Shown here: positions 1 to 64,000 of the stretch, piece by piece
How positions within the stretch are numbered: the stretch's first letter is position 1
Layout: the number at the start of each line of letters is the position of its first letter
Source: Candidatus Omnitrophota bacterium
GTDB lineage: Bacteria > Omnitrophota > Gorgyraeia > Gygaellales > Profunditerraquicolaceae
Assembly (NCBI GenBank): GCA_043823435.1
Contig: JBDRAV010000003.1
Span: forward strand, 96,366-160,365
Length of the DNA: 64,000 bases
Direction of reading: 5' to 3'
Translations under genes and position numbers: made by a program
The notes under the pieces: model-generated
The model's database searches: none
What the model saw: the letters and a program-made list of their open reading frames with translations, nothing else
What the model was told of the DNA's origin: nothing

Positions 1-461
1 GTCTTCTCCGCCACCGGTTCTGCAGCCGGCAATGGCTTTTCTTCTACTACATGCCTTTTCTCTGGCTTCTTGTGTACTGCTCTGACCTCTTGCGCAGGGT
101 GATGAGGCATCCTGGCTGTATGCGCCCTGGCTTCCTCGACCGCGACAGGAGTGGGGTGGGGGTGCAACGGCTTATGCTCTACATGAGGCGTTTCTTCTTT
201 TTTGACAGCCTTCCTGTGCGTGGCTGCCCTCTTCCTGACAATACCTTGCGGCATAACCTCAGCCGCCGGAATATGCTGCGCCGGCGCATAGTGCGTCGAC
301 GCAGTATGCGCTCTTGCTTTAGGTGCTTTTACGGATTTGCGCGCGGATACTGCAGTCGACTTCTTAGGCGCCATAGCTTTCGTAACCTTGCCCACTAACT
401 TCTTTTTATCTTCTTTTGCCTTCTTTGCTACGGTAACTTTTTTTTCTTTTATCTTTACCAT
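1..461 (-). CDS. infB: translation initiation factor IF-2, N-terminal part (partial, continues past window start)
   Basis: Manual translation of the minus strand from ATG at 461-459 gives MVKIKEKKVTVAKKAKEDKKKLVGKVTKAMAPKK... This is a Lys/Ala/Pro/His-rich low-complexity stretch that stays open to the window edge. It starts 9 nt downstream of nusA, as in the conserved rimP-nusA-infB order. It is absent from the ORF track because no stop lies inside the window. Confidence 0.6.
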   Translation of the reverse strand, partial: MVKIKEKKVTVAKKAKEDKKKLVGKVTKAMAPKKSTAVSARKSVKAPKARAHTASTHYAPAQHIPAAEVMPQGIVRKRAATHRKAVKKEETPHVEHKPLHPHPTPVAVEEARAHTARMPHHPAQEVRAVHKKPEKRHVVEEKPLPAAEPVAEK

Positions 462-470
462 AATCTCTTC

Positions 471-1676
471 TTATTTTTTAGCTCTTTTTGCCTGCTCAAT
501 AATCTTCTCTGCCTTCTTCTCTCCTATGCCTTTCACCTTCGTCAATCCGTCAATACCGGCCTGCAGGATATCTTCTATGCTCTTAAACCCGGCATCATGA
601 AGACCCTCGATGGTCTTCTCTCCCACTCCGGATAATCCTTCCAGCGAGACAGATTTCTTTCTTACCTTGGCCTTCTTCTCTACCTTCTCTACCTTAACCT
701 CTTTTTCTTCCTCTTGGGCCTTCTTTGCCTCGGAAGAGGTGGCCTTTGTGCGTATATCCAATTCCCAACCTATAAGGCGGGATGCAAGCCTGACATTCTG
801 GCCGTGCTTACCGATAGATAAGGAAAGCTGATCATCGTCTACAATGACCTCCGCCTTAAGGTTCTCCTTATCCAGTTTTATTTCCGATACCTTAGCCGGA
901 GAAAGAGCTGCTTTTATATACTCCCTAATATCGTCGCTATAGCGCACGATATCTATCTTCTCGCCCTGTAATTCATTCACTATATTCCTGATACGGTTAC
1001 CCCGCATGCCTACGCAGGCGCCCACAGAATCAACTTTTTCATTCTTGGACCAGACAGCTATCTTGCTGCGCGCTCCCGGCTCGCGTGAAATAGATCTTAT
1101 CTCAACTATACCCTCGTAAATCTCGGGAACCTCCAGCTCAAATAATCTCTTAAGGAGGTGCGGGTGCGTACGCGAGAGGATTATCTGGGGCCCTCGCGTA
1201 TCCCTCTTGACGTCAACGACATAAGCGCAGATACGCTGCCCCTGCCTGAACTCTTCTTTAGAGGACTGCTCGCGCTTGAGGATAACACCTTCTGTTTTTC
1301 CTAAAAGGTCGACTATAAGGTTGCCTTTGTCAAACCTGTACACTGTGCCGCTTACGATTTCTCCGACCTTCCCCTGGAACTCGTTAAAGACAACATCCTT
1401 TTCTGCCTCGCGTATCTTCTGTATGATCACCTGTCTGGCCGTAGAAGCGGCAATGCGCCCGAAGTCCATGGAGGTAACCTCTTTATTATTCCTGAAAGCC
1501 TTGATCTTCCCGCTATTACGGTCAAGTTCTACCCTTAATTCTTCCTCGGGGCTTATATTAAGTACGCGGCGTGCAGCGCTTACCAGGGCGCTCTCAACCG
1601 CCTCAATAAGGATATCCTTCTTTATCCCTTTTTCTCTTTCCATCTGGTCTAATATAGCCAATAGTTCCTGACTCAT
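471..1676 (-). CDS. nusA: transcription termination/antitermination factor NusA
   Basis: 401 aa. NusA N-terminal region, S1 and KH regions, and a C-terminal helix-hairpin-helix ([21 protein letters not shown]). Located between rimP and infB. Confidence 0.95.
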
Positions 1677-1701
1677 CTTGATCTCCGATCCTTAAATAGC
1701 G

Positions 1702-2166
1702 TTACTCTATCACCTGCTTTGCCTTGTTGATCTTTACCAAAGGTATCCTTATAACCTTATCGCCTTTATCAATATATACAGAATCATCCTCTGCCTTATT
1801 TATCGATCCTTCAAGCTCAATCTTATCATTCACCGGCTCATTAAGGAACAACCTTACTCTCCTGCCGATGCAACGCAGGAAATCGCTCTTTTCCTTAAGG
1901 GGACGATCGAGCCCGGGCGAGGATATCTCGAGGGTATATCTACCCTCCTCTAATAATCCTCTTTCATCAAGCAGGTTACTTATGCTGATATTAAGACGGC
2001 TGCATTCATCAACGGTTATTCCTCCCTCAGGCCTGTCAGCCAGTACCCGCAGGATAAAGCCATTACCTTCATGCCGCAGGATAAGGTCTACCAGGTCCAA
2101 TCCCTGAACCTTAAGGTATTCCACGATCATATCGCGTAACTGCGATATGGTTTCCTGTTTATCCAT
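1702..2166 (-). CDS. rimP: ribosome maturation factor RimP
   Basis: 154 aa with a RimP-like sequence (LEISSPGLDRPL). Immediately upstream of nusA. Confidence 0.9.
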   Translation of the reverse strand: MDKQETISQLRDMIVEYLKVQGLDLVDLILRHEGNGFILRVLADRPEGGITVDECSRLNISISNLLDERGLLEEGRYTLEISSPGLDRPLKEKSDFLRCIGRRVRLFLNEPVNDKIELEGSINKAEDDSVYIDKGDKVIRIPLVKINKAKQVIE

Positions 2167-3409
2167 TCATAAACCCCTTTATCTCTTCCAGTATTTCGGC
2201 TTTCGGTTTAACGGTCTTCTTCTGATTGCGGCGTATTTTTAATTCCAGCGTATTATTTTTAAGGGACTCCCGGCCGATGATGACCTGAAGCGATATCCCC
2301 AGAAGGTCGGCATCCTTGAATTTCACTCCGGCGCGTTCGTCGCGGTCATCAAGGAGCACCTGGAGACCGCCTTGCCTTAATTCCTTATAAAGCTCTTCTG
2401 CCCTGCCCATGATATCCCCTTCGGTAGTATCCAATGGCAGGATGATCACATGGTAAGGACTTATTTCTTTGGGCCAGACGATACCGTCTTTATCATTATT
2501 CTGCGCAATTATCGCCGACACCAGCCGCGATACGCCTATGCCGTAACAACCCATGATCAAGGGTTTCTGTTCTCCCTTGGCGTCTATAAAGTTAGCCTCT
2601 AACGCCGAACTGTATCTGGTGCCTAATTTGAAGATGTGCCCCAATTCAATGGTATTAGCCTTTTCTAAATCTGATTTACACGCCGGGCATTTTCCCCTTT
2701 CCATTTCTTTGGAACTCCTGGCAAACCTGCATTTCGGGCAGAATAAAACCATATCTTCGCCGTCGGGAGCAGGGGCCATAAACTCATGCGACACCTTACC
2801 GCCCATCACCCCCGGGTCTGCCTCAGTAGTCAGGATATCCAACCCGCACCTCTTGAATATCCTGTTATAGGCATTGTGCATCTCTCTATAATTCCTCTCC
2901 AATCCGGCTTCATCCAGATCAAAGCTGTAAGCGTCTTTCATGATAAATTCACACGCCCTGATCAGGCCGAAACGCGGACGGATCTCATCGCGGAATTTAG
3001 TCTGTATCTGATAGAGCAGCAAAGGCAATTGTTTGTAAGATACGACGTGGCTCTTTACCAGCTCCGTGATTACCTCTTCGTGCGTCGGCCCAAGGCAAAC
3101 ATTCCTTTTTTTGCGGTCGGTGAACCTGAGCATTACCTCCGCGATATCCTTGTCGCGTCCGGACTTCAACCATAATTCCAGCGGCTGTAAGGCCGGAAGG
3201 AGCAATTCGCTGGCTCCGGATGCGTTCATCTCCTGGCGGATTATACCCTGTATATTATTCAACACCCTCAACCCCAATGGTAGATATGAATACACTCCTG
3301 CCATAAGCATACGTACAAGCCCGGCGCGCAACATCAGCTGCTGGCTAACCGATTCGGCTTCCTGGGGTGTTTCCTTCAGAGTAGGGATAAAATCCTTTGA
3401 CCAGAGCAT
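2159..3409 (-). CDS. proS: prolyl-tRNA synthetase, short form lacking the INS editing domain
   Basis: 416 aa. Bacterial-type ProRS N-terminus (FIPTLKETPQEAESVSQQLMLRAGL), class II motifs (FRDEIRPRFGLIRACEF, GCYGIGVSRL) and a C-terminal anticodon-binding domain. A roughly 35-aa CPKC...CPAC segment sits where INS normally lies. Confidence 0.9.
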   Translation of the reverse strand: MLWSKDFIPTLKETPQEAESVSQQLMLRAGLVRMLMAGVYSYLPLGLRVLNNIQGIIRQEMNASGASELLLPALQPLELWLKSGRDKDIAEVMLRFTDRKKRNVCLGPTHEEVITELVKSHVVSYKQLPLLLYQIQTKFRDEIRPRFGLIRACEFIMKDAYSFDLDEAGLERNYREMHNAYNRIFKRCGLDILTTEADPGVMGGKVSHEFMAPAPDGEDMVLFCPKCRFARSSKEMERGKCPACKSDLEKANTIELGHIFKLGTRYSSALEANFIDAKGEQKPLIMGCYGIGVSRLVSAIIAQNNDKDGIVWPKEISPYHVIILPLDTTEGDIMGRAEELYKELRQGGLQVLLDDRDERAGVKFKDADLLGISLQVIIGRESLKNNTLELKIRRNQKKTVKPKAEILEEIKGFMNG

Positions 3410-3415
3410 ATTTAC

Positions 3416-4507
3416 TTAATAAGCCTCTTTTAATAAAATATCCGCGCACTTATCCGCGGAGACTTTCCTTATCGTCTTACCCTTTTTAAATAAGAGTCCT
3501 TCTTTTCTGCCGAAAGCAACGCCTATATCCGCCTCCCTCGCCTCTCCGGGCCCGTTTACTACACAGCCCATTACGGCTATCTTGAGCGGCTTAGCGGGCA
3601 GCTGATATCTCCTGCCTCTGCGGCAGACAGAGATAGCGGATAGTTTCTTTTCCAGGCTTTTTACCACTCCGACCAGGTCAACTTCACAGCGCCCGCATGT
3701 AGGACAGCTGATAATCTGCGGCCCGTAACAGCGTAACCCCATAGCCTCCAATATGGATTTGGCGGCATTTACTTCGGCTGCGGGCTTATCCGTAAGTGAT
3801 ACCCTTATTGTATCACCAATGCCTTCAAATAGCAAAACACTTAACGCGATTGCTGACTTTATGGCCCCGGAATAAGGAAGGCCACTTGCGGTCACCCCTA
3901 AATGAAAAGGGTAATCGCAAAGCCGGGCCATCCGGCGGTATGCTTCTATGGTATCAAAGATATCCGATGCCTTCAGGGAGATAACGATATCGTAAAACCG
4001 CATCTTTTCAATGATCTTTATGTAGTCCAGGGCGGCCCTGACCATCGCCTGCGGAACTCCTTTTGCCTTAGCTGTCCGGTTTACTGCTATCGGCAGAGAA
4101 CCGGAGTTAAGCCCTACCCTTATAGGAATGCGGTTAAGGCTTGCGGCTTTTACGACCTCGCGTATCTGGCCTTTCTTATGGATATTTCCAGGGTTCAGCC
4201 TTATCTTATCTGCCCCGTTTTCAATGGCCTCTATGGCCAGTCGCCAGTCAAAATGTATATCCGCGACTATGGGAATAGCAGTTAGCGGTTTTATCTTTTT
4301 TAATGCCCTGGCATCATGGCTGTCTTTAACTGCAATCCGCACAATCTCGCAGCCTGCGCTCTCAAGTTCCCGTATCTGACTTATTGTCTTTACGGTATCA
4401 GAGGTCCTGGTCTTGACCATGGACTGTACGGCAACGGGATTCTCCGCTCCGATCCTGACGTTTCCGATATTTATTTCCCGGGTCTTGCGTCTTTTTATAG
4501 GGCTCAT
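3416..4507 (-). CDS. ispG: 4-hydroxy-3-methylbut-2-en-1-yl diphosphate synthase
   Basis: 363 aa. GcpE family with the C-terminal Cys motif (SCPTCGRC ... GCVVNGPGE). Confidence 0.95.
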   Translation of the reverse strand: MSPIKRRKTREINIGNVRIGAENPVAVQSMVKTRTSDTVKTISQIRELESAGCEIVRIAVKDSHDARALKKIKPLTAIPIVADIHFDWRLAIEAIENGADKIRLNPGNIHKKGQIREVVKAASLNRIPIRVGLNSGSLPIAVNRTAKAKGVPQAMVRAALDYIKIIEKMRFYDIVISLKASDIFDTIEAYRRMARLCDYPFHLGVTASGLPYSGAIKSAIALSVLLFEGIGDTIRVSLTDKPAAEVNAAKSILEAMGLRCYGPQIISCPTCGRCEVDLVGVVKSLEKKLSAISVCRRGRRYQLPAKPLKIAVMGCVVNGPGEAREADIGVAFGRKEGLLFKKGKTIRKVSADKCADILLKEAY

Positions 4508-5586
4508 TATTTAACCAGATTGGATATTTTATCCTGGAAGATCTTTAAGATATCATTATATGTAGCGAATAACGCCAATGCTACGATAAGGGAAAAACCT
4601 ATCTGAGTAATAATGCGCTCTGCTTTTATACCCATCTGCCTGCCCCTGATCTTCTCTATGGCCAATAATACGATGTGGCCTCCGTCTAATACAGGCAAAG
4701 GCAGGAGGTTGAATATGCATAAACTCACGCTTAAGACCGCCACCAGATGCAGGAGCGCGATTATCCCGATGCTCGCCGCCTTGGATGTGATATAAAAAAT
4801 ACCCAGGGGGCCGGTTATTGACTCGCTCATGGAGAGCTTACCCGTAACCATCCGCCAGAGCGCCTTGTAAGTCAGGGCTGTTAAACCAAGCGTTTTCTTT
4901 ACGCCCAAATAAAAAGACTTAAAAAAACCGTGCCTTATCTTTACAATCTCTTCTGCCGGCGTTATGCCGATCAGCCCTACATTGCGCTTCGCGCCCAGAG
5001 CGTCATCCAGGCTCCTCTCTTTTATCAGTATATCAAAGTTGTATTCTTTATTATCGCGCAGGACCAAAACCGCTACTTCCCCTGATTTCTTCCTGATTTG
5101 AATGGCCCTCTGAAGATCTTCCCAATATTCTACGCGCTCTCCATCCACGGCCATGATCTCGTCTCCCACTTCTATGCCCGCGTCTTTGGCGCCATAGCCG
5201 TCCAATAACCCGCCTACTTTCGCGGTAAGAGTAGGATAACCTGTAAAGAATATCAGCCAAAAACACAAAAAACCCAGCACATAATTCAATAAGGGGCCAA
5301 AGAATATTATCTGCGCCCGCTCCAACGGCTTCTTGCTCAGGTATTCATCGGGCTTATTACTGAATTCTTCCATGTTATCACCGGCCATTTTCACGTATCC
5401 GCCTAAGGGGATCAAATTTATGCTGTATTCGGTATCCCCCTTCTTCCTGCTCAGCAGGCGCCTGCCGAAACCAAAAGAAAACTTTTCAACCCTCACCCCC
5501 AATCTCTTGGCAGCAATAAAGTGTCCGAACTCATGTACGGTTATCAGCACCCCTAATATCAACAAGAATATAAGCGTAGTAACCAT
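4507..5586 (-). CDS. rseP: RIP site-2 metalloprotease (M50 family) RseP
   Basis: 359 aa. HEFGH zinc motif in TM1, a PDZ-like middle region, and a C-terminal NLLPLPVLDGG motif. Conserved position after dxr. Confidence 0.9.
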   Translation of the reverse strand: MVTTLIFLLILGVLITVHEFGHFIAAKRLGVRVEKFSFGFGRRLLSRKKGDTEYSINLIPLGGYVKMAGDNMEEFSNKPDEYLSKKPLERAQIIFFGPLLNYVLGFLCFWLIFFTGYPTLTAKVGGLLDGYGAKDAGIEVGDEIMAVDGERVEYWEDLQRAIQIRKKSGEVAVLVLRDNKEYNFDILIKERSLDDALGAKRNVGLIGITPAEEIVKIRHGFFKSFYLGVKKTLGLTALTYKALWRMVTGKLSMSESITGPLGIFYITSKAASIGIIALLHLVAVLSVSLCIFNLLPLPVLDGGHIVLLAIEKIRGRQMGIKAERIITQIGFSLIVALALFATYNDILKIFQDKISNLVK

Positions 5587-5590
5587 AACG

Positions 5591-6748
5591 TTATTTCTCC
5601 TTACGGATTAAATTATACGCCTCTCTCCTGGCCCATGCATCTATGTTAATGATATCTCCCATACCGGGCTCGGCAATATTGCGGTGCTTATCCATGACTT
5701 TTTCAATAACCCTGGGTATAGAAACAAAACCCAGCCCGCCTTTTAAGAATTCGTACACGCAGGCTTCATTAGCGGCATTCAGCACCGCGGGAGCAGTGCC
5801 CCGTTCATTAGCGGCCCGATATGCCAACCCCAGGCAGGGAAATTTACCGAAATCCGGTTCATAAAAATCGAATTTTTTTATTTTACAGAAATCTATCTCC
5901 GGGAGCCTTGTAGGCAGCCTTTCAGGATAAGTTAATGCATACTGTATGGGTATACGCATATCCGTAACCGAAAGTTGCGCCATGACTACCCCGTCTTCAA
6001 ACTCGACCATGGAATGTATTATCGCCTGCGGGTGCACAATAACTTTTATCCTCTTCGGCTCGATGTCAAATAGGTACATCGCCTCAAGCACCTCAAGCCC
6101 CTTGTTCATCAGGTTCGCCGAATCCACACTGATCTTAGGCCCCATGCTCCACCTCGGGTGCTTCAAGGCATCGGAAACAGAGATATTTTTAAGGTCTCTT
6201 TTGTGCGTCTTCCGGAAAGGCCCTCCCGAAGCAGTAAGGTAGATATTCTTAATATTACCCCGGCCTTCCCCATTCAGACACTGCCATATAGCAGACTGTT
6301 CGCTATCAACAGGTATTATATTCACTCCCCTGCGGCGCGCTTTCTTCATTATTAACGGGCCAGCCATGATGAATGCCTCTTTGTTAGCCAGGGCAACATC
6401 TTTCCCGGTGTCTATAGATTTTACTAAGGCCGGCAGCGCTGCAGCGCCGCTTACCGCCAGGACGACCTTATCTATGCGTTTATCCAGAAGCATCTTTTCT
6501 AAGGCAGACTCTCCGGAGAAAAGTTTAACACGCCTGCCCTTGAGCCTGGTTCCCAGCCTTGCGGAAGCTTCTTCATCTCGCACGCAGACAAGTTCAGGAT
6601 GAAAATCCTTTATCTGCCGGTATAAAAGGCCAATATTGGAACTTGCGCTTAAGCCAAGGGCGCGGAATTTTCCGGGAAAACTCCGGATCACCTCCAGGGT
6701 ATTGCGGCCTATGGAACCTGTCGAACCTAATATGGCGATACGTTTCAT
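5591..6748 (-). CDS. dxr: 1-deoxy-D-xylulose-5-phosphate reductoisomerase
   Basis: 385 aa. N-terminal GSTGSIG NADPH-binding motif and Dxr family body. Confidence 0.95.
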   Translation of the reverse strand: MKRIAILGSTGSIGRNTLEVIRSFPGKFRALGLSASSNIGLLYRQIKDFHPELVCVRDEEASARLGTRLKGRRVKLFSGESALEKMLLDKRIDKVVLAVSGAAALPALVKSIDTGKDVALANKEAFIMAGPLIMKKARRRGVNIIPVDSEQSAIWQCLNGEGRGNIKNIYLTASGGPFRKTHKRDLKNISVSDALKHPRWSMGPKISVDSANLMNKGLEVLEAMYLFDIEPKRIKVIVHPQAIIHSMVEFEDGVVMAQLSVTDMRIPIQYALTYPERLPTRLPEIDFCKIKKFDFYEPDFGKFPCLGLAYRAANERGTAPAVLNAANEACVYEFLKGGLGFVSIPRVIEKVMDKHRNIAEPGMGDIINIDAWARREAYNLIRKEK

Positions 6749-6751
6749 CGT

Positions 6752-7540
6752 TTAGGACGATATCATGTAAAAGTAGAATACCGGGGCCGTAAAAAGCAGG
6801 CTGTCGATAAAATCCAAAACTCCTCCCATGCCGGGAAGCGCGCGTCCTGAGTCTTTTACCTGGCAGTCGCGTTTCATCAGCGACTCGGATAAGTCTCCCA
6901 ATTGCCCCAGTATACCCAAAGAGACACCCATAAATACAAGGTGTGCATACCCCGCATTTAAGAATGGTTTAGTTATAATGGCTCCCAATACGCTGAATAA
7001 CAGCCCGCCGATAGCCCCCTCTACCGATTTCTTTGGGCTGATGCGGGGTATCAGGGGGGTTTTACCTAAACGCGAACCGATAAAGTAAGCTCCGATATCG
7101 CCTAATTTTGTTATGCATATTACGGCGAGGATCAACCCGGCTCCCCCGTCAAGATACCTGATCTTGATCATAAAACTCAGGAACCATGAAACATAGAGTA
7201 TGCCGAATATAGTCGCCGAGATATCCACGATCACGCCGGAATTATCGCGACGCCTAAACTGCATGATTATCAAAAACAGCAATGCCAGGACTATAAAAAG
7301 GAATTCCCAGTTACGCGTAAGTTCAAAACGGAATAATATCGAAAGGGGTACAATCGTCCCCATCGCGATGCCGAAATATTTATATATGTGTGTGCCCTTG
7401 TTTTCGAGCATGGTAAAAAACTCATAAAGCCCGGCGGCAATAAAAACGGTCACCAGTAATCCAAAGAGCCAGTCAACTGATATGGTCAAGGCCAGGAAAC
7501 AAAAGAGTACCGCCGCGCTAACTATCCTCTTTATCAGCAT
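6752..7540 (-). CDS. cdsA: phosphatidate cytidylyltransferase
   Basis: 262 aa. Polytopic membrane protein with the CdsA C-terminal signature (SxxKRxxxxKDxGxxxPGHGGxxD-like: SLMKRDCQVKDSGRALPGMGGVLD). Confidence 0.9.
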   Translation of the reverse strand: MLIKRIVSAAVLFCFLALTISVDWLFGLLVTVFIAAGLYEFFTMLENKGTHIYKYFGIAMGTIVPLSILFRFELTRNWEFLFIVLALLFLIIMQFRRRDNSGVIVDISATIFGILYVSWFLSFMIKIRYLDGGAGLILAVICITKLGDIGAYFIGSRLGKTPLIPRISPKKSVEGAIGGLLFSVLGAIITKPFLNAGYAHLVFMGVSLGILGQLGDLSESLMKRDCQVKDSGRALPGMGGVLDFIDSLLFTAPVFYFYMISS

Positions 7541-8249
7541 CTATACCTCCGAATCTGCGTTCCCTTTTCTGATAAATATCTATCGCCTTTATTAAATCCT
7601 CTTTGCCGAAATCAGGCCAGCATTTCCTGGAAAAATACAATTCGGCGTAAGAAAGCTGCCAGAGGAGAAAATTGCTTATGCGCATTTCACCACTAGTACG
7701 GATCAAAAGATCCGGATCGGGTAAGCCGGCGGTATAAAGATAGCTACCAAAGGCCTCTTCATCCAGCCCCTTTGAATCAACCTCTCCCCTGATAACCGCA
7801 TTGGCAAATTTATTTGCAGCGTCCACTATCTCCTGCCTGGATCCGTAATTCAGGGCCAGGATAAAAGTGAGGCCGGTATTATCCTTAGTGCGCGCCTGGG
7901 CCTTTCTTATCTTAAGAAGGAGGTGTTGCGGTATAGGCTTATCCCTGCCGATGGCAAGAAACCTGATATTCTCCTTATCCAGCTTGCCTATCTCTCGGTT
8001 AAGGAAATTATCCATGGCGCGCATAAGCAGGTTAACTTCTCTTTTAGGCCTGATCCAGTTCTCGGCAGAAAAAGCGAATAACGTCACTGCCTCAATCCCT
8101 AATTCAGCCGCTGCCCTGATTATCTCCCTTACCCTCTTGATTCCGGCGTGGTGCCCGGCAGTCCGCGGCAGGCCCCTCTCTTTTGCCCAGCGGCCGTTGC
8201 CATCCATGATTATCGCGATATGCCTGGGAATATTATCTCTAGCTAACAT
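7518..8249 (-). CDS. uppS: di-trans,poly-cis-undecaprenyl-diphosphate synthase
   Basis: 243 aa. HIAIIMDGNGRWA and RTSGEMRISNFLLWQ motifs. Confidence 0.95.
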   Translation of the reverse strand: MLARDNIPRHIAIIMDGNGRWAKERGLPRTAGHHAGIKRVREIIRAAAELGIEAVTLFAFSAENWIRPKREVNLLMRAMDNFLNREIGKLDKENIRFLAIGRDKPIPQHLLLKIRKAQARTKDNTGLTFILALNYGSRQEIVDAANKFANAVIRGEVDSKGLDEEAFGSYLYTAGLPDPDLLIRTSGEMRISNFLLWQLSYAELYFSRKCWPDFGKEDLIKAIDIYQKRERRFGGIDADKEDS

Positions 8250-8253
8250 ATTT

Positions 8254-8318
8254 TAGTCCATAGTTCCTTGTTCATAGCTCATAGTAGACAATGAGCTAAA
8301 AATTATGAACTATGAAAA
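8254..8318. repeat. two-armed heptanucleotide-periodic palindrome
   Basis: Left arm: tagtcca tagttcc ttgttca tagctca tagtaga. Right arm: atgagct aaaaatt atgaact atgaaaa. tagctcat/atgagcta and catagttc/gaactatg are perfect 8-bp complements. Confidence 0.75.
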
Positions 8319-8328
8319 AACCGCTATT

Positions 8329-9906
8329 CTACTGATGAACTCTATAATCTATATCCGGGAAGATATTGTCCTTATATTCAATATCGGTAAGCCAGTTTTC
8401 ATCCAGGGAATTCGATTTTATATCTTCGTATATGCGGTTAAACCTCAGAAGGTGCTCTTTGGTCCGGCGCACCGCATAGGAGATATGCGTACCTGTACCC
8501 ATAATAAATGCCCAATCAGAACTCTGTGCAAGGAGCAATTCCCTCAGCGCCTGTTTCAAGGCCCTCTTCAAAAGTCCGTCTGCGCGGGGAAAACTCTTTG
8601 CCAGCTCCGTCATCCGTCCGGATGCGGCGTGCAGATGCCGGTAAATCCAGTCATTCGAGCCCTGCAGCCACATCTCGCAATACCCCTTCCAGCCCCAACT
8701 GGATAAAGAAGGGGTGATAACCTGGTTACGCGGGTTCTCCGAGAGGTATTCGCTAGGGGTAATAAGCCGGATGGTCTTCTGGTCAAAAACTATCTTGCGC
8801 ATCAAAAACTCAAGCCACATCGGGCCCTCGTACCACCAATGGCCGAACAATTCAGCGTCATAGGGAGAAACAATGATCGGCTTCTTATGCATGAAATTGT
8901 AAAGATATTCGATCTGCCTTTCTCGGTTAAACATAAAATTACCGGCATGCTCTCCGGCTTTATCCCTAGACCAATCAGGATTATAGGATTCCTTACTTGC
9001 GCCTCCGCTAATGCGGTAATACTTTATCCCCGTATTTATCCTTACGCCGTCAGGGTGAATATACGGCTTTATGTAATCGTAATCCAGATCAAAACCGATA
9101 TCGCGATAAAACTCCCGGTAAACATAGTCCCCGGGATAACCGTCAACCGATGACCAGACCTGTTTGGATGATTCCAGGTCCCTGGCGAAGCAGGCGACAC
9201 CGGTACCCTTGCAATAAGCCGGAGCAAAGACCCCGTATTTAGGCCTCGGCGAACCGTGCAATACGCCGTGGGAATCGGTAAAGAAATAACGGATACCCGC
9301 TTCCTTCATGATCTCGTCATGCCCCGGATGATATCCTGCTTCAGGCAACCATATACCATTCGGCTTCCTACCAAATACGGATTCATAATGGCTTACCGCT
9401 ACTTTAATCTGTGCCCTTACCGATTCCCGGCAGATATCCATTAAAGGGAAAAACCCGTGGGTGGCGCCACAGGTGATGATCTCAAGCTTACCCGCATCCT
9501 GAAAGTTTTTAAAAGCGGTAACCAGGTTACGGTTAAAGCGTTCAAAGGTTTCGCGCGCCTTATAAAAATTATTCATGTACATTACGGCAAGGCGCTGGAA
9601 TTCCGGCTGCCAGCGCGTCCTCTCTGCTTCCTTGTGCGCCAGCTCAATGAGCCTGTTGATATACCTCAGGTACCTCTCCTGCAGCAGGCCGTCGGTAAGC
9701 ATGGATATCAGTGTAGGGCTCAAAGACATAGTCAGGCGAAAATCCACATTGTCGTTTAATAAACTCTCGAGCCTTAGGATCAACGGTATATAGGTTTCGG
9801 TTATAGCTTCATATAGCCAATCCTCTTCCAGGAAAGCCGGGTGCTCGGGATGGCGCACATAAGGAAGATGGCCGTGCAAGACTAAACATAAATAACCTTT
9901 ATGCAT
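8329..9906 (-). CDS. glycoside hydrolase family 57 protein (alpha-glucan branching-enzyme type)
   Basis: 525 aa. GH57-type N-terminus (LCLVLHGHLPYVRHPE) and a catalytic-region-like WLPEAGY stretch. Assigned by family recognition only. Confidence 0.85.
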   Translation of the reverse strand: MHKGYLCLVLHGHLPYVRHPEHPAFLEEDWLYEAITETYIPLILRLESLLNDNVDFRLTMSLSPTLISMLTDGLLQERYLRYINRLIELAHKEAERTRWQPEFQRLAVMYMNNFYKARETFERFNRNLVTAFKNFQDAGKLEIITCGATHGFFPLMDICRESVRAQIKVAVSHYESVFGRKPNGIWLPEAGYHPGHDEIMKEAGIRYFFTDSHGVLHGSPRPKYGVFAPAYCKGTGVACFARDLESSKQVWSSVDGYPGDYVYREFYRDIGFDLDYDYIKPYIHPDGVRINTGIKYYRISGGASKESYNPDWSRDKAGEHAGNFMFNRERQIEYLYNFMHKKPIIVSPYDAELFGHWWYEGPMWLEFLMRKIVFDQKTIRLITPSEYLSENPRNQVITPSLSSWGWKGYCEMWLQGSNDWIYRHLHAASGRMTELAKSFPRADGLLKRALKQALRELLLAQSSDWAFIMGTGTHISYAVRRTKEHLLRFNRIYEDIKSNSLDENWLTDIEYKDNIFPDIDYRVHQ

Positions 9907-9920
9907 AGAATACCTCGTTA

Positions 9921-9982
9921 GTTGAGCTCTTTGAGTTTATTAAGTTGCTTGGATTCTAGGACAATATAAACTCAACAAACTC
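9921..9982. repeat. imperfect palindrome of the GAGTT family
   Basis: ttgagtttat (9931-9940) and ataaactcaa (9966-9975) form a perfect 10-bp inverted repeat. The 12-mer tttgagtttatt is shared with 20333-20344. Confidence 0.65.
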
Positions 9983-10000
9983 CATGAGCCCTATAACTGC

Positions 10001-10996
10001 TTATCTGGTTTCTTTGGTTACTATCGGAGTAATCGTGCGTTCCTCTTTGTTGTCAGGGGCTACCGCTTTGACGGGAATGACCTGTTTCCCGTCAGGAAGG
10101 GCAAAACGCATCGAAAAAGTCCCATCGCGCCTCAGATTTATCTGCTTGTCCTGGACATAAACCTTTGCATCCGGTTCGGTTGCTCCGTAAACGATCAACT
10201 CGGTGTTTACCGCGAGCCAGAATTCTCTCTCACCCGGCGCTTTCTTGACCGGGCTCGCCACAGATGATACTCCGGAAGTGACCCCGGAAAATAATTCCTT
10301 CTTCACCCTCTCCTGCCAGGCCTTCCCCACCGGAGAGCTCCTGCCTAACCCGAAACCTATCCCATAAAGCCGGGCAAACATATCATCCGGTATCATCCAT
10401 TCCTCGTCGGTAATCCATGAAGGGCCTTCTATGGGGGTTGAGACAGTATTTGAACGCACTATCACTATAAATCGTCCGTCTGGCAACAAGAGGCCTAAAT
10501 CCACGCACCATGATTTACCGGGCCCCGCGGTATCGATATACCAGTTATTGGCGTATTCGTTCACCTGTATATCAAAAAAGCTGTGGGCATTATTTCCGTC
10601 GAAAATAATCTGGCTTATGTCATAGACACGCAGTATGCGCCTGGCGCTGTGAAAATCACCCTTCAACTCTCTCTCGAGTCTTAGGTAAGTATGGGGCCCT
10701 ACCTCCCAGTAGGTATGCAGCCAACGGGGGTCGCGCACCTGCAAGACAATCTTATCCTCTTCGTATCCTCTGGGCAACTCCTGAGGCATCAGCCGTGGCA
10801 TAATCGGAGCTTCTGCCGTATAAAACTTTGTCTTTCCTATCGCAGTCTCCTGCTGACCTATAACTTCTTTTTTATCTGCCGCAGTCCGGGATGTGTCCTT
10901 CTTTATCTTTCCCGGTGAAATCACGGTTTTCTTTACCTTCACACGCTGTCTAATTAATTCTATAAATTTATCTTTTATCCTACATAATATATCCAT
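10001..10996 (-). CDS. DUF4912-like protein
   Basis: About 331 aa. Contains the stretch ELPRGYEEDKIVLQVRDPRWLHTYWEV, which I recognise as DUF4912-like. ATG at 10996 has AGGAGG 5 nt upstream, whereas the ORF-track start at 11002 is a GTG inside that SD. Adjacent to GH57. Confidence 0.6.
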   Translation of the reverse strand: MDILCRIKDKFIELIRQRVKVKKTVISPGKIKKDTSRTAADKKEVIGQQETAIGKTKFYTAEAPIMPRLMPQELPRGYEEDKIVLQVRDPRWLHTYWEVGPHTYLRLERELKGDFHSARRILRVYDISQIIFDGNNAHSFFDIQVNEYANNWYIDTAGPGKSWCVDLGLLLPDGRFIVIVRSNTVSTPIEGPSWITDEEWMIPDDMFARLYGIGFGLGRSSPVGKAWQERVKKELFSGVTSGVSSVASPVKKAPGEREFWLAVNTELIVYGATEPDAKVYVQDKQINLRRDGTFSMRFALPDGKQVIPVKAVAPDNKEERTITPIVTKETR

Positions 10997-11022
10997 GCGC
11001 ACCTCCTTTGATTAACTATCAT

Positions 11023-11052
11023 AAAAAAGGGGACAATCTATCCCCTTTTTTT
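11023..11052 (-). terminator. intrinsic terminator after the coiled-coil gene (bidirectional shape)
   Basis: GGGGA (11029-11033) and TCCCC (11041-11045) form a stem with a 7-nt loop. The stem is flanked by an A-run and a T-run, so the minus-strand RNA ends in a U-run. Confidence 0.7.
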
Positions 11053-11127
11053 GTAAAGGTATCTTTTTCGCGTACCTCCTCTAGTCCATAGTTTGATTTT
11101 TTTATTATACCGGTTAAGAAAACAGTG

Positions 11128-11502
11128 CTATTTGGCTGTTTTGGATTTATTCTTAACCAAAGCCTCTTTTAAGTTCTCTTCTAATTTATTCTTAAGCTCT
11201 GTGATCTTTTCCAGCTCTTCCTTAAGGCTCTTGGTTACCAGCTGCTCCTGCAGTAAGGCTTTTTTAACGGTTTCATTATCGGCCTTCACATCCTCGAATT
11301 CCTTTTCTTTGGCTGCCTTTTCATTCTTGAGTTCAATCATCTTCTGTTGTGAATCCCAGCTCGCTGCCTTCTCATTATCCAGTTCCACCGAAACTGCCTT
11401 GAGCTTGCCCGCTATGCCGCAGGAACGGATCGTCCCGATGAATAATATCATGCTCAAAATCGCCAATATCATAATAACCCTGTTTTTAATACTTTCTTCC
11501 AT
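11128..11502 (-). CDS. small membrane-anchored coiled-coil protein, function unknown
   Basis: 124 aa. One N-terminal TM helix followed by Lys/Glu-rich heptad-like sequence. Followed by an intrinsic terminator. Confidence 0.5.
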   Translation of the reverse strand: MEESIKNRVIMILAILSMILFIGTIRSCGIAGKLKAVSVELDNEKAASWDSQQKMIELKNEKAAKEKEFEDVKADNETVKKALLQEQLVTKSLKEELEKITELKNKLEENLKEALVKNKSKTAK

Positions 11503-11530
11503 AGTCCCCTCGCATTTAATTCAAGAATAT

Positions 11531-12184
11531 TTACTTTAAGTTCTCTGCCGGTTCAATAAGCCCAGGCCCTTTTGTTTTCACCGAATCTTTCATTTTGGCC
11601 AATTGGGGCAAGATAACGATCTCAACACGGCGGTTTAACTGGCGGCCTTGCGCGCTGCCATTGGAAGCAACAGGCGTATATTCACCATAGCCGATTGCGG
11701 ATAAACGCTTAGGAGAAATATTCTTCTGGTCGACCATATAATGCAATACGCTCAGGGCACGGGCACTGGAAAGTTCCCAGTTCGATTTCCAGCCCGAGAA
11801 TTTAATAGGCATATTATCCGTATGCCCTTCTATACCTACATTCAGCTGGGGCACGTTATCTTTCAGCACGGTCGCCACCTTATCCAGTATAGGATAGCTC
11901 TGCGGCCTTATCTTTGCTTTCCCGGAATCAAACAAAACATCTCCTACCACCGTAACAACCAGGCCCTTCTCCATCAGCTCTAATTTTACATCCTTATCTC
12001 TGATCTCTTTACTAAGCGAGCTCTCTAGGATCCTCTTCGCCTGGTTCAATTCATCAAGTTGCTGGGATAATTCTTCAATCTTTTGCGCGTCCGAACGCCT
12101 CCCTTTCTGGAAGATAAAAGTGCATCCTGCCAGAGTAATGCTCAAGAAAAATATCATTACGGTTTTTAACAGTTTCCCTTTCAT
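11531..12184 (-). CDS. OmpA/MotB-family peptidoglycan-binding lipoprotein
   Basis: 217 aa. Lipobox LAGC, a coiled-coil linker, and an OmpA-like C-terminal domain (GHTDN...NRRVEIVIL). AAGGAGG SD. Confidence 0.8.
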   Translation of the reverse strand: MKGKLLKTVMIFFLSITLAGCTFIFQKGRRSDAQKIEELSQQLDELNQAKRILESSLSKEIRDKDVKLELMEKGLVVTVVGDVLFDSGKAKIRPQSYPILDKVATVLKDNVPQLNVGIEGHTDNMPIKFSGWKSNWELSSARALSVLHYMVDQKNISPKRLSAIGYGEYTPVASNGSAQGRQLNRRVEIVILPQLAKMKDSVKTKGPGLIEPAENLK

Positions 12185-12297
12185 TTCTACCTCCTTATGG
12201 GACTGCCGACTAAATGTTATTTTTTAAAATAATTCTTAAAAGCGCGGATTATGATTCTAATAATCCAACTGATTCCTATCTTTAAGGATGGAAGCTA

Positions 12298-12326
12298 ACT
12301 ATAACATAATCAAAGAGTTTAGTCAA
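12298..12326 (-). promoter_or_regulatory. sigma-70-type promoter upstream of the OmpA-like gene
   Basis: Minus strand reads TTGACT (12326-12321), a 17-nt spacer, then TATAGT (12303-12298). It lies about 105 nt upstream of the ATG at 12184. Confidence 0.5.
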
Positions 12327-12412
12327 GGGGTTTTAATAGACAGACAATTTATAGAGTACCATCGACTTAAATTGTAGCCCTTGCTTTTCCGGTTGTCGAA
12401 ACACCTGTAAAC

Positions 12413-13681
12413 TTATATAAAGATGGTCTCTTCGCGGGATGAACCCACCGAAACCATTGATATCCTGGTATCCAGGATATCCTGCAGGAAAGATATATAT
12501 TTTTTTGCGTTCAGGGGCAGATCACGGTAAAGCCTTGCTTTACTTACCGTCCCATCCCATCCGTGCATGCTCTTATATACTGGTTTTACGAATTTAGCGG
12601 CTTCTATATCATCGGGAAACTCTTTAAATATCTTACCTTTATATTTATAGGCGGTGCATATCTTTATATCCTTAAGGCCGTCAAGGACGTCGAGTTTCAT
12701 TATTGCTAATTCGGATATCCCATTCAACATAATTGCTTCCTTTACCATAACGCTGTCAAACCATCCGCATCTACGCGGCCTGCCGGTGGTAGCTCCGAAT
12801 TCATTGCCTTTCTTGCGGATAAACTCTGCGAAAACTGGGGCGAATTCAGCGGGGAAAGGGCCCTCCCCCACTCTTGTGGTATAGGCTTTGGCTATGCCTA
12901 TTACCTTATCAATGTTTACCGCAGATACGCCTGTGCCTACGCATGCCCCTCCTGCGGTCGCCGAAGAAGAAGTGACAAAGGGATAAGACCCGAAATCGAT
13001 ATCCAGAAAAGTCCCCTGCGCGCCCTCGAAAAGAATATCTTTTTTATCCCGGGTCGCCTTATTCAATAGCGCTGCGACATTGCATACGTACTGAGAAAGG
13101 AATCTCCCGTAATTTATATAATCCTTGTAAATCGAATTAAAACTGAATCCGGGGTGCCCGTAGACTTTCTTAAAGATCTCGTTCTTTTCCTTTAAATTAT
13201 CCTTTAATTTATCCCTAAACACTCCGGGGCTTAGAAGATCAACCATCCTTATGCCGCAACGGCTGATCTTATCCGCATAACATGGGCCGATACCCCTGCC
13301 AGTCGTCCCTATCTTATGTGTCCTCTTTGTTTCGCGCAAACGGTCCAGGACCTTATGGTAAGGCAGGATTATATGGACGAGCGAAGATATCTTCAGCCGC
13401 CGGTCGATATTTATGCCGCAGGACAATAATCCATTTATCTCCTTTATCAATGCCTCAGGCTCAACCACTACACCGTTACCGATGCAACAGATCTTGCCTT
13501 TATGCAGGATACCGGAAGGCATAAGATGGAATACATATTCTTTTCCGTTTGCGACAACGGTGTGGCCGGCATTGCTCCCGCCTTGATAACGCACGATATA
13601 ATCTATTTTGCGGGACAATATATCGATTATCTTACCCTTGCCTTCATCCCCCCACTGTGTTCCGACCATTACTGTATTCAT
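12413..13681 (-). CDS. purA: adenylosuccinate synthetase
   Basis: 422 aa. QWGDEGKGK P-loop and GTTGRGIGP motif. Confidence 0.95.
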   Translation of the reverse strand: MNTVMVGTQWGDEGKGKIIDILSRKIDYIVRYQGGSNAGHTVVANGKEYVFHLMPSGILHKGKICCIGNGVVVEPEALIKEINGLLSCGINIDRRLKISSLVHIILPYHKVLDRLRETKRTHKIGTTGRGIGPCYADKISRCGIRMVDLLSPGVFRDKLKDNLKEKNEIFKKVYGHPGFSFNSIYKDYINYGRFLSQYVCNVAALLNKATRDKKDILFEGAQGTFLDIDFGSYPFVTSSSATAGGACVGTGVSAVNIDKVIGIAKAYTTRVGEGPFPAEFAPVFAEFIRKKGNEFGATTGRPRRCGWFDSVMVKEAIMLNGISELAIMKLDVLDGLKDIKICTAYKYKGKIFKEFPDDIEAAKFVKPVYKSMHGWDGTVSKARLYRDLPLNAKKYISFLQDILDTRISMVSVGSSREETIFI

Positions 13682-13730
13682 AGTTCCTTAAATCCCTCAG
13701 GTTATTGATACTAAGTTTGACAAAAAGTGA

Positions 13731-14969
13731 TTACAATGACATGGTGAAGATCTTGCGCGCAATATCCGGATACCTGGCGATAAATCGTAATTCATCATCA
13801 ACAAGGGGTTTCTGATTATGCACATTGGCATGACGCACCAGCTCCAGGATCTCGGTCGCCTCCTTGTCATCATGGAAGACGACCTCCAATTTCTCATAGA
13901 CGTTCCTGAAGCCCTTTATCCCTGAGTATTCACCGGCGGTGATCTTGCGCCCGGTCTCTATTACCTCGGGTTCGCCCCTGCCTAACTCCTCGTAATCATA
14001 TAACTCGTAATTACGCCGGTCCTTCAGGGCACCATCCGCGTGGATACCCGATTCATGGGCAAAGGCATTAGCGCCTATGCCGGGCTGATTTATAGGTATA
14101 GGCACGCCAAAAGCATAAGAGGCGTATTTACAGATCTTCCAGGCGGCCTTCAGGTCTATGCGTTCATCGAGAGAATAATCCTTCATACCGTTTCCATGCT
14201 TTATGGCCAGGACCACTGAAACCAGGTCAGCGTTACCCGCCCGTTCCCCCATACCGTTAACACAGGTATTTATGTAAGCATCCACTCCGCTGTCGCATGC
14301 CGCTTTTGCCCCGGAGATGGAATTAGCCACGACCAACCCAAGGTCATTATGGCAGTGGATTTCAACCGGGATCCTGACTTGATCAGCAAGAAGCTTTATG
14401 CGCTCATAAATCGTAAAAGGCGTATCGTATCCCAGCGTATCGCAATAACGCACCCTGTCGGCGCCTGCCTCTTTGGCTGCCCGGGCGAATTCAATGAGGT
14501 AATCGATTTTGGTGCGCGAGGCATCCTCTGCGTTTACACCTATGGACTGCGCCCCGGACTTACGTGCCTCCTTCACTGCCTCAGTCATCTCTTTTATTAC
14601 CGAGGAATGGTCAAGCTTACCCTTGAATTTATGCACGATCATCTGTTCGGAAGTAGATATAGAAAGGTTCAGATGCTTCAGACCCGGTACAAGCTTGAAA
14701 GCATTTTTTACATCGTCGCAGGTCGCCCTTAACCATCCCCCCAGCCGTATAGGTGTAAGCATCCCTTTATTAACCAATTCCAGGTTAGCATTCAGGTAAC
14801 TTGTCTCGTGGTGCGTCAGGGGGAAACCGAATTCAGATTGGAATACGCCCATATCATTAAGAAATACGTTTATCATTGTCTTTTCAAGCTTAGAGAGGCA
14901 TATCCTGGAAGTCTGGACCCCGTCGCGATTAGTTACGTCAATAATGTATATCTTTGGTTTATGAGCCAT
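13731..14969 (-). CDS. HMGL-like aldolase family (homocitrate / citramalate / 2-isopropylmalate synthase-type)
   Basis: 412 aa. DVTNRDGVQT N-terminal motif and an HxH metal site (EIHCHNDLG). The substrate cannot be resolved from sequence by eye. Confidence 0.75.
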   Translation of the reverse strand: MAHKPKIYIIDVTNRDGVQTSRICLSKLEKTMINVFLNDMGVFQSEFGFPLTHHETSYLNANLELVNKGMLTPIRLGGWLRATCDDVKNAFKLVPGLKHLNLSISTSEQMIVHKFKGKLDHSSVIKEMTEAVKEARKSGAQSIGVNAEDASRTKIDYLIEFARAAKEAGADRVRYCDTLGYDTPFTIYERIKLLADQVRIPVEIHCHNDLGLVVANSISGAKAACDSGVDAYINTCVNGMGERAGNADLVSVVLAIKHGNGMKDYSLDERIDLKAAWKICKYASYAFGVPIPINQPGIGANAFAHESGIHADGALKDRRNYELYDYEELGRGEPEVIETGRKITAGEYSGIKGFRNVYEKLEVVFHDDKEATEILELVRHANVHNQKPLVDDELRFIARYPDIARKIFTMSL

Positions 14970-14973
14970 ATTG

Positions 14974-16737
14974 TCACCTCTTTATTATTTTTTTAAGTTC
15001 TTCCTTCACCGGCACGCCATGCGAACTGAATATCTCCCGGTTATCCAGCAGATACGCCGGCCCCAACATAATTTGCAATTCCTCACTCAGCGCAATATTC
15101 TCCCTTAGAAGCCTATTCCCTTCTTCTCCGCGCGCGCAAATACTTATCTTATCCGTATCTGCTTCACCTAAGCAATCCTGCCACCATGAACTATTAATAG
15201 AATTCACCCGGCAGCTGATATAATTCCAAAACTCCTGAGGGTAATATTTCTGGACACAGACGCTGCGCAGGCATTCCTCTACTTCAAGGTTCCCTCCCTT
15301 TGCCTCAAACTTTCCCCCGGCCTTTTCGACAACTAAGAAATGCACAATAGGGTTGAATTCTCTTATCGTATTCAATAATGCCCGGGCATCCTTATGGTAT
15401 AAACTCATAAATAAATCCAGCCTTCCCTTAACGGGCTTTCTATCCAGATAATAAGCAATGCCGCTAAAACTGGGATTTAACATATAAAAATCACCCTTTG
15501 CCTGCAGGTTATTCTTTAATTTTCCAAACCCACCCCCTTCTTCCGCTTCTTTCCCCAGAAGATAAACCGGCAGGACATCGATACCCAAATCTTTGATTAA
15601 TCTGTCGGCTTCTTTCCCTGGATAATATAGGTAAGATACTGATAATCCAGGAAAGTATGTCTTCAAAAGGCTCTCCTTATCTTTAGTATAACATGTACTG
15701 CAAAGTTTAGAGGTAATGATCGAGAGGGGGACCTTGACTGCTTTAGTGAATACGCACCGTGCCTGCAATATACCGGGGGAGTCACATCTTCCTACCGACC
15801 CCTCCTGTTTGCAATTATTATCGGAGAAACAGCGCGGTAAAATAGACAGTATATCCGGATCATCGGATATCTTATCTGAAAGACGCAACTCTTCTACCCT
15901 GTAATTCGCTACTTTATTATCATTCAAATCCATGGTTAATTTCCCGATGCCGCGTCCCTGCCAGGAAGGCCTTAATATCAAAACGGCGCCTTCTTTGCTA
16001 AAAATATCTTTCTTTGTGCGGCTATGGCCTACAATAAGGATACCTATCCCCTCGACTTCCTTCAATAAACTTAAATCCTCACTCTCGCCCAGATGGCTTA
16101 TGAGTATAATAAGGTCTACTCTATTCTTTTTTAATTCTGATACTGCCTCTTTAACCGCTGTTTTCGGATCAATAAACCGCATGCCGCTTGCTCCGGCCTT
16201 CTGCTCTGCCAGAGAATTAGTCAAGCCGATTATACCTATCTTCCTGCCGGCGGATTCTTTTATAATATATGGCTTGAGCAAAGGAACCCCCGCCCCTTCT
16301 GCACAGATATTAGAAGAAAGAAAAGCTATCCGCGTCTTCCCGACATTATCCTGGAGGAACTCCATGCCGAAGTTAAATTCATCATCTCCGACTGTAGCGG
16401 CATCATACTTCATTAATTCCATTGCCTCAAGATTTACGATGGAGCGTTGCATATCCAGTTCTGTATTCTGGGTATATTCATCCTGAAGCCCGCCGGCAAA
16501 GAATCCGCCTGAATCTAACAATAAGAGGTCAGGGCTATCCTTTCTTAACTCTTTGATCAAGGTAGCGCGCCGCGCTATCCCGCCGTCCGACTGGTAATGG
16601 CAATTGCAAGGATAAAGCATTGCGTGCGTCTCGCCGGTATATAGTATGGTAATCTCCTGGGCGCTTATATCACTAGAGAACAGAAAACAGAAAACAAAGA
16701 GTGCTAGGGAGAATATAGATAAACTTTTTCTTGTCAT
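14974..16737 (-). CDS. secreted 5'-nucleotidase/metallophosphoesterase-like domain fused to Cys-rich and thioredoxin/DsbA-like C-terminal regions
   Basis: 587 aa. Signal peptide, then a UshA-like N-terminal half with altered metal motifs. Next comes a four-Cys cluster, a CSTC (CxxC) motif and a second Trx-like segment. Confidence 0.6.
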   Translation of the reverse strand: MTRKSLSIFSLALFVFCFLFSSDISAQEITILYTGETHAMLYPCNCHYQSDGGIARRATLIKELRKDSPDLLLLDSGGFFAGGLQDEYTQNTELDMQRSIVNLEAMELMKYDAATVGDDEFNFGMEFLQDNVGKTRIAFLSSNICAEGAGVPLLKPYIIKESAGRKIGIIGLTNSLAEQKAGASGMRFIDPKTAVKEAVSELKKNRVDLIILISHLGESEDLSLLKEVEGIGILIVGHSRTKKDIFSKEGAVLILRPSWQGRGIGKLTMDLNDNKVANYRVEELRLSDKISDDPDILSILPRCFSDNNCKQEGSVGRCDSPGILQARCVFTKAVKVPLSIITSKLCSTCYTKDKESLLKTYFPGLSVSYLYYPGKEADRLIKDLGIDVLPVYLLGKEAEEGGGFGKLKNNLQAKGDFYMLNPSFSGIAYYLDRKPVKGRLDLFMSLYHKDARALLNTIREFNPIVHFLVVEKAGGKFEAKGGNLEVEECLRSVCVQKYYPQEFWNYISCRVNSINSSWWQDCLGEADTDKISICARGEEGNRLLRENIALSEELQIMLGPAYLLDNREIFSSHGVPVKEELKKIIKR

Positions 16738-18320
16738 TACAGCCTGATTATTTTTACCGCTAAGATATTATCGGTTTTCTTTATCTTATCCAGGAGTTGC
16801 GCCGATACGGCACTATCCACATTCAGTATGGTAATCGCTTTTCCTCCCGGCTTTTCGCGGCCAAAGGTCATGGCGGCGATATTAATGTCGTGCTCACCAA
16901 GAAGCATCCCCATATTCCCGATAATGCCCGGCTTATCCCAGTTCTGTATCATGATCATTTCTCCCGCCGGGGAAACCTCTACGTAATAACCGCCGATCTT
17001 TACGATACGCGGCTGTTTATTCGCGGATAATGTACCAGATATCACCTTTGATTCCTTATCAGTCTTTATCTCAAGCTGTATCAGGTTCACGAACTCTTCT
17101 TCTTTAGAGGTCTTGGCCTCCCTGATCCTTATGCCCCTTTCCTTCGCCAGGCTTACGGCATTGATAAAATTTACCGTCTCCTTCAGGATAGGCGAAAGCA
17201 TCCCTTTCACGAGAGACATAGTCAAGGGGCTTAGATCATATTGCACGATCTCTCCGCTATAGCTTATGCTGAGTTCCTGGAACCTGCCCTCAACCATCTG
17301 GCCGCAAAAGGCACCCATCTTCTCGGCTAAATTGATATAGGGATCAAGGAATTTGCAAACCTCTGCTTCTATGCATGGGTAATTTGCGGCATTACGTATA
17401 CCTTTACCCAAGAGCGCATCACGTACTATCTGTGCCACTTCGATGGCGACATTGACCTGCGCTTCCTCGGTAGATGCACCCAGGTGCGGAGTTAATATGA
17501 CATTATCTAATTTTAATAACTCACTGTCGGCGGGCAATGGCTCATTTTCAAATACATCCAGCGCCGCTGCCGCTATCTTATCTTCTTTTATAGCGCTTAA
17601 TAATGCTGCCTCATCGATTATGCCCCCGCGGGCGCAATTTATTAAACGCGCCCCTTTCTTCATCGCATCGAATTCTTTGCCTGAGATTATATGTTTTGTT
17701 TCTTCGGTCAGGGGCGTATGTACGGTAATATAATCCGATTTGCCGAGGAGCTCTTTCAATTCAGCTATTTCTATACCCAGGCTCTCCGCGACTTCGCGCG
17801 ATAAAAACGGGTCATACGCCAGCACCTTCATTCCGAAAGATAAAGCACGTTTAGCCACTTCTGTGCCTATCCTGCCCAAACCCACGATACCTAATGTTTT
17901 TCCGTAAAGTTCGATCCCCATAAACTTGGAACGCTTCCATTCCCCTTTCTTCATAGAAACATTGGCCTGGGGTATATTCCTGGAGAGAGACAAGATCATG
18001 CTTATGGTATGCTCCGCGGTAGAAATAGTGTTTCCTCCGGGGGTATTCATTACGATTATCCCTTTTTGCGTGGCTGCCTCTAAATCAACGTTATCTAACC
18101 CTACCCCTGCGCGGCCGATGACTTTTAGCTTTGCGGCAGCTGCGATTATATCTTTGGTCACCTTGGTGGCGCTACGCACGATAAGGGCATCATAATTCCC
18201 GATCTCTTCTTTCAAGGCCTCAGGCTTCAGTCCAGTCTTGACATCTACCTGAAACTCCTTCACCTCTTTTAATATCTTCAGACCCTCTTCCGACAGCGGA
18301 TCACTGACTAATATTCTCAT
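16737..18320 (-). CDS. serA: D-3-phosphoglycerate dehydrogenase (long form with ACT domain)
   Basis: 527 aa. GLGRIG NAD-binding motif, 2-hydroxyacid dehydrogenase catalytic region, and a C-terminal ASB/ACT region. Confidence 0.95.
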   Translation of the reverse strand: MRILVSDPLSEEGLKILKEVKEFQVDVKTGLKPEALKEEIGNYDALIVRSATKVTKDIIAAAAKLKVIGRAGVGLDNVDLEAATQKGIIVMNTPGGNTISTAEHTISMILSLSRNIPQANVSMKKGEWKRSKFMGIELYGKTLGIVGLGRIGTEVAKRALSFGMKVLAYDPFLSREVAESLGIEIAELKELLGKSDYITVHTPLTEETKHIISGKEFDAMKKGARLINCARGGIIDEAALLSAIKEDKIAAAALDVFENEPLPADSELLKLDNVILTPHLGASTEEAQVNVAIEVAQIVRDALLGKGIRNAANYPCIEAEVCKFLDPYINLAEKMGAFCGQMVEGRFQELSISYSGEIVQYDLSPLTMSLVKGMLSPILKETVNFINAVSLAKERGIRIREAKTSKEEEFVNLIQLEIKTDKESKVISGTLSANKQPRIVKIGGYYVEVSPAGEMIMIQNWDKPGIIGNMGMLLGEHDINIAAMTFGREKPGGKAITILNVDSAVSAQLLDKIKKTDNILAVKIIRL

Positions 18321-18352
18321 CGTTCCTCCTAAATATAGTATAATTACATTGC

Positions 18353-18493
18353 AGAGACGTTTACCGAGTTAATCGGGAAGGTGTCCCTAATCCAATCGTT
18401 CTCTAAAATTGGGAAGCTATACCTTGAATTCTTTAAGGAACACCTTCCCGTTCAGACCAAAGACACTTTCCGCTTTGGCTTGGAAAACGTCTC
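18353..18493. repeat. second copy of the GAGACG-family long imperfect palindrome
   Basis: agagacgtttaccgagttaatcgggaaggtgtccc (18353-18387) matches 61396-61430 closely. Outer stem pairs 18354-18362 with 18485-18493. Inner stem pairs 18374-18386 with 18437-18450. Confidence 0.8.
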
Positions 18494-18498
18494 GGATA

Positions 18499-19635
18499 TT
18501 ATTTGAGGAATACTTCTTCAGCTGCTTTAACCCCGATTCCTAACTCAAACTTATACCCCATCTGGTACAATACTTTTTCAAGACAGGAGATACCCGCGAT
18601 AATATCAAACTCTTCTATGAAACCCATATGCGCGATCCTGATCAGCTTGCCTTTTAATTCCCCCTGGCCTCCGGCAATGGTAATGCCGTGGATATCGCGC
18701 ATGGTCTTTACTAATTTTCCTCCTTCGATACCGGCCGGCACCTTCGCCGCGGTGACCACATCAGAGGCTGCCGTAGGCGCAAGTAACTCCAACCCAAGTG
18801 CTTTTACGGCTGCCCTTGTGGCATCCGCCATCTTTTTATGGCGCGAGAAGATCGTATCTAACCCTTCCTCTCTCATTATCTTCAATGCTTCACATAGTGC
18901 GATTATCAGGGTTATCGCCGGAGTAAAAGGAGTATCCGTCACATCCGAAGCCTTCTTTGCCTTCTTCAGGCTGAAATAATACTTCGGGGACTTGGATTCC
19001 TCCACAAGCTTCCATGCCTTTGGGCTTACCGAAATGAAACCGAGGCCCGGTGGAAGCATCAACCCTTTTTGGGAACCCGAGACGACCACATCACAAGACC
19101 AAGCATCAGTCTGCAGGTCAATTGCCCCTAAGCCGCTTATGGCGTCTACTACCAGTACCGCAGGCGTATCTTTCACGACCTTACCGATAGCGGCTATATC
19201 ATTGACTACGCCGGTAGAAGTCTCGCAAAGCGTAGCAAATACCGCTTTTATTTTCGGGTTAGCCCTGAGCATCTTTCCTATCTGCTCCGGATCGACAGCC
19301 TTACCCCATTCTACGTCTATAACCTCGGGGATAATACCGTAAGTTTCACAAAGCTCGGTCCATCTCTCGCCGAATTTACCGCCCTGTATTGTTATGGCCG
19401 TGTCAGCGCAAGACAAAAGGTTAGCAACGGCTGCCTCCATCGCACCGGTGCCCGAAGAAGCAAAAATAAAGAGATCGCCTTTAGTCTGATAAATATATTT
19501 CAGCCCATCCGCTGCTTCTTTAAGTATTGCCTGGAATTGCGGTGTACGGTGATGAATAATGGGACGCGCCATTGCTTCGCAAACCTCTGGGGGCAATGGG
19601 GTAGGTCCCGGGGTCAATAGATACTGTTTTCTCAT
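18499..19635 (-). CDS. class-V aminotransferase (serine-pyruvate / phosphoserine aminotransferase type)
   Basis: 378 aa. AGXT-like sequence with SGSQKGL (PLP lysine). Upstream of serA, which suggests a phosphoserine aminotransferase role. Confidence 0.85.
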   Translation of the reverse strand: MRKQYLLTPGPTPLPPEVCEAMARPIIHHRTPQFQAILKEAADGLKYIYQTKGDLFIFASSGTGAMEAAVANLLSCADTAITIQGGKFGERWTELCETYGIIPEVIDVEWGKAVDPEQIGKMLRANPKIKAVFATLCETSTGVVNDIAAIGKVVKDTPAVLVVDAISGLGAIDLQTDAWSCDVVVSGSQKGLMLPPGLGFISVSPKAWKLVEESKSPKYYFSLKKAKKASDVTDTPFTPAITLIIALCEALKIMREEGLDTIFSRHKKMADATRAAVKALGLELLAPTAASDVVTAAKVPAGIEGGKLVKTMRDIHGITIAGGQGELKGKLIRIAHMGFIEEFDIIAGISCLEKVLYQMGYKFELGIGVKAAEEVFLK

Positions 19636-19694
19636 AAAACCTCCGCTTTAATTTAGAAAGGCTGAACGTTAAAATATGGGCAAAAAAACTAACC

Positions 19695-20300
19695 TTATTT
19701 TTTCTTGGTCTCTATCACCTCATCTACCAGGCCGTATTCTTTGGCTTCCTCGGCAGACATAAAGTAATCGCGGTCGGTATCCTTAAGTATCTTATCTAAC
19801 GGCTGTTTCGTATGGTATGAGAGGATTTCATTTATCTTGTCGCGCAATTTCATGATCTCCTGGGCATGCCTGGAGATATCCTCCGCTGCACCCTGGACTC
19901 CTCCCCAGGGCTGATGGATCATCACCCGCGAATTCGGCAAAGCGAAACGCTTTCCTCTTGTGCCGGCGCACAAAAGGAGTGCGCCCATGCTGGTTGCCTG
20001 GCCCACGCAATAAGTAGCTACATTCGGCTTTACAAACTGCAGGGTATCGTATATCGCTAAGCCCGCGGTCACAGATCCGCCCGGGGAATTAATGTATACG
20101 TTTATATCTTTATTTACATCCTCCATCTGAAGGAATAATAGCTGCGCAATAATCAGGTTCGCCACGATATCGTCGATAGGCGTACCTATAAAAACAATGC
20201 GGTCCTTAAGTAAGCGCGAATAAATATCATAAGCGCGTTCATAACCCCGCGATGTCTGCTCAATAACCATCGGCACTAGAGTCTGGTTTTTTATGCTCAT
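19695..20300 (-). CDS. clpP: ATP-dependent Clp protease proteolytic subunit
   Basis: 201 aa. ClpP family with Ser (GQATSMGA) and His (MIHQP) active-site contexts. Downstream of tig. Confidence 0.95.
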
Positions 20301-20316
20301 ATTCTACCCCCCTTAA

Positions 20317-20381
20317 GTTTTGAGTCTTGAGTTTTGAGTTTATTCTCCAGCTTCTAACTCTTAGCTCATAACTCCTAACTA
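20317..20381. repeat. two-armed heptanucleotide-periodic palindrome (GAGTTNN units)
   Basis: Left arm: gttttga gtcttga gttttga gtttatt (20317-20344). Right arm: ctaactc ttagctc ataactc ctaacta (20354-20381). The right arm overlaps the tig stop codon. Confidence 0.75.
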
Positions 20382-21250
20382 TTTTGCCAGTCCGCTTCTC
20401 TCAATAAAAACTCCATAACCTTACGAGGCATATGGTCGTCTATGGGTATATTTTCCTTCTTGGCAATAGCGGACAGGATCAGATAAACCCTGACCTGTTT
20501 CTTCGCTTCCTGTTCCAGCTGTCCGGTTATCGCTTTCTCCTGCTCTTCTATTTTTTCTCGCGAGACCCCCTTTAAAGCCAGGTCTAATTTAGTCTGCCTG
20601 AGCATATCCTGCAACTGACGGTTGACCAGGCCTTGAGGCAATTTAAAATCCAGACCCTTACTAATATTCTCCACGATCTCCTTCTCTATCTTCTGCCTCT
20701 GCTGGTTCTCTTCGCGTAGGTAAATCTCTTTCTCCACCGCCTTCTCTAATTCAGAAAGCATGGGATAACCTAATGACCTGGAAAAATTATCGTCTACAGT
20801 CTCTATTTTTCTTGTTTCTTTAATGGAATCGATATTGCGCTTTATCATATCCGCGCTAACTTCTATCTTCTTATAATTCACCCTGATACCCTTATAGTTT
20901 TTTATCGGGATCTGTGGGCTTATCTCTACCCTCGCCTTGAATGAAAGACTACCCCTGTCCAGTTTCACTTCGGATACTTCGGGCAGTTCTATAACCTCAA
21001 GGCCCTCCTTATCTATCGCCTGGTTATAAAGCTCGGGGATAAGTTCCTTCATTACCAACTCATGCGCATGAGAGGAATATTTCTTTTCCAGGATATCGCG
21101 TGGGGCATGGCCGGGCCGAAAACCTGGTATCTTGGCCTCTTTCGATATCTGTGCAAAAACATCATTAAATTTATTCTTGACCAGATCGCCGCTTACCTCA
21201 ATACTGATCTCCCTTTTGTTGCTGTCTATCTCTTTGACTTCAGTTTTCAC
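20375..21250 (-). CDS. tig: trigger factor, short form without recognisable PPIase domain
   Basis: 291 aa. N-terminal ribosome-binding signature GFRPGHAP and C-terminal arm-domain-like sequence. GTG start at 21250 preceded by a purine-rich RBS. Confidence 0.85.
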   Translation of the reverse strand: MKTEVKEIDSNKREISIEVSGDLVKNKFNDVFAQISKEAKIPGFRPGHAPRDILEKKYSSHAHELVMKELIPELYNQAIDKEGLEVIELPEVSEVKLDRGSLSFKARVEISPQIPIKNYKGIRVNYKKIEVSADMIKRNIDSIKETRKIETVDDNFSRSLGYPMLSELEKAVEKEIYLREENQQRQKIEKEIVENISKGLDFKLPQGLVNRQLQDMLRQTKLDLALKGVSREKIEEQEKAITGQLEQEAKKQVRVYLILSAIAKKENIPIDDHMPRKVMEFLLREADWQNS

Positions 21251-21303
21251 CCCGCTCTTCCTTTCCTAATTAATACCCCGACCCTTTTGGAAGGACGGGC
21301 CCC
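21247..21303 (-). promoter_or_regulatory. repeated hairpin + RBS + GTG-start leader cassette, copy A (tig)
   Basis: The 20-mer tcaccccgctcttcctttcc (21247-21266) is identical to 24506-24525. Upstream hairpin is CCCGTCCTTCCAAAAGGGTCGGGG (minus-strand sense). Confidence 0.7.
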
Positions 21304-21318
21304 CGTTTAAATGAACGC

Positions 21319-21352
21319 GCAACTTACGAATACGACAGTATGAGTAAGTTGT
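21319..21352. repeat. CAACTTAC / GTAAGTTG inverted repeat
   Basis: gcaacttac (21319-21327) and gtaagttgt (21344-21352), with arm starts 23 nt apart. Located upstream of the tig leader cassette. Confidence 0.7.
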
Positions 21353-21397
21353 ATGCGAGAATTTACATCCTACCTTATTAACAAGTATAAAAGGATG

Positions 21398-22120
21398 CTA
21401 CATCTTAAACTTCTCACCCAGATATATCTCTCTTGCCTTGGAGTTACTAATAAGATCATCGGCCGTGCCTGATATCATGATTCTTCCGTCGGCAATCAAA
21501 TAAGCCCTGTCTGTTATGGAAAGCGTCTCCCGGACGTTGTGATCCGTGAGCAGAATACCCAAGCCCTTATCCTTTAATTCCTTGATGATCTCCTGCGCCT
21601 CATTAACTACTATAGGATCTATGCCTGAAAATGGTTCGTCTAAAAGTATGAAAGAAGGATTTGTGACTAACGCCCGCGTGATCTCAAGACGCCTCCTCTC
21701 GCCGCCCGATAAAGTATAGGCCTTGTTTTTGGCAAGACGGGCGATATTCAATTCCTCAAGCAGGCTTTCTAGCCTGCGCCTCCTCTCCACCTTATTTATG
21801 GGAAGTGTCTCCAGGATAGCCATAATATTCTCTTCAACGGTGAGTTTCCTGAAAATAGACGCTTCCTGTGAGAGGTAACCTATACCGAAACGCGCGCGCG
21901 AATGTATAGGCAGGGAAGTTATATTAAAATTATCGAATACAATGGAGCCCGCATTCGGAGGAATAACCCCGACCACCATATAGAAAGTAGTGGTTTTTCC
22001 GGCGCCGTTAGGCCCAAGTAACCCTACTATCTCGCCGCGCTTAACTGAGAGGTCTACACCTTTCACTACCTGTCTACCGTCGTAAGATTTAGAGAGCCCC
22101 CTAATTTCCAAAAGATGCAT
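21398..22120 (-). CDS. lptB: LPS export ABC transporter ATP-binding protein
   Basis: Walker A GPNGAGKTT, signature LSGGERRR, Walker B ILLDEP. I prefer the start at ATG 22120 (MHLLEIRGL, AGGAGG 7 nt upstream) over the ORF-track start at 22204. Confidence 0.9.
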   Translation of the reverse strand: MHLLEIRGLSKSYDGRQVVKGVDLSVKRGEIVGLLGPNGAGKTTTFYMVVGVIPPNAGSIVFDNFNITSLPIHSRARFGIGYLSQEASIFRKLTVEENIMAILETLPINKVERRRRLESLLEELNIARLAKNKAYTLSGGERRRLEITRALVTNPSFILLDEPFSGIDPIVVNEAQEIIKELKDKGLGILLTDHNVRETLSITDRAYLIADGRIMISGTADDLISNSKAREIYLGEKFKM

Positions 22121-22997
22121 CCAGCCCCTCCTGAGAATATATAACCAATTTAGGCCTGCCCGAAAGGATAATTCTGTTTTGCGCGGCGTCGTATGTCGCC
22201 TCATCGCTATAGGATACGTTCTCTCCCCGAGTAATCTTGACGTTTCCCCGCGCCACGATCTTATCTATCTTACTGCTCATCGCGGAGTCAGCCTTTGGCA
22301 ATGCGGAAGCGTCTTTGCCCGTACCGCCGAAATATACATCCATTATATCACTGTCTATCAGTACATCCTGGGTATTCACCTTGACGTTATTATTAAAGGT
22401 AGCGACGTTCTTATCGTAATCTATCTCGAGCGGACCGTCACAGGTGATCACTATCTTCTTGTTGACATCCCGGACGCTATCTTTATCTGCATTATCCGGA
22501 TTGATATTCACGGTCACGTCTTTTTCCAGACTCACCTTCTTAAGGCTGGGCTCACCGTACGCTCCGCTTGCAGTAGTCACCATATTGCCTCTTTCTATAT
22601 TAACCGCGTCTTTCGTAGTAACAAGCTGCTTCTTCCTGTCCCAATCCAGAGAATCAGTAGTTAATTTGGAGCCGGTAGATGTAGTAATTACCACGTTTTC
22701 CTCGAGGTGGATCTTGCCGTCTGCCTTATCAAAATCACCCTTATCGGCAGTAAGCACGATGTCCTCTTCTTTGCCGTAAAGATTGCCGACTACCTCTTTC
22801 AGTTTTACCACATCCGAAAATATATCCGCGGATTTCCCGGCGAGGTCCCAGGACTTCTTACCTTTATCGCCGAAACTAGCCAGGGAGAAATCCATAATCT
22901 GCTGGTCCGACCCCTGGTCAACCTGCTCCTGGCAGATTGCGCTAAATGCAGGAAAGATAAAAAAGGCCAAAAATGTAAAGAATATCTTAAGGGTCAT
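22101..22997 (-). CDS. LptC-like plus LptA/OstA-like two-module periplasmic LPS transport protein
   Basis: 298 aa. Signal/anchor sequence followed by two OstA-type beta-jellyroll-like halves. Located between kdsC and lptB, where lptC and lptA normally sit. Confidence 0.65.
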   Translation of the reverse strand: MTLKIFFTFLAFFIFPAFSAICQEQVDQGSDQQIMDFSLASFGDKGKKSWDLAGKSADIFSDVVKLKEVVGNLYGKEEDIVLTADKGDFDKADGKIHLEENVVITTSTGSKLTTDSLDWDRKKQLVTTKDAVNIERGNMVTTASGAYGEPSLKKVSLEKDVTVNINPDNADKDSVRDVNKKIVITCDGPLEIDYDKNVATFNNNVKVNTQDVLIDSDIMDVYFGGTGKDASALPKADSAMSSKIDKIVARGNVKITRGENVSYSDEATYDAAQNRIILSGRPKLVIYSQEGLDASFGN

Positions 22998-23526
22998 AAA
23001 ACCCCACTATTTCCTGCCATTTGCCTTGTGCCTTCAGGATCAATTCTACCACTTCGCGTACCGCACCATGCCCACCGTGTTTTAAGGTTATGTAAGAAGC
23101 TGCCTGTTTTATCTGCGGTACGGCATTAAAGACCGCGATAGAAAAGCCCACCCTCTTCATCAAAGATAGGTCCACTAGATCATCACCCACAAAACACACC
23201 TCTTCGGCATTAAGCTTGTATTTCTTTAAAACCTTTTCCAGGACAATCGTCTTAGGAAAGATATTTTCGTATACCCTCTCTACCCGCATATCGCGGGCGC
23301 GGGGCTTAATCGCCTGCGAACCCTTGGCGGTGATCAATACGGTCTTTATGCCTGCCCTGCTTAAACAATATACGCCCAGGCCGTCATGCACGTCGAAAAA
23401 CTTCATGTCCCGCCCGGAAGAATCATATATTATCCTGCCGTCCGTGAGAACGCCGTCCACGTCCAGAAGCAGCATCCTGATCTTTTTTGCCTTATCTATT
23501 ATCTCCTGCCTGATGTTTACTCTCAA
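22987..23526 (-). CDS. kdsC: 3-deoxy-D-manno-octulosonate 8-phosphate phosphatase
   Basis: 179 aa. HAD motif LLLDVDGVLTDG and KdsC-like body. Confidence 0.85.
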   Translation of the reverse strand: MRVNIRQEIIDKAKKIRMLLLDVDGVLTDGRIIYDSSGRDMKFFDVHDGLGVYCLSRAGIKTVLITAKGSQAIKPRARDMRVERVYENIFPKTIVLEKVLKKYKLNAEEVCFVGDDLVDLSLMKRVGFSIAVFNAVPQIKQAASYITLKHGGHGAVREVVELILKAQGKWQEIVGFYDP

Positions 23527-23540
23527 TATTGCACCCGGCG

Positions 23541-24527
23541 TTATGCTAATCCGGCCTTTAATAAATCCTGTACGTCCAAAAGCCCTACGGGCCGGTAATC
23601 TTTATCTACTACCGGCACCTCATCTATCTTTTTTTCCTGGAGCATGCGCATGGCCTCGGCAGCCAATTTGCCCCCGGTAATCACAAGGGGCCTTTTGGTC
23701 ATCACTTCCCTGATCTTCATTTTGGGTAACTCCCTCTTTGTCCCCAGATGCCGTCGTAGATCTCCGTCAGTGAATATCCCGGTTAATCTTCCCTTATTAT
23801 CCACTACCGAGGCGGCTCCGGCGCGCGCCTGGGTAATTTTCAGCAGGACATCTGAAACTGTCCTTTCCTCATTGACCACGGGATTATCCCTGCCCTTACG
23901 CATGATATCCTCTACTTTTAAAAGCAGCTGTTTGCCCAGCATACCTCCCGGATGGTAAAAAGCGAAATCCTTCGCCTTAAACCCTTTCAGTTCCAGAAGG
24001 CATACTGCCAGGGCATCTGCCATGGCTAAAGTAGCGGTAGTAGAAGCGGTAGGGGCGAGCCCCAAAGGACAGGCCTCTTTTCTTACGGAAACGTCCAATA
24101 CTATATCACTGTATTTAGCGAGAACAGATCTAGTCTTTCCGGTCAACGCGATGATCTTTGCCCCTATCTTCTTTAAGAAAGGAAGTAGCTGTTTTATCTC
24201 TTCGGTCGACCCGCTGTTAGAAATAATGATCACTGTATCGTCAGAAGTCACCCTTCCCAGGTCTCCATGGGCGGCTTCGGATAAATGCATGAATAAGCTT
24301 GGCGTACCGGTAGAAGAAAGGGTCGCGGAGAGTTTCTCGGCGATGATACCGGTTTTACCCATACCGCTTACCACTATCCTACCTTTAGTCTTTAATACGG
24401 TAACGACGGCTTCCTTAAAACTGTTACCCAGGCGTGATTTCAGCGCCCTTACCGCCTCTGACTCAATATCCAGGACCTCTTTCGCGCGTCTAAGAATATT
24501 TATTCTCACCCCGCTCTTCCTTTCCAT
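23541..24527 (-). CDS. kdsD: arabinose-5-phosphate isomerase (SIS + tandem CBS)
   Basis: 328 aa. SIS domain (VVSGMGKTG) and C-terminal CBS pair. The start is ambiguous: ATG 24527, or GTG 24509 by analogy with the repeated leader cassette. Confidence 0.9.
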   Translation of the reverse strand: MERKSGVRINILRRAKEVLDIESEAVRALKSRLGNSFKEAVVTVLKTKGRIVVSGMGKTGIIAEKLSATLSSTGTPSLFMHLSEAAHGDLGRVTSDDTVIIISNSGSTEEIKQLLPFLKKIGAKIIALTGKTRSVLAKYSDIVLDVSVRKEACPLGLAPTASTTATLAMADALAVCLLELKGFKAKDFAFYHPGGMLGKQLLLKVEDIMRKGRDNPVVNEERTVSDVLLKITQARAGAASVVDNKGRLTGIFTDGDLRRHLGTKRELPKMKIREVMTKRPLVITGGKLAAEAMRMLQEKKIDEVPVVDKDYRPVGLLDVQDLLKAGLA

Positions 24528-24557
24528 GCATACCCCTGCCCTACAGAAGGGCGGGGC
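24506..24557 (-). promoter_or_regulatory. leader cassette, copy B (kdsA-kdsD junction)
   Basis: Carries the same 20-mer as copy A. The hairpin CCCCGCCCTTCTGTAGGGCAGGGG starts right after the kdsA stop codon. Confidence 0.7.
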
Positions 24558-25370
24558 TCATAATGCCTTCTCTATTTTCTTAACCTGTTTTAAGAGCCTG
24601 CGCAATTCTTTTAGATCGATCATATTCGGACCGTCGCAGGGCGCTTCATCAGGCGCAGAGTGCACTTCTAAAAACAGTCCGTCGCAACCAAAGGCGACAG
24701 CTGCACGTGAGAGGCCAGCCACAAACTCCCGCTGCCCCCCGGATGAAGAGCCTTTCCCTCCCGGCAGCTGGATGCTGTGCGTAGCGTCATAAATCACCGG
24801 GTAGCCGAACTCGCGCATAATAGCGAGGCTACGCAAATCAGAAACAAGGTTATTATAACCAAAAGAAGCCCCCCGCTCGGTGATCAAAATAGACTTATTC
24901 CCTGTTGACTCTATCTTCTTAATTATAGGCAATACATCCCATGGAGCCAGAAACTGCCCCTTCTTGATATTTATCACCTTGCCTGTCCTGGCGACAGCCA
25001 GTACTATATCCGTCTGGCGGCACAAGAATGCCGGGATCTGCATTACGTCCAGGACCCGCGATGCTTCGGGGATATCATTTTTGCAATGTATGTCGCTTAA
25101 TATGGGGACCCTTAGACGATCTTTTACTTTCTGCAGGATCTCTAAGCCTTTCTTCATCCCGGGACCGCGATAAGAATCTATAGAGAGCCTATTTGCCTTA
25201 TCAAAGCTGGACTTGAAAATAAAAGGGATCCCCGATTCTGCGGCAATATCTTTTATCTTCTTTGCCGTATCAAGGCATTGCCTTTCGGACTCGATCACGC
25301 ATGGACCCGCTACCAGGACCAACGGGTTCCTGCCGCCTATTTTTATCTTTCCTACATTAATCTGGCGCAT
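24558..25370 (-). CDS. kdsA: 2-dehydro-3-deoxyphosphooctonate aldolase (KDO8P synthase)
   Basis: 270 aa. KdsA family (GPCVIES, KSSFDKANR). Confidence 0.95.
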   Translation of the reverse strand: MRQINVGKIKIGGRNPLVLVAGPCVIESERQCLDTAKKIKDIAAESGIPFIFKSSFDKANRLSIDSYRGPGMKKGLEILQKVKDRLRVPILSDIHCKNDIPEASRVLDVMQIPAFLCRQTDIVLAVARTGKVINIKKGQFLAPWDVLPIIKKIESTGNKSILITERGASFGYNNLVSDLRSLAIMREFGYPVIYDATHSIQLPGGKGSSSGGQREFVAGLSRAAVAFGCDGLFLEVHSAPDEAPCDGPNMIDLKELRRLLKQVKKIEKAL

Positions 25371-26109
25371 CAGACATTTCTTCCTTAAGCCTGAGTTTTA
25401 CCTTCTCTAAATCCCCTGGCGTATCTACGCCGAGGGTGTCGTATTTTGTCTCTATGACCTTGATACGATAACCGCCTTCCAATACCCTTAACTGCTCCAG
25501 GCGCTCTGTTTTCTCCAGGCTTGAAACCGGAAGGTTCTTATAAGTAAAAAGAAAATCCTTGGTGTAACCGTAAAGCCCGATATGCTTATAATAGACCGGG
25601 GAGGCTACCTCTGACTCTTTAGCGCGGTAAGGTATGGCGCTCCTGGAAAAATACAGGGCAAAATTATTTTTATCCATTACCACTTTGACTACGTTCGGGT
25701 CATCAGCATCACAGGCATTATCTATCTTCCTGGCGATCGTGGCCATGGAGAGATTACCATCATCCAGCAGGGCCTGGGCAACAGCGTCTATCATCATGGG
25801 ATGGATCAGCGGCTCATCGCCCTGGATATTTATTATCTTCTTTACTTCCAGGGGGTTTACCACCTCAATAATCCTGTCCGTGCCCGAGAGATGGCCTTTG
25901 GCGGTCAAGACGACCTTTGCCCCGAAGCCGTTTGCCGCCTCAAATACTCTCTCGTCATCACAGGCGATGACCAGGTCATCAAGAAGTAATGACTGTTTTG
26001 CCATTTCCCAAACATATTGGATCATCGGCTTACCCAGTATATCCGCCAAGACCTTACCCTCGAACCTGGTTGAAGAATACCTGGCAGGTATTATCCCAAT
26101 AACATCCAT
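25357..26109 (-). CDS. kdsB: 3-deoxy-manno-octulosonate cytidylyltransferase
   Basis: 250 aa. IIPARYSSTRFEGK N-terminus and NIQGDEP motif. Confidence 0.95.
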   Translation of the reverse strand: MDVIGIIPARYSSTRFEGKVLADILGKPMIQYVWEMAKQSLLLDDLVIACDDERVFEAANGFGAKVVLTAKGHLSGTDRIIEVVNPLEVKKIINIQGDEPLIHPMMIDAVAQALLDDGNLSMATIARKIDNACDADDPNVVKVVMDKNNFALYFSRSAIPYRAKESEVASPVYYKHIGLYGYTKDFLFTYKNLPVSSLEKTERLEQLRVLEGGYRIKVIETKYDTLGVDTPGDLEKVKLRLKEEMSDAPD

Positions 26110-26113
26110 ATTT

Positions 26114-27127
26114 TTATTTTATCCTTTCTAATAACTCTTTTCTGTCGGTAACTGCCGTGCCTAATTTACCGACCACAATGCCGGCAGAGAAGTTAGCGAT
26201 ATGCGCGGCCTCAAGCTTTGAAGCCCCGCAGCAAAGCGCCAGGGTAAAACTGGATATTACCGTATCACCGGCGCCTGAGACATCAAATACCTCCTGCGCT
26301 ACCGTCGGTATATGCGTCAGACGTCCGCCCTTCTCAAATAAACGCATCCCGTGTTCGCCTAAAGTCACAAGCAGCGATTCCAACCCCAGGTATTTTAAAA
26401 TCTCTCTTGCCGCCGAGTCTATATCCTTATCGGTAAATAATTTATCCGTATTGAACTTAAAAGCGTTAGAAATATCCTTGATGCGCAGATTCCTTATCGC
26501 GTTCTCCAGTTCTCTGCGGTTAGGGGTGATGGAAGTAACGCCCCGGTAATACTGAAAATGCTCCTCCTTGGGGTCTACGGATATTATCTTCCTGCGGGCG
26601 CGCGAAAGCGCGATAATCTCTTCCAATAAATGCATATTTATCACGCCCTTACCGTAATCTTCGATGATAATGGCATCAAAGCCATCGATATTATTTTTTA
26701 CGAACCCGACGATCCGCTTATTAAGTTTTTGCGTAAGGGGATGGGTGTGCTCCCAATCCACCCTGACTACCTGCTGGTGCCCGGCGATAATGCGCGTCTT
26801 AACCGTGGTATGCCGGCGGTTTTCGCTAAATATCCCCGAAGTGTTTATCTTTTTCTTCTTCAGTTCCGATAATAAAAGGGCAGCGTTTTTGTCCTTTCCG
26901 ATAACGCCGGCCAGGCATACGCCTGCCCCGAACGAACGGATATTGCTGGCCACATTAGCCGCGCCCCCAGGGACGAAGGTATGGGTGTCCGCCCATACTA
27001 CCGGTACGGGCGCCTCGGGTGATATCCTGTCTACGCTGCCGCCTATATATTCATCCAGGATTACATCCCCCAGCACGAGTATTTTAGCCTTAGCGAATCT
27101 ATTGATTATCTTCTCAAGGTTCTTCAC
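26114..27127 (-). CDS. hldE: D-glycero-beta-D-manno-heptose-7-phosphate kinase (RfaE/HldE domain I only)
   Basis: 337 aa. PfkB-type sugar kinase with an HldE-like N-terminus (ILVLGDVILDEY) and GAGDT motif. No adenylyltransferase domain. GTG start. Confidence 0.85.
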   Translation of the reverse strand: MKNLEKIINRFAKAKILVLGDVILDEYIGGSVDRISPEAPVPVVWADTHTFVPGGAANVASNIRSFGAGVCLAGVIGKDKNAALLLSELKKKKINTSGIFSENRRHTTVKTRIIAGHQQVVRVDWEHTHPLTQKLNKRIVGFVKNNIDGFDAIIIEDYGKGVINMHLLEEIIALSRARRKIISVDPKEEHFQYYRGVTSITPNRRELENAIRNLRIKDISNAFKFNTDKLFTDKDIDSAAREILKYLGLESLLVTLGEHGMRLFEKGGRLTHIPTVAQEVFDVSGAGDTVISSFTLALCCGASKLEAAHIANFSAGIVVGKLGTAVTDRKELLERIK

Positions 27128-27193
27128 CCCACCCTTCCTCTCCTAATTGTATGCCCCAACCCTTTTGGAAGAGCGGGGTTCACCCCACTCTCC
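27124..27193 (-). promoter_or_regulatory. leader cassette, copy C (hldE), with an extra partial 3'-arm copy
   Basis: tcaccccacccttcctctcc (27124-27143) matches the A/B 20-mer at 17 of 20 positions. ccccgctcttcc (minus-strand sense, 27178-27167) is the exact complement of the A/B RBS segment. A duplicate GGAGAGTGGGGTG lies at 27193-27181. Confidence 0.65.
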
Positions 27194-27208
27194 TTTATTA
27201 TCTTAACT

Positions 27209-27229
27209 CCGGCCCTCAGGAAGGGCCGG
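27209..27229 (-). other. GC-rich hairpin directly after the DHS-like gene stop (terminator-like, no U-run)
   Basis: ccggccc (27209-27215) and gggccgg (27223-27229) form a perfect 7-bp stem with a 7-nt loop. Confidence 0.5.
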
Positions 27230-27231
27230 GT

Positions 27232-28161
27232 TCATATCTTTTCAATTATCGCCTGCGCCAGTAATGGAAGCATTATTTCATGGTGGCCGATGATATAGTG
27301 GCCGCTGCCAGCTCCCTGAACAGGACGTGATACCACGTTCTGCATCGGGCGGTAATGATAGATCATATCAAAGTTTGCGCTAGTAAAATTCTTCACCTTA
27401 TACCCCAGGTTCCTCGACAGGTTCAATGCCTTTAAGAATACCTCCGGCAATATCACTGCTGAGCCGAAATTAAGGACTACCCCGCCGTCATTAAGTCCGC
27501 GGATATTTTCCACGAGTAAATGAAAGTCCCTGAAAGACCCCTCTGCGGCCATGGCAGCGTCGAAAGAAGGATGCTGGTGTATAATATCCGTTCCGATAGC
27601 AACATACACGCAAAGCGGAACTTTATTTTTATAGGCATTATAAAGTAGGCTTAAATTTTTATAACGCAGTCTTGAACCGTTTATCTTTTCTGCCACGGCA
27701 TAACCCAATCCCAGGCCAGAAGATACCCCCTCCTTGACGGCACTGTTGAGGAAATCCGCGGTCTCATGCGCCATCCCGAATTTACCGTCCCTTAACCCCT
27801 CGCCTACGTCTTCGGAAGTTTCACCGTTAAATGCAATCTCAAAATCGTGGATAATGCCAGCGCCGTTTAACGCAACGCAAGTAATGACCTTCTTCTTTAT
27901 CAACTCAATAACTATGGGATTAAGGCCACACTTTATCACATGCGCCCCGGCCATAAAAATAACTGCTCTCTTCTTCCTGCGGGCCCTTACCACCGCGTCA
28001 ACTATGGCGCGTATCTCCTTTACTTTTAATATATTAGGCAAAGAGGCGTAATAAGTAGAAAAGCTCCTTCCTTGAGCCGGTATCTTGGCAAAATCAGCGA
28101 GATTTACCTTGCTTCGCCTTTTCTTTATTGAATATGTCTTTATCTTCTTTATATTTATCAT
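27232..28161 (-). CDS. deoxyhypusine-synthase-like family protein, function unknown
   Basis: 309 aa. AGAHVIKCGLNPIVIELIKKKVITCVALNGAGIIHDFE resembles the DHS-fold core by eye. The assignment is tentative. Confidence 0.5.
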   Translation of the reverse strand: MINIKKIKTYSIKKRRSKVNLADFAKIPAQGRSFSTYYASLPNILKVKEIRAIVDAVVRARRKKRAVIFMAGAHVIKCGLNPIVIELIKKKVITCVALNGAGIIHDFEIAFNGETSEDVGEGLRDGKFGMAHETADFLNSAVKEGVSSGLGLGYAVAEKINGSRLRYKNLSLLYNAYKNKVPLCVYVAIGTDIIHQHPSFDAAMAAEGSFRDFHLLVENIRGLNDGGVVLNFGSAVILPEVFLKALNLSRNLGYKVKNFTSANFDMIYHYRPMQNVVSRPVQGAGSGHYIIGHHEIMLPLLAQAIIEKI

Positions 28162-28172
28162 GCGAGTCTATA

Positions 28173-28200
28173 ATTTTAGCACAAATTCCGAGTAAATCAA
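28173..28200 (-). promoter_or_regulatory. sigma-70-type promoter with extended -10 upstream of the DHS-like gene
   Basis: Minus strand reads TTGATT (28200-28195), a 16-nt spacer ending in TGC, then TAAAAT (28178-28173). There are 11 nt to the ATG at 28161, and no SD. Confidence 0.45.
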
Positions 28201-28220
28201 CTATAATTCAACATTTATAT

Positions 28221-30248
28221 TCAACTATTCAAAATGGCATCCGCGGCAACTATAACATCATCCGTGGTTATCGCTTTAAGACACGCGAACTTCTTGGTGC
28301 AGTTATGCGCCAGACACTCTATACATCCGACCTCTTTATGCAGGACTTTATCTTTTATCCCGATCGGGCCCCAGCGTAGCGGCCCTAAACCCTTCTGGTT
28401 CCTGCCAAAAATAGAGATCACCGGTGTGCCTACGGCCACGGCAATATGCACGGGGCCGGAATCATTAGAGATAAATAAATCACACCTCTTCAAGATGCTG
28501 GCTAACTGGCTGACCGAAGTCTTTCCTGCCAGGTTGACCGCTGGCCGCTGCATATGTTTGACGACGCTCTCAGCCAACGTAATATCCTTAGGACCGCAGA
28601 CCACCAACACCTTGAAGCCATATTTTTCGTTTAACCTGTCAGCTGCTTCAGCGAACCCCTCATACGGCCAGATCTTCGAAGGGCAACTCGCACCCGGATG
28701 TATAGCTAATAATTTATCTGTCTCGCTTATCCCTTCCTGCCTGAACAACTCTTCTACCCAGGCTTCGGATTCTGGTTTCAGTGACATGAATATTTTATTG
28801 TCTTGCGGCTCAATGCCCAGATACCTGACTAAATCCAGGGCATACTCTGACTCATGTTTTTCTCCTGACTGCTTGGTATGCTTTATCCTGTCGGTAAGTA
28901 AAAATCCCAGTTTGCGGTCATAGCCGACCCTGCGGCGTATGCCGGCAAAGAGAGTCACCAGATGCGCGCGGTTGGTAGGATGAAGTATGACCGCTAAAGT
29001 AAACCTCCTCTTCTTAAGTCCCTGCGAGAATCTTAATGAACCCAACCAGCCTTTTTCTTTACCGTCCTTATCGTAAATAATCACTTCATCTAGACACGGA
29101 TTTCCGTCCACGATATCTTTTGTATAAGGAGAGACCATCGCCGCAATATATGCTGAAGGACAGCTATCCCTCAGTGCCTTTATTACCGGAGTCGATAAAA
29201 GCACGTCCCCTATCCTGTCCGTACGCACGATGAGTATGCGTTTATACTCGGTGCTCGGTGCTCGGTGCTCGGTGCTCTGAATTAATATTCTTCTGGCTTG
29301 CCTCAATACGTCTTCTGTTTTGATAAGCTGCATGCATCTTAATGTACCGTGGGCGCACTGCGCTTTTTCGCAAGGACGACAGAAGATATCTTTTTTTACT
29401 ACCGAATATAAGCGTGACCGGGGGCCGTATTTTCTTTCATTGGTCGGTCCGAAAACCGCCACAACCGGCGTATCCAGGTAACTTGCCAGGTGAAGCGTGG
29501 CGCTATCATTGGTAACCACGAGCGCGGATTTTCTCAGTAAAGAGGCAAGCTGCGCAATATTCGTCTTTGCGCTTAGATCCAAAAGGGGATATCGCGTATG
29601 CCCGGCTATGTATTTGTTGACCGGCGCGTCATCATTATCGCCGACCAAAACCACTTTGACTTTAAGCTCTTCTATTAAAGACTCGATTAACTGCGCGAAT
29701 TTATCCTGCTCCCATCTTTTTATATGGCTCCTGGCTCCGGCAGCAATAACGACTATCCTTTCCTGCCCGGTAATATTATTTTCCTTAAGAATATCTATAA
29801 TATATCTTTCATCTTCAGGCTTAACGCATAAAGACACCTGTTTAGTTTTATCATAAAGTCTCAACTTGAGTTTTAGCACCCTGTACAGGTGTCTATCTCT
29901 CATATGCATTATGCATTTTGGAATAACCAGAAGAGGGGAAGTCTTATCTCTGGCAGGTAACAACGCCCCGAAAAGACTGTTACGCATATCCGCGATGATG
30001 TCAAAGCCTTCAACTTTAAGCGCATTAAATAATTTTATCTTCTCCCTTAATGAAGAACGCTTATCGTAAATAATAAGCCTCTTAATATGGGGATTATCCC
30101 GGAATATATCTTTTGTGCGAACCCCGGATACTACCGTGACCTCTGACCCGGAGAAATTATCCACCAGGGTATCCAGGACCGGTAAAGTAAGGATGCAGTC
30201 GCCTATATTGCTTAAAGTAATAAAGAGTACCTTATTAACCATACCCAT
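28221..30248 (-). CDS. tandem glycosyltransferase family 9 (two heptosyltransferase-like modules in one ORF)
   Basis: 675 aa. Two GT9-type N-terminal motifs (VLFITLSNIGDCILTLP and ILIVRTDRIGDVLLSTP) and two C-terminal SNDSGPxH-like motifs. The modules are joined by a heptamer-repeat-encoded linker. Confidence 0.8.
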   Translation of the reverse strand: MGMVNKVLFITLSNIGDCILTLPVLDTLVDNFSGSEVTVVSGVRTKDIFRDNPHIKRLIIYDKRSSLREKIKLFNALKVEGFDIIADMRNSLFGALLPARDKTSPLLVIPKCIMHMRDRHLYRVLKLKLRLYDKTKQVSLCVKPEDERYIIDILKENNITGQERIVVIAAGARSHIKRWEQDKFAQLIESLIEELKVKVVLVGDNDDAPVNKYIAGHTRYPLLDLSAKTNIAQLASLLRKSALVVTNDSATLHLASYLDTPVVAVFGPTNERKYGPRSRLYSVVKKDIFCRPCEKAQCAHGTLRCMQLIKTEDVLRQARRILIQSTEHRAPSTEYKRILIVRTDRIGDVLLSTPVIKALRDSCPSAYIAAMVSPYTKDIVDGNPCLDEVIIYDKDGKEKGWLGSLRFSQGLKKRRFTLAVILHPTNRAHLVTLFAGIRRRVGYDRKLGFLLTDRIKHTKQSGEKHESEYALDLVRYLGIEPQDNKIFMSLKPESEAWVEELFRQEGISETDKLLAIHPGASCPSKIWPYEGFAEAADRLNEKYGFKVLVVCGPKDITLAESVVKHMQRPAVNLAGKTSVSQLASILKRCDLFISNDSGPVHIAVAVGTPVISIFGRNQKGLGPLRWGPIGIKDKVLHKEVGCIECLAHNCTKKFACLKAITTDDVIVAADAILNS
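29247..29274. repeat. (CTCGGTG)x4 tandem heptamer inside the tandem-GT9 ORF
   Basis: Four perfect copies, 29247-29274, followed by a partial ctc. They encode STEHRAPSTE in the inter-module linker. Confidence 0.9.
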
Positions 30249-30254
30249 ATCTTT

Positions 30255-30334
30255 GCACCGTCTGCCAATTCAATCTCGTACCCGGTGCGAGATTAGAAAC
30301 AAAGCAGGTACCCGATTACCTCGGCACCAGGTAC
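30255..30334. repeat. degenerate 23-nt-periodic array, 4 units, related to GCACCWGGTGC
   Basis: Unit starts at 30255, 30278, 30301 and 30324. Cores read gcaccgtctgc / gtacccggtgc / aaagcaggtac / gcaccaggtac. The 12-mer caatctcgtacc is shared with 57554-57565. Confidence 0.6.
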
Positions 30335-30338
30335 TATC

Positions 30339-31367
30339 TTATAGACTCTTAACTTTTTCTAATACCTCATCGGGCGTGATCGCCTTCATACAGCGGTTGT
30401 CTTTGCAATTAACCACGTAGCAAGGTATCTTGCAGCCAACGTCTTTGGATAAAATAGTCGTGTTCTTTAAAGGGTACGGCCCGGTTATTAGCGGGGAAGT
30501 CGGACCGAATAAAGCGATAATCTTTTTGGCGCCTACGGCGTTAGCAATATGTAGTGGCCCAGTATCCGCGGTGATGAATAAATCCAGCCTCTTGCACAGA
30601 GCACCTAACTGCTTAAGGTTAAAGACGCCGCTGGCTATGATGGGCTTTGCCTTCATCATATCTTTTATCTTATGGGCGAGGGAGATATCGGCATAACCTC
30701 CCGTAATGATGACCTTTGCACCTAATTCTGATATCAATCTATCCGCCAATATAGCCCAGTAATCTTGTGGCCAGCGCTTGGGCATCCAGTTTCCTCCGGG
30801 GTTTATCCCCACCAGGAGATCATCCTTAGTCACTGACTTTCTGTTCAAAAAATCATTCACGAAGTTTACGTCCACATCTTCTATGAAGAACTCCAAATAC
30901 CTGTCTTCTGCTTTTAAGCCTGCCTTCTCAATAATATTCAGGTAATAATCTATGCGGTGCAGGGCGTCCCTGTCAACCGGTTTAAGCGAACCGGTGAGAA
31001 GAAAACCGCGCTTTTTGGTGCGGTAACCGATCCTCTCGGTGATACCCGCGAGGCGGCAGATGAGCGCCCGCGTAAGTGAACCGTGTAATAAAAATACGGA
31101 ATCAAACTTCCTCCTCTTGAGGAACCTTATAAACTCAATCTTACTCATGATGCCCCTGTGACGCTCCCTTTCATCAAAGATAATTATCTCGTCTAAATAA
31201 GGACTACCTTTCAGGACAGGGTAGCATCGCCCGGGTAAGGCGCAGGCGATAAAGCTGTCCGGGTAATTACGCCGGATATTCCTGATTACGGCGGTAGAAA
31301 ATAAGACATCCCCCAGCCAGTTGACGTTAAAAATAAGTATCTTCTTCCTGTGCCGCTTCTCTTTCAT
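30339..31367 (-). CDS. glycosyltransferase family 9 (heptosyltransferase-like)
   Basis: 342 aa. ILIFNVNWLGDVLFST and TADTGPLHIA motifs. Confidence 0.85.
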   Translation of the reverse strand: MKEKRHRKKILIFNVNWLGDVLFSTAVIRNIRRNYPDSFIACALPGRCYPVLKGSPYLDEIIIFDERERHRGIMSKIEFIRFLKRRKFDSVFLLHGSLTRALICRLAGITERIGYRTKKRGFLLTGSLKPVDRDALHRIDYYLNIIEKAGLKAEDRYLEFFIEDVDVNFVNDFLNRKSVTKDDLLVGINPGGNWMPKRWPQDYWAILADRLISELGAKVIITGGYADISLAHKIKDMMKAKPIIASGVFNLKQLGALCKRLDLFITADTGPLHIANAVGAKKIIALFGPTSPLITGPYPLKNTTILSKDVGCKIPCYVVNCKDNRCMKAITPDEVLEKVKSL

Positions 31368-32152
31368 TATTTATGGCGGTGCTCCCGCATAAAATTATAA
31401 TACCCGTTCGTCTCCGCCCAGAAGACAAACAGGTTACGCGCATTCGAGGATATCCTCAACCTCTTCAGGGCGAATATGTCGTCATCGGAGAATTCTTTAC
31501 CGGGGTTGGTGGCTACGGCTAACTTGTATCCCGCTTCCATAACCAACTGTTTTATCCTGTCATTAAACCTGCCTTCCGGATAACTGAAGGCATTGATCGG
31601 CCGGCCTAACTTATCTTCCAGTATCCTCTTGGAACCAAAGATCTGTCCCCTTATCTCCTCTTCAGATTTTATATTAACCAACGGTTCCGGCCCGAAGGTA
31701 TGGCTACCAAAGGTAATGATACCCGAATCCCGCATCTCATTGATCTCTTTCCAGCTTAGCCTGTCCGGCCTACCCACTTCGTCAATAATGATAAAGATCG
31801 TTGCGGGAAGGTTATATTTCTTTAGTATGGGAAAGGCATAAATATAATTATCCTTGTACCCGTCGTCAAAGGTTATGCTGACTGTCTTATGGGGGACCCT
31901 CTTTCCTTCTTCGATCAAAGCGGCGATAGGCTCAAGAGAGAGCACATTGTAATTATTATTTTTAAGGAAACGCATCTGGCGCTCAAAGGTCTCAGGAGTC
32001 AGCGCAAGCCTGTTTTGCGGCAGGGCATGCGGGTCAACCGAATGGTACATTGCTATAGGCACGGTATAATTGCCATATATAAAGACCGCCGAGGAACCCA
32101 ATGCAAAAATAAGCAGGGCAAAAAGGACAATTAAGAATCTGCGTTTAAACAT
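31367..32152 (-). CDS. polysaccharide deacetylase (CE4/NodB family)
   Basis: 261 aa. N-terminal TM helix and the TFDDGY motif. Confidence 0.85.
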   Translation of the reverse strand: MFKRRFLIVLFALLIFALGSSAVFIYGNYTVPIAMYHSVDPHALPQNRLALTPETFERQMRFLKNNNYNVLSLEPIAALIEEGKRVPHKTVSITFDDGYKDNYIYAFPILKKYNLPATIFIIIDEVGRPDRLSWKEINEMRDSGIITFGSHTFGPEPLVNIKSEEEIRGQIFGSKRILEDKLGRPINAFSYPEGRFNDRIKQLVMEAGYKLAVATNPGKEFSDDDIFALKRLRISSNARNLFVFWAETNGYYNFMREHRHK

Positions 32153-33222
32153 TCCAGGTACACCTCCTCTGTTTCCCGGGCCATCTTCTCCTGAGAGAAA
32201 TTACCCTTAATGAAAGCGGCGGCGTTTCCTCCGAGCCGCCTTGCCTCCCCGGTATTTTGCAGTAATTCCAATATCGCGCGGGATAATCCCCGGCTGTCAG
32301 CCGCAGCGACCAGTAAACCGTTATCCTTATCCCGGATAAGACTCTTTATACCCCCTGCATCCGAACCGATAACAGCAATCCCGCAAGCCATTGCCTCCAT
32401 TAAAGCAAGGCCCAGGCCCTCTTTTGTAGAAGGAAGCACAAATAAATCCATGGCAGATAATGCCTCCCGCGTATCCATTACCGTCGGAAGAAAAACCACG
32501 CTCTTATCCAGCCCAACATCTCTGGCTAAACCCGCCAATCCCTCCTTCGTCCTGCCCTCTCCGACTATAAATAATTGCACTGCGGGGATCCTGGCGATAA
32601 CCCCCTGCATGGCTTCAATAAGATAGGCATGCCCCTTCTCTTCAGAAAGCCTGGCAACTATACCTACCACCGGGCCATCGCCTAACCCTAATCTTCTTTT
32701 CGCGTTGACTCTGGACTCCAAACTCGTAACTGCGAACTTTTCCACATCTATCCCGTTATGTATAACCGCGATATCATCTTCCCTTACCCAGAGATCCCTG
32801 ATCAGGTGCTCTTTCACGGGCTGGCTTATGGCTATAACCTTTCTCCCCCAAGATGGGAAAATCTTACGTAAAAGCCTCTTTTTAAAGAAACCATGGCAGG
32901 TCGAAATATATGGCCTTCCTAACATGCAGCTTAATACCTGTGTCACGCGCGTATTCGCATGGATGATATCTATCTTCTTATCTTTTAGATATCCGGATAA
33001 TTTAAACCTGCTGAGCAAAATCTTGTAACTCGCCTCTGATTTTGTCCTTATGGGTATAGGCAGGTATTCTATGCCATTTTCAATGAACCTATAGAGGAGA
33101 TCTCCTTTGCTTGAGGCTATATAGACATCGTGGCCCCGCTTCTTCATACCGCAGGCAAGGGTCAGGATATAGCTGGTTATGCCGCCAGTATTAAGATGAT
33201 TGGTCAAATAAAGTATCTTCAT
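32131..33222 (-). CDS. glycosyltransferase family 4
   Basis: 363 aa. GT-B fold type with N-terminal GGITSY and a C-terminal EGLGLALMEAMACG motif. Confidence 0.85.
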   Translation of the reverse strand: MKILYLTNHLNTGGITSYILTLACGMKKRGHDVYIASSKGDLLYRFIENGIEYLPIPIRTKSEASYKILLSRFKLSGYLKDKKIDIIHANTRVTQVLSCMLGRPYISTCHGFFKKRLLRKIFPSWGRKVIAISQPVKEHLIRDLWVREDDIAVIHNGIDVEKFAVTSLESRVNAKRRLGLGDGPVVGIVARLSEEKGHAYLIEAMQGVIARIPAVQLFIVGEGRTKEGLAGLARDVGLDKSVVFLPTVMDTREALSAMDLFVLPSTKEGLGLALMEAMACGIAVIGSDAGGIKSLIRDKDNGLLVAAADSRGLSRAILELLQNTGEARRLGGNAAAFIKGNFSQEKMARETEEVYLECLNADS

Positions 33223-35324
33223 CCCGCTGCCTGTTTACCTAACAGTTTATATATCGCCTCTAATACCTCTTCAGGTTTTATTGATTCCATGCACTCTATA
33301 GTTTTACAGCGTGACCTATAACAGGGGGCACAATCCAGACCCTTCTTGAGCACCACGCATTCTTTCGCCTTCGGTAGGTGCCGCCCGGACTCAGTGGCAC
33401 CGAAGAGGGCAACGAAAGGCACCTTTTGGCTAACCGCCACATGCAGGGGCGCCGAATCGGGAGAAATAAAAACGGAACACCGCTTAATCAGGCATGCCAG
33501 CTGATTCACCGTAGTCTTGCCGCAGGCATTGATTATCTTTATATTCTTGAGCTTGCTGGTCAATGCATTAGCTGCGTTTATATCTTTTTCCGTACCGGTG
33601 ATCAAAACCCTGAATTCCCTACGGGCTAATTCCTCGGATAGCCTTGCGATATGATGCAACGGCCAGTTTTTAGTCGGCCACTTGGAACTTGCGCTTATAT
33701 TGATACCTATGAGCACCTGATTGTCGCTTAACCATTCCGATTTAAGAAAATCATCAACGTATTTTTCGTCCTGCGGGGACGGCCAAAGTTCAAGCATTGC
33801 GTCTTTCTGTTCTATGCCAAGCATCTTTAATATCCTGAACTGATGCTCTACGGGGTTGATAAGGGGGCGTTCGTCTTTTATGCGCCTATTGAGCAGAAAA
33901 CCAAACTTTTTATTATCGTATCCGTAACGCTTTAAGGCCAGGCTTAAAAAAGAAAGTATATGGCTCTTACGGTTATTCTGCAAATCTATGACTATATCAA
34001 AATCATTCTTTCTCAGCGTCGCGGCTAACCTGAGAAGCCCCCGCACGCCTTTATCCCTGTTTTTAAAGTCGCAAACCAGCAGTTCATCTATGTAGGGGCA
34101 ATTTAAAAGCAGGTCCCTTGATTCTTCGCTTACCAAGAAGTTGATCTTATGATTACGGCGGAACTTCTCCATTATCGCCCTAATGGCGGCAGTAGAAAGG
34201 ATAATATCCCCAAGAGAGCTGAATTTAATGATCAGAATCTTGAAATTACTGAGCGCCTCTTTATAAACATCAAGCGTGCTGCGCGCCATAAGCTCTAGAT
34301 TATATTTTTCCTTTACTTTCTTATAGGCGTTCTCCGCCAGCTTGCGGCCTAATTGCGGATCCCTGAATATCTTTATCGCGGCATCCGCAATACTCGCCGG
34401 GTCAGCAGAAGGAACAAGCAGGCCTGTCTTCTGGTCATCTATGATATCGACTACGCCCCCTACACGTGTAGCTACTACCGGAACACCGCATGCCTGTGCC
34501 TCCACGATCACTCTACCGAATGCCTCATGCGTGGTAGTCGCAAGTACCAGAAGATCAAGGTGCGCCAATATCCCGGGGATATCCCTCTGGTTCCCGAGGA
34601 ATTGCGTACAGTGCCACAGACCCAGACGTTTTACCAAAACCTGTACATGCTCTTTGTAGGCCTCTTTGGAGCCAGGGGCATCACCTACTATCCATACTTT
34701 CAGGCGCGGCACGCTCCTTGCGACATAAGCCATCGCCTTTATAAAATGCGGGTGACCTTTGATAGGGGTAATCCTCCCGACTATCCCCACGTTAAATTCA
34801 TCTTTTCTTTTCTCTTCGGGGCTGATATATTTGAATTTCTCAAGGTCAACGCTGCGTGGGATTAACCTGATGCGCTCGTGGGGGACGTCGAAATCTTCTA
34901 TCATATGCCGGACGATCACATTACTTAAAGCAATCACCCTCCTGCCCCATCCCATAACGTAACTGAATGGGTGTTTCTTATAATAACCATGGCAGGTAGT
35001 AATAAATGGTCTGCCCGTTTTACGGCAGGCGAAATATGCGATCCAGGCAGGGACGCGGGAGCGCGCGTGGACAATATCAATCTCTTCTTTCCTGATAATC
35101 GCGGATAATTTCGGTATCATCCTGAGCATGGTAAATATGGATTTCTTGTGCACCGGCAACTGGTAATGAATCGCTCCATAGGACTCAAGTTCCTTTACCA
35201 TGGCCCCGCCGTTCGAGACCACCACAGCCTTATGGCCGTTCTTGACTAAATACCTGGCCAGGTCAATGGTCCCGGTCTCGACTCCGCCTATATTGAGTTG
35301 TGGCAATATCTGTAAGATATTCAT
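33219..35324 (-). CDS. GT4-GT9 fusion glycosyltransferase
   Basis: 701 aa. N-terminal GT4 (GGVETGTIDL ... EAFGRVIVEAQACG), then directly a GT9 module (ILIIKFSSLGDIILST ... SPDSAPLHVA). Confidence 0.8.
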   Translation of the reverse strand: MNILQILPQLNIGGVETGTIDLARYLVKNGHKAVVVSNGGAMVKELESYGAIHYQLPVHKKSIFTMLRMIPKLSAIIRKEEIDIVHARSRVPAWIAYFACRKTGRPFITTCHGYYKKHPFSYVMGWGRRVIALSNVIVRHMIEDFDVPHERIRLIPRSVDLEKFKYISPEEKRKDEFNVGIVGRITPIKGHPHFIKAMAYVARSVPRLKVWIVGDAPGSKEAYKEHVQVLVKRLGLWHCTQFLGNQRDIPGILAHLDLLVLATTTHEAFGRVIVEAQACGVPVVATRVGGVVDIIDDQKTGLLVPSADPASIADAAIKIFRDPQLGRKLAENAYKKVKEKYNLELMARSTLDVYKEALSNFKILIIKFSSLGDIILSTAAIRAIMEKFRRNHKINFLVSEESRDLLLNCPYIDELLVCDFKNRDKGVRGLLRLAATLRKNDFDIVIDLQNNRKSHILSFLSLALKRYGYDNKKFGFLLNRRIKDERPLINPVEHQFRILKMLGIEQKDAMLELWPSPQDEKYVDDFLKSEWLSDNQVLIGINISASSKWPTKNWPLHHIARLSEELARREFRVLITGTEKDINAANALTSKLKNIKIINACGKTTVNQLACLIKRCSVFISPDSAPLHVAVSQKVPFVALFGATESGRHLPKAKECVVLKKGLDCAPCYRSRCKTIECMESIKPEEVLEAIYKLLGKQAAG

Positions 35325-37297
35325 AATACCTTCTTTATCGCTTCTTTAACCAGAAGGTTATCCTTAAGGGTATTTATCACGGGGCGCTCCAGCATTATCC
35401 GGTTGACTTCCGCGGAAAGGTTATCAGCTTGCGTTAAATATATATATCTCTTTTCGGCAAAATACTCAAGGAACCTGCGGTGCTTACTGTTTAGGCCCGG
35501 GGAATCAAAGACCACCACGTATCTTGCGCTGCTTACCGCCTCAGAGATCATGGATATGCTTTCGGCGGAGATAATGACGATATCGCTTAAGGCCAGTATC
35601 CCGGCTACCGCATCCGGGATATTCTTTTCATTGGCAATGATCAGAAGCTTGCATGCGGGATAATCAATGAATTCTTCCTTTAGTAAACTTTCAACCGCAA
35701 CCGGTGTCCTGCGCGAAGTAGTGACCATCAATTCTGCCCCAAACTTCTCTATGCCCATCTTGATCTGCCGCGATACTTCCTTCACCAAACCTGCATTCAA
35801 ATGAAAAGCCTTGGCATCACCGCCCACCAATACGCCCAATACCGGCACTTTACCGGCCTGAACACCCAGCTCTTTAAGGGCCTCTCCGGCCCTTTTCAGG
35901 CGATCTTCATTGATTGAATTTAACGCGCCTTCAATCACCGCGACATTCTTTCTTTCGGGGTGGCGGTGGCTTCGGCTATCGGCAACCAAACCAGGGCCCC
36001 CTGGCAGGTCATGCCGACTCATTACCACTAGGTCAAACCTGTTCGTACTTAATATAGAGGGTCGCATGAGCACTATCGATTTAGCCAGGCTCTCCCTTGA
36101 AATGACATAATTAACAGGTGCGACTGATGTCCCACAGGAGATCACTATGTCCGGTTTAATACTTATCAATTCCTTATAGATTTCTTCTTTCAATAACTTC
36201 TTCAGGCACCCCTGACAGGAGTATTTACCTGATAACACGCAGCTTGCGGCCATGGCAACGCGGGAATATTTACCCCTGAACTTTATCTCTACCGCATTAA
36301 CGCTTGTACTTATGCCTTTCTCGCGCAGGGAATCACTGACTATACCGGCAATCCCCTCAGACTGCCTGAGGTGCCCGGCCTTACCGTCGCTTAAGATCAA
36401 AATATTCCGCTCTCTGCTATATTTCCATATCTTGTACGACCAAAGGTAATCCCGCGGATATTTTACAATATACCTTTCAAATAAGGCCGTCAACGCCTGC
36501 AGATTATCATTTATATCCTTTTCCGGGTCGCCCGTTTTCTTGATTTCAAATGGCGGCTCAACAAAGGCCTTTATGTAGGGTCCTTTTACCCGCGTGTAAA
36601 AGGAAGGGATAATGCAGGCGTCATATTTCAGGGCGAGCCTCACCGCGCCCGAGGGCATAGAAGCGTATTTACCGAAAAATTTTACCTGCGTGCCCGACTT
36701 ACCGCCCTGGTCCGCGGTCATCCCTATCGCCTCATTATTCTTAAGCGCCTTTATCAACTCACGGGTCTGATCCTCCTTCTGGATCAACCTGCAGCCCTTC
36801 TGGTTGCGGTATGAATTAAGGAGGCCATTTAAACGCGGGAACTTCTGGACGCGGATAAAGAGGTTAAAAGGAAAACCCAGGTTCGCGCAGATAATGCTCG
36901 AGAGTTCCCAGCTGCCAGCGTGCACGGTGACAAGGATCACTCCCTTGCCTCTCTTGAAACCTTCATCTATATTCTCTTTACCGTAGATAACCGCATATTT
37001 ACTTATGTATGCCGCGTCCATCAGGGGGATCAGCAGTATCTCGACGAGGCTCTGCCCGAATGCCCGGTAAAATTCTTTTGTCAGGCGGTTTAATTCCCGG
37101 GGCGATAACCCCGCGCCGATTGCGGTTTTTATATTCACGTAAGCTATTGCCCTGTGTTTGCGGTCAAGGTAATAAAAAACTTCTCCCATCCTCGCGCCCA
37201 GGAAGATGCTCGCGCTAACAGGCAGACTCCTTATAAGCGGGCCGATGAGCTTAATGAGAAAATAACCCAAGTAATCTACTACGGAATCCTTCTTCAT
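35321..37297 (-). CDS. LpxL/HtrB-type lipid A acyltransferase fused to an ELM1/DUF1022-like domain
   Basis: 658 aa. The N-terminal ~290 aa carry the HAGSWE (Hx4E) acyltransferase motif. The C-terminal half begins ILILSDGKAGHLRQSEGIA, which is typical of DUF1022. Confidence 0.7.
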   Translation of the reverse strand: MKKDSVVDYLGYFLIKLIGPLIRSLPVSASIFLGARMGEVFYYLDRKHRAIAYVNIKTAIGAGLSPRELNRLTKEFYRAFGQSLVEILLIPLMDAAYISKYAVIYGKENIDEGFKRGKGVILVTVHAGSWELSSIICANLGFPFNLFIRVQKFPRLNGLLNSYRNQKGCRLIQKEDQTRELIKALKNNEAIGMTADQGGKSGTQVKFFGKYASMPSGAVRLALKYDACIIPSFYTRVKGPYIKAFVEPPFEIKKTGDPEKDINDNLQALTALFERYIVKYPRDYLWSYKIWKYSRERNILILSDGKAGHLRQSEGIAGIVSDSLREKGISTSVNAVEIKFRGKYSRVAMAASCVLSGKYSCQGCLKKLLKEEIYKELISIKPDIVISCGTSVAPVNYVISRESLAKSIVLMRPSILSTNRFDLVVMSRHDLPGGPGLVADSRSHRHPERKNVAVIEGALNSINEDRLKRAGEALKELGVQAGKVPVLGVLVGGDAKAFHLNAGLVKEVSRQIKMGIEKFGAELMVTTSRRTPVAVESLLKEEFIDYPACKLLIIANEKNIPDAVAGILALSDIVIISAESISMISEAVSSARYVVVFDSPGLNSKHRRFLEYFAEKRYIYLTQADNLSAEVNRIMLERPVINTLKDNLLVKEAIKKVL

Positions 37298-38351
37298 TTT
37301 TTATGATCTTCAATTCTATGCGCAGGAACCATACCGGCAACTTATAGCCGGTAACCGGAAGCTGGTAAAGCCTGGATGCGTCTTTCTCGGTAGTGACCAG
37401 CACGCTTATTCCCGTATCTGTGGATTTGCTAATAATCTCATCCATATCTTTCTGGGTATAATTATAATGGTCGCGGAACCTGAAAGAAGTGCCGATATTC
37501 ACCCCCTGTTTGCTGACCAGCAGCTCAAAAGAAGCGGGGTCCGCTATGGCAGAGAATAAACCCGCGCTCTTACCCGCCAGCATATCCGCCCCCATCAGTT
37601 CACGCGGTTTATCCAGCCTGCAAAATCCCAAAGGGGCATGCGCGGACTCTACCTGAAAGGCCCCCGGATTGATACGCCTCAAATAACCCTTGACCTCATC
37701 TTGTGCCGGGCTAATATTGGCCTTGGTCAGTATAAAGATGTCGGCGCGTTTAAGCGATGAAAGCGGCTCGCGCAATATCCCGCGGGGGATAAGATTACGG
37801 TTCCCGAAAGGGAAGGTACTGTCAACGGCAACTATCTCAAGGTCCTTTTTTATGCGCCACTGCTGCATCCCGTCATCCAAGATCACCGTATCCGCTCCGT
37901 AATCGCGTATTGCCGAATTTCCCGCGCGTATCCTATCATGATCTACTATCACGGGTATATCTTTCAAGTTCATCTGCAGCATATAAGGCTCATCGCCCAT
38001 TGCCTCGGCGTTCGGTGTTCGGTGTTCGGTGTTCGGCCGAGAACCGAGAACCGAGAACCGAGAACCCATTCTTTTATATCCTCTGCTAAGTATCGCTACT
38101 TTATGCCCATGCTCCTTTAAATAGCGCGCAATATACAATACGAGGGATGTCTTCCCTGTCCCGCCCAAAGTAATATTTCCCACGCTGATAACTTTACATC
38201 CCAGCCGGTAAGGTTTAATGCGATAAATAAAGAGTAATATCCTGACAACTAGTCCATAGATAAGAGAGATAAGGTAGAGAAAAGAATTGAGCGTCCCCGC
38301 TACGGGCCCTCTATGTTTATCTGTGGCCAGTTCGTAAATATAACGTAACAT
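37251..38351 (-). CDS. lpxK: tetraacyldisaccharide 4'-kinase
   Basis: P-loop GNITLGGTGKT, SRGY and GDEP motifs. I prefer the start at ATG 38351 (MLRYIYE), which overlaps the stop of the upstream gene (TGATG). The ORF-track start at 38507 lies inside that gene. Confidence 0.85.
   Translation of the reverse strand: MLRYIYELATDKHRGPVAGTLNSFLYLISLIYGLVVRILLFIYRIKPYRLGCKVISVGNITLGGTGKTSLVLYIARYLKEHGHKVAILSRGYKRMGSRFSVLGSRPNTEHRTPNAEAMGDEPYMLQMNLKDIPVIVDHDRIRAGNSAIRDYGADTVILDDGMQQWRIKKDLEIVAVDSTFPFGNRNLIPRGILREPLSSLKRADIFILTKANISPAQDEVKGYLRRINPGAFQVESAHAPLGFCRLDKPRELMGADMLAGKSAGLFSAIADPASFELLVSKQGVNIGTSFRFRDHYNYTQKDMDEIISKSTDTGISVLVTTEKDASRLYQLPVTGYKLPVWFLRIELKIIKNEEGFRSRLLGLFSH
38004..38064. repeat. 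two-armed heptamer palindrome inside lpxK
   Basis: ctcggcg (ttcggtg)x3 ttcgg, then (ccgagaa)x4. The central tcggccga is a perfect 8-nt palindrome. The element encodes GSRFSVLGSRPNTEHRTPNAE. Confidence 0.9.
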
Positions 38352-38623
38352 CAGATCCTTCCCAATAACATCAGTATGCCCATTACGATAAATAATGACG
38401 CCCCGGCATACCTGATAAGCTCGGGCTTTAAATATTTTGCCAGGACAGCTCCCAGAATAACCGATAAAATAGTAACAGCGGCGTAGGCCAAAACAGAGCC
38501 TGCCCATACGGACAAGGGCCTGCCGGATTTCGCAGACATGCTTATCCCCACCAGTTGCGTCTTATCCGCAAGCTCCGCGAAGAACACTGCCGTGAATGTA
38601 GCCATAAATATTTTCCACTCCAT
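38351..38623 (-). CDS. UPF0016 (GDT1/TMEM165) family membrane protein, single-repeat form
   Basis: 90 aa. Three TM helices, an ELADKT (E-x-G-D-K-T-like) motif and an AAAGAGGAG SD. Confidence 0.75.
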   Translation of the reverse strand: MEWKIFMATFTAVFFAELADKTQLVGISMSAKSGRPLSVWAGSVLAYAAVTILSVILGAVLAKYLKPELIRYAGASLFIVMGILMLLGRI

Positions 38624-38691
38624 AATCCGCTCCTCTTTAAAGTGTATCCGTTATGCGTTAATCGGTATCGCAGTTTAAACCGTCAAACGTA

Positions 38692-38718
38692 TTGCGTAAG
38701 TTGTTTCGGGTTACGCAA
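38692..38718. repeat. TTGCGTAA / TTACGCAA inverted repeat containing CGTAAGTTGT
   Basis: Perfect 8-bp arms at 38692-38699 and 38711-38718. The 10-mer cgtaagttgt lies at 38695-38704. Located upstream of the UPF0016-lpxK genes. Confidence 0.7.
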
Positions 38719-38741
38719 ACCGTTAATCTTTTTTGAACCGC

Positions 38742-39722
38742 TTACGTTTTTCTTTGAGACGCCCCTTGCCTATTCTTCAACCCCTTGTCCAGAACCCTTC
38801 TATTCACCATGAAATTACTCCCGGGAAGGCCTTTGAGATATTTTTTCAGTTCTGCAGTAGTATCCATCAGTTCAAAAAGATTCAGGGTCTGGCCCAAAGG
38901 GTTATTCACTATGGCAACGGATAAACTCATCAGCGGCATATCCATGACCTTACCGCTCCTGTCGCTGCTCCTGATAAAACCGCTCTTGCGGTCCTCTTCT
39001 GAATAGCGACCGGGGGCCATAGCGTCAAACTCCCTGATGACATCTTTGGCAATGGGCTCGGCTTTATCGGGAGTGGTGATGAGCACAAAATCATCCCCTC
39101 CTATATGGCCGACAAAATCCTGTTTGTTGCCTATACTCTTGGCGTTCCTGGATATAATCCTGGATGTCTCTAAAATCACTTCATCACCCCGAAGATACCC
39201 GTATTTATCATTATAGGTTTTGAAGTTGTCTATATCCATGTAATGGAATGAAAAATGATCTCCGGAATCAATCCTCTCAATAAGCTCCCTCTGGATAAGT
39301 TTATTCCCGGGCAGGCGCGTCAGGGCGTTTGCGTTAAAGTGGTGCGCGGCGCTGCGTAAGGCCAGTACTATCCTTATCTCCAGGTCTATCGGGTCCGGCG
39401 GTTTGATCAGGTAATCATCCACTCCCTGCTCTATGCTGAGAAGATCCCGCCTTAATTGCCTCTTATCTATCAGGACGATGGTAGGTATATAGGATGTAAG
39501 AAAATCGTTCTTTATCTCCCTGCATATCCGCAGCCCGTTCTTACCCTCGATAGCCGCGTCTATGATAATCAGGCTGGGATTTTCCTTCTTTAATAATTCT
39601 ATTACGTCCTGGCCCTCTTCCAGCACCAGCACCTGGTACTCCCAGGCCTTTAAAAGATAAAGGAGTATCTCGCGTAACTTCGGATCCGGTACTGCCAGGA
39701 CTATTTTGATCTCCTGCGCCAT
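38742..39722 (-). CDS. response-regulator receiver + GGDEF-like domain protein (motif GGDDF)
   Basis: 326 aa. REC domain (IIIDAAIEG, phospho-Asp context) and a GGDEF-type fold (DIDNFKTYND ... HIGGDDFVL). Confidence 0.85.
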   Translation of the reverse strand: MAQEIKIVLAVPDPKLREILLYLLKAWEYQVLVLEEGQDVIELLKKENPSLIIIDAAIEGKNGLRICREIKNDFLTSYIPTIVLIDKRQLRRDLLSIEQGVDDYLIKPPDPIDLEIRIVLALRSAAHHFNANALTRLPGNKLIQRELIERIDSGDHFSFHYMDIDNFKTYNDKYGYLRGDEVILETSRIISRNAKSIGNKQDFVGHIGGDDFVLITTPDKAEPIAKDVIREFDAMAPGRYSEEDRKSGFIRSSDRSGKVMDMPLMSLSVAIVNNPLGQTLNLFELMDTTAELKKYLKGLPGSNFMVNRRVLDKGLKNRQGASQRKT

Positions 39723-40102
39723 CAGATTACTTTCATGTTAATTACGGGGTTCATCTTCAGGGTATTGTGTATCGGGCAGTTTTTAAGAAATTCAAGGAGA
39801 GGGGCCTTGCGGTGCTCATCAATCCCTGCCCCTTTCAAATCTATTGAAACGGATATCTCCTTAAAACCGACTGGTTTCTCTTTTCCGAATTCCGCTTCCG
39901 CGGTAATGCTGAAATCCTTCAAAACAAGTCCTGACCCCCGGAAATATTTCTGGATATACACTCCCAGGCACCCTGCGAGACTGGCTAATAACGCATCCGG
40001 CGGAATAATGCCTTTTCCATTTATGTCCATAACAAACTCGTGTCCTGCGGATTTTACTTTAAATGACGCATCCGGATTGCATGTAACTTCGGCGCGATAC
40101 AT
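39722..40102 (-). CDS. OsmC/Ohr family protein
   Basis: 126 aa. OsmC-like size and two conserved Cys contexts (LAGCLG, KNCPIH). Confidence 0.8.
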   Translation of the reverse strand: MYRAEVTCNPDASFKVKSAGHEFVMDINGKGIIPPDALLASLAGCLGVYIQKYFRGSGLVLKDFSITAEAEFGKEKPVGFKEISVSIDLKGAGIDEHRKAPLLEFLKNCPIHNTLKMNPVINMKVI

Positions 40103-40121
40103 ATATGCCTCCTTTATAAAC

Positions 40122-41006
40122 TTATTGCCTTATCTCTACCCTGAACTCCGTATACACGCCACTCTTCATATCAACCTTGCCGAGGCTATCGCGGTATTTC
40201 AGGCGACGCCTGAAGTTTCCGCCCGTAGAAAGGGAGGCCCGGATATACTTGTTAAAATTATATTTTATGCCGGCGCCTAAATATGACTCACTGTACCTTA
40301 AGACCACATTCTTAGACTCGTTATGTTTTACCTCAAACTCTTTGTTGATGGCCACATTGCCTTCGGCGAACAGGCTTACTTTATCGTTAAGCGCATACGT
40401 AATATTGGGCCGGCGGGGAGCAAGATAAAAGGTGAGCCTGTCGTTGGGTTTATAAATAACCCCCGGTACCGGCAAGACCACATTCGTAAAGTCCGGGAAT
40501 ACGGATACCCCGCACAAGAAGGTCCATTTGGGATCAGGCTGGTAAATGGCAATATAGTAGCTGGGGATACGGAAACTGGATGTGGGGAAATCCCAGCTGT
40601 CGGCATAATAAGACGGCTCAACACCGATCCGTAAATATGTCTTATTGACATTAAAAAAAGGCAGCGTAGTCTGAATCCCAACAGACAAACCTACCAAGCG
40701 CGCAGGCAACTCTACGCTGGATACCGTATTATCTATGCCTATATATCCGGTATTTAAAGATAGGTCTACGGGCAACTTTCCGAATGCCTTGAATCCGTAT
40801 TCATAGGCGAAGTCGGATTTGACTATCCCTACTTTACCGGGGACTGTCCTTACCGTGCGCCTGGGCTCATATCTTACGGTAGAGTCCACTTCGCAATATG
40901 GGTAGCCGTCTGTGTCTTTTTCGTTTTCGGCATTTAAAAAAAGAGGAAACGCCAAAAAGGTAGTTACGATCAACAAAATTAAATAACTCTTTTTCGCGAG
41001 ATTCAT
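40122..41006 (-). CDS. putative outer-membrane beta-barrel protein
   Basis: 294 aa. Signal peptide followed by alternating-hydrophobic, aromatic-rich strands. No family recognised. Confidence 0.5.
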   Translation of the reverse strand: MNLAKKSYLILLIVTTFLAFPLFLNAENEKDTDGYPYCEVDSTVRYEPRRTVRTVPGKVGIVKSDFAYEYGFKAFGKLPVDLSLNTGYIGIDNTVSSVELPARLVGLSVGIQTTLPFFNVNKTYLRIGVEPSYYADSWDFPTSSFRIPSYYIAIYQPDPKWTFLCGVSVFPDFTNVVLPVPGVIYKPNDRLTFYLAPRRPNITYALNDKVSLFAEGNVAINKEFEVKHNESKNVVLRYSESYLGAGIKYNFNKYIRASLSTGGNFRRRLKYRDSLGKVDMKSGVYTEFRVEIRQ

Positions 41007-41031
41007 TGTTATCTAGGTCCTTCCCTTTTAT

Positions 41032-42303
41032 TTAACGCAGATAATCTCTGATATATCCCAGGTTCCTGGCAGTTGCGCCTTTATTTTCTGAAATTACTAA
41101 CTTGGCGCGCTGGCTTAAACGGCCGGCTATATCAGGGTTATTCAATAAATTTCTCATATTTTTAAGAAGCCCCTCCCGGTTATGCGTAACTATGCAGGCT
41201 TCATTATCCAAAAATAATCCAACGATATCGCGGAAATTAAAGGTGTGCGGACCGATGAGCACGGGCTTACCAACGCTTGCCGGCTCAAGGATATTATGCC
41301 CGCCCTTTTTCACCAGGCTCCCCCCCACAAAAACCATATCAGCGATACCGTAAAAATAAATGAGCTCCCCGATCATATCCAAAACGAATACCGGCCTGGC
41401 TACGCAGGCGCAAGGCTTAAGCGCAAGCCCGGAAAACAATCCCGCGCGAAAGCCAAAACGCGATAATATATTTTCTAACTCTGCTGATCTCTCGGGGTGG
41501 CGAGGCGCAATCAGAAGCTTTAACTTAGGCGATTCTTTAATCAGCTCTTTATAAACCTCCAGGATAACCTCTTCTTCCCCGGGATGGGTGCTGCCGCAAA
41601 CCCATAGTTTCTCATCTGCTTTTAAATCCAGGAGTGCCCTGTACTTATCGGCGGTTCCTTCAATATTTTTATCCGCGCAAGCCGCATTATCAAATTTCAT
41701 ATTCCCGGTGACGCGCATCTTATCTCCAGAGACTCCCAGGTAACGCAGCCTCCTGGCATCATCCTCCGTCTGCACACAGAAGAGACTGATCTTATCTAAA
41801 ACCGGTTTAAGTAAAGGTTTTACCGCCAGGTAACCCTTAAATGAACGGTCGGATATCCTGCCGTTTACCAGAATAACGGGCACGCCCTCCTGGTAAAGAG
41901 CGGTGATCAGGTTCGGCCAGATCTCTGTTTCCGCGATGATAAAGAGGGATGGCAGGACCCTCCTTACTACGCTCCTTACGATAAAACTGAAATCCAAAGG
42001 AAGATAGCCGACGAAATCAGCGTCTTTTGCTATGCCCCTTGCGATCTTATTCCCCGTGGAAGTAACCGTGGTGATCAAAAAATTTTTATCCGTTGAGGCC
42101 CTTAACTGCGTAAGGAAGTTCTTTATTGCCATTACCTCCCCCACGCTTACGGCGTGTATCCAGATAGGTTTATCCAGTTTCATCCCGCGGGGGAATATCC
42201 CAAGGCGCATCCAAAACCCCGGATGAAACTTCCTTTTGAAGAGGTATAAAGGCAGATGTGCCAGCGCGACGATTAAGAATATAAGGTCGTAAAATATCCG
42301 CAT
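41032..42303 (-). CDS. waaA: 3-deoxy-D-manno-octulosonic acid transferase
   Basis: 423 aa. KdtA family (IWIHAVSVGE, GGSLVKKGGHNILEP). Confidence 0.9.
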   Translation of the reverse strand: MRIFYDLIFLIVALAHLPLYLFKRKFHPGFWMRLGIFPRGMKLDKPIWIHAVSVGEVMAIKNFLTQLRASTDKNFLITTVTSTGNKIARGIAKDADFVGYLPLDFSFIVRSVVRRVLPSLFIIAETEIWPNLITALYQEGVPVILVNGRISDRSFKGYLAVKPLLKPVLDKISLFCVQTEDDARRLRYLGVSGDKMRVTGNMKFDNAACADKNIEGTADKYRALLDLKADEKLWVCGSTHPGEEEVILEVYKELIKESPKLKLLIAPRHPERSAELENILSRFGFRAGLFSGLALKPCACVARPVFVLDMIGELIYFYGIADMVFVGGSLVKKGGHNILEPASVGKPVLIGPHTFNFRDIVGLFLDNEACIVTHNREGLLKNMRNLLNNPDIAGRLSQRAKLVISENKGATARNLGYIRDYLR

Positions 42304-42312
42304 TTTTATAGG

Positions 42313-43215
42313 CTAAGCCCTGGGGTGCGCTTTATCATACACGCTCTTCAGTCTTTCAGTCGTAAGGTGAGTGTATATCTGGGTAGTGGAGAGATTCACG
42401 TGCCCCAGGAGCTCCTGGACGCTCCTTAAGTCCGCTCCGCGGTTTAAAAGGTGCGTGGCAAAGGAATGCCTTAATGTGTGGGGCGAAACGCCATGCTTGA
42501 GGCTGGCCAGACGGATATATTTACTAACCACACCCCTTATCCCCCTGTCGGTGATGCGTTTTCCGTTCTTATTCAGGAAGAGCGCCTCGGGCTCCTTTTC
42601 TCTCTTCCTTTTATCCAGGTAAGACCTTATCGATGAAAGCGCCATCTCCCCTACCGGCACGATACGCTCCTTCTTGCCCTTACCCAAAACCTTGATTATC
42701 CCGGAGATGAAATCTATATCGGCGATATTCAACCCCACCAACTCGCTCACACGGATACCGGTAGAATAAAATGTCTCTATGACCGCCTTATCCCTATAGT
42801 CCCTCTCACTGACAAGTTTAACCGCTACGATCAATTTTCCGACCTCATCCTCCGTGAGAAATACAGGCAAATGCTTATCCTGTTTTGGGCTGGAGAGGAC
42901 GGTGATAGGATTTGTTTTCAGGTGCCCTTCACGCACGAGGAATTTGAAGAAAGACCTCATAGCAGATAGCCGGCGGCCGACTGACCTGCTGCTTAAGGTT
43001 TTTCCCTTCAGTATTGCCAGGTATTTTCTTAAAAGGAGGTAATCAACCTTATCTAATGCCGTATCTCCCAGGAACTTCTTAAAATCATTCAGGTCCAGCT
43101 TATAGTTACTTATCGTGTGCCGGGAATAATTCTTCTCTATCTCTAAATACCTGATGAACTTCTCAATATATCTATCCATTGTCATTGCCGTTATCGGGCT
43201 CTTTGTCCTCTTCAT
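42313..43215 (-). CDS. xerC: tyrosine recombinase XerC/XerD family
   Basis: 300 aa. Phage-integrase SAM-like N-terminal domain and catalytic R...HxLRH...Y (HTLRHSFATHLL, TQIYTH). The true start may be M11 or M13 (43185 or 43179), which would avoid the overlap with topA. Confidence 0.9.
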   Translation of the reverse strand: MKRTKSPITAMTMDRYIEKFIRYLEIEKNYSRHTISNYKLDLNDFKKFLGDTALDKVDYLLLRKYLAILKGKTLSSRSVGRRLSAMRSFFKFLVREGHLKTNPITVLSSPKQDKHLPVFLTEDEVGKLIVAVKLVSERDYRDKAVIETFYSTGIRVSELVGLNIADIDFISGIIKVLGKGKKERIVPVGEMALSSIRSYLDKRKREKEPEALFLNKNGKRITDRGIRGVVSKYIRLASLKHGVSPHTLRHSFATHLLNRGADLRSVQELLGHVNLSTTQIYTHLTTERLKSVYDKAHPRA

Positions 43216-45181
43216 CCTGAATTTCCTGCGGGAGATTATTTGCAGTGTAGGTGCATTTGGGGAAATTCGAGCAACCGAAGAAGAAACCCCTTCGCGAGCG
43301 CCGCTCGATAAGCTCTCCGCCGCAGTCAGGTTGCGGGCATTTTACGCCGCTGGTGATCGATTTTGAGCTCTTACATTTGGGGTATGCAGAACAACTCAGG
43401 AACTTTCCGCGCCTTCCCCACTTTATGATCATCGGCTCCCCGCACTGGCCGCAGACCTCATCTGTTTTTATGACCTCCTTCTTGATATTCTTCTGGGCAA
43501 AATCAAGGTTCGCCTTAAAGGGGGTATAGAAATCTTCCAGGACCTTCTCTTTCTTGAGCCTGCCCTCCTCGATCTCATCAAGCTCATCTTCCATAAATGC
43601 GGTAAATTTGACGTCCATGATCTTCGGGAAATATTCAACCAGCATCTCGCAAACCTTAAATCCGAGCTCTGTCGGATGAAAATACCCTTTGATCCTGCGC
43701 GCGTAATCGCGCACCACCAGGGTATGGATTATCGGCGCGTATGTAGAGGGCCTGCCGATACCATCCTCTTCCAGCGCCTTTACCAGGGAACTGTCCGAGA
43801 AGCGCGCCGGCGGCTTGGTAAAATGCTGTGAAGGAAGTAATTTTACTAAATCCAGCATCTCGCCTTCTTCCAGTTTAGGAAGAACCTTCTTTTCCTTATC
43901 ATCCTGGTTATCGTTATTATAAAGCACCATAAACCCTTCAAAAATAGTAGTGGTCCCTGATGAGGTAAAGAGGTATTTATCCGCTCCGATCTCAGCTGTA
44001 GTCACAAGGTATCTTGCCGGAGTCATCTGGCTGGCGAGAAAACGGCGATAGATCAGTTCATATAATTTATACTGGTCAGGGGTAAGGAATTTCTGCATGC
44101 TCTCGGGAGCATGCGATATCAAACTCGGACGTATCGCCTCGTGCGCTGCCTGGGCATGCTTCTTTAATTTGTAGGTATTGGGTTCATCAGGAAGATAATC
44201 CTTGCCGAACTTCTTTGAGATGACGCTACGCACTTCTTTGAGCGCCTCAGGGGCGACGTGCGTAGAATCGGTACGCATATAAGTAATCAGGCCGGTGGGG
44301 ACATCCTCTCCGATATCAACGCCTTCATAAAGCTGCTGGGCTATCATCATGGTCTTTCCGGCATTAAACCTGAGTTTATTAAATGCCTCCTGCTGCATGG
44401 TGCTGGTAATGAAAGGCGGGTAAGGATTACGCTTCCTCTCTGTTTTCTTTATGCCTGAGACCGTAAAGGGCTCATCATTCAGCTGGGCGGTTATATTATC
44501 CGCCTGCGCCTTATCATTTATTTTTGCCTCCTCTCCCGATATCCTGGATAATTTAGCTAAAAATGGTTCGCCTGCGACTTTCTTCTTAAGCTCTGCCTCT
44601 ATCTCCCAATACTCCTGCGGCAGGAAACTATTTATCTCCTTCTCCCTTTCTATGATTAGCCTTAAGGCCACGGACTGTACTCTTCCTGCGCTTAATCCAC
44701 GCACAATCTTCTTCCAAAGCAGGGGGCTTAAGAAATAACCCACTATCCTGTCTAATATCCTGCGGCTTGCCTGCGCCTCGACCATATTCATGTCAAAATC
44801 GCGCGGGCTGTTAAATGCCTCTTTTATCGCCGCGGGGGTTATCTCATGAAAAACCACGCGCATGACCTTCCTCTTCTTTAAGAATTTATTTTTGATATGC
44901 CAGCCTATGGCCTCACCTTCGCGGTCAGGGTCTGTGGCCACGTATATATCACTCTTATCCTTGGATTCCTTTTTTAAGGCAGAGACCACCTTATCCCTCT
45001 TTTCCGTCAGTACATAAGAAGGCGCGAAGCCGTTTTCAATATCCACGCCCAGCTCCTTTTGCGGCAGGTCAATAAGATGGCCGTAAGATGGGATCACGCA
45101 GAACTTATCGCCCATGATCCTGCTGATAGTTTTTGCCTTGGTAGGCGATTCCACGATGATTAAGGCATCATTTTTCTTCAT
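43172..45181 (-). CDS. topA: DNA topoisomerase I
   Basis: 669 aa. TOPRIM N-terminus (LIIVESPTKAKT), the active-site Tyr region, and two C-terminal Cys4 zinc ribbons. Confidence 0.95.
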   Translation of the reverse strand: MKKNDALIIVESPTKAKTISRIMGDKFCVIPSYGHLIDLPQKELGVDIENGFAPSYVLTEKRDKVVSALKKESKDKSDIYVATDPDREGEAIGWHIKNKFLKKRKVMRVVFHEITPAAIKEAFNSPRDFDMNMVEAQASRRILDRIVGYFLSPLLWKKIVRGLSAGRVQSVALRLIIEREKEINSFLPQEYWEIEAELKKKVAGEPFLAKLSRISGEEAKINDKAQADNITAQLNDEPFTVSGIKKTERKRNPYPPFITSTMQQEAFNKLRFNAGKTMMIAQQLYEGVDIGEDVPTGLITYMRTDSTHVAPEALKEVRSVISKKFGKDYLPDEPNTYKLKKHAQAAHEAIRPSLISHAPESMQKFLTPDQYKLYELIYRRFLASQMTPARYLVTTAEIGADKYLFTSSGTTTIFEGFMVLYNNDNQDDKEKKVLPKLEEGEMLDLVKLLPSQHFTKPPARFSDSSLVKALEEDGIGRPSTYAPIIHTLVVRDYARRIKGYFHPTELGFKVCEMLVEYFPKIMDVKFTAFMEDELDEIEEGRLKKEKVLEDFYTPFKANLDFAQKNIKKEVIKTDEVCGQCGEPMIIKWGRRGKFLSCSAYPKCKSSKSITSGVKCPQPDCGGELIERRSRRGFFFGCSNFPKCTYTANNLPQEIQDEEDKEPDNGNDNG

Positions 45182-45185
45182 ATTA

Positions 45186-46295
45186 TTATGCGCTCATCCT
45201 TATAAATTGTTTTCCCGGCATCTCCCTGACTAGCCGGCGCAGCTGTAGGTTCAGAATTATCCCCGATATCCTGGCAATATCCAGACCGGACCTCTCGGCG
45301 ATATCATCCATAAGAATAGGTTCGTCCTGAATTAAATTATATAAAAGAGACTCTTTATCGGATAAAACAACCTTACCGTTCGGATCGGCCGGTTCTTTTA
45401 TCTTCTGCTCAGCCGTGGTTAAGGCAGGCGGCAGGTTGAACTCCTCTATAATATCATCGGCGCAGGAGACGAGCTTTGCCCCCTGCTTGATCATCTCATT
45501 TGTGCCAAAAGAATTCCCCGAATCTATCTTGCCGGGCAATGCAAAAACATCCCTGCCCTGCTCAAGCGCGCAATCCACCGTGATCAGGGCGCCGCTATTC
45601 CTGGCTGCCTCGACTACGAGAACGCCCAGGGATAAACCGCTGATTATACGGTTACGCCTGGGAAAATTCTGCGCCAATGGCCTTGTATTTATAGAAAACT
45701 CCGATACTACTGCCCCGGATCGTGAAATCTCTTCCATCAACCCTTTATTCTCGGGCGGATAGATATAATGAAAACCACTTCCTATCACAGCGATAGTGCG
45801 ACCTTTTTCTTTTAGCGCGCCCTTATGGCTTGCCGTATCTATACCGCGCGCTAAGCCCGAGACAACTGTAAAACCGCGGTTTACTAAATCGCCTGCTAAC
45901 CTCTCTGCAGAGCTAAGCCCGTAAAATGATGCCCGGCGCGAACCTACTATTGCGATACTTAATCTATCCTCTTGCTTTAACTCGCCTTTTACATAAAGTA
46001 CAAGCGGCGGATCAGGAATATGTTTCAGGTTTTCGGGATAAATATCATCGCCTATGGCGATGATATTTAGGTTATATTTTTCCGCTAACTTTAATTCCGC
46101 ATCTATATCTTCTTCCTTAAGGGATGCGATCTTTGCGGCGATATTCCCGCCTATGCCAAAGACTAACGTTAATTCATCTTCCCGGGCTTTGAGGATATTC
46201 TCGGGGGTACCAAAGATATCTATCAGCTTCTTTAAGCGCGCGCTGCCGATACCGCAGAACATATTCAGGCCAACGAGTGCCTTAAATCGTGTCAT
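45186..46295 (-). CDS. dprA: DNA-processing protein DprA/Smf
   Basis: 369 aa. DprA Rossmann-like core (VVSGLARGIDTASH). The dprA-topA order matches that seen in many genomes. Confidence 0.9.
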   Translation of the reverse strand: MTRFKALVGLNMFCGIGSARLKKLIDIFGTPENILKAREDELTLVFGIGGNIAAKIASLKEEDIDAELKLAEKYNLNIIAIGDDIYPENLKHIPDPPLVLYVKGELKQEDRLSIAIVGSRRASFYGLSSAERLAGDLVNRGFTVVSGLARGIDTASHKGALKEKGRTIAVIGSGFHYIYPPENKGLMEEISRSGAVVSEFSINTRPLAQNFPRRNRIISGLSLGVLVVEAARNSGALITVDCALEQGRDVFALPGKIDSGNSFGTNEMIKQGAKLVSCADDIIEEFNLPPALTTAEQKIKEPADPNGKVVLSDKESLLYNLIQDEPILMDDIAERSGLDIARISGIILNLQLRRLVREMPGKQFIRMSA

Positions 46296-46315
46296 ATCTC
46301 GGGAGAAACTCTTTT

Positions 46316-46374
46316 TAGGGACAGCGACTATTTTTTATTCTTACTGGCTTTGCAAAAAGTAGTCGCTGTCCCTA
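46316..46374. repeat. 15-bp perfect-stem hairpin at the aroK-dprA junction
   Basis: tagggacagcgacta (46316-46330) pairs with tagtcgctgtcccta (46360-46374) around a 29-nt loop. The right arm contains the aroK stop codon. Confidence 0.8.
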
Positions 46375-46866
46375 CTTTAGCTTTGCGATCTTCTCTACCA
46401 CTTCTTTTATCGAAAGCTTGGAAGTATCAATGGTTTTATCTGTCTTTGCGTAGTAAGGCGCGCGTAATTTCAAAAGATGCTCTATCTGTTTCTTTGGGTC
46501 CTTTACGTTCAGCAAGGGACGGTGAGCGCAACTACTCGTCCTTTTCAGGATAACCGCGGGTGTAGCAGTAAGGCAGATGAGGGTTCCTGTCTTCTTCATC
46601 ACCTCTATATTCTCTTCATCAATAACTATACCCCCTCCGCAGGCAACCACGAATTTCTTTTGAGCGGCCACCTCCTTTAAAATCCGCTTCTCTACCTTGC
46701 GAAAATAAGGTTCGCCGGATCTGGCAAAGATATCCGGAATAATCCTCTTCTCCTTAAGCTCAATCAGGCCATCCAGGTCAACAAATTGCAGCTTCTTCTT
46801 CTTCGCAAGCTCTCTGCCTACGGCGGTTTTGCCTGTTCCCATAAACCCAACTAAATAAATATTCAT
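46372..46866 (-). CDS. aroK: shikimate kinase
   Basis: 164 aa. GFMGTGKT P-loop. Confidence 0.9.
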   Translation of the reverse strand: MNIYLVGFMGTGKTAVGRELAKKKKLQFVDLDGLIELKEKRIIPDIFARSGEPYFRKVEKRILKEVAAQKKFVVACGGGIVIDEENIEVMKKTGTLICLTATPAVILKRTSSCAHRPLLNVKDPKKQIEHLLKLRAPYYAKTDKTIDTSKLSIKEVVEKIAKLK

Positions 46867-46873
46867 ATCCGCA

Positions 46874-46902
46874 ATTCTATCATATACTTAAAGCGCTGTC
46901 AA
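46874..46902 (-). promoter_or_regulatory. sigma-70-type promoter of aroK, predicting a leaderless or near-leaderless mRNA
   Basis: Minus strand reads TTGACA (46902-46897), a 17-nt spacer, then TAGAAT (46879-46874). Only 7 nt (tgcggat) separate the -10 from the aroK ATG at 46866, and there is no SD. Confidence 0.55.
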
Positions 46903-46906
46903 ACTA

Positions 46907-46944
46907 TAAAAGCCCGCTATTTGCCTAAAAAATAGCGGGCTTTT
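46907..46944 (-). terminator. intrinsic terminator after spoVG (bidirectional shape)
   Basis: A 12-bp stem, AGCCCGCTATTT (46911-46922) with AAATAGCGGGCT (46930-46941), flanked by A and T runs. It lies immediately upstream of the aroK promoter. Confidence 0.7.
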
Positions 46945-46952
46945 ACCCAAAC

Positions 46953-47216
46953 CTACTCCTGATAAGCTGCCAGGACCGCTTCGGTTAAATTCTGGCGCGC
47001 CTCTTTTGTTGTAGGATAGAAGGCATTATACCATTTGCCATCCTTAGCCTTCTCCTGAGGCAGGCCTACAAAGAGTCCCTTCTGCCCTTTTAGTACGCGA
47101 AAGCCCTTGATAATAAAATCACCGATGCTGACATCTACAAAGGCCTTCAGCTTGGTATCGCCGTCAATCCTGTAAATGCGGCTTACCTGAATCGCGTTAT
47201 CCTCCATCTCTATCAC
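46953..47216 (-). CDS. spoVG: SpoVG family protein
   Basis: 87 aa. SpoVG-like (KAFVDVSIGDFIIKGFRVL...GLFVGLP). The alternative ATG at 47207 has better RBS spacing. Confidence 0.9.
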   Translation of the reverse strand: MIEMEDNAIQVSRIYRIDGDTKLKAFVDVSIGDFIIKGFRVLKGQKGLFVGLPQEKAKDGKWYNAFYPTTKEARQNLTEAVLAAYQE

Positions 47217-47253
47217 CCCCTTCTATATTAAGAGACGAGGGAAGAGATATTTT

Positions 47254-48294
47254 CTAACGCGTTTTTTTCAGATAATTTTTGTAATTATCCTTTATATCAG
47301 ATAGTGAGTCGCTGCCGAACTTCTCAAGGAGGGCATCTGCCAGTACATAAGCAAGGGCGGACTCGGCGATTACGCCTGCTGCCTCTACCACGCAGATATC
47401 CGAACGCTCAACAGACGCCTTGGCAGGCTTCCTGCTGACAATATTCACGGAATTAAGGGGTTTAAGCAGAGTCGCGATCGGCTTCATGGCGGCGCGGATA
47501 ATAATATCCTCGCCGTTAGATATGCCACCTTCAATGCCTCCGGCATTATTCGTCTTATGGAAATAACCCCTTGCCTTATTGTAGTAGATAGCGTCATGGC
47601 ACTCAGAGCCGAATTTGTGCGCATATCCAAAACCCAGGCCTATTGCTACTGCTTTTACTCCGGGTATAGACATTATGCCTTGCGCTATGCGGCCATCAAG
47701 CCGCCTGTCAGGTTGAACATAGCTTCCCAAACCACAAGGCACGCCTTGGGCTATAACTTCAAATGCGCCTCCTATAGTATCCTTATTATCCTTAGCCAGC
47801 TTTATTTTTTTAACCATCGATTCAATTCCCGGCTCTCCTCCGATAGAAAGAACCAGGCTGGCTATATCTATGCCAAACTCCCCTAAAAGTACCTTGCATA
47901 CCGCGCCTATCCCTACGCGGATAGCGGTCTCTCTGGCAGATGCGCGCTCAAGGACATTGCGCGCGTCTTTAAACCCATATTTTAAAATACCAGCCAGATC
48001 CGCATGCCCGGGGCGCGGACAGAACACAGAAGGAAGCTTCTCAATAGTAAAATCCTTATTCTTGATACAGAGCGTAATCGGGCTCCCCAGAGTCACGCCT
48101 TTCTTAAGACCTGAGACTATCCTGGCTTTGTCATTCTCTATCTGCATGCGCGCACCTCGGCCAAAACCCTGCTGCCTGCGCTTTAATTCCGCATTTATCA
48201 TCACCTCGCTAAGTTTAAGTCCTGCGGGGATATTCTCTAAAATAGCCACTAGCGCCTCACCGTGCGATTCACCTGCAGTCAAATATCTCAACAT
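47254..48294 (-). CDS. aroC: chorismate synthase
   Basis: LRYLTAGESHG N-terminus. ATG at 48294 has GGAGGT 6 nt upstream, whereas the ORF-track start at 48306 is a TTG inside the RBS. Confidence 0.95.
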   Translation of the reverse strand: MLRYLTAGESHGEALVAILENIPAGLKLSEVMINAELKRRQQGFGRGARMQIENDKARIVSGLKKGVTLGSPITLCIKNKDFTIEKLPSVFCPRPGHADLAGILKYGFKDARNVLERASARETAIRVGIGAVCKVLLGEFGIDIASLVLSIGGEPGIESMVKKIKLAKDNKDTIGGAFEVIAQGVPCGLGSYVQPDRRLDGRIAQGIMSIPGVKAVAIGLGFGYAHKFGSECHDAIYYNKARGYFHKTNNAGGIEGGISNGEDIIIRAAMKPIATLLKPLNSVNIVSRKPAKASVERSDICVVEAAGVIAESALAYVLADALLEKFGSDSLSDIKDNYKNYLKKTR

Positions 48295-48310
48295 ATCTAC
48301 CTCCAATTTT

Positions 48311-48367
48311 GCACCTGGTGCCAGATTAACTTTGCACCAGGTGCAAAGTTAAGATTGTACCTGTCCC
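48311..48367. repeat. 23-nt-periodic array, 3 units, core GCACCWGGTGC
   Basis: Unit starts at 48311, 48334 and 48357. Cores read gcacctggtgc / gcaccaggtgc / gtacctgtccc. Unit 2 is the centre of a 25-nt perfect palindrome at 48327-48351. Confidence 0.85.
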
Positions 48368-48369
48368 CT

Positions 48370-48933
48370 TTATCTCCAAAGCCCTCTTTTATTCTCCCGT
48401 GCCTCACGGTATAGCTTTAAAAATAAATCCGCGTATTTTACGTTAGGCGGAAAAGTCATCACCGACGCATACCCCTGCCTGATGATCTCCGCGTTCACGA
48501 AAGTATTATCCTTCTTTAAATATACGTAAGCCAAAAGCCGCTTATATTGGTCGTACTTCTCCACGTCAAATTCTAAACTTGCATGCTGGCCTTCTGCCAA
48601 ATTTCTCGTAAATTCATAAGCGCGCCTGCCTAACTCCTGAATAGCGCTAATTCTGCGTCCTGTCCTCTGACTATCCCGGTATAATTTATCTGACTCATGC
48701 ATCTCAGGCGTATCTATGCCGATAAGCCGCACCCTCTCCCCGGACTCAAGTTCTATGGTATCTCCGTCGATCACGCGCCTGATGAGGATATCAGTATAGT
48801 TATAGGTCTTACCGAAGGGTAATTTAAATTTCCAATCTTCGGTATTATAGATCACAACCGGCTCATCTGCTATAACCCGGCAAGCAAACCCTAAAGAGAG
48901 CGCTATAAGCAATAAGATAATGCGCTTTTTCAT
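48370..48933 (-). CDS. secreted thermonuclease (staphylococcal nuclease, SNase fold)
   Basis: 187 aa. Signal peptide and SNase-like motifs (VIDGDTIEL...VRLIGIDTPE). Confidence 0.8.
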   Translation of the reverse strand: MKKRIILLLIALSLGFACRVIADEPVVIYNTEDWKFKLPFGKTYNYTDILIRRVIDGDTIELESGERVRLIGIDTPEMHESDKLYRDSQRTGRRISAIQELGRRAYEFTRNLAEGQHASLEFDVEKYDQYKRLLAYVYLKKDNTFVNAEIIRQGYASVMTFPPNVKYADLFLKLYREARENKRGLWR

Positions 48934-48939
48934 CCTTGA

Positions 48940-49491
48940 TTACAGTGAAGCAGCAACAAAACCCGCCAACACTACTATATCCTCGGTGCAGAGTATATGG
49001 CTGATACTTTTATCAAAGAGTATGTTCGCCTCAGGCCCGAACTCATCATCCCCGCGCCAGAGGGTCACTATCACAGGCACACCCTCAAATGCCTCTACAA
49101 CAATCCCTATATCCCCCTGGTCAACCCTTTTTCCCGGAAGCCTGTCTAATGCTGCCAGGACAGCTTCGGGGTGAGAGCCGTATTTACGTATTATCGGCTC
49201 AATAGAACGTTTTCTGAAAGCAGCAGCATAACCCTCTACGCCGGAGAGCTCCTTAAAGCTCATCCACTCATTGCTTAAAAGCGGGAGCCCCTTTATCTTC
49301 TGCGCCAGATAGTGCAGGATGATGATCGCCGTGAAATCCTTTGCCGGCGCATTGCACGATAGAGAAAGAACCTTTTCTGCCTCAACATCTACTGTATATT
49401 CATCTGCTAAGAACTTGACGCTCAAACTCTTAGCGGGATTTAACGCCTTTAAGTCATCCCATCCCTTACGCAGGGCGACTTCGTAGCTCAT
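48940..49491 (-). CDS. DUF3786-like protein
   Basis: 183 aa. The overall resemblance to DUF3786 is by recollection only. Its start overlaps the stop of the upstream gene by 4 nt. Confidence 0.45.
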   Translation of the reverse strand: MSYEVALRKGWDDLKALNPAKSLSVKFLADEYTVDVEAEKVLSLSCNAPAKDFTAIIILHYLAQKIKGLPLLSNEWMSFKELSGVEGYAAAFRKRSIEPIIRKYGSHPEAVLAALDRLPGKRVDQGDIGIVVEAFEGVPVIVTLWRGDDEFGPEANILFDKSISHILCTEDIVVLAGFVAASL

Positions 49492-49991
49492 TTCGGCTCT
49501 AAGCCTTCTTGTTTCTTCTTGACCTGCTCGTTCTTTATTTTCATCAGGTCCGCTAAACCCTCTTTTGAAAAGATATATCTTAAGAAATCCTTGAAGGAAA
49601 CAAGGAAATCATAAATTTTCACTAAACTTCTTTCCCGTAGTAGCCGCACCTCTCCGCCGTCAAGCCATATACCATGCCCCTTAAGGCATATGTCTACGGT
49701 TATATTTTTCTCGCCTTTATATACGACCTTGGTCATAACTTCTGCACAGCACGGACAATTTCCTACTGCCTGGTCTATATCCGCAAGGAGCCCTTTTAAC
49801 TCCTCTAATTCCTTCCCATCGAACTCATCCCTGCCCAATTGGTCAAATTTGAAGTCCTTCGAGTCCTTCCTGAGTATGCTTTCCAGCTCACCGGCATCAA
49901 ACCAGATACCTTCGCATACAAAACAGGAATCAACTTCTGTATTTTCGATCGTTTTCTTCTTTAATTTACCCAGACATTTTGGGCAATCCAT
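49488..49991 (-). CDS. double TFIIB-type zinc-ribbon (zf-TFIIB) protein
   Basis: 167 aa. Two CPxC...C-x2-C-x-G-x-W-(F/L)D units (CPKC...CFVCEGIWFD and CPCC...CLKGHGIWLD). AAGGGGG SD. Confidence 0.6.
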   Translation of the reverse strand: MDCPKCLGKLKKKTIENTEVDSCFVCEGIWFDAGELESILRKDSKDFKFDQLGRDEFDGKELEELKGLLADIDQAVGNCPCCAEVMTKVVYKGEKNITVDICLKGHGIWLDGGEVRLLRERSLVKIYDFLVSFKDFLRYIFSKEGLADLMKIKNEQVKKKQEGLEPK

Positions 49992-50023
49992 GGTAACCCC
50001 CTTTTGGTATCTATTCTTCGCTT

Positions 50024-50052
50024 ATTTTACTCTTTTTAATTGGATAAATCAA
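50024..50052 (-). promoter_or_regulatory. sigma-70-type promoter for the zf-TFIIB / DUF3786 / nuclease operon
   Basis: Minus strand reads TTGATT (50052-50047), a 17-nt spacer, then TAAAAT (50029-50024). It lies back to back with the plus-strand promoter. Confidence 0.5.
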
Positions 50053-50069
50053 TAAATTTAGATTATAAT
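50040..50069 (+). promoter_or_regulatory. sigma-70-type promoter for the helicase transcript
   Basis: Plus strand reads TTGGAT (50040-50045), an 18-nt spacer, then TATAAT (50064-50069). This implies a leader of about 210 nt. Confidence 0.5.
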
Positions 50070-50229
50070 AAGTGAGGATATAAGTTACGGGGTAGCTATT
50101 AACTGGCTAAACGAAATAACTTATAAGTCCGAACTTATATTTGAGAAATAACGAATAACTAAGGATCTCCCTCGCATCTTAAATGAATATAGGGGTGCTC
50201 GGGATAAATTCGCAGACGCCCTACGGGCT

Positions 50230-50276
50230 ACAACTTACGTCATTACCATAAGTAAGTTAGCCGCTCCGTAAGTTGC
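50230..50276. repeat. ACAACTTACG plus two GTAAGTT(A/G) partners
   Basis: acaacttacg at 50230-50239, gtaagtta at 50252-50259 and cgtaagttg at 50267-50275. The element ends 12 nt before the helicase ATG. Confidence 0.7.
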
Positions 50277-50287
50277 CTGCTCATGTT

Positions 50288-52165
50288 ATGATTTATGACC
50301 GTTTCCAGAAGGAAGCGATTGATTACATCAACCAGGGGCACTCCGTTATTGTCTCCGCTCCCACCGGCGCGGGTAAGACCGCGATAGCCGAACATATTCT
50401 GGATACCTCAATCGAGAATAACAGGGGCGTAGTTTATACCGCTCCCATAAAGGCCCTCTCTAATCAGAAGTTCCGCGATTTCCATGGACAATTCGGGGAT
50501 AATATCGGGATATTGACCGGTGATGTATCGATAAACCCCGAAGCGCCTGTGCTGATTATGACTACCGAAATATTCCGTAATAAAATCCTGGATGAGCCGG
50601 GGAGTTTAGAGAAATACTCCTGGGTCATCTTTGACGAAGTCCATTATATTGATAACCCCGAGCGCGGAACGGTGTGGGAGGAATCACTCATATTCCTTCC
50701 AAAACACATGAACGTACTCGCCCTCTCTGCAACCATACCTAATATCAATAAATTAGCGGAGTGGATTCAGTCTATACATAATAAGCCGGTAAAGACGGTG
50801 ATCGAGGATAAGAGGCCTGTACCTTTACACTTCTTCTACCAATGCCAGAACGAGATCGTGGATAATATAAACAGCTTAAAGAGGCTGGGCCCGGGGAGGC
50901 AAAACCGGATGAACTCCCTAATTAACTATATCCGCCAGAAAGAGGGGCTCCCCTGTATCTATTTTGTTTTCGGAAGAAGGCGCGCCGAAGATTTAGCCCT
51001 GGAACTACACAGCTATAATTTCCTGAGCGCAGATGAGCGTAAAAATATATTATCCCTGTATGACTCCCTCTGCGAGCGCTTTGACTTAAAACATGAAAGG
51101 TCTGCGCAGACATTGTATTCTCTTATCCAGAACGGTATCGCCTATCACCACGCCGGGATGCTCCCCACCTTAAAGGAAGTTATTGAAAGGTTGTTCACCA
51201 GCCGCCTCTTAAAGGTTATTTTTACTACCGAGACCTTTGCCCTCGGGATAAATATGCCCAGTCGCACGGTTATCTTTGATAATTTAAGGAAATATTACGG
51301 CCGGTATATCAGGACATTAAAGACGCGCGATTTCTACCAGATGGCAGGACGCGCAGGCAGGCGCGGGATAGATAAGGAGGGTTTTGTCTATTGCCGGATA
51401 AACCCCGCGCGAATAAACCTGGATGATGTAAAACGCATCATCTACGGAAGGCCCGAAGAGGTTAGGAGTCAGCTGAATTCATCTTACGCCACTATCCTTA
51501 ACCTCTATGAAAAGCATAAAGAAGAAATCTACAAAATATATCCTCTCTCCCTGCATTATTTCCAGTCCAAAAAACATGAGCAAAGAGAGGCATTAAGGTT
51601 AATTGAAGCGAAATTAAAGCTCCTTCGAGATTTGAATTATCTTTCAGGGGATACGCTGACCAAAAAGGGTCAGTTCGCAAAGACCGTCTATGGCTACGAA
51701 CTTATCTTGTCTGAACTTTACGATGAGAATATTTTAGAACAGCTGGATGAATTTGACCTGGGGATCCTGACGGCGGCAACAGTATTTGAACCCCGTAAGA
51801 ATCAAAAGATGCTCGGGATATCAAAACCTGCGCGCAGGATAAAGAGGGCTTGCGAGGAGATATACGACAGGATAAAGGCAAAAGAGATGAAGTGCAGGAT
51901 CTATCCCTCTAGCAAGATACCGTACTTTCACCTGAGTAATTGCATGGAGGCGTGGCTGCGGGGGACAACCTTTGATAAGATACTACGATTTACGGATACA
52001 GATGAAGGCGAGATCGTGCGCTATTTCAGGATGAGCGTGCAGATCTTACGCGAAATCAACGACGCCAAGGTCGCCTCTTGTATCTTAAAAGATCGAATTA
52101 AAGAAACTATCCGCGTCATCAACCGCGACATCATCGACGCCGAAAAACAATTAAGAGAAGGTTAA
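50288..52165 (+). CDS. Ski2-like DEAD/DEAH-box helicase with DSHCT-like C-terminus
   Basis: Helicase motifs APTGAGKT, DEVH, SAT and QMAGRAGRRG, with a C-terminal DEGEIVRYFR. I prefer ATG 50288 (MIYDRF) over the ORF-track TTG at 50273. This is the only plus-strand gene. Confidence 0.85.
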   Translation: MIYDRFQKEAIDYINQGHSVIVSAPTGAGKTAIAEHILDTSIENNRGVVYTAPIKALSNQKFRDFHGQFGDNIGILTGDVSINPEAPVLIMTTEIFRNKILDEPGSLEKYSWVIFDEVHYIDNPERGTVWEESLIFLPKHMNVLALSATIPNINKLAEWIQSIHNKPVKTVIEDKRPVPLHFFYQCQNEIVDNINSLKRLGPGRQNRMNSLINYIRQKEGLPCIYFVFGRRRAEDLALELHSYNFLSADERKNILSLYDSLCERFDLKHERSAQTLYSLIQNGIAYHHAGMLPTLKEVIERLFTSRLLKVIFTTETFALGINMPSRTVIFDNLRKYYGRYIRTLKTRDFYQMAGRAGRRGIDKEGFVYCRINPARINLDDVKRIIYGRPEEVRSQLNSSYATILNLYEKHKEEIYKIYPLSLHYFQSKKHEQREALRLIEAKLKLLRDLNYLSGDTLTKKGQFAKTVYGYELILSELYDENILEQLDEFDLGILTAATVFEPRKNQKMLGISKPARRIKRACEEIYDRIKAKEMKCRIYPSSKIPYFHLSNCMEAWLRGTTFDKILRFTDTDEGEIVRYFRMSVQILREINDAKVASCILKDRIKETIRVINRDIIDAEKQLREG

Positions 52166-52247
52166 TTGACATGGTCTGGCCATTCTGTATTTGTAGGAGA
52201 TGACCAGTATCTATCACTATTTTTATTTCCTTATTTTTGGAAGTAAG

Positions 52248-52673
52248 TTAAAAGCTGGCTGTATCCCCTATTTTAATCTGGTGTTTTCTGATAAATCCTG
52301 CGTTGACTTCTAAGATAAACTTCGCGTTAGCTTGCGAATATATGCTCTTACATATATCTTTACAGGGCAGGGCGGATTCGTAGATACCGGCTATTATATG
52401 GTTACGGTCAATCCAGATTATATCTAAAGGAAACCTCATATTCTTCATCCAGAATCCGTGCCTGCCTTCCTCTTCATACACAAAAATCATACCCTGATTT
52501 ACCGCTAAGCTCTTCCTGAACATCAGGCCTTTCTGCCTCTTATCAACCGAATCAGCTACCTCTGCCATAACGCAGGAATTATTAATGCAGACTCTCTTGG
52601 TAATTGCATTTTTCCCGCAGCCTGAAAGCGTGATAATAAATAATAGTATAGGAATAAAAATGCGGAATTTCAA
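52248..52673 (-). CDS. DUF192 family protein (lipoprotein-like)
   Basis: 141 aa. LSGC lipobox and DUF192-like GLMFR...[14 protein letters not shown]. Confidence 0.7.
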
Positions 52674-53617
52674 AATGGATTATTTCCTTCTTTATGTTTA
52701 AGGTAATCCGAAAGGATTTTTTTGTGGTCAAAGGCGAAGGTAAGACTCGGGATCTCCTCTAATTTTACTACTTTCAGGCCCTTGGCATCGTCGCCGGCTT
52801 TGGGTTCTCCTTTGCCTTTGGCGGTGAAGACGGTTGCGATAGTATGAAACCTGGGGTCGCGGCCGGGTTCGGAGTAGGTGTGAAACTGCTTTAAGTCCTC
52901 TAATTCCAGGTCTGTCTCCTCCTTCATCTCCCTCTTCACCGCATCCTCTAGGCTTTCGTTGTAATCTACAAAACCGCCGGGGAGGGCATAGCCAAAAGGA
53001 GGGTTACTCCTTTCGATCAGGACAATACCGCCTTCAATCTCTATAATTGCATCAACAGTAGTGAAGGGTCCGTTTTGCAGTTTATGGATAATATATTCCA
53101 GATAGCTGATGACGCCTTTATTAAAAACATCGAATGCCTCCTTAGCGTAAAGGCAGAAGATGATCTCCTTTAATTGCGAGCCATCCTCTTTGATGTGACG
53201 GAAGGCCTCCTGCGACATAATCTTGGCAGAGGCCAAAAGCGGAAAGCCTCCTGTGCCGCAGCCTAAGGCAGGAAAGGCTATAGATTTTACCTTTAATTCT
53301 TCGGCTATTCTCAGGGCGCTTTTACAGGACTCCCTGATCTTGGTTTCATCGGTCTCAAAGTCCATTCCCATAGTCGCGGCGTGGATAACGTATTTTGCGG
53401 CTAAGGAGCCGGCTTTGGTTGAAACCGATTCCCCTATTTTTACAGGGCCCTTTTTGACTGCTTCGTCTTCTATTGCCTTGCCGCCCTTCTTCTTTATGGC
53501 TCCAGCAACCCCGCCTCCCATTACTAACTTGTTATTGGCGGCGTTAACAATGGCATCAACTTTGAGTTCCGTGATATCAGCTTTTATGATTTTTATCTCT
53601 GTATCGTTAATAAACAT
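52670..53617 (-). CDS. Macro domain - NUDIX hydrolase fusion
   Basis: 315 aa. N-terminal macro domain ([21 protein letters not shown]). C-terminal Nudix box ([24 protein letters not shown]). Confidence 0.8.
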
Positions 53618-53993
53618 TATCCGCTCCTTTTGCTTTTCTGAACTTAAGTGTAATAAAGAAGATGATGATGCCTAGAGTATCAAACGCAAGGTCGCGGGAA
53701 CTGCAGGACCTGCCGAAGACGTAAAGCTGATGGATCTCATCCGAAACTGCATAGAGGAAAGAGGCAGTAAAAGAGATGGCGAACAGATAAAATGGGGTTA
53801 GTTTACTAAATGTATCTTTTAAGGCGCGGTATAAGAGGGCGACAAGGACAAAATATTCGCTGATATGGGCGAGCTTCCTCAGGATAAGGTCATAGACCCC
53901 CCATCCTGTGCTTAATTGTTCAATACTCGACATAAAGTAGACTAATCCTGCCCAGATAAAGACCGGAAGCCATAATTTAGTCAATTTCATCAT
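53607..53993 (-). CDS. VanZ-like membrane protein
   Basis: 128 aa. Four TM helices and an SDEIHQ motif. Confidence 0.6.
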
Positions 53994-54640
53994 TAGCGCG
54001 ACCTCCTTACGCCTGCTCTCTTACAGATAGTATTTACATAACACCTGCTGCAAAAGGGTGAAACCGGTAAACATAAATTCTGGCCGAAGGAAACCAGCAC
54101 TGTATTTAACCTTATCCAGTAATTCTTCGGGATAATCTTTCCAAGCGCCTCTTCGGTAGTGTGCGGATCCTTGGCCTTTACCCATCCGAGGCGGTTTGAT
54201 ATCCTGTGCACGTGGGTATCTACACAGATAGCCGGGATATTATAACCCAATCCTAAAACCAGGTTTGCGGTCTTTCTGCCCACGCCCTTAAGACTGAGTA
54301 AATCCTCTATATTATCGGGGACGCGGCCCTTAAAATCATCTAAAATCTTTTTACTTATACCCAGGATAGCTTTTGCTTTATTGCGGTAAAAGCCTACGGG
54401 ATAAATCAGTTTTTGGATACGCAGAGCGGATAACTTAAGCATCTTTAAAGGGGTGGCTGCTACCTTAAATAACCTATTGCTTGCTTCGGCTGTGGTCTTG
54501 TCCTTTGTCCTTAAGCTCAAGATGCAGGATATTAAAACGCGGAAGGGATCCTTCTTCTTTGATTCTATAGTGACCCACGGGATATCAAAACTCTTTACCT
54601 GTTTTTCTATCAGATTTACGACCTTTATGATTTTATTCAC
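53993..54640 (-). CDS. nth: endonuclease III
   Basis: 215 aa. HhH-GPD (LKGVGRKTANLVL) and a C-terminal 4Fe-4S Cys cluster. Confidence 0.9.
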   Translation of the reverse strand: MNKIIKVVNLIEKQVKSFDIPWVTIESKKKDPFRVLISCILSLRTKDKTTAEASNRLFKVAATPLKMLKLSALRIQKLIYPVGFYRNKAKAILGISKKILDDFKGRVPDNIEDLLSLKGVGRKTANLVLGLGYNIPAICVDTHVHRISNRLGWVKAKDPHTTEEALGKIIPKNYWIRLNTVLVSFGQNLCLPVSPFCSRCYVNTICKRAGVRRSR

Positions 54641-55133
54641 TAATCTCTAAATTCTTCAAGGACTTGCGGCAGCCTTCAGTGATCTCTTCCTCAGGATACC
54701 CCAGGGTAACAACTGCCATCACCTCCAGGTCCTTATCCAATTTCAGGTATTTAGCGACCCCCTCCTTATTATTCAATATCTCGCCGAGCCAGCAGGTACC
54801 TAAGCCCAATGCGTATGCCTCTAAACAGATATTCTGAATGGAAGCACCTATAGCCATCAGGTCCTTATCGCGGTTGTAGGAATCGGCAATATCCATACAG
54901 ACCGCGATCACTATGGGTGCGCCTTTAATTACTTTAGCGTATTTTGTAAATGCGGCCAGGCCCTCCTTCTTCGCCTTATCCTTGACTACTAAAAACCTCC
55001 AGGGCTGGTTGTTCAGGCCAGAAGGGGCCCATCTGGCTGCCTCAAGGATCTTTTCAATATCCGTATCCTTTGGCATATCATTCTTATATTCTCTTATAGA
55101 GCGTCTCTGACGGATAATATCTAATGTGTCCAT
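54633..55133 (-). CDS. nitroreductase family protein
   Basis: 166 aa. RRSIREY N-terminal motif and the APSGLNNQPW motif. Confidence 0.8.
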   Translation of the reverse strand: MDTLDIIRQRRSIREYKNDMPKDTDIEKILEAARWAPSGLNNQPWRFLVVKDKAKKEGLAAFTKYAKVIKGAPIVIAVCMDIADSYNRDKDLMAIGASIQNICLEAYALGLGTCWLGEILNNKEGVAKYLKLDKDLEVMAVVTLGYPEEEITEGCRKSLKNLEISE

Positions 55134-55136
55134 CTG

Positions 55137-56585
55137 TTATTTAATAAATTTTGCGGCTACTTTCAGGGCTTCCTGCTTTGTTTTGATCTTACCGATCGCC
55201 TGCAGCTCTTCTACCTCACGCAATATCTTCCCGATTAAAGGTGACGGTTCCAATTTGAATTTCTTGATGATATCGTCCCCGTTTATCAGGCGCGCGGGTT
55301 TCTTATCCTTCTGTTTCTTGAAATATTTTTTAATAAGCCCCTGGCATACCCGTTCATGCTGCACGCGCGATTTATTAGTAGTCAGACGGCCTTTGGTGGC
55401 GCGCTGATCAGCAAGAGATATTATCAGTGTGCTAACAGTTTCTTTATTGGCGTCGCGGAAGTACCTGAATATGGCGCGGGGAGTGGGCTCCTCGCTATCT
55501 CCAAGGTATCCGGGACGAAGGTGCCATAAGACCATCTTGCCCAAAGAATCCAATTCGTCATTGGAGAGTTTCAGGCGCTCTACTATATATTTAGTGATAT
55601 TCAACCCTACCCTCTCGTGGCCGTGGAATATCAGTTTTCTCCCCTCGCGGCGTAATGCCTTGGGCTTACCGATATCATGCAGGAGTGCCCCTAATTTCAT
55701 TAATGCGCGGCGGGTGCGGGTAGGGGAGATCACCTCATCCAGATAGATATTCACTTCGCGGTTATTCTTCATCTCTTTGAAGATTATCTCCAGTTGCCTT
55801 AAGCTCTCTAATGTGTGGCGCCAGATATCCAAATGGTGATAGGGGCCCTGGTTCATCCCGCGCATCGGCTCTATCTCAGGGATGATTATCTTTAATATCT
55901 TGAGTTTATCTAACTCCTGGAGGTATTTGAAGGAGCCGGGCATCTGCATGATCTTGAATAGTTCATCGCGGATGCGCTCGAAGGATACCGTGGATAGTTT
56001 TTTTGCCTTGGATTTTACTGCCTTGAGGGTATCTTTATCTATTTTGAATCCGAAGGTGATCGCCAAACTGAAAGCGCGCAGTATCCGAAGCGGATCCTCG
56101 TCAAACGCCTTATTATTGACCATACTGACGAGCTTCTTCTTTAAGTCGCGCCTCCCGCCGTAGGGGTCAATAATATTATCTTCTATATCTTTGGTTAAAA
56201 ATATCTTGTCTGCTTCTATGGCGATGGCGTTGATGGTGAAATCGCGGTGCAGGAGGTCGTCTTCAAGGGTTTTCCCGCGGAAATCTGTAAAATCAAGGGT
56301 ATACATCTTATCGCCGAGCTTTTTTACCACGCGGCTGCATCCATGCTCCCTGTCCAGGACTACGAAACCACACTTTAACTTTCTCGCAACCTCTCTTCCG
56401 AAGCTTATCGCGCTTTTTTGTAGTGAGAAATCTATATCGGGGTTATCCTTTTCACGGCCCAAGAGGATATCGCGCAGATACCCTCCCACAAGATAGAGTT
56501 TTATCTTCTTCCTTTTGGCGACCTTAAGGGCTGCCTCGATAAGGTTCCTGTCGTTTAACTTTACGGCGGGTTTACGGGGTTTCAT
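55137..56585 (-). CDS. cca: CCA-adding tRNA nucleotidyltransferase / poly(A) polymerase family with HD domain
   Basis: 482 aa. GGYLRD...DIDF nucleotidyltransferase motif, RDFTINA, and an HD region (LLHDIGK). Confidence 0.85.
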   Translation of the reverse strand: MKPRKPAVKLNDRNLIEAALKVAKRKKIKLYLVGGYLRDILLGREKDNPDIDFSLQKSAISFGREVARKLKCGFVVLDREHGCSRVVKKLGDKMYTLDFTDFRGKTLEDDLLHRDFTINAIAIEADKIFLTKDIEDNIIDPYGGRRDLKKKLVSMVNNKAFDEDPLRILRAFSLAITFGFKIDKDTLKAVKSKAKKLSTVSFERIRDELFKIMQMPGSFKYLQELDKLKILKIIIPEIEPMRGMNQGPYHHLDIWRHTLESLRQLEIIFKEMKNNREVNIYLDEVISPTRTRRALMKLGALLHDIGKPKALRREGRKLIFHGHERVGLNITKYIVERLKLSNDELDSLGKMVLWHLRPGYLGDSEEPTPRAIFRYFRDANKETVSTLIISLADQRATKGRLTTNKSRVQHERVCQGLIKKYFKKQKDKKPARLINGDDIIKKFKLEPSPLIGKILREVEELQAIGKIKTKQEALKVAAKFIK

Positions 56586-56601
56586 AATGGCGGGAGGACG
56601 C

Positions 56602-57018
56602 CTATTCTATTGGTTTCTTGTTAAAGACTTCCGACTCTTTTACTACTTCGTCTTCCACAAAGATGGGCGCGTGCGCCCTGACTGCCAGGGCGATACTGTC
56701 CGAAGGCCTGGCATCAATTATCTTGGTATCGCCGGAACTCCTCTTTAAGACGATCTTGGCGTGAAAGGTACTCTCTTCTAATTTATCGATAATAACTTTA
56801 TCTATGCTCGCTTCTAAATTCTCAATGGTAGACTGCAGCAGGTCATGGGTCAGTGGCCGCGGGGGTTGGAATCCGCTAATCTTCAGTTTTATGGCAGAGG
56901 CCTCGGGGAGCCCGATGACTATAGGAAGGACTCTCTCTCCGCCTTTTTCTTTAAGGACGATCAACTGGTCATGCCTTTTCTCGTCTATAACTATCTTGTT
57001 TAATTCCATTTCTACCAT
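56602..57018 (-). CDS. bifunctional nuclease (DUF151/BFN) family protein
   Basis: 138 aa. LPIVIGLPEASAI...RPLTHDL motif. Confidence 0.75.
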   Translation of the reverse strand: MVEMELNKIVIDEKRHDQLIVLKEKGGERVLPIVIGLPEASAIKLKISGFQPPRPLTHDLLQSTIENLEASIDKVIIDKLEESTFHAKIVLKRSSGDTKIIDARPSDSIALAVRAHAPIFVEDEVVKESEVFNKKPIE

Positions 57019-57044
57019 TGGATAATCTCCTCGTGGTTAATGAT

Positions 57045-57524
57045 TTATCTTGTGCTTTTACGCTGCGGTTTCTCCTTATTTAATATATCCTTTAATTCCA
57101 CCATGAACTGGCCGACATCCTTGAACTGCCTGTACACCGAGGCGAACCTCACATAAGCAACGTCATCCAGCACCTTTAACTTCTCCATCACCAACTCCCC
57201 GATGCGGGAGGCCTGGACCTCACGGTCGGATTTCTTCTGGATGGCGCGCTCTATCTGCACAAGCATATCCTCCATCTTCTCCATGCTGATCGGCCTCTTT
57301 TCGCAGGCCCGGATAATACCGGAGAGTATCTTCTTGCGGTCAAATGGCTCGCGCCGATTATCCTTCTTTATCACCAGGAGGGATACCTCCTCTATATATT
57401 CATACGTGGTAAAGCGCTTGCCGCACTTTAAGCATTCGCGCCTCCTCCTGATCGCCGATTCCTCGGCGGTCCCGCGCGAATCCACTACCTTATCCTCTTT
57501 ATAACCGCAGTAAGGGCACTTCAT
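57045..57524 (-). CDS. nrdR: transcriptional repressor NrdR
   Basis: MKCPYCG zinc ribbon plus ATP-cone. ATG 57524 is preferred. The ORF-track extension to 57587 runs through the repeat array. Confidence 0.9.
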
Positions 57525-57537
57525 CAGTTTTAATATT

Positions 57538-57617
57538 GCACCTGGTGCGAAACCAATCTCGTACCTGTCCTGTTTTTGTGCTGGCACCTGGTGCGCGATT
57601 GCATTTGCACCTGGTGC
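57538..57617. repeat. 23-nt-periodic array, 4 units, core GCACCTGGTGC
   Basis: Unit starts at 57538, 57561, 57584 and 57607. Cores read gcacctggtgc / gtacctgtcct / gcacctggtgc / gcacctggtgc. Confidence 0.85.
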
Positions 57618-58081
57618 TATTTTATTCTTCTTACCTTTATCTTCGCTTCCTTTAAGAATTCCTGCGCTAATTTATCCGGATAGTATCCTACGGTGACTAT
57701 CTCTTTAACGCCGCCGTTAATGAGCATCTTGGCGCAGATAATACAGGGCTGATTGGTAATGTAAAGAACGCTCTCTTTCGTGCTTACCCCGTGGAGCGCC
57801 GCCTGAAGCAATACATTCTGCTCCGCGTGCAGGCCGCGGCAGAGCTCATGGCGCTCTCCGGAGGGAATCTTCATCTTTTCTCTCAGGCAGCCGATATCAA
57901 TGCAGTGCCTGATACCCGAAGGCGCTCCGTTATAACCTGTAGCTAATATCTTCTTCTCCTTTACCAGGACAGCGCCTACCTTGCGCCGAAGGCAGGTCGC
58001 CCTCTTAGAGACTAAAAAAGCTACCTCTAAGAAATATTCATCCCAGCTTGGGCGTTTATAAGCATTCTGCTTCTTTTTCAT
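57617..58081 (-). CDS. comEB: dCMP deaminase (ComEB-type)
   Basis: 154 aa. HAEQN and PCIICAK zinc motifs. Confidence 0.9.
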
Positions 58082-59331
58082 CTTTCTTTTAAAAGTTCGG
58101 GATACAGCGCAAACCTTCTGGTTAAAGTCAAGACTTTACCCTTTATCTCCTTTAATTTCTTCGGGTCATCGCTTCCTTCAAGAGCTTCATCTATAAATTG
58201 CGCGATCTGGCGCATATGGAACTCTTTCATCCCTCGCGTAGTGACTGCCGCTGTCCCCAGCCGTATGCCGCTGGTAATAGCAGGACCCTTCCTGTCAAAT
58301 GGGATAAGGTTCTTATTCACGGTAACCCCTACCTTCTCCAGGACTGCCGAGGCGTCAGCTCCGGTAAGGCCTTTTTGAGTCAGATCCACTAGCATCAGGT
58401 GTGTGTCCGTGCCTCCGGAAACAATACGGAAACCCTTATGCGATAATGCCCGGGCAAGTTCGCGCGAATTCTTTACCACCTGCCTCTCGTATTTCCTGAA
58501 TTTCACGCTCATTGCCTCGCGGAAGGCAATGGCTTTGGCAGCGATAGTATGCATTAAAGGCCCACCCTGTATACCGGGGAATATTTCGGCATCAATCTTC
58601 CTGGCGAATTGCTTCTTACAGATAACAAATCCTCCGCGCGGCCCTCGCAGGGTCTTATGGGTAGTAGAGCTGACGAAGTGGGCATAAGGAACAGGCGAAG
58701 GATGCACCCCTGCCGCTACTAATCCAGCGATATGCGCCATATCCACAAAAAGATAAGCGCCCACCTTATCGCAGATCTTGCGGAACTCTTTAAAATCTAT
58801 CTTTCTCGAATAAGCAGAAGCACCTGCCAGAATCATCTTTGGCTTGTGCTTCTTTGCCAGGCGTAAAATATCGGCGTAATCAAGCATTTCGCTTTTCTTA
58901 TCTAGCCCGTAAGTTACTATATTAAAGAACATGCCGGAAAAATTATGGGGGTGGCCGTGGGTTAGGTGGCCGCCGCAGGCAAGGTCCATGGCCAGGACCG
59001 TATCCTTTGGTTTTAATGCCGAAAAATATACCGCCATATTTGCCTGTGAGCCCGAGTGCGCCTGGACGTTTACGTGTTCAGCCCCGAACAGTTCCTTCGC
59101 GCGTTCAACAGCTAACCTCTCGGCTTCATCAACGTATTCGCATCCGCCGTACCAGCGCGCGTCAGGATAACCCTCAGCGTATTTATTAGTCATTACAGAC
59201 CCCTGCGCCTCTAATACTGCCAGGGAAGTAAAATTCTCGGAAGCAATCAATTCAAGGTTCTCTTTCTGCCTTTTGATCTCATTCATTATAGCGGCATAGA
59301 TTTGGGGATCAATATTCTTTACGTGCTTCAT
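58078..59331 (-). CDS. glyA: serine hydroxymethyltransferase
   Basis: 417 aa. SHMT family with [12 protein letters not shown] (PLP lysine). Confidence 0.97.
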
Positions 59332-59789
59332 ATCTTCCTGCTCCTTAGATTTCTTTCGAGTTTCTTTAAGAATTTAAGGCGCCTCTGGTGCCTGCCACCC
59401 TGAAATTTAGCGCTCAACCAGGTATTTAATATCCTTTTGGCTAAACCCTTATTCACAAAAAGAGAGCCCAAGACTAAAATATTACTGTTATTATGTTCGC
59501 GGGAGAGCCTGGCTGCCTTTAGGTTATAACATGGTGCCGCGCGTACTCCGGGTAACCGGTTTGCCACAATGGTATTGCCTATACCGCTCTTACAGATAAG
59601 TATCCCTTGCCTGTAGCGTCCGGAGGCGACTTCTCTGGCGAGATTATAAGCGATCAGGGGATAATCACAGCTATCAACAGAGTAAGTCCCCATATCCTTT
59701 ATATTAAAACCCTTCTTTTCCAAAAAGCGCTTTAATTCCTCTTTTAAGGCGAAGCCTCCGTGATCAGAGCCGATAACTATCCTTTTCAT
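59328..59789 (-). CDS. rpiB: ribose-5-phosphate isomerase B
   Basis: 153 aa. RpiB/LacAB family (GSDHGG, CKSGIG). Confidence 0.9.
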
Positions 59790-60874
59790 ATCAAGTTGCT
59801 TATCCTTTCTACTGCTTCTTTTATTATACCCATTGTTTCGGCGTAAAAATCAAACGGTCTGCCAATAGGATCAGCGATACCCAAATCATTATCATTCATT
59901 TTAGCAAATTCTTTCAATAAAAACAGCCTATTTTTTGCCTCCGGCACCATCTCCACGATCCTCTTCTCATGCAGCCTCTCCATGACCAGTATAATATCAG
60001 ACCTCTTCAACATCTCCCTGGTCACCATTTGCGAGCGATGCGCTGATGAATCTATCCCTTCATTCGCCAGGAGCCCCTTCACTTCTTCGGACGCCTTAAG
60101 ACCCTTCAGCATCATTATGCCCGCTGAAAGGACTTCTACATCATTGCGATTTTTATCCTCCAGCGCCTTTTCCAAAAGGAATTTTGCCATCACCGAACGG
60201 CAGGAATTGCCTGTGCATATAAAAATAACCGTCTTCTTTTTGAGTGCCGCTTCGATATCTTCTTTTTTTATGGCGCCTTCCCTTAATACGCGCACCGGCT
60301 CAACAGCGAGGTCTACTATCGTTGACTCCGCCCCCAGCGTGGTCCTGCCGGCGTCTATGGCAAAGTCAACCAGCCCGTCTAAATCTTTTATGGCATCTTG
60401 AAAATCCGCGGGAGCGGGCTTACCGGACAGATTCGCGGAAGGGCAGACTACCGGGACTGCGGATAGGGCGATTACCTTTAAGGCGAAATTATTGTCGGGT
60501 ATGCGCATGCCGATAGTGTCTGTATTGTTACCCCCGGTATCGACATTATGCCTAGATTTAAATATCAGCGTCAAGGGTCCGGGCCAGAATTTATTCATGA
60601 GTTTATATGCTAAGACAGGGATACCCCAGGCATAGCATTCTACCTTCTCTTTCTCGTATATATGCAGGGAGAAGGATTTATTCTTTGGCCGCTCCTTGAT
60701 CCTGGATAACCTCTCCATTGCCCTGGCATTCTGTGCGTTAGCGGCTATGCCGTAGACTGTTTCGGTAGGTATGATCACCAGCCCGCCTTTGGCTAAAATG
60801 TCCGCTGCTTCCTTCAAGTAGCTTTCCTTCTTATGGGTCGAAGAATCTATCTTTACTATCTTGGTAGAAATCAT
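59786..60874 (-). CDS. tsaC: L-threonylcarbamoyladenylate synthase (YrdC/TsaC domain) fused to low-molecular-weight phosphotyrosine phosphatase
   Basis: 362 aa. YrdC domain (IIPTETVYGIAANA), then an LMW-PTP P-loop (CTGNSCRS) from about aa 215. Confidence 0.85.
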   Translation of the reverse strand: MISTKIVKIDSSTHKKESYLKEAADILAKGGLVIIPTETVYGIAANAQNARAMERLSRIKERPKNKSFSLHIYEKEKVECYAWGIPVLAYKLMNKFWPGPLTLIFKSRHNVDTGGNNTDTIGMRIPDNNFALKVIALSAVPVVCPSANLSGKPAPADFQDAIKDLDGLVDFAIDAGRTTLGAESTIVDLAVEPVRVLREGAIKKEDIEAALKKKTVIFICTGNSCRSVMAKFLLEKALEDKNRNDVEVLSAGIMMLKGLKASEEVKGLLANEGIDSSAHRSQMVTREMLKRSDIILVMERLHEKRIVEMVPEAKNRLFLLKEFAKMNDNDLGIADPIGRPFDFYAETMGIIKEAVERISNLI

Positions 60875-61356
60875 ATTTTAATCTTTGTCTTGCTGATTTT
60901 AATACGCATCCTGTTCCTGTATGCAGCGAGCATTGAATTTATCTTCTTATTGTTTGTCCCCAGGATCTCCAGGGCGAAGAGCGCGGCATTCTTTGCCCCT
61001 GCCTTGCCTATGCTCATTGAAGCAACAGGTATACCTGCGGGCATCTGGACGGTGGATAATAATGAGTCCATCCCTTTGAGGCTCTTTGTCTCAATGGGGA
61101 TGCCGATAACCGGAAGTGTCGTATGCGATGCGATAACCCCTGCAAGCGCTGCAGCTCCGCCGGCAGCAGCTATAAAAACTTTTATCCCTTTTTTAGGCGC
61201 CTCTTCCAGGTACTTTGCCAATTCCTTGGGGCTGCGGTGCGCGGATAAAACCTTTACGTCAAAACCGACTCTAAATTCCTTTAGTATTCCTATCGCTTCC
61301 TTGAGTGTATCTAAATCCGACTGGCTCCCCATAATAATACTTATAACCTTCCCCAT
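60871..61356 (-). CDS. purE: N5-carboxyaminoimidazole ribonucleotide mutase
   Basis: 161 aa. PurE family (IMGSQSD, SAHRSP). AAGGAGG SD. Confidence 0.95.
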   Translation of the reverse strand: MGKVISIIMGSQSDLDTLKEAIGILKEFRVGFDVKVLSAHRSPKELAKYLEEAPKKGIKVFIAAAGGAAALAGVIASHTTLPVIGIPIETKSLKGMDSLLSTVQMPAGIPVASMSIGKAGAKNAALFALEILGTNNKKINSMLAAYRNRMRIKISKTKIKI

Positions 61357-61372
61357 AACCCCCTCCTTAATT

Positions 61373-61517
61373 AGAGACGTTTTCCAACCTAATCCAGAGA
61401 CGTTTTCCGAGCTAATCGGGAACCTGTCCCCTATAAGGAACGGGTTCCGCTTTGGACCAGAAGACGTCTCCGCTTTGAGCTGGTAGACGTCTTTGCTTTG
61501 GGGCGGAAAGCGTCTCT
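61373..61517. repeat. two-armed 23-nt-periodic GAGACG/CGTCTC array (about 145 nt)
   Basis: Left-arm units at 61373 and 61396 (agagacgttttcc...). Central GGAACC/GGTTCC hairpin at 61419-61448. Right-arm CGTCT units at 61465, 61488 and 61511. Confidence 0.85.
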
Positions 61518-61527
61518 GTTTTATTGT

Positions 61528-62808
61528 TTATTGCGCGGCTTTGCGGCCGATATCCTTGCGGTAATGCATGCCGTCAAAATGGATCTTCTCTACCGCATTA
61601 TAAGTATTGTTAATCGCCTCTTTTATTGTATTGCCCAGGCCGGTAACGCCTAATACACGCCCGCCGCTGGTAAAATATTTCCCGTCCTCTTTTCTGGTCC
61701 CTGCATGAAAGACTATTATATCGGCTAATTTCCGGGCTTCATCAAGCCCGGAAATTAATTTTCCTTTTTCGTAACTACCTGGATAACCTCCGGATGCGCA
61801 AACCACGCTTACGCATGCGCGTGTATCCCACCTTAAGCAACCCGCCTTTACAACCTTGCTCAGATTATCGCCGCCTGCGGCCAACATCGTTTCTAATAAA
61901 TCTGATTTTAAGCGCGGCAATATTGCCTGTGTTTCAGGGTCTCCGAAACGGACATTGAATTCCAAAACCTTCGGCCCCTCTTTGGTAACCATGATCCCGG
62001 CGTATAATACACCGTTATATTTAATCCCCTCTTTCGCCAGGCCGTCTATGGTCCGGTATATAACTTTATCCAGGATATCTTTGAATAATCCGTCTGTCAC
62101 TACCGGTGCCGGAGAATAAGCCCCCATCCCGCCTGTGTTCGGACCGGCATCATTATCAAATATCCGCTTATGGTCCTGGCTTGATGCCAAAGGTATGACC
62201 TCGCGGGAATCCGCAAGCACGATGATGGATGCTTCCTCACCTATTAGGCAATCCTCAACAATAACTTTCCTGCCGGCATCGCCAAAGAGATTATCCTGCA
62301 TTATCGATACAACTGCCTGCTTCGCTTCATCAGTTGTCTTTGCGACAATCACTCCTTTACCCTGTGCCAGACCATCTGCCTTAACTACGCAAGGGGCACC
62401 ATTTTTCTCGATATATTTTTTTGCCTCATCCGCATTATCAAAGATCTTAAAGTCAGCGGTAGGGACATTGTATTTTGCCATCAATTCCTTGGCAAAGACC
62501 TTGCTTGCCTCTAACCGCGCTGCTTTTTTATCGGGCCCGAATATATTTAATTTATGATTGCGGAATTCATCAACGATTCCTCCTGCCAGGGAGACCTCAG
62601 GGCCTACAACGGTCAGGTCTATCTTTTCTTTCCTGGCGAACTCCAATAACCCGGGGATATCATCAGCTTTTATATCAATGCACTCTGCCTGATCCGATAT
62701 GCCGCCGTTGCCGGGAGCGCAGAAGAGCTTGCCCGCTAATTTTGATTGTGCGAGTTTCCACGTTAAGGCGTGCTCACGGCCGCCGGAACCGATAACTAAT
62801 ATTTTCAT
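61528..62808 (-). CDS. purD: phosphoribosylamine-glycine ligase
   Basis: 426 aa. ILVIGSGGREHAL N-terminus and ATP-grasp body. Confidence 0.95.
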   Translation of the reverse strand: MKILVIGSGGREHALTWKLAQSKLAGKLFCAPGNGGISDQAECIDIKADDIPGLLEFARKEKIDLTVVGPEVSLAGGIVDEFRNHKLNIFGPDKKAARLEASKVFAKELMAKYNVPTADFKIFDNADEAKKYIEKNGAPCVVKADGLAQGKGVIVAKTTDEAKQAVVSIMQDNLFGDAGRKVIVEDCLIGEEASIIVLADSREVIPLASSQDHKRIFDNDAGPNTGGMGAYSPAPVVTDGLFKDILDKVIYRTIDGLAKEGIKYNGVLYAGIMVTKEGPKVLEFNVRFGDPETQAILPRLKSDLLETMLAAGGDNLSKVVKAGCLRWDTRACVSVVCASGGYPGSYEKGKLISGLDEARKLADIIVFHAGTRKEDGKYFTSGGRVLGVTGLGNTIKEAINNTYNAVEKIHFDGMHYRKDIGRKAAQ

Positions 62809-62838
62809 AACCTTTTTATGGATAACAATTCTTAATAT

Positions 62839-63711
62839 TTATTTTTCTTTCTTCTCTTCTCTCTTTAAAGGCAATACGCCTGCCATCTCGCCTATAACAT
62901 TGACTAACTCGGTATTAGAAGGGACTACTATCTTGGCATTACTCTGCAACGCTTTCTCTACCGCCTCTAATTTTCTCAAAACTTGGGCATTGCCGATAAA
63001 ATATTTTTCCGCAGCCTCGTTTACTAATTTTATTGCCTCGGCCTCCCCTGCTGCCGCTAAGATCCTCGCTTGCTTGATGCCTTCAGCTTTCTTGATTTCA
63101 GCCCTCTTCTGGCCATCGGCAGCGGTTTCAGTGGCAGTGGCGTAATCTATCGCAGAGATCTTCTCATTCTCCGCTTTAACGACCTTATTCATCGTCTCCT
63201 GCACATCTTTGGGGGGATCAATCTCCTTTAATTCCGTACGTACGATCTCAATACCCCAGTGCGCTGTTTCACTCATCAGCGTCTTATGCAGCTCATCGTT
63301 GATCTTGCCGCGTTCGCTGTTGGCAGATTTCAAGGTGAGGGTACCGATAATGTTCCTTAAGGTCGTGCGCGCCAGGTTCACTATTTGCCACTGATAATTA
63401 TTCACGTTGTATTGGCAACTCTTAACGCTCTCTTCGTCAATCTTTACCTTAAAATATACCTGGGCGTCGACTTTGGCGTTAAGATTATCGAAAGTGATGA
63501 TCTCCTGCGGCTCGGCATCCACCATCTGTTCGGTTGTATTCACCTGATACATATTCTCAATAATAGGAACAATCCAACTGAATCCGGGGTTGGCAAAACG
63601 GTTATATTTACCCAGCCGTTCGATCAAGCCCCTATGCGTAGGCCTGACGATCCTGATCCCCATAAAAAACACGATAATAGCCAACACGATAAAGAAATAT
63701 AATGCGCCCAT
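62839..63711 (-). CDS. SPFH/band-7 (stomatin/prohibitin-like) membrane protein
   Basis: N-terminal TM helix, SPFH domain and an Ala/Glu-rich coiled coil. ATG 63711 has AAGGAGG 7 nt upstream. The ORF-track start at 63738 is a GTG inside an inverted repeat. Confidence 0.85.
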   Translation of the reverse strand: MGALYFFIVLAIIVFFMGIRIVRPTHRGLIERLGKYNRFANPGFSWIVPIIENMYQVNTTEQMVDAEPQEIITFDNLNAKVDAQVYFKVKIDEESVKSCQYNVNNYQWQIVNLARTTLRNIIGTLTLKSANSERGKINDELHKTLMSETAHWGIEIVRTELKEIDPPKDVQETMNKVVKAENEKISAIDYATATETAADGQKRAEIKKAEGIKQARILAAAGEAEAIKLVNEAAEKYFIGNAQVLRKLEAVEKALQSNAKIVVPSNTELVNVIGEMAGVLPLKREEKKEK

Positions 63712-63736
63712 TTTACCCTCCTTTTTAAATGAGCCC

Positions 63737-63792
63737 ACAACTTACGTCCCGCCCGCTATCACATAGAACAGAGGGAAGTGAACGTAAGTTGT
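63737..63792. repeat. ACAACTTACGT / ACGTAAGTTGT inverted repeat
   Basis: Perfect 11-bp arms at 63737-63747 and 63782-63792 with a 34-nt loop. Located upstream of the SPFH gene. Confidence 0.8.
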
Positions 63793-64000
63793 TTAGGCTA
63801 GATTCTTCGCTTTGCTCAAAACCGTCCACGATTCCTGAACAAAGAAAGGACGATTTACACACCACCTCATTAATAACTACAAAAGGGTAATAGGATTAAT
63901 CCAGCGCCGAATAATTACGGCTGCCGCTTGCAAGGCCTCTCTGAAATGCCGCCTTTTGTTTCTATTGTAAAAATATTCTTCCCTGTAACGCCGCATTCAG

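Follow-up and report, generated by a model that had tools for sequence, protein, structure and literature searches.

Coding DNA is normally cleared of tandem repeats with a non-triplet unit, except where they mark phase-variable genes, of which the glycosyltransferases of LPS and LOS are classic examples; at such contingency loci both on and off alleles are frequent, and the tracts are usually longer than the one described below. Short repeated DNA is also found in frame within protein genes in the form of the Rickettsia palindromic elements, which are approximately 100-150 nt long and have a family consensus, and in cyanobacteria small dispersed repeats reportedly insert into tandem heptamers, as Elhai is said to have described in 2008. 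Heptamer SSRs are over-represented in bacteria, with GGGAATC in Xanthomonas and GGGGA(C/T)T in Nostoc (Mrazek and co-workers 2007, as summarised in PMC4692102); they mostly comprise about four units, some of them in inverted pairs, with polymerase slippage as their proposed origin. A cyanobacterial STRR has been located inside the RNase P RNA gene (Vioque 1997, as cited in PMC2858038), and phase variation of the HMW adhesins in Haemophilus is driven by 7-bp repeats (PMC8262952). Direct repeats of TAACTGA are present in Beggiatoaceae, Cyanobacteria and Bacteroidetes (PMC4679880). A literature search for papers linking Omnitrophota with heptamer repeats found none.

The DNA analyzed here, called the window in the following, is a stretch of 64,000 nucleotides from a Candidatus Omnitrophota bacterium. 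It contains a heptanucleotide tandem array at positions 29247-29277 (minus strand), where TRF as well as a reading of the sequence gives 4.4 perfect copies (period 7, 100% matches) of the unit CTCGGTG on the plus strand, or CACCGAG on the coding strand. About 3e-10 lag-7 runs of 24 matches are expected by chance in the window, and the exact word CTCGGTG is present nine times against four expected, four of the nine being the array itself. The initial annotation had also pointed at isolated units at 31377-31383 (CGGTGCT) and 50195-50201 (GTGCTCG). These are single rotated copies, and since chance alone should yield approximately 55 words of this kind in a 64-kb sequence (7 rotations x 2 strands x 64000/4^7), we regard them as chance occurrences without meaning.

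The array is located within a 675-codon ORF (28221-30248, minus strand) whose product is 100% identical to a 673-aa NCBI protein from a Candidatus Omnitrophota MAG; the NCBI record begins at the third codon of the ORF. Pfam matches the ORF to PF01075 (GT9, the heptosyltransferase family) in two stretches, and the AlphaFold model of the tandem GT9 protein contains two full modules. Module 1 (29277-30248, minus strand) covers residues 1-324 and ends with the helix ...EDVLRQARRIL, and module 2 (28221-29246, minus strand) covers residues 335-675 plus the stop codon and starts with YKRILIVRTDRIGD. The peptide encoded by the array, STEHRAPSTE (residues 325-334), is modelled as a coil with pLDDT below 50 that follows the final helix of module 1 and leads into RILIV, the strand with which module 2 opens. 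The position of the array in the linker between the GT9 modules had been claimed correctly at first. Judged by its sequence, the ORF is a tandem GT9 (PF01075) fusion protein, a putative heptosyltransferase, that is conserved among relatives. The RNA of the array shows negligible self-complementarity (fold of -8.2 kcal/mol), a promoter-like site was not found on the coding strand near the linker, and Rfam gave 0 matches across the whole 64-kb window.

As in contingency loci, the tandem repeat lies within an ORF and its unit length is not a multiple of three. When variants with n = 0 to 8 units were translated, the two-module ORF was obtained only at n = 1, 4 or 7, and all other copy numbers resulted in a stop approximately 3-16 codons past the repeat, showing that the initial annotation was right in its frame arithmetic, where gain or loss of a unit shifts the frame. 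With one unit more or less, the protein would end after module 1 and module 2 would be silent. It had also been suggested that such a change could cause fission into two genes, and this part is not supported: the start region of module 2 has no ATG and no preceding Shine-Dalgarno-like sequence, the sole start codon available being a GTG inside strand 1, and a frameshift would mean loss of module 2 and not two working genes.

It is clear from the relatives that the GT9 fusion is old and conserved, and that the repeat is not its creator. An uninterrupted two-module ORF is present at 160 of 160 related loci, down to about 45% identity and with or without a repeat, and most of these loci carry no repeat at all; the proposal that the 675-aa ORF may owe its existence to this copy number alone is not supported. 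At least 120 homologues share 61-75% identity, and in these a fused ORF of 665-716 aa is the usual form. The linker is in frame at 79 of 79 plus 75 of 75 loci, the other six being single ORFs of 670-705 codons, and its length is 84-90 nt in most loci irrespective of whether an array is present. Among these 160 loci, all those whose linker holds a perfect array of 28 nt or more have an intact ORF. The linker peptides of the homologues are periodic at 7 aa, with all three frames of different heptamers represented, and many of the linker arrays in relatives are decaying through point mutation.

The linker is a hot spot of period-7 arrays whose units differ by lineage. Near-identical strains carry (CACCGAA)4, (CACCGAG)4, TAYCGAG, (TGCACGC)3 or repeat-free sequence at this site, always at constant length, and they show 13-36 differences per 100 nt in the segment holding the array versus mostly 0-6 in the remaining segments of the gene, making the array-bearing 100-nt segment approximately tenfold more divergent than elsewhere. 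The units of one array shift in concert with the flanks staying nearly identical, and the raised divergence extends about 80 nt upstream of the array. When the window is compared with L162, all 31 of 31 array bases are shared and the flanks are 76.5% identical. The units at orthologous sites form a mutational series (CACCGAG, CACCGAA, TACCGAG, TATCGAG), and in L084 an identical unit is present at two loci 8.7 kb apart.

Only two off alleles were found, L176 at the linker and L165 at another repeat. In L176, a relative whose best available match has about 70% nt identity, the ORF is split at the linker heptamer array, and removal of one unit gives an intact ORF of 717 codons; the stop is the same TAA in TATAAACG as would be used by a window variant with one additional unit. 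L165 has lost a single 10-nt unit at a second hot spot, in module 1, and is otherwise 100% identical to an intact gene. These two cases show that unit slippage does break the GT9 gene in nature, but rarely, and the on/off copy-number polymorphism among strains that characterizes contingency loci was not seen at the 160 intact loci. The on/off switch of the initial annotation has in its favour that a unit change breaks the gene (L176, with L165 as an analogous case), while the rarity of such alleles and the constant copy number argue against it; the broken alleles look like rare loss-of-function variants rather than a switch in use. Several other candidates for off alleles were discarded: the genes of the P0124/L162 assembly are fragmented throughout and its stop lies at residue 370 and not in the repeat, P0182 is cut by a contig end, and the breaks in P0169/P0170 and P0138 lie elsewhere. 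Stand-alone proteins resembling module 1 (GT9, approximately 325-334 aa) were likewise rejected as fission products, being found in an unrelated context without an adjacent module 2 (CrcB, DUF190, GT9, DinB in both cases checked).

Arrays of the same kind are present elsewhere in the window. The lpxK ORF (PF02606 by Pfam; 37251-38507, minus strand) contains two abutting arrays detected by TRF, array 1 at 38005-38036 (minus strand; (GTTCGGT)x4.6, coding-strand unit CACCGAA), encoding PNTEHRTPNA, and array 2 at 38037-38066 (minus strand; (CCGAGAA)x4.3, coding-strand unit TTCTCGG), encoding GSRFSVLGSR. The kinship between the lpxK unit and the GT9 unit had been noted from the beginning and is borne out by CACCGAA versus CACCGAG on the coding strand. 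Together the two lpxK arrays form an imperfect inverted repeat with an RNA fold of -32 to -34.5 kcal/mol. The SRGY...GDEP loop of LpxK is 26 aa long with both arrays, whereas of 41 relatives that were compared 15 have a loop of only 6-8 aa, and the loop grows stepwise (7, 17 and 26 aa), by approximately 10 aa at a time where arrays are present. A decayed period-7 array of 30 nt (CTTAAGT, TTTGAGT, CTTGAGT, TTTGAGT and a final TT) is located at 20312-20341, unstranded, in the spacer from clpP to the next ORF upstream.

Among perfect arrays of at least four copies in 1.3 Mb, 15 had period 7, two had period 8 and one had period 10, with 0 for all other periods between 4 and 15. In 2.3 Mb of related DNA the perfect period-7 arrays are bimodal in copy number with a second mode at approximately 4.5 copies, or 31 nt, and the total lengths of the arrays with periods 8 and 10 are similar to this. 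With its 4.4 perfect copies and an excess of period 7 over neighbouring periods, the array in the window thus resembles the over-represented heptameric SSRs. Counting an array as coding when it lies inside a stop-free frame of at least 150 codons, 61 of 78 arrays (78%) are coding, so a predominantly intergenic location as for the Xanthomonas and Nostoc heptamers is not observed; two of the coding sites are in lpxK, and arrays also occur in further ORFs and between genes. Unit pairs at a distance of at most 1 make up 25% within genomes versus 4.9% between genomes (permutation p < 0.0002), and this likeness remains significant after dropping pairs less than 1 kb apart. A GC-rich 21-nt hairpin, CCTGCCTG-N5-CAGGCAGG, occurs 35 times in the DNA of relatives and is absent from the window with 3 mismatches allowed. 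The copies that were read closely are inside a heptamer array, with array phase continuous across the hairpin and no target duplication, and among proteins clustered at 90% identity or more some members have the hairpin and others lack it. Small hairpin elements thus nest in the heptamer arrays of Omnitrophota relatives as they are said to do in cyanobacteria.

The described systems are each similar to the Omnitrophota arrays in some respects only. The heptamers covered by the summary in PMC4692102 share the period-7 excess, the approximately four units, the inverted pairs and the variation in length and sequence at the same site between close relatives, but according to that summary they are overwhelmingly intergenic with one G-rich unit per genus, whereas the Omnitrophota units are diverse, not G-quadruplex-prone and mostly in ORFs, where they keep the frame and occupy permissive loops or linkers in conserved enzymes. 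The cyanobacterial STRR cited in PMC2858038 likewise consists of hairpin-capable 7-nt tandem units tolerated at a permissive spot in a functional gene; its hosts, however, belong to another phylum and are RNA genes or intergenic DNA, whereas those in Omnitrophota are protein-coding, and there is no mechanistic tie between the two. The arrays described here are not STRR in the strict sense, the host being an Omnitrophota MAG and the units being many and lineage-specific as opposed to a few fixed cyanobacterial ones. A non-triplet repeat in or near a surface-glycan gene, where a one-unit change abolishes the product, is shared with contingency loci such as the LOS glycosyltransferases and hmw1A/hmw2A of Haemophilus influenzae (PMC8262952); different from contingency loci are the very rare off alleles, the only four units and the presence of arrays also in lpxK and intergenic DNA. 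The TAACTGA repeats have one unit that never varies, lie for the most part directly before start codons and provide forward stops (PMC4679880), unlike the diverse Omnitrophota units that are stop-free on the coding strand. With the Rickettsia palindromic elements the array shares the survival of short repeated DNA, without loss of frame, where a conserved protein has a permissive, surface-exposed site, but the array is a 31-nt non-palindromic tandem repeat.

We consider it probable that the array is a slippage-prone heptanucleotide SSR, in frame and tolerated in the disordered linker of an anciently fused GT9 enzyme. It would then be a member of a lineage-wide class of approximately 30-nt period-7 arrays in an Omnitrophota clade, residing in a linker that may accept almost any hydrophilic sequence, unlike the rest of the two-module enzyme. 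Replication slippage, short-tract recombination or gene conversion, or a combination of the two routes could keep the array homogeneous, with selection purging out-of-frame copy numbers and holding the length of the linker; the encoded peptide would have no sequence-specific role, and alleles changed by one unit would arise occasionally. What speaks against this reading is that a simple slippage equilibrium predicts monotonic copy numbers while a second mode near 31 nt is seen, and that with only four units homogenization by one-unit slippage must traverse out-of-frame intermediates; the two natural broken alleles also leave a switch some probability. The likeness of units within genomes, together with the hairpin inside arrays, hints at a copy-and-paste or templated process over purely local slippage. 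It is possible, though not probable, that a dedicated mechanism, perhaps a miniature mobile element or templated synthesis, writes cassettes of approximately 30 nt along with the hairpin of the relatives, copies them from one locus to another or replaces them, with the linker as a site where an in-frame insertion survives. The 31-nt mode and the like total lengths at periods 8 and 10, the 10-aa quanta of the LpxK loop, the sharing of units within genomes (L084 included), the replacement of blocks between near-identical strains and the nested, polymorphic hairpin would all fit such cassettes, but neither a candidate enzyme nor a template nor a transposition signature was found, and the window lacks the hairpin. 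Furthermore, the length of the GT9 linker is unchanged by arrays, a pattern more in line with replacement or in-situ evolution than with insertion, the units at orthologous sites form the mutational series that in-situ evolution predicts, and the divergence upstream of the array is what ordinary short-tract recombination between strains would give. We are rather doubtful about the wider proposal of an Omnitrophota clade with an active process that installs and overwrites short repeat cassettes (the 30-nt arrays and the 21-nt hairpin of relatives) at permissive sites, including in-frame loops and linkers of LPS enzymes, where the cassettes would move or convert between loci and be exchanged as blocks between near-identical strains, with occasional off alleles of surface-glycan genes as a by-product.

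A phase-variable contingency locus, where slipped-strand mispairing reversibly switches module 2 of the LPS-core glycosyltransferase and thereby produces two surface glycoforms, appears unlikely. The frame-shifting unit, the early stops at six of the nine copy numbers translated, the single unit separating L176 from an intact ORF, the missing 10-nt unit of L165 and the turnover implied by concerted unit change all agree with a switch, but the ORF is intact at every one of the related loci, including all those with perfect linker arrays of at least 28 nt, and one 690-aa homologue recurs without change in many samples, on at least 24 contigs, versus one broken allele. There are only about four units, with many linker arrays in decay, and the presence of the same kind of array in lpxK, other ORFs and intergenic DNA argues that it is not targeted to switchable genes. 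Variation in copy number among close relatives was not found: the window and L161, L162 and L006, three strains of a 75%-identical species, have the same 4.4-4.7 units, and the initial annotation had itself named an invariant copy number as evidence against switching. Selection of the repeat for a sequence-specific product, be it the linker peptide, an mRNA structure or a protein-binding site, is very improbable; an array identical between the window and L162, although their flanks diverge by 23.5%, and the long hairpin that the lpxK pair can form would favour it, but the linker peptides are wholly different between close strains and sometimes repeat-free, the peptide is a low-confidence coil, and the GT9 array has little structure and no Rfam match. 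We attach practically no weight to chance similarity or an assembly artefact, given the minute number of such runs expected and the in-frame arrays of the same class at the same site in many independent assemblies.

In this lineage the arrays are common, in frame and inside conserved, probably important enzymes of an uncultivated phylum, where they recur at the same permissive sites. They are among the fastest-evolving sequences between strains and can serve as strain-level markers, and they map by natural experiment where GT9 and LpxK tolerate insertions. For annotation they carry the warning that a GT9 or lpxK gene appearing in two pieces may be an allele produced by repeat slippage. If a dedicated mechanism were behind the 31-nt mode, the sharing of units and the hairpins, a new kind of miniature element that shapes genomes would exist outside cyanobacteria, and if the slippage switch were true, it would give a first hint that candidate-phylum bacteria of free-living or epibiotic habit have phase-variable LPS.

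The heptamer array in the linker of the two-module GT9 gene is real, since positions 29247-29277 of the plus strand read directly as four copies of CTCGGTG followed by CTC, and Tandem Repeats Finder (TRF) gives 4.4 copies of period 7 with 100% matches; chance alone would give the window about 3e-10 runs of 24 matches at lag 7. The coding unit is CACCGAG on the minus strand, and the array encodes STEHRAPSTE, residues 325-334 of a 675-codon ORF (28221..30248, minus strand) whose product is matched by Pfam PF01075 (GT9) in two stretches. An AlphaFold model with 27 homologues as input (mean pLDDT 85.9) shows both modules complete. Numbered from the annotated start, two codons downstream of that of the 675-codon ORF, residues 323-330 are modelled as coil with pLDDT below 50; module 1 closes before them with a helix (309-320), and module 2 opens after them with a strand (335-339, RILIV). 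The isolated units reported at 31377 and 50195 in the initial annotation are single rotated 7-mers, of which dozens are expected by chance.

When the GT9 gene was rebuilt in silico with 0 to 8 heptamer units, the two-module ORF was obtained with 1, 4 and 7 units only, and all other unit numbers gave truncation by a stop about 3-16 codons past the repeat (the five-unit variant ends in STEHRAPSTEHRV and a stop), showing that the frame does depend on copy number as had been proposed. Module 2 has neither an ATG nor a Shine-Dalgarno-like sequence of its own, the sole start available to it being a GTG within its first strand, and no promoter-like site was found on the coding strand near the linker. 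A change of one unit, which had been thought to uncouple the modules, is therefore predicted to silence module 2, but not to leave two working genes.

The proposal that the fusion exists only through this copy number did not survive comparison with relatives. An NCBI protein from a Candidatus Omnitrophota MAG matches the product at 100% identity, and at least 120 homologues of 665-716 aa match it at 61-75%. We compared related loci, 80 taken from species-representative genomes and another 80 from metagenomes (such loci carry L-numbers below). Both anchor motifs are present in 79 and 75 of them, respectively, with modules 1 and 2 in the same frame and no intervening stop in every case (79/79 and 75/75), and the remaining six are single ORFs as well (670-705 codons). 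The two-module ORF is thus intact in 160/160 loci, repeat present or absent, and most loci have 84-90 nt between the anchors irrespective of the repeat. In relatives farther away (about 55% identity) the linkers are ordinary and free of repeats. As far as these sequences tell, the GT9 fusion is ancient and independent of the repeat. Stand-alone module-1-like proteins of about 325-334 aa occur in other Omnitrophota; they were rejected as fission products, having an unrelated gene neighbourhood and no adjacent module 2 in the two contexts checked.

Many homologues have linker peptides with a 7-aa periodicity, readable as the three frames of a heptamer (TSYELRV TSYE, TNYQLPI TNYQ, IDHRPST IDHRP and PNTEHRT PNTE). 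The linker DNA holds perfect arrays of 28-36 nt with differing units (TTACCAA in L005, CCGAACA in L006, GTACCGA in L016, GGTGTCA in L023, TCATCCA in L046, AGGCACA in L047, AATTACG in L084, AGCTCGA in L127 and AGTTCAA in L152), and decayed arrays are found in many further loci. Perfect arrays of at least four copies in 1.3 Mb had period 7 (n=15), 8 (n=2) or 10 (n=1), with none at other periods from 4 to 15. The period-7 histogram for 2.3 Mb falls from 89 arrays at 2.5 copies to 15 at 3 and 3 at 3.5, and then rises again (5 at 4, 17 at 4.5, 7 at 5 and 2 at 5.5 copies), giving a second mode near 31 nt. Stop-free frames of at least 150 codons enclose 61 of the 78 non-redundant arrays of at least 24 nt, and the recurrent sites are the GT9 linker, module 1 after DRHLY[KR], the SRGY...GDEP loop of LpxK and a C-terminal LpxK site. 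The site after DRHLY[KR] is a second insertion-tolerant hot spot (29829-29888, GT9 ORF residues 121-140) that carries heptamer arrays, 10-nt arrays and hairpins in relatives; no clear repeat was seen there in the window.

The lpxK repeat and its kinship to the GT9 unit, both pointed out in the initial annotation, were borne out. The first lpxK array, (GTTCGGT)x4.6 at 38005-38036, has the minus-strand coding unit CACCGAA, one base apart from CACCGAG, and is directly abutted by a second, (CCGAGAA)x4.3, at 38037-38066. The pair is an imperfect inverted repeat that folds into a long, imperfectly paired hairpin (-32 to -34.5 kcal/mol) and lengthens the SRGY...GDEP loop by about 20 aa. This loop has 6-8 aa in 15/41 relatives and 10-12 aa in others, 17 aa with one array (L079, CACAAGC x4.4) and 26 aa in the window with two; across the 41 relatives it spans 6 to 28 aa, the steps being consistent with 30-nt arrays and 21-nt hairpins. 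A 658-aa ORF (35321-37297) with a lipid A acyltransferase domain (PF03279) and an ELM1-like domain (PF06258) is a further fused protein of the LPS cluster that holds the GT9 ORF.

A fourth period-7 array of the window (20312-20341) is a decayed one of 30 nt, CTTAAGT, TTTGAGT, CTTGAGT, TTTGAGT and TT, lying in the 74-nt gap between clpP (19695..20300) and the next upstream ORF (20375..21250), with 12 nt between its end and the start codon of clpP downstream. At 16675-16696, (AGAAAAC)x3.1 (coding strand GTTTTCT) falls in the N-terminal hydrophobic stretch, an apparent signal peptide, of a 587-aa ORF (14974..16737). Separate 23-nt direct repeats, two copies each, are located at 48308-48352 and 61373-61417 (TRF scores 62 and 76), and a search of the whole 64-kb window against Rfam gave no family at gathering score.

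It is the linker that varies among proteins clustered at 90% identity or more. In a DNA alignment of strains of the closest species the array flanks are nearly identical, and the arrays are (CACCGAA)4 in L161 and L006, (CACCGAG)4 in L162, TACCGAG then TATCGAG in L163 and (TGCACGC)3 in L081, with no linker repeat in L164 and a total length that is constant or 6 nt longer. The same substitution occurs in every unit of an array, a case of concerted evolution. These strains differ at 13-36 per 100 nt in the stretch with the array versus mostly 0-6 elsewhere in the gene. Between the window and L162, 31/31 array bases are shared and the flanks are 76.5% identical, at which rate the probability of such sharing is 2.5e-4. 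Unit pairs at a distance of at most 1 make up 25% within genomes versus 4.9% between genomes (permutation p < 0.0002), a likeness still significant without pairs less than 1 kb apart and exemplified in the window by CTCGGTG, TTCGGTG and the complement of CTCGGTT from three arrays. Raised divergence outside the array is arranged as a mosaic of blocks in L161, L163, L164, L081 and L006, for instance in L081 over the stretch +33 to +330 nt past the array and, in all five, at the 3' end of the gene. That such blocks occur in near-identical strains suggests that short tracts recombine often in the cluster.

In 2.3 Mb of related DNA there are 35 dispersed copies of a GC-rich hairpin of 21 nt, CCTGCCTG-N5-CAGGCAGG, for instance at L014 10999-11019, L091 1178-1227, L126 1867-1908 and L106 14117-14221; the window has none. 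The copies read closely lie within heptamer arrays, leaving the array phase unbroken and showing no target duplication. Some copies are in tandem, as are the five in L106. Where the hairpin falls in GT9 and LpxK, the reading frame runs through it to give PACRQAG or PCLSGRQA, and its presence varies among close strains. The GT9 linkers of other lineages (L036, L149, L120 and L031) carry other palindromes with in-frame read-through, GGGGACGGTTCT...AGAACCGTCCCC and two copies of GGGGACTGTCCCC. The GT9 linker thus gathers several kinds of small elements that are normally intergenic.

The initial annotation had proposed the linker repeat as a plausible on/off or fusion/fission switch for LPS core glycosylation. 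Two broken alleles speak for such a role. Over 2073 nt the L165 gene matches the intact L166 gene exactly, save for the loss of one 10-nt unit (AGGTTACCAG, four copies to three) at the module 1 hot spot, resulting in ORFs of 153 and 534 aa. In L176, which has the same LPS gene cluster, there are separate genes of 379 and 336 aa, split at the linker, where an (ACGAACG) array is broken up by a 45-nt hairpin; the TAA within TATAAACG terminates module 1, and module 2 lies in frame +1. Removal of one heptamer in silico gives a 717-codon ORF, a one-unit difference predicted from the L176 sequence itself. From these two alleles, unit slippage does break the GT9 gene in nature, and the frequency of such breaks is explained by occasional loss-of-function mutation no less well than by a contingency mechanism. 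We consider it unlikely that heptamer copy change is a regulated phase-variation switch of the GT9 gene, since out-of-frame alleles number zero among the 160 loci, one 690-aa homologue recurs without change on at least 24 contigs drawn from many samples, and copy number is equal in the window and three strains of a 75%-identical species. Frame dependence and rare uncoupled alleles thus remain of the switch, whereas the fusion is ancient and copy number is stable where it can be compared.

What best fits the evidence is a heptanucleotide repeat that is prone to slippage and that a disordered linker tolerates. The array would be homogenised through slippage and/or short-tract recombination, and selection would hold the linker in frame and to its length. 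Local slippage is a poor explanation for the second mode in array length, for units shared within a genome and for the hairpin insertions, and these keep a dedicated cassette mechanism behind the arrays in play as a minority reading, improbable but to be taken seriously.

Heptameric repeats are known elsewhere. In Xanthomonas, Nostoc and such, one report describes them as over-represented, with about four units preferred, inverted pairs and variation among close relatives, and proposes polymerase slippage as their cause (PMC4692102); all four features recur here. Beggiatoaceae carry heptamer direct repeats (PMC4679880), and the STRR heptamers of cyanobacteria can form hairpins and, according to work cited in PMC2858038, are present inside the RNase P RNA gene. 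The arrays described here differ from all these in belonging to another phylum, in their diverse units, in their mostly in-frame coding sites at orthologous positions and in their block-wise hypervariability, and our literature search found no paper tying Omnitrophota to heptamer repeats. The linker array is a known kind of repeat, new in its phylum, its unit diversity, its in-frame coding sites and its hypervariability, and its main interest, which is moderate, lies in the lineage-wide pattern to which it led.

What the first reader, a model, noticed from the sequence alone, without database searches (positions are those of the whole stretch)
38004..38064. Heptanucleotide two-armed palindrome embedded in frame inside lpxK
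The plus strand reads ctcggcg (ttcggtg)x3 ttcgg (ccgagaa)x4. In the right phase the arms are inverted copies of one unit family: CACCGAA versus AACCGAG, giving 5 Watson-Crick pairs plus 1 wobble per 7 positions. The centre, tcggccga, is a perfect 8-nt palindrome.

The 54-61 nt element is translated as GSRFSVLGSRPNTEHRTPNAE. This lies between the SRGY and GDEP motifs of LpxK, a segment that, as far as I recall, is a variable loop in characterised LpxK proteins.

Because the unit is 7 nt, gain or loss of one unit by slipped-strand mispairing would frameshift a normally essential lipid A kinase. Either the array is frozen and tolerated as a loop insertion, or it is a contingency (phase-variation) locus. 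Its architecture matches the intergenic heptamer palindromes in this window, so a repeat element may have colonised coding sequence.
Basis: partly seen in the sequence, partly recalled or inferred. Interest (0 to 1): 0.7.

Follow-up and report, generated by a model that had tools for sequence, protein, structure and literature searches.

The report
Translated heptamer repeat inside lpxK
A 7-base repeat really does sit in frame inside the lipid A kinase gene of this Omnitrophota bacterium, but it looks like a stable, translated filler of a dispensable protein loop rather than an on/off switch. It is one example of a little-known habit of this phylum of carrying such repeats at fixed spots inside essential genes.

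Summary
Window 38004-38066 is ctcggcg(ttcggtg)x3 ttcgg (ccgagaa)x4, in frame in lpxK (minus strand) of a Candidatus Omnitrophota MAG. It encodes residues 96-116, between SRGY and GDEP.

It is not an isolated oddity. In 82 Omnitrophota lpxK genes this loop runs from 2 to 28 residues. In about 25 genomes it is built from 7-nt tandem arrays whose unit differs between genomes. Protein length classes are 10, 17 and 24 residues, that is steps of 21 nt or three units.

A second lpxK site, the GT9-GT9 linker (window 29247-29277, same unit family), a GT4 linker, topA and some orthologous intergenic spacers carry arrays at conserved positions. Period 7 dominates all tandem repeats in 1.26 Mb.

Units are shared between sites within a genome far more often than between genomes. 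Array cassettes with short flanks are swapped between lineages.

The contingency-locus reading is not supported. Every allele seen is in frame, and the 4+4 unit form is identical in four diverged lineages. No read data could be checked.

Best reading: a translated, tolerated loop insertion from a dispersed heptamer-repeat family, akin to cyanobacterial, Beggiatoa and Xanthomonas heptamer repeats but here mostly inside genes.

The parts
37251..38351 (-). lpxK (tetraacyldisaccharide 4'-kinase), 366 aa, host gene of the array
   Evidence: Pfam PF02606 1.8e-80. 100% identical to P0001, named LpxK of Candidatus Omnitrophota by NCBI. AlphaFold model has mean pLDDT 80.4 and matches Aquifex LpxK 4EHY with TM 0.68/0.80.
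38037..38066 (-). Arm 1 in mRNA sense, (GTTCTCG)x4, encoding GSRFSVLGSR (residues about 96-105)
   Evidence: TRF: period 7, 4.3 copies, 100% matches. Translation. The same arm is present in L081, L082 and L089.
38004..38036 (-). Arm 2 in mRNA sense, (CCGAACA)x3 CCGAACG CCGAG, encoding PNTEHRTPNAE (residues about 106-116). It belongs to the same unit family as the GT9 linker array.
   Evidence: TRF: period 7, 4.6 copies, 96% matches. The unit is within 1 mismatch of the 29247 array. It appears orthologous to the direct arrays of other lineages that end in TTACGAA ACG ATG.
38033..38040 (.). Central perfect palindrome TCGGCCGA joining the two arms
   Evidence: Read directly. The junction TTCTCGGCCGAACA is conserved in L081, L082, L089 and in the gltD-like copy L087.
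37326..37367 (-). lpxK site 2: decayed heptamer array (TACCAGC TTCCGGT TACCGGC TATAAGT TGCCGGT), encoding YQLPVTGYKLPVWF in the loop between helix 322-329 and strand 340-351
   Evidence: The same 14-residue slot holds pure arrays in L001, L006, L008, L078, L082 and L084. The DSSP trace of the model shows a loop here.
29247..29277 (-). Sister array (CACCGAG)x4.4, encoding QSTEHRAPSTE, the linker between the two GT9 heptosyltransferase domains of ORF 28221-30248
   Evidence: TRF 100% matches. Translation and Pfam. Arrays sit at the same linker in 12 genomes with different units.
32704..32739 (-). Decayed heptamer array (AGTTCGC AGTTACG AGTTTGG AGTCCAG AGTCAAC) in the interdomain linker of the GT4 glycosyltransferase
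   Evidence: Lag-7 match 0.64. Five other genomes have purer arrays at the same position (L008, L018, L048, L049, L054).
20312..20385 (.). Two-armed heptamer element of another unit family (TTGAGTn x4, then AACTCnT x4) between tig and clpP
   Evidence: It lies between the tig stop region and the clpP start.

Best explanation
The element is one copy of a dispersed family of short tandem heptanucleotide arrays that pervades this branch of Omnitrophota.

Shown:
- It is translated and fills a dispensable, probably disordered surface loop of LpxK.
- Arrays sit at the same loop, linker and spacer positions in many genomes.
- Length differences between array alleles fall in steps of three units (21 nt, 7 residues).
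- Coding arrays use units without stop triplets on the sense strand.
- Units are genome-specific but shared between sites in a genome.
- Array cassettes with 10-20 nt of flank are exchanged between lineages by short recombination tracts.

Inferred:
- Arrays grow and shrink by slipped-strand mispairing.
- Selection keeps only frame-preserving, stop-free versions at permissive sites.
- The lpxK array itself has no switch function and is close to neutral for the enzyme.
- The left arm arose as an inverted copy of the older right arm, for example by template switching around the small hairpin TCTCGG...CCGAGA that survives in L084.
For: 1. Loop is dispensable. Site 1 spans 2 to 28 residues in 82 genomes, and all are in frame. 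Model pLDDT is below 50 for residues 95-116.
2. True 7-nt arrays with different units occupy the same site: ATTACCA, AACCACG, TTACCAG, AAATCCA, GTCGCCA, AAGCCAC, AAAGCGA, AATGCGG.
3. Length classes. Of the 97 out of 120 homologues in which both motifs were found, 57 have 17 residues, 10 have 10 and 6 have 24. L084 is the window form minus 42 nt, that is 3 units lost from each arm.
4. Period 7 dominates. 46 of 52 arrays with at least 4 copies have period 7. The lag scan gives 63 regions at lag 7, against 10 at lag 8, 4 at lag 6 and at most 1 at lags 4-5 and 9-13 (lag 14, the double period, gave 38), with 0 in shuffles.
5. Recurrent positions: lpxK site 2, the GT9-GT9 linker (12 genomes), the GT4 linker, topA, LpxL-ELM1 and the xerC-waaA spacer.
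6. About 50 of 65 arrays lie in long ORFs on the sense strand. Most intergenic arrays have units containing stop triplets.
7. Unit sharing. 29% of within-genome array pairs differ by at most 1 mismatch, against 2.5% of between-genome pairs (permutation p <= 2e-4).
8. Stability. The same 4+4 element is present in the window, L081, L082 and L089.
9. Copying between genes. The same two-armed element sits in frame in a gltD-like gene (L087).
10. Cassette swapping. L048 and L082 are 92% identical outside the two sites but differ at both arrays, and the mosaic patches match L081 instead.
Against: - Simple slippage adds one unit at a time. It does not explain how a 1-2 unit seed gains three units at once in an essential gene without a frameshifted intermediate.
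- Neither slippage nor allelic recombination explains why units are shared between different genes of one genome, so an extra process is needed.
- Neutrality of the loop is inferred, not measured. A low-confidence model segment is not proof of disorder.
- No transcript, proteome or read-level data were available.
- All genomes are metagenome assemblies, which report the majority allele and could hide minority off-phase variants.
- The sample is centred on lpxK neighbourhoods, so genome-wide statements are extrapolated.
Confidence: 0.6

Rival explanations
1. Contingency locus. Gain or loss of one 7-nt unit by slippage switches lpxK, and the other LPS genes that carry arrays, off and on within the population, varying lipid A and LPS.
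For: The unit length is not a multiple of 3, so a change of one unit would frameshift. Several arrays sit in LPS genes: lpxK, the GT9-GT9 gene, GT4 and LpxL-ELM1. These are the classical class of phase-variable genes in pathogens (established knowledge; see also PMC2651432). Length variants in steps of three units show that the tracts do change over evolutionary time.
Against: All 82 lpxK alleles and all of the roughly 50 coding arrays are in frame. The 4+4 copy number is identical in four diverged lineages. Tracts have only 4-5 units. Arrays also occur in topA and in a gltD-like gene, which are not surface-variation genes. No allele differing by one unit was found in the metagenome scan or among truncated LpxK fragments; the one break at an array is a chimeric contig.
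Confidence: 0.06
2. Functional cis element read by a genome-specific factor. The arrays, as RNA or single-stranded DNA, would be binding sites for a heptamer-recognising protein such as a cold-shock-type OB-fold protein. Alternatively the two-armed form acts as a hairpin that tunes translation or mRNA decay. Sites and factor would co-evolve, which would explain shared units within a genome.
For: Units are shared within genomes but differ between genomes. Positions are conserved over long divergence, including intergenic spacers next to start codons. The RNA hairpin is -30.4 kcal/mol, z = -2.5. CspB binds heptamer repeats with one protein per unit, and heptamer repeats near start codons are proposed regulators in Beggiatoaceae and Nostoc (PMC4679880; bioRxiv 10.1101/2022.06.06.494920).
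Against: Many lineages have decayed arrays or no array at the same sites and keep intact genes. Most site-1 arrays are single-armed and cannot form the hairpin. Among the four two-armed alleles the differences are not compensatory. There is no Rfam match, and no candidate reader was identified.
Confidence: 0.12
3. Active mobile or templated mini-element. Arrays, together with the 20-21 nt GC hairpin CCTGCCTGCCGGCAGGCAGG found inside some of them, would be inserted or overwritten again and again at junction-like targets by a dedicated enzyme such as a transposase, reverse transcriptase or conversion system. On this view they are not inherited and slowly remodelled.
For: An identical two-armed element occurs in two unrelated genes. 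Units are shared within a genome. Both arrays were replaced wholesale between two genomes that are 92% identical. The hairpin occurs 26 times in 18 loci (34 overlapping pattern hits), often inside heptamer arrays and adding exactly 21 nt. This resembles the small dispersed repeats of Nostoc (Elhai 2008, recalled from memory; cited).
Against: The swapped patches carry lpxK-specific flanking codons, which points to allelic homologous recombination rather than insertion. Decayed arrays of unchanged length argue for inheritance. L086 and the window share a decaying orthologous GT9 array. No transposase or reverse transcriptase was linked to the arrays, though this was not searched systematically.
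Confidence: 0.15
4. Protein-level adaptation. The 7-residue peptide repeats would rebuild the beta-hairpin that canonical LpxK has between SRGY and GDEP, and would be kept for enzyme function or membrane contact.
For: Aquifex LpxK has a 23-residue segment here. The modal Omnitrophota loop of 17 residues consists of two 7-residue repeats, and site 2 keeps 14 residues in most lineages.
Against: Loop sequences are unrelated between genomes. Three genomes have only 2 residues and many have 6-8. The model gives no confident structure for residues 95-116. Periodicity of 7 nt cannot result from selection on protein sequence.
Confidence: 0.05

Closest known systems
Long simple sequence repeats with 7-nt units in prokaryotes (Mrazek et al. 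2007, as summarised in PMC4679880 and PMC4692102)
   Same: Tandem head-to-tail heptamers of a few copies. Heptamers are the most common non-triplet unit. Slippage, perhaps linked to a polymerase footprint, is the proposed origin.
   Different: Those surveys report non-triplet units as depleted in coding regions. Here about three quarters of arrays are inside genes, in frame through multiples of three units, at positions conserved across a phylum.
Genome-specific dispersed heptamer families: cyanobacterial STRR (Calothrix/Nostoc), TAACTGA repeats of Beggiatoaceae, GGGNATC repeats of Xanthomonas and Nostoc
   Same: One or a few unit sequences are repeated at many loci of a genome. Sets are short (2-6 units, with a preference for about 4). 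Function and spreading mechanism are unknown.
   Different: Those are overwhelmingly intergenic, and one unit is conserved across species. In Omnitrophota the unit changes from genome to genome while the position stays the same, and essential genes are hosts.
Contingency loci (phase-variable simple sequence repeats in LPS and surface genes of Haemophilus, Neisseria, Campylobacter)
   Same: A non-triplet repeat inside an LPS biosynthesis ORF, which could in principle frameshift.
   Different: No off-phase alleles were seen. Tracts are short, copy number is fixed across lineages, and the host genes include housekeeping genes.
Small dispersed repeats (SDR) of Nostocaceae and REP/REPIN palindromes
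   Same: Very small hairpin-forming elements that occur in many copies and can nest in other repeats. The GC hairpin inside Omnitrophota heptamer arrays is the closest parallel. Some details of SDRs are recalled from memory because Elhai 2008 could not be read.
   Different: The window element has no GC hairpin, since its arms are themselves the palindrome. No RAYT-type transposase link was shown, and the elements are mostly intragenic and translated.

Membership tests
LpxK (PF02606), the host gene | Pfam family score above the curated cut-off, and a P-loop GxxGxGKT | tested here: met
   271 bits against a cut-off of 27. GGTGKT is present.
LpxK (PF02606), the host gene | LpxK fold | tested here: met
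   The model matches Aquifex LpxK 4EHY with E 3.7e-20 and TM 0.68/0.80.
Tandem heptanucleotide simple sequence repeat | At least 3 head-to-tail copies of a 7-nt unit, beyond chance | tested here: met
   4.6 and 4.3 copies at 96-100% matches. Shuffles give 0.04 such regions per window.
Dispersed genome-specific heptamer family (STRR / TAACTGA / GGGNATC type) | The same unit occurs at several separate loci of one genome | tested here: met
   In the window the CACCGAG family occurs at 29247 and in both lpxK arms. Across loci, 29% of within-genome pairs against 2.5% of between-genome pairs differ by at most 1 mismatch, p <= 2e-4.
Dispersed genome-specific heptamer family (STRR / TAACTGA / GGGNATC type) | Predominantly intergenic location | tested here: not met
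   About 50 of 65 arrays lie inside long ORFs on the sense strand.
Dispersed genome-specific heptamer family (STRR / TAACTGA / GGGNATC type) | The same unit sequence is conserved across related species | tested here: not met
   Units differ between genomes at orthologous sites.
Contingency (phase-variable) locus | Repeat unit not divisible by 3, located within an ORF or promoter | tested here: met
   A 7-nt unit inside lpxK.
Contingency (phase-variable) locus | Copy number varies between strains, including out-of-frame alleles | tested here: not met
   82 of 82 alleles are in frame. The 4+4 form is present in four lineages. No frameshifted fragment was found.
Contingency (phase-variable) locus | Within-population length heterogeneity in sequencing reads | not testable with these tools
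   No read data are accessible. The metagenome contig scan found no second contig of the same species.
REP / REPIN / MITE-like palindromic mobile element | Imperfect palindrome able to form a hairpin | tested here: met
   RNA -30.4 kcal/mol, DNA about -17 kcal/mol, z about -2.5.
REP / REPIN / MITE-like palindromic mobile element | Many near-identical copies per genome and an associated transposase (RAYT or IS) | tested here: inconclusive
   There is one two-armed copy of this family in 64 kb. An identical copy sits in a gltD-like gene on another contig of unknown organism. Transposases were not searched.

The most novel reading that the evidence does not exclude
Omnitrophota may maintain a genome-wide network of heptamer arrays embedded in coding sequences and gene junctions through a trans-acting, genome-specific reader or writer. 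This could be a heptamer-binding protein or a templated conversion system. It would account for three things: positions are conserved across the phylum, unit sequences are replaced wholesale between close relatives, and different genes of one genome carry the same unit. The lpxK element would then be a functional node, for example coordinating expression of LPS genes, and not a passive insertion.
Probability: 0.12. Interest if true: 0.85.

Novelty: new variant of a known kind. Interest (0 to 1): 0.6.

Why it matters
Non-triplet simple repeats inside essential genes are usually assumed to be purged or to act as phase-variation switches. Here a whole uncultivated phylum tolerates 7-nt arrays in frame at fixed loop and linker positions of lpxK, topA and several glycosyltransferases. 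Repeat units are genome-specific and array cassettes are exchanged by recombination.

This has four consequences:
- It gives a natural map of permissive insertion sites in these enzymes.
- It warns annotators that 7-residue peptide repeats in Omnitrophota proteins come from DNA repeats, not from protein motifs.
- It warns assemblers that contigs can break or misjoin at these arrays.
- It offers a tractable system for the old open question of how dispersed heptamer families (STRR, TAACTGA, GGGNATC) spread and stay homogeneous within a genome.

For the specific claim, it removes lpxK of this organism from the list of candidate contingency genes unless read data say otherwise.

Tried and rejected
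- Rfam scan of 36000-40000 at permissive threshold: only a chance snoRNA hit elsewhere.
- The repeat finder for the inverted arms: not listed, because no exact 9-nt seed exists.
- Metagenome scan with the junction TTCTCGGCCGAACAMCGAAC, intended to find same-species contigs with other copy numbers: it returned only other lineages with the same 4+4 form, one gltD-like copy and chance single-unit hits.
- Protein search with the array-encoded peptide repeat, intended to list other host genes: swamped by short spurious ORFs over long repeats in unrelated phyla, so uninformative.
- Search with the LpxK N-terminus for frameshifted alleles: it returned 20 short fragments. The sequences of 14 were read; several derail after SRGY, but only two (L097 and L098) were pursued to contig DNA. 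L097, the only one that breaks at an array, is a chimeric or rearranged contig. L098 could not be read.
- Identifying the organism of L087 by exact look-up of its panB: no name on record. tblastn found no gltD-like gene in the window or loci.
- Reading Elhai 2008 on small dispersed repeats: not held, so that comparison rests on citations and memory.
- Rejected ideas: an assembly artefact, because the arrays recur in independent assemblies from NCBI, JGI, ENA and Logan; an intron- or bypass-like untranslated insert, because length steps of 21 nt and stop-free sense units show a reading-frame constraint; LPS-specific targeting, because arrays also occur in topA, a gltD-like gene and intergenic spacers.
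Full report
**1.

The plus strand at 38004-38066 reads ctcggcg (ttcggtg)x3 ttcgg (ccgagaa)x4 cc, with the perfect palindrome tcggccga at 38033-38040. Tandem Repeats Finder reports two adjacent period-7 arrays of 4.6 and 4.3 copies at 96% and 100% matches.

A lag scan of the 64 kb window finds three period-7 regions, none at lags 4-11 and one at lag 12. Shuffled sequence gives 0.04.

On the mRNA strand the G-T wobble becomes C-A, leaving 5 pairs per 7. The sense RNA folds into an interrupted hairpin of -30.4 kcal/mol (z -2.5).

The host ORF 37251-38351 (minus strand) is LpxK:
- Pfam PF02606, 1.8e-80.
- 100% identical to an NCBI protein of a Candidatus Omnitrophota MAG.
- The model superposes on Aquifex LpxK.

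The array encodes residues 96-116 of the segment KRMGSRFSVLGSRPNTEHRTPNAEAM between SRGY and GDEP.

**2. The same loop in other Omnitrophota**

Both motifs were found in 97 of the 120 closest LpxK homologues, all from Omnitrophota or unnamed metagenome sequences. In these the SRGY-GDEP segment has no conserved sequence. It falls into length classes: 57 with 17 residues, 10 with 10 and 6 with 24, plus rarer ones.

Many of the segments are 7-residue tandem repeats, such as KRK ITNYQLP ITNYETM or VTSYKLQ VTSYKTM.

I fetched 80 species-level genomic loci and six more. The DNA shows true 7-nt arrays with a different unit in each genome: ATTACCA, AACCACG, TTACCAG, AAATCCA, GTCGCCA, AAGCCAC, AAAGCGA, AATGCGG and others.

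Three units make 21 nt, or 7 residues. This explains both the peptide repeats and the length steps.

- Of 24 genomes in the 17-residue class, 14 have strong lag-7 periodicity and 10 have decayed.
- A separate clade has a conserved 12-residue loop without repeats.
- Several genomes have 6-8 residues, and three have only 2.

So the loop is dispensable in this phylum. The AlphaFold model gives pLDDT below 50 for residues 95-116 between confident flanks. Aquifex LpxK has a 23-residue segment here. The window loop is therefore an insertion relative to its relatives, not relative to characterised enzymes.

**3. The window allele and its relatives**

The two-armed form (GTTCTCG)4 G (CCGAACA)4 CCGAG occurs with the same 4+4 units in L081/L093/L096, L082/L083 and L089. 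These LpxK proteins are only 65-77% identical to the window's or to each other.

- L084 carries a collapsed form, TTTCTCGG CCCAACA CCGAG. It is 42 nt shorter, which is three units lost from each arm.
- L086, the closest relative at 77% identity, has an unrelated 8-residue loop.

The right arm lines up with the direct arrays of other lineages that end in TTACGAA ACG ATG. I infer that the left arm is a later inverted copy.

**4. The phenomenon is wider than this loop**

A second lpxK site, 26 residues before the C-terminus, holds pure arrays in many genomes. Examples are (TACGAGT)5 in L001 and L084, (TACAGCT)5 in L082 and (AGCTTTC)5 in L008. In the window it holds a decayed array at 37326-37367.

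The window's other strong array, (CACCGAG)x4.4 at 29247-29277, encodes the linker between the two GT9 domains of a 675-residue double heptosyltransferase. Twelve genomes have an array at that linker, each with its own unit.

Arrays also recur at these positions:
- the GT4 interdomain linker (decayed in the window at 32704-32739);
- LpxL-ELM1;
- DNA topoisomerase I at about residue 200;
- loops of a membrane glycosyltransferase;
- a lipoprotein signal peptide;
- the orthologous xerC-waaA spacer.

Across 1.26 Mb, 46 of 52 arrays with at least 4 copies have period 7. The lag scan gives 63 regions at lag 7, against 10 at lag 8, 4 at lag 6 and at most 1 at lags 4-5 and 9-13 (lag 14, the double period, gave 38), with none in shuffles.

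About 50 of 65 arrays lie inside long ORFs on the sense strand. Most intergenic arrays have units that contain a stop triplet. That is the pattern expected if stop-containing units can survive only between genes.

**5. How the arrays evolve**

Units are genome-specific but shared between sites. 29% of within-genome array pairs differ by at most one mismatch in either orientation, against 2.5% of between-genome pairs (permutation p <= 2e-4). Examples:
- the window's lpxK arms and its GT9 linker;
- both lpxK sites in L006;
- lpxK site 2 and the GT9 linker in L084.

The identical two-armed element, with 3+4 units, also sits in frame in a gltD-like gene on another contig (L087).

L048 and L082 are 92% identical in LpxK outside the two sites, yet they carry unrelated arrays at both sites. 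Their nucleotide identity is 93-100% over most of the gene.
- At site 1 it falls to 42-70%, while L082 is 97-100% identical to L081 there.
- At site 2 it falls to 54-63%, while L048 is 83-93% identical to L081 there.

The patches include 10-20 nt of lpxK-specific flank. Array alleles are therefore moved between lineages by short homologous recombination tracts.

Orthologous arrays also decay in place. The GT9 array of L086 is a degraded copy of the window's.

**6. Mechanism**

The best-supported account is a dispersed heptamer-repeat family whose members change length by slippage. They are filtered by reading frame and stop codons, persist at permissive loops, linkers and spacers, and are reshuffled by recombination. 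On this account the lpxK element is a translated, tolerated insertion.

Two things remain unexplained:
- how three units are gained at once from a 1-2 unit seed in an essential gene;
- what keeps units alike across different genes of one genome.

These gaps leave room for a mobile or templated process, or for a heptamer-specific binding factor. I rate these rivals at 0.15 and 0.12.

**7. Phase variation**

Nothing found supports it:
- All 82 alleles are in frame.
- Copy number is fixed across four lineages.
- Tracts are short.
- Housekeeping genes are among the hosts.
- No allele differing by one unit appeared in the metagenome scan or among the short N-terminal fragments that I examined. The single break at an array is a chimeric contig.

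Assemblies report majority alleles, so only read data can close the question.

**8. Comparison with known systems**

Heptamers are reported as the most abundant long simple-repeat class in prokaryotes. Genome-specific heptamer families are known in Calothrix and Nostoc, in Beggiatoaceae (TAACTGA) and in Xanthomonas and Nostoc (GGGNATC, with a preference for four units). All are described as mainly intergenic and of unknown function.

Full-text searches found nothing on such repeats in Omnitrophota.

The Omnitrophota case shares the unit length, the short sets and the genome specificity. It differs in being mostly intragenic and in frame, in having conserved positions with unit turnover, and in sitting in essential genes. 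I therefore rate it a new variant of a known kind, with interest 0.6.

Noticed in passing
L004 10296-10316; L005 7458-7473; L025 7071-7091; L034 10302-10322; L046 6406-6424; L008 7179-7219; L019 2628-2644 (26 occurrences in 18 loci; none in the window): A 20-21 nt GC-rich palindrome, CCTGCCTG(n)CCGGCAGGCAGG, is conserved in sequence across many Omnitrophota genomes. It often sits inside heptamer arrays and is mostly translated in frame as LPAGRQAG-like peptides. In lpxK site 1 it adds exactly 21 nt, turning the 17-residue class into the 24-residue class. It looks like a separate mini-element.
   Followed up: partly
window 29247-29277: (CACCGAG)x4.4 forms the linker STEHRAPSTE that joins two GT9 heptosyltransferase domains into one 675-residue protein. 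The same junction carries arrays in 12 genomes. An intergenic array that lost a stop codon may have created the fusion.
   Followed up: partly
L008 6521-6550; L021 7497-7519; L041 7925-7946: The orthologous spacer between a xerC-like gene and waaA is almost entirely a heptamer array in three genomes, with different units (TGTGTAA, AGTAGTG, TATGAGC). Each unit contains a stop triplet, so the array stops all three frames just before the next start codon.
   Followed up: partly
L005 1048-1126: A two-armed array, (AGCTCCA)x4.4 and (CTTGCAG)x4.4, encodes the N-region and hydrophobic core of a predicted lipoprotein signal peptide of a GDSL-type lipase (MRRNSSKLQAPSSK...LLAACSLQLATLLIGC).
   Followed up: no
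L032 410-463: At lpxK site 1 this genome has a period-8 array (GTCACAAC x3). Three units make 24 nt, which explains the 18-residue length class seen in several homologues.
   Followed up: no
L097 (contig k141_4885032), about position 540: This contig runs from the lpxK N-terminus into an unrelated radical-SAM gene exactly at the site-1 array. It is either an assembly misjoin at the repeat or a real rearrangement.
   Followed up: partly
L087 88-142: The same two-armed element as in the window's lpxK, with 3+4 units, lies in frame in a gltD-like oxidoreductase just before its KVAVVGSGPGG motif. The contig is 2.7 kb and its organism is unknown.
   Followed up: partly
L006 10198-10201: The GT9-GT9 gene of this genome is split by an in-frame TGA at a position where L041 has Trp and the window has Arg. 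This could be a sequencing error, a pseudogene or a split gene.
   Followed up: no
window 48305-48361: Two tandem 23-nt copies contain the palindrome TTTGCACC(n)GGTGCAAA (TRF and inverted repeats I2 and I7). They lie between ORFs 47254-48306 and 48370-48933 and look like a pair of operator sites.
   Followed up: no
window 61373-61417: A 23-nt direct repeat of two copies (AGAGACGTTTTCCAACCTAATCC, 90% matches) of unknown meaning.
   Followed up: no
window 33219-37297: The LPS genes here are unusually fused: LpxL acyltransferase with an ELM1-like domain (658 aa), and GT4 with GT9 (701 aa). The lpxK 3' end overlaps the next gene by 47 nt.
   Followed up: no

Follow-up and report, generated by a model that had tools for sequence, protein, structure and literature searches.

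REP and BIME sequences are short palindromic units dispersed through intergenic DNA, for the most part between genes that run in one direction and shortly after a coding region ends. Such units occur in clusters of alternating orientation with conserved linkers, form species-specific families, and include adjacent units that co-fold into larger hairpins (PMC3733652). Their copy number and occupancy vary between close relatives (PMC3733652), and an individual REP unit pairs over 5-13 bp around a loop of 2-20 nt (PMC3733652, Table 1). A comparable arrangement of palindromic units lies between the genes for an SNase-family nuclease and chorismate synthase (aroC) in the 64-kb stretch of Candidatus Omnitrophota DNA analysed here, hereafter the window.

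Other precedents are modular in different ways. BOX elements of Streptococcus pneumoniae have the arrangement boxA-boxB(n)-boxC, with variable tandem internal modules, and are co-transcribed and predicted to form long stable hairpins. The ends of Tn7 contain multiple 22-bp TnsB sites, and some MITEs have subterminal repeats. The array upstream of aroC is probably one copy, lacking its left arm, of a group of small modular hairpin repeats that are specific to an Omnitrophota lineage and are inserted at co-directional housekeeping-gene junctions. This repeat family is apparently undescribed so far: a literature search for its 11-mer core matched only primers and unrelated sequences, and in the literature searched no paper treats extragenic or miniature inverted-repeat elements alongside Omnitrophota. 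It is shown below that the repeats recur at unrelated junctions, are missing from the orthologous junctions of relatives, have a hairpin potential well beyond that of shuffled sequences, and lie inside operons.

The array at the SNase|aroC junction

The 11-mer GCACCWGGTGC occurs exactly five times in the window (48311, 48334, 57538, 57584, and 57607), against an expectation of 0.00 and with no match in any of 100 shuffled sequences. These exact occurrences are confined to the junctions upstream of aroC and nrdR and are spaced on a 23-nt phase. The two core modules at aroC, GCACCTGGTGC (48311-48321, the 3'-most module on the coding strand) and GCACCAGGTGC (48334-48344), are self-complementary 11-mers and exact reverse complements of each other. 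The third unit, GTACCTGTCCC, starts at 48357 and is degenerate, matching the core at 7 of 11 positions. TRF reports a period of 23 at 48308-48352. A scan of the window at lags of 20-26 nt gave three self-similar stretches at lag 23, of which 48304-48358 is one, and a single stretch at lag 20; lags 21, 22, and 24-26 gave none.

Both analyses bear out the 23-nt-phased array, with units at 48311, 48334, and 48357, that the initial annotation had placed before aroC, and they leave several of its details to be amended. The perfect palindrome is real and is centered on GCACCAGGTGC, but it extends over 27 nt (TTAACTTTGCACCAGGTGCAAAGTTAA, 48326-48352), the 25-mer first described being its inner part. 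The array does fill the interval between the nuclease stop codon and the aroC ribosome-binding site, but the interval is not 63 nt long; 65 nt separate the stop codon (48370-48372) from the Shine-Dalgarno sequence GGAGG (48300-48304). A module common to aroC and nrdR was likewise recognized correctly, in that the minus strand of the window contains GGACAGGTAC exactly twice (48357-48366 and 57561-57570), and in both places 12 nt and a core come after it. The start codon was said to come next, but at aroC a second core module intervenes.

Chorismate synthase (47254-48294, minus strand) and the nuclease (48370-48933) were both identified by Pfam. The aroC gene starts with the ATG at 48294, not with a TTG at 48306. 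Its Shine-Dalgarno sequence and its ATG at 48292-48294 (together 48292-48304, minus strand) are ancestral and lie outside the element, which is a 66-nt insertion (48305-48370, minus strand) relative to empty sites such as TGGAAATA|GGAGGCAATTATG in L145 and nine others. The insert provides the final base of the TAA stop codon of the SNase gene, and its other end abuts the aroC Shine-Dalgarno sequence. Read on the minus strand, the copy is A-AGGGGACAGGTAC / AATCTTAACTTT / GCACCTGGTGC / AAAGTTAATCTG / GCACCAGGTGC / AAAATT. It consists of a central unit (GGGGACAGGTAC, 48357-48368, minus strand), which is common to both repeat subfamilies described below, and two modules only; the left arm is missing. 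The best fold of this copy is a 14-bp stem with a 12-nt loop, and the stem stops 3 nt short of the Shine-Dalgarno sequence.

Scans for sigma-70-like promoters found none on the coding strand of the aroC or nrdR array. Similarly, scans for intrinsic terminators found none on either strand of the aroC array, and the sole site in the nrdR array is on the non-coding strand (57544-57565). An intrinsic terminator is a GC-rich hairpin with a U run after it, but the aroC stem is followed by AAAAUUGGAGG. Because the arrays have no promoter- or terminator-like site on the coding strand, the aroC element is most likely transcribed within an operon, which would comprise the Zn-ribbon, DUF3786, SNase, aroC, and spoVG genes.

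Signals near the array served as a control. An intrinsic terminator and a TTGACA-17-TAGAAT promoter follow spoVG, 1.4 kb from the array (46949-46874, minus strand), and both are conserved in L142, L143, L145, and L146, the close relatives whose sequence there was read. The terminator looks bidirectional, with stems at 46907-46922 and 46930-46945, and the promoter after it is of the near-consensus extended -10 kind. A putative operon promoter near 50052-50024 is conserved in L144 and L145. The signals after spoVG show that the lineage uses standard sigma-70 signals.

Familiar identities for the arrays were tried and rejected. The sigma-54 consensus TGGCAC-N5-TTGCW has a GG-GC separation of 10 nt, and in TGGCACCAGGTGCA the two elements are by eye 8 nt apart. 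The NrdR box has the consensus acaCwAtATaTwGtgt, a 16-bp palindrome. No such box is present in the arrays, and the one match in the window, at 12342 with 3 mismatches, is at chance level. CRISPR arrays have repeats of at least 21-23 nt and unique spacers of similar length, a geometry at odds with an 11-nt core, mutually related 12-nt linkers, and only 2-4 units. Finally, inspection by eye for an attC-like site found no RYYYAAC/GTTRRRY boxes, and the flanking genes are syntenic housekeeping genes.

Copies in the window and in relatives

Reading all intergenic gaps of the window on the coding strand yielded further copies, and the 23-nt modular architecture is present at five junctions within the 64 kb, all between co-directional genes. 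The nrdR copy (57525-57617, minus strand) is a four-module hairpin element with modules at 57607-57617, 57584-57594, and 57538-57548 and the central unit GGACAGGTAC at 57561-57570. It lies between the genes for dCMP deaminase (57617-58081) and NrdR (57045-57524), both identified by Pfam; its first base is the G of the deaminase TAG stop codon, and it ends 13 nt ahead of the nrdR ATG at 57524. A degenerate four-module copy (30249-30338, minus strand) separates two GT9 heptosyltransferase genes, its modules starting at 30255, 30278, 30301, and 30324 in exact 23-nt steps.

Copies of this GCACC kind are called B-type here, and those of a second subfamily with AGAGACG stems are called A-type. One A-type copy (61373-61517, minus strand), upstream of a putative purE recognized from its translated N-terminus, has AGAGACG/CGTCTCT stem modules, 23-nt tandem units, and the central unit GGGGACAGGTTCC. 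The other (18353-18493, minus strand) lies at the junction of serA, which encodes phosphoglycerate dehydrogenase, with a class-V aminotransferase gene taken as serC. Both have a central GGGGACAGGT-like unit and a 23-nt tandem unit, with CAAAGC linkers in the left arm and GATTAG linkers in the right, and in A-type stems AGAGACGYTTTCC is paired with GGAAARCGTCTCT. Their stem sequences differ from those of the B-type, but the two subfamilies are built on one 23-nt module and have the central GGGGACAGGT unit and GATTAG linkers in common.

Family members are also found outside the window. Metagenomes were scanned for pairs of cores separated by 8-38 nt, which gave at least 120 loci. Most are satellites or coding repeats with no relation to the family (a coding sequence that recurs with a 34-nt gap is one example), and among the matches listed the family is represented by L100 and L122 alone. 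In L100, a four-module element occupies the rpsG|fusA junction of the str operon. L122 (38% GC) has a central unit followed by modules, as in the aroC copy, at a junction that by eye lies downstream of a PilZ-like gene. The nrdR, GT9, and L100 copies align without gaps over 92 nt, with 76% identity between nrdR and L100, and fold into one common consensus hairpin of 28 pairs. The 10 intact copies seen, which come from three organisms of 38-47% GC, all have the 11-mer exactly and differ in their linkers.

A covariance model, R1, was built from the nrdR, L100, and GT9 copies, three sequences being too few for a covariation test. In the window it detected only known copies, scoring 108 bits at nrdR, 93 at GT9, 34 (plus strand) and 30 (minus strand) at aroC, and 21 at the A-type copy upstream of purE. 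On 270 kb from relatives it returned L100 and L122 together with weak matches to unrelated GC-rich arrays in L117 and L085. Profile HMMs and covariance models run over ∼270-370 kb of relatives' sequence yielded no additional copies. Rfam 15 gave no match in the window at gathering thresholds and none in L100 or L122 at E<=1.

The same core is found in unrelated settings. Scans of viral contigs found eight unrelated iteron-like arrays, none of which has the GGACAGGTAC module. GCACCWGGTGC arrays with a 21-23-nt period and different linkers, for example several occurrences of GTGCACCTGGTGCACCACCCTGT, are present in L147-L154 (IMG/VR) and in the metagenomic L084 and L117, at 32-72% GC. These phage and metagenome arrays are possibly iterons or operators for a DNA-binding protein family.

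Copies begin 0-10 nt past a stop codon and finish 6-31 nt ahead of a start codon; for full B-type copies the distances are 0-7 nt and 6-13 nt, and the start codons lack a Shine-Dalgarno sequence. Every copy has the same orientation as the genes, an orientation that coincides with the leading strand, so that the two cannot be separated. Terminal inverted repeats are found in the A-type, nrdR, GT9, and L100 copies, and the aroC copy has one arm only. Predicted hairpin energies are -32 to -63 kcal/mol for the window copies and -59 kcal/mol for L100. Folding of the spacers as RNA, proposed in the initial annotation, gave hairpins far more stable than shuffled controls at all five window junctions (z-scores -2.9 to -5.7; -2.9 to -5.8 over all RNA folds). 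Folded as DNA, the aroC and nrdR copies have z-scores of -3.0 to -7.3 on both strands.

The SNase-aroC synteny is conserved among the orthologous loci of relatives, and the contents of the junction are not. In 11 relatives with 66-79% AroC identity (L004, L006, L007, L008, L010, L014, L015, L016, L017, L144, and L145/146) the gap is 9-20 nt, as in TGGAAATAGGAGGCAATTATG of L145. Five lineages (L001, L003, L142, L143, and L009) have other hairpin elements there: A-type in L001/L002 (85% AroC identity) and L003 (78%), GGGACTGTCCC palindromes in L142 (80%), and a third family in L143 (78%). Because the relatives' junctions are empty or differently filled, the 66 nt at 48305-48370 are a derived insertion. 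The nrdR array is also derived, since the deaminase|nrdR junction has zero gap in L001, where the genes overlap at ATGA, and in L007; the element is absent in both. The serC|serA junction is likewise empty, at 25 nt, in the closest relative, L155 (91% SerA identity).

Some relatives have sets of their own. In the L001 genome, A-type copies stand at both aroC and serA and are ∼87% identical to each other. The L143/L157 lineage has its third family at tig|clpP, clpP|serC, and SNase|aroC (L143 769-826; L157 4035-4099, 4709-4825, and 5963-6015). Its unit runs ACACCCCGCGC...GCGCGGGTGT, then a small hairpin GCCCTTGTGGGC, then AAGGAGG, placing the Shine-Dalgarno sequence inside the repeated unit. No consistent target-site duplication was found on comparing filled with empty sites at aroC and nrdR or in the flanks of the 9 copies inspected. 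The AAGATTAG-like flanks, considered as such duplications, more likely belong to the linker motif of the element itself.

The window also contains repeats of other kinds. The LpxK gene (37251-38507, minus strand) contains, in frame at 38005-38066, 62 nt of palindromic heptamer repeat, (TCGGTGT)x4.6 then (CCGAGAA)x4.3. The repeat adds ∼20 residues (MGSRFSVLGSRPNTEHRTPNAEA) in place of GRGT in the L001 orthologue and resembles the in-frame palindromic RPE insertions of Rickettsia. A gene for a 675-aa GT9 protein has a perfect heptamer tandem, CTCGGTG x4.4, at 29247-29277, related to the LpxK heptamers through the common CACCGA. Two minus-strand regions, ∼21251-21300 before trigger factor and 27128-27180 before the gene at 26114-27127, have a common ∼45-nt motif, CTTCCAAAAGGGTYGGGG..AATTAGGARAGGAAGRGYGGG, which ends at the start codon and whose tail is also found in L155. 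Finally, AT-rich gaps at 8250-8328, 9907-10000, 11003-11020, and 20301-20374 contain the short recurring words CTATGGACTA and ATGAGCT and repeats of AAACTCAAAAC; imperfect palindromes are also present there, among them repeat I3 (8259-8314).

Assembly, spread, and possible effects

The building block of the family would be a 23-nt module, made up of an 11-13-nt stem segment and a 10-12-nt linker, frequently with GATTAG or GATTGG in it, and the modules appear to be duplicated in tandem. The full element would have the order M-linker-M-loop-GGGGACAGGT unit-linker-M, which over ∼92 nt is predicted to form one imperfect hairpin of ∼28 bp. Because the B-type stem segment is self-complementary, the arms of this hairpin read as a phased direct repeat, and any two B-type modules should be able to pair. 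Segments between modules may also invert, which would account for the inverted GATTA motifs in the aroC linkers and for the 27-nt palindrome. Candidate routes of spread are a transposase acting in trans and recombination or slippage between palindromic modules. No transposase was seen among ∼40 window genes annotated directly or via synteny, a set that covers about two-thirds of the genes, or in the annotation of L001.

In mRNA or in transiently single-stranded DNA, the two modules at aroC would form the 14-bp stem and 12-nt loop, starting ∼25 nt past the SNase stop codon and ending 3 nt before the Shine-Dalgarno sequence. If message stability, processing, or translational coupling were affected, this would be a by-product, not a conserved regulatory design. 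A functional sequence had been expected to be present and conserved in close relatives; at both the aroC and the nrdR junction it is absent or replaced, which goes part of the way toward refuting a regulatory role, and nearby real signals are kept. The original view that the syntax common to aroC and nrdR reflects a functional or mobile unit and not chance survives in its mobile sense, given copies at five window junctions, at rpsG|fusA in L100, and in L122, but a conserved aroC/nrdR control site is not supported.

Several points count against the hairpin-repeat reading. No target-site duplication was found, no transposase was seen in the genes annotated, sense and antisense folding energies do not differ consistently, and the copy number in the genome is extrapolated from 64 kb. 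The 11-mer is exact despite drifting linkers, a hint of sequence-specific protein recognition, since pairing alone should tolerate compensatory changes. Moreover, all copies have the same gene orientation, which is not required of a purely selfish DNA palindrome.

One rival explanation holds that the hairpins are selected intercistronic RNA elements, kept as RNase III or RNase E processing sites, as 3' stabilizers, or as a means of holding stop and start codons close for translational coupling. It draws on the sense orientation of every copy between co-directional genes, the short distances to stop and start codons, and the length and stability of the hairpins. In addition, three full copies abut start codons without a Shine-Dalgarno sequence, and the nrdR junction was ancestrally an overlapping ATGA. 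There are reported precedents: Newbury, in 1987, is said to have found that E. coli REPs stabilize upstream mRNA, and Liang, Rudd and Deutscher, in 2015, reportedly found that REPs within 15 nt of a stop codon cause ribosome stalling. However, folding energies and G-U use have no consistent bias between sense and antisense, the antisense strand folding better at nrdR, the purE-upstream copy, and L001, so that nothing argues specifically for an RNA-level role. The same junctions function without the elements in relatives, no Rfam family matches, and the three available sequences are below the need of a covariation test. Selection at the RNA level is judged unlikely.

A protein-recognition array belonging to a mobile element is an equally doubtful alternative. 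The modules would be transposase or recombinase sites, and the copies would be non-autonomous derivatives of an unseen parent. Modules inverted on the two arms at a fixed 23-nt period, a core exactly conserved across organisms, variable presence among relatives, and a right terminus that is consistently ...AAnATT are all consistent with this proposal. It is weakened by the absence of target-site duplications and of a transposase in the sequence examined, by the one-armed aroC and L122 copies, and by the existence of two subfamilies, which would require different enzymes. A bolder reading, to which a similarly low likelihood is assigned, is that the repeats are an undescribed, Omnitrophota-specific class of mobile or cis-acting DNA. 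A sequence-specific protein of their own, such as a new mobilizing enzyme or a nucleoid- or operon-organizing factor, would recognize their 23-nt-phased, exactly conserved palindromic modules. The elements would enter essential operons precisely in the interval from stop codon to translation start, with expression preserved.

Least likely, and improbable on present evidence, is an operator array in which a dimeric regulator binds double-stranded GCACCWGGTGC cooperatively at a 23-bp phase and co-regulates aroC, nrdR, and other genes. The cores are indeed perfect 5+1+5 palindromes of the type bound by dimeric proteins, with an extension to 27 bp in the aroC copy; no intact copy departs from the 11-mer, and the linkers are variable; the strict 23-nt spacing approximates two helical turns; and the phage iteron-like arrays make it plausible that proteins reading such a core exist. 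Transcription-factor operators are expected to be conserved upstream of orthologues and to overlap promoters, but these arrays are missing at the orthologous junctions of relatives that conserve true signals, are operon-internal and offer a regulator no promoter-like site on the coding strand, contain no NrdR box, precede functionally unlinked targets (aroC, nrdR, a heptosyltransferase gene, and fusA), and have sister elements of the same architecture whose wholly different AGAGACG/CGTCTCT cores could not be read by one regulator.

With the hairpin-repeat reading preferred, the compact operons of uncultured Omnitrophota, the str operon included, would be colonized by fast-turning-over, lineage-specific hairpin repeats. 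The filled junctions show tolerance of 65-150-nt inserts where genes ancestrally overlapped or were separated by only a Shine-Dalgarno sequence. In annotation, such arrays are open to misreading as operators, CRISPR-like arrays, or small ORFs. Repeats that differ between close lineages could be of use in strain typing. The result removes a candidate regulatory link between aroC and nrdR and adds none.

Relation to known repeat systems

Plasmid and phage iteron and operator arrays resemble the family in having palindromic cores at ∼22-23 bp, and the GCACCWGGTGC core itself is found in phage contigs. Their linkers are unrelated, however, and the repeats described here occupy operon-internal housekeeping junctions, are not conserved at orthologous sites, and have sister elements with other cores.

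MITEs such as Correia/NEMIS, together with the Rickettsia palindromic elements (RPE), are closer in form. Like them, the Omnitrophota repeats are 65-150 nt long, have terminal inverted repeats in full copies though not in the one-armed aroC copy, insert beside or within genes without destroying them, and vary in presence among relatives. In contrast to them, the repeats have no target-site duplication, no known related autonomous insertion sequence, and an atypical 23-nt periodicity. BOX elements share the design of a modular intergenic repeat with tandem internal modules and long hairpins, but they have no sequence similarity to this family, their modules are 45-59 nt and not self-complementary, and they belong to another phylum.

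The differences from REP and BIME sequences lie mainly in the modules. The GCACC modules have no unpaired GTAG/CGTC tag and are flanked by TTT, AAA, or similar, and the A-type CGTC sits inside the stem and not as a tail. Furthermore, each GCACC module is a perfect 11-nt self-complement on a strict 23-nt period, a non-palindromic central unit, GGGGACAGGT, is found across subfamilies, and no RAYT (Y1 HUH) transposase is among the ∼40 annotated window genes. Membership in the REP or MITE families is thus not established: B-type copies lack the GTAG/CGTC tag, and neither a target-site duplication nor a transposase was seen.

On the other hand, the family has in common with REP and BIME sequences its short palindromic units, placed between unidirectional genes and close behind coding regions (five copies in 64 kb), their clustering in alternating orientation with conserved linkers, its lineage specificity, the co-folding of adjacent units, and a copy number and occupancy that vary between close relatives. 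A lone module cannot fold, but two adjacent modules form an 11-14-bp stem with a 12-nt loop, in keeping with the stem-loop that defines a REP unit. By analogy, then, the family would best be read as a REP/BIME-, BOX-, or MITE-like modular repeat.

Follow-up and report, generated by a model that had tools for sequence, protein, structure and literature searches.

The element of 145 nt situated between purD and purE in an uncultured Candidatus Omnitrophota bacterium is most likely a RAYT-less, non-autonomous doublet of the REPIN type, belonging to a REP-like family of the Omnitrophota. As one copy of a dispersed family of hairpins served by a RAYT, it would represent a genomic passenger of a known kind rather than a control element specific for purine genes. 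In the full-length version, two inverted arms flank the gene of a RAYT—a Y1 HUH tyrosine transposase—and in the copy studied here, a loop of 5 nt would stand in place of that gene. The element was analysed within a window, i.e. the whole stretch of DNA of 64 kb. The PurD encoded by it is identical to the NCBI entry MFH1888741.1, the next-best relative being 84% identical and the best one among the GTDB species representatives 76%.

The purD-purE element and related arrays of the window

The genes around the purD-purE junction are all located on the minus strand, as are nearly all genes of the window, which form one long co-directional run. The features of the junction, together with the second copy found in the window, are as follows:

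61528-62808, minus strand: purD, phosphoribosylamine-glycine ligase, its stop codon lying 10 nt upstream of the element
61357-61527, minus strand: purD-purE spacer of 171 nt, with the 145-nt element inside (61373-61517)
61527-61518, minus strand: lead-in of 10 nt on the purD side of the element
61495-61517, minus strand: left unit L1, AGAGACGCTTTCCGCCCCAAAGC, consisting of a 13-nt box, 3 variable nt and the linker CCAAAGC
61472-61494, minus strand: left unit L2, AAAGACGTCTACCAGCTCAAAGC, an additional direct unit at 23-nt spacing
61449-61471, minus strand: left unit L3, GGAGACGTCTTCTGGTCCAAAGC, the innermost one, pairing with unit R1 in the MFE fold
61437-61448, minus strand: inverted head of the left arm, GGAACCCGTTCC, the pairing partner of the right head, divergent relative to the family consensus
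61432-61436, minus strand: central loop TTATA, at the position of the RAYT gene in full-length relatives
61419-61431, minus strand: right-arm head, GGGGACAGGTTCC, fitting the motif GGGGWSAS
61396-61418, minus strand: right unit R1, CGATTAGCTCGGAAAACGTCTCT, consisting of the linker CGATTAG, 3 variable nt and a 13-nt box
61373-61395, minus strand: right unit R2, GGATTAGGTTGGAAAACGTCTCT, a direct duplicate of R1 (91% identical) and the end of the element
61372-61354, minus strand: tail to purE, AATTAAGGAGGgggttATG
61362-61368, minus strand: purE Shine-Dalgarno sequence AAGGAGG, separated by 4 nt from the element and by 5 nt from the ATG at 61356
60871-61356, minus strand: purE, AIR carboxylase family, the downstream gene (PF00731 in syntenic relatives)
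18353-18494, minus strand: second copy of the subfamily, with a left unit CGAGACGTTTTCCAAGCCAAAGC, a degenerate unit, a central hairpin and then CGATTAACTCGGTAAACGTCTCT

This layout agrees with the one put forward in an earlier note on the same DNA, namely a two-armed array of 23-nt units covering 145 nt (61373-61517), with two units, a central hairpin and three inverted units; both the GGAACC...GGTTCC centre (61419-61448) and the CGTCT cores of the inverted units (61465, 61488 and 61511) were found where that note had placed them. The near-identical 23-mers at 61373 and 61396 were recovered by TRF (61373-61417, period 23, 2.0 copies, 90% matches) as well as by a repeat search, in which the 22-23-mers starting at these positions were 91% identical. 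The repeat search also revealed the units at 61449, 61472 and 61495, spaced by 23 nt and 75% identical, and an inverted repeat of 36 nt joining the left and right arms. Units L2 and L3 have the palindromic core AGACGTCT in common, unit L1 is of the type present in two related copies from metagenomes (L147 and L209), and the right-arm head together with unit R1 constitutes the canonical 36-nt module of the family. Having arms of three and two units, the element belongs to the large end of the family range.

The sense strand was predicted to fold into a single long imperfect hairpin, as had been proposed for the RNA, with an MFE of -66.9 kcal/mol (z = -3.79); none of 200 shuffled sequences (-49.4 +/- 4.6 kcal/mol) was as stable as the element, and the Shine-Dalgarno sequence of purE is unpaired in the predicted fold of the spacer. 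The 13-mer GGAAAACGTCTCT, searched for with at most one mismatch, has five sites in the window, all of them in this element or in the copy at 18.3-18.5 kb, the chance expectation for the window being about 0.08 according to our own estimate. Model R1 of the family module matches 61393-61433 on the minus strand with 50.5 bits, this sequence being part of its training set. The plus-strand module in the region of the left head reaches just 7.2 bits, and with its left head diverged to such an extent, the copy may no longer be mobilisable.

The second copy, which is absent from the earlier note, came to light when all intergenic spacers of the 64-kb window were surveyed. Its outer boxes, GAGACGTTTTCC and GGTAAACGTCTCT, match those of the purD-purE element and its linkers, CCAAAGC and CGATTA, are the same, the central hairpin GGGAAGGTGTTCC...GGGACACCTTCCC being longer. 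The fold has an MFE of -55.2 kcal/mol (z = -3.47), and model R1 recognises both sides of the copy, i.e. 18350-18390 on the minus strand (44.8 bits) and 18462-18491 on the plus strand (30.5 bits, E = 3.5e-5), the latter from outside the training set. In the window as a whole, there are only two clear copies plus four related arrays.

Concerning the related arrays, those with GCACCWGGTGC boxes also begin with the shared head (AGGGGACAGGT / AGGACAGGT) and exhibit the period of 23 nt. The 11-mer ACCTGTCCCCT, reported in the earlier note as shared by the aroC array and the purD-purE element, occurs at exactly two sites of the window, 48359 and 61422. A metagenome contig (L156) carries at its aroK junction a head, GGGGACAGGTTCCCGATTAG, identical to that of the purD-purE element, connected to 23-nt units with the palindromic boxes GGTACCCGGTACC and GGTACCTGGTGC (GGTACC-type). 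This combination of head and boxes supports the superfamily suggested earlier for the arrays at 48307-48369 and 57525-57616.

A repeat family with a conserved hairpin module

Further copies of the element, a check called for in the earlier note, are present not only in the window but also in relatives. A metagenome scan with the pattern GGGGACA-NN-TY-N-Y-CGATTRG—the core common to the first four examples—yielded at least 120 loci, the full head-linker-box design being seen in at least 52 of them (52 of the 120 among the matches listed). The design starts with a head of 12-13 nt, formed by GGGGACA plus 5-6 nt, and continues with one to three units of 23 nt, each of them composed of a linker stretch of 11 nt, in which about 4 variable nt accompany the 7-nt motif (CGATTGG or GCTTTRG), and a box of 12 nt, which typically reads AGAA(A/C)CGTCCCT, the array stopping exactly at ...CCCT. 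Among the matches listed, the 84 scored arms comprise 48 of one unit, 35 of two units and one of three units; the box-to-box spacing equalled 23 nt in 25 of 25 cases.

Single-armed copies are common in the family. Inverted doublets comprise the purD-purE element, the copy at 18353-18494 and eight further loci (L107, L146, L147, L175, L196, L209, L222 and L223), and they always have an arm of the CGATT type on one strand and an arm of the GCTTT type on the other, the purD-purE element not being an exception. Their central loop is between 4 and 64 nt long, depending on the copy. The earlier claim of a 23-nt phase extending through the entire spacer is arithmetically true, but it does not describe a property of the family, since the period is rigid within the arms only and the phase over the centre is an incidental feature. 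In the nearest copies of the subfamily, L147 and L209, the arms AGAGACGCTTTCC...GGAAAGCGTCTCT are those of the purD-purE element, each with single units. With regard to the boxes, the GAGACG type is present in the purD-purE element and in L121, L147, L172, L209 and L220, the GGGACG type represents the majority of the family, and the palindromic types are GGGACCTGTCCC, GGTACCCGGTACC and GCACCWGGTGC. One relative of 10 kb (L111) contains four arms in three elements. It should be noted that the 15 pattern matches in viral contigs are nearly all due to chance, only one of them being a true copy (L096), which originates from the same sample as the purD relative L081.

The copies fit tightly into the spaces between genes, the nearest stop or start codon often being no more than about 10 nt away, and many of them, e.g. 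L128, L081, L084 and L170, end directly before a ribosome-binding site. The genes next to the modules are unrelated and include rdgB, a tRNA, aroK, RAYT and many others.

The head and the first unit form an imperfect palindrome of 36 nt, in which the box is complementary to the head and the 11-nt loop bears the linker motif. In a set of 55 distinct modules, 87.6% of the stem cells are paired vs 83.6 +/- 0.5 in shuffles, and two-sided changes are found in 41 cells vs 9.0 +/- 4.8 in shuffles, a value of 41 being reached by none of the 500 shuffles. The pairs 11-30, 13-28 and 14-27 covary by switching between U-A and C-G, and sliding the partner by 1-3 columns lowers the pairing to 43-61%. The stem has conserved adjacent A.C and C.A mismatches on the CGATT strand, with G.T / T.G wobbles on the opposite one, and the complementary strand is the more stable in 50 of the 55 modules with RNA parameters and in 49 with DNA parameters. 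With respect to co-directional neighbouring genes, 20 copies are oriented opposite and 13 in the same direction (doublets: four and four), these counts being based on crude gene calls by a longest-ORF heuristic; a strand-specific RNA element was rejected owing to such mixed orientations.

The rigid period of 23 bp and the palindromic boxes—AGACGTCT in the purD-purE element, and GCACCWGGTGC, GGTACCCGGTACC and GGGACCTGTCCC elsewhere—could also be expected of an array of duplex-DNA sites, 23 bp apart, bound by a transcription factor or a nucleoid protein, in the manner in which BIMEs of E. coli bind IHF and gyrase. The boxes, however, differ between arrays of the same genome, only the head and the linker being constant, so that a sequence-specific duplex binder would miss some of them. 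In addition, the head and the box covary as a hairpin, and the arms flank the gene of a transposase of the HUH type, specific for single strands. A function as duplex-binding sites is considered improbable.

RAYT genes between the arms and the history of the junction

With RayT from E. coli (NC_000913.3) used as the phmmer query against all ORFs of all loci, three ORFs were matched, all of them in array-bearing loci chosen on the basis of the DNA motif. The three ORFs belong to Pfam Y1_Tnp (E 1e-17 to 1e-19), scores of 85.9 and 78.5 bits were obtained with NCBIfam NF047646 (REP-associated tyrosine transposase; cut-off 80), the IS200 model gave a weak match of 22.8 bits, and the motifs PNHIHL and YIEYNP are present. 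In each of these loci, the RAYT gene lies between two inverted arms with their heads facing the gene. To test this independently, two more RAYT loci were retrieved via the protein alone (P0124 and P0203); they have the same arms as flanks, which brings the arrangement to five of five contigs of related Omnitrophota (L214, L205, L171, L227 and L229). All the named close RAYT homologues are from Omnitrophota, too. The doublets are laid out as these loci are, with both arms but no RAYT gene between them, which points to the REPIN relationship.

No RAYT gene is located within the 64-kb window. A further RAYT (P0145, i.e. MFH1888481.1), 79% identical to that of L214 and with the HUH and Tyr motifs intact, is encoded on a contig of 133.6 kb, and its accession is 260 numbers away from that of the window PurD, MFH1888741.1, both being proteins from Omnitrophota MAGs. 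Judged solely by this numbering, the source MAG very probably encodes MFH1888481.1.

The identity of the transposase also bears on a classical MITE of a DDE-type insertion sequence, defined by terminal inverted repeats and target-site duplications, of which the two-armed inverted-repeat design with the AGAGACG...CGTCTCT ends is reminiscent. Nevertheless, no target-site duplication was found either at the purD-purE copy or at four clean doublets, the sole transposase type occurring between such arms is the Y1 RAYT (five of five), and the frequent single-armed copies are at odds with a MITE of this kind, which makes it a very improbable explanation. For Y1 transposition, known from IS200/IS605, target-site duplications are not expected. 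Tn7- or Mu-like ends with multiple transposase sites had also been taken into account and were dropped after the RAYT had been found between the arms. The three roles offered in the earlier note may be viewed in this light: the REP/BIME-like and the MITE-like ones are supported jointly, since the element is a dispersed, hairpin-forming and non-autonomous repeat of a family that flanks RAYT genes, whereas the protein-binding array is not favoured.

The junction itself is polymorphic, so that the presence/absence check suggested in the earlier note came out positive, the relatives possessing a smaller copy, a remnant or nothing. The relative with the 84% identical PurD (L081) has a 72-nt spacer with a one-unit version of the element, which reads AGGGACGGTTCT...CTAAAGC...GTCCCC-GAT-GGGGACACTTTTC-CGATTGG-CTTC-AGAACCGTCCCT; its box changes, AGGGACGGTTCT / AGAACCGTCCCT, are compensated in both stems. 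A remnant of the module (28.2 bits, E = 5e-4) overlaps the end of purD in L088. The purD-purE spacers of L001, L002, L006 and L089 are 3-26 nt long and lack the element, and other, unrelated hairpins occupy the junction in L004, L007, L010, L015, L084 and L086; in the relatives with PurD 68-80% identical, the element is missing from the junction. The presence of an element at the junctions of L081 and L088 argues for long vertical persistence.

The family is restricted in its lineage distribution, as evidenced by the spread of the matches of model R1, which were found in L006, L081, L084, L088, L227 and L229. Among the GTDB species representatives L001-L005 and L008-L015, there was no match at E up to 1, and the partial one in L007 (16.6 bits, E = 0.24) is not convincing. 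L006 carries a doublet, though it lacks the element at the purD-purE junction.

The position within a cluster of purine genes, directly upstream of purE, along with the strong structure, might suggest a dedicated cis-regulatory RNA—a riboswitch, an attenuator or a protein-binding leader—controlling purE. This idea is, however, close to refuted: the same modules adjoin unrelated genes (rdgB, tRNA, aroK, RAYT) in both orientations, the junction lacks the element in the relatives with 68-80% identical PurD, and the whole window gave no Rfam match at gathering thresholds. Even at E up to 10, the spacer gave only chance-level Rfam matches, the best one having 14 bits in comparison with a gathering score of 35. 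In a scan for promoters and terminators, the sense strand of the spacer gave nothing and the antisense strand a single weak terminator-like site. Two further candidates were also rejected, i.e. a PurR-type operator (the AAAACGT core bears only a loose resemblance to the PurR box of E. coli), because the same units adjoin unrelated genes, and a sigma-54 promoter (TGGCACC-N-GGTGCA), the spacing of which is off by 2 nt as judged by eye. The mixed orientations, the lack of target-site duplications and Rfam matches, and the lack of terminators and promoters on the sense strand argue against both a strand-specific RNA regulator and a DDE-type MITE, and they fit a Y1 system recognising single-stranded hairpins.

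For the preferred REPIN-type doublet, the following course of events is proposed. The RAYT from the same genome is predicted to bind the single-stranded hairpins strand-specifically, recognising the head and the loop with the mismatch on one strand when the DNA is transiently single-stranded, and it may have spread, copied or maintained the arms in trans. Extra boxes would be added in strict steps of 23 nt, two arms placed head to head making the doublet. The arrival of the copy at the purD-purE junction would predate the divergence from the L081 lineage. The copy would be a long-resident insertion, and it probably expanded later by local duplication of units, as suggested by the 91% identity of R1 and R2 and the AGACGTCT core shared by L2 and L3; its left head, with the 7.2 bits, may have drifted after the insertion.

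The transcript of purD-purE would carry the element as a very stable RNA hairpin with the Shine-Dalgarno sequence free. Such a hairpin could slow 3'-exonucleolytic decay or provide a processing site, as a side effect and not as the reason for its presence; an effect on mRNA decay or processing thus appears plausible. It is possible, albeit doubtful, that the host went further and adopted the hairpin as an intercistronic decay barrier or RNase site setting the levels of the purD vs purE segments—a reading compatible with the origin from a mobile element. REP hairpins are known to set relative segment levels in some E. coli operons. The adoption would agree with the fold stability given above (-66.9 kcal/mol, z = -3.79), with the end of the element 4 nt before a free Shine-Dalgarno sequence, with the many family copies abutting ribosome-binding sites (L128, L081, L084, L170) and with the unrelated hairpins seen at the same junction in L004, L007, L010, L015 and L086; the window being one long co-directional gene run, the element is also almost certainly transcribed. 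On the other hand, the family occurs in both orientations relative to the flanking genes, the strand transcribed here is usually the one with the less stable hairpin, close relatives do with spacers of 3-26 nt, and the sense strand has no terminator-like or promoter-like site.

Finally, the REPIN-RAYT system may have a new build, consisting of rigid 23-nt tilings with an exchangeable box, a RAYT reading the head and the loop only, arrays growing by the addition of units, and hairpins adopted as the standard intercistronic punctuation of long operons. The box types cited for it are GAGACG, GGGACG, GGGACCTGTCCC, GCACCWGGTGC and GGTACCCGGTACC; a constant head and linker combined with an exchangeable box would imply that the transposase reads just the head and the loop. 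This extended proposal is regarded as rather unlikely. If it were true, the very compact genomes of Omnitrophota would have these hairpins flush with their stop codons and ribosome-binding sites.

Comparison with known systems

The interpretation as a REPIN-type doublet explains a structured spacer without a new regulator and averts its annotation as a purine leader RNA. By the same token, a candidate phylum known only from metagenomes would join the range of the REP/REPIN-RAYT systems; the literature search revealed no publication linking Omnitrophota with REP elements. Model R1 or the core pattern can be used to flag the repeats in MAGs of Omnitrophota, in which they are a probable contributor to contig breaks, and a substrate this regular, with its head and loop fixed, its boxes swappable and its step strictly 23 nt, could help in studying the recognition by RAYT and the growth of REP arrays.

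The likeness to the REP/REPIN-RAYT systems concerns the short imperfect palindromes situated in extragenic spacers, probably as dispersed copies, the inverted doublets folding into one long hairpin, the Y1 HUH transposase gene flanked by inverted repeats and being of the RAYT type, distinct from the IS200 TnpA, as well as the lack of target-site duplication together with the persistence at the same locus in related genomes. The REPIN relationship, i.e. that of a RAYT with its repeats, was reportedly described by Bertels and Rainey in Pseudomonas and E. coli. Unlike in those systems, the host here is from the Omnitrophota and not from the Proteobacteria, the module has a conserved 11-nt loop and a 2x2 internal mismatch, and the arms grow by direct 23-nt units of box plus linker instead of alternating whole REPs. 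In contrast to classical REPs, there is no 5' GTAG tag, the foot of the family reading (T)A-GGGGACA in the position weight table.

BIMEs of E. coli are mosaics of REPs and fixed linkers, their units being whole palindromes in alternating orientation. By general knowledge, the Omnitrophota family resembles them as a modular mosaic of boxes and linkers with a variable number of units, located inside operons, and it differs from them in that the extra units are half-stems in direct orientation.

The CGTC-tagged REPs have a stem of 8-9 bp, a loop of 4-5 nt, a terminal CGTC and a CCA tail, and no transposase (PMC3733652). The Omnitrophota boxes likewise hold CGTC beside the stem end; the stem of about 11-12 positions with an internal loop, the 11-nt loop and the RAYT are, however, different, and the membership in this class was ruled out by the geometry of the stem and loop plus the association with RAYT.

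A close parallel is offered by the 'TIRtrons' (Di Nocera et al. 2013, PMC3733652), characterised as genes of tyrosine transposases flanked by GGGGWSAS inverted repeats, with moderately abundant dispersed copies of the repeat. Omnitrophota were outside the range of that paper, and the modular 23-nt arms and the two linker types are not described in the sections consulted (PMC3733652). The Omnitrophota head GGGGACA[C/G] fits the GGGGWSAS motif on both sides of the transposase gene, and the dispersed copies occur as singles, dimers and clusters, as in the case of the TIRtrons (PMC3733652).

Further copies and box variants in the window

About 60 of the window's 62 predicted genes are on the minus strand, most of them overlapping or separated by very short spacers, the only clear plus-strand stretch being that at 50273-52165. 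In addition to the purD-purE element, the following copies and related structures have been located in it:

18353-18494, minus strand: second copy of the GAGACG-box element, of the same kind as that between purD and purE
30249-30338: array that shares the head (AGGGGACAGGT / AGGACAGGT) and 23-nt period of the purD-purE element
48307-48369: array with the same head and period
57525-57616: array with the same head and period
46296-46371: hairpin GGACAGCGACTA...TAGTCGCTGTCCCT, linker similar to GCAAAGC

The second GAGACG-box copy, which the earlier note had not linked to the purD-purE element, lies between the ORFs 16737-18320 and 18499-19635 and has a longer central hairpin. The boxes of the three same-head arrays are palindromic (TGCACCWGGTGCA), those of the 30.2-kb array being degenerate (GTACC/GCACC); the array at 48307-48369 occupies the junction upstream of the gene named aroC in the earlier note. 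The related contig L156 carries, 3' of a shikimate-kinase-like gene, GGTACCCGGTACC boxes, a compensated change of the array palindrome. The hairpin at 46296-46371 is probably one more box variant of the family; CAGTCGCTGTCCCTA adjoins a true family module in the contig L192.

Other repeats in the window and relatives

A separate family of short hairpins, CCCGnCCTTCC-nnAA-GGGnnGGGG, is present at 21251-21397, 24528-24557 and 27128-27231; two of these have ATTAGGA(A/G)AGGAAG after the hairpin, just 5' of the next start codon, and a similar hairpin is found in the relative L089 (14627-14677). Hairpins of another family, AACTTACG / CGTAAGTT (or ATAAGTTAT), occur at 21251-21397, 38508-38741, 49992-50272 and 63739-64000, as well as in the relatives L084 (6605-6789, 15862-16086) and L089 (4878-5147), where they flank a long ACCCCACACCAATTG...CAATTGGTGTGGGG palindrome. 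Finally, long ORFs contain perfect 7-nt tandem repeats at 29247-29277 (CTCGGTG, 4.4 copies) and 38005-38066 (TCGGTGT, 4.6 copies, directly followed by CCGAGAA, 4.3 copies), the latter two repeats being roughly complementary to one another.

Family modules on related contigs

Six related contigs (L111, L125, L149, L195, L213 and L224) have an arm of one or two units near an rdgB-like gene, identified by reading of its translation (MELVIATQNKKKLEEIKEILKG), with 9 nt between the arm and the start codon. These arms are on the strand opposite to that gene, and at their outer end they overlap the stop codon (TAG) of the gene next to it; this position looks like a conserved insertion site.

Further modules are the following:

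L096 (IMG/VR contig 3300037067_022525), 12135-12170: true family module
L121, 10440-10740; also L220 and L162: tandem arrays of complete modules

The first follows a tRNA-like sequence at a distance of about 150 nt; its contig, which is classified as viral, shares its sample of origin with the nearest relative, L081, and may represent either a bacterial fragment that was misclassified or the border of a prophage. The tandem arrays have a period of 46 nt (2 x 23), the order head, CGATTGG linker, GGAAAACGTCTCC box and TGTGTGG linker being repeated at least four times, and in this layout of whole modules they resemble the BIME-2 clusters of E. coli.
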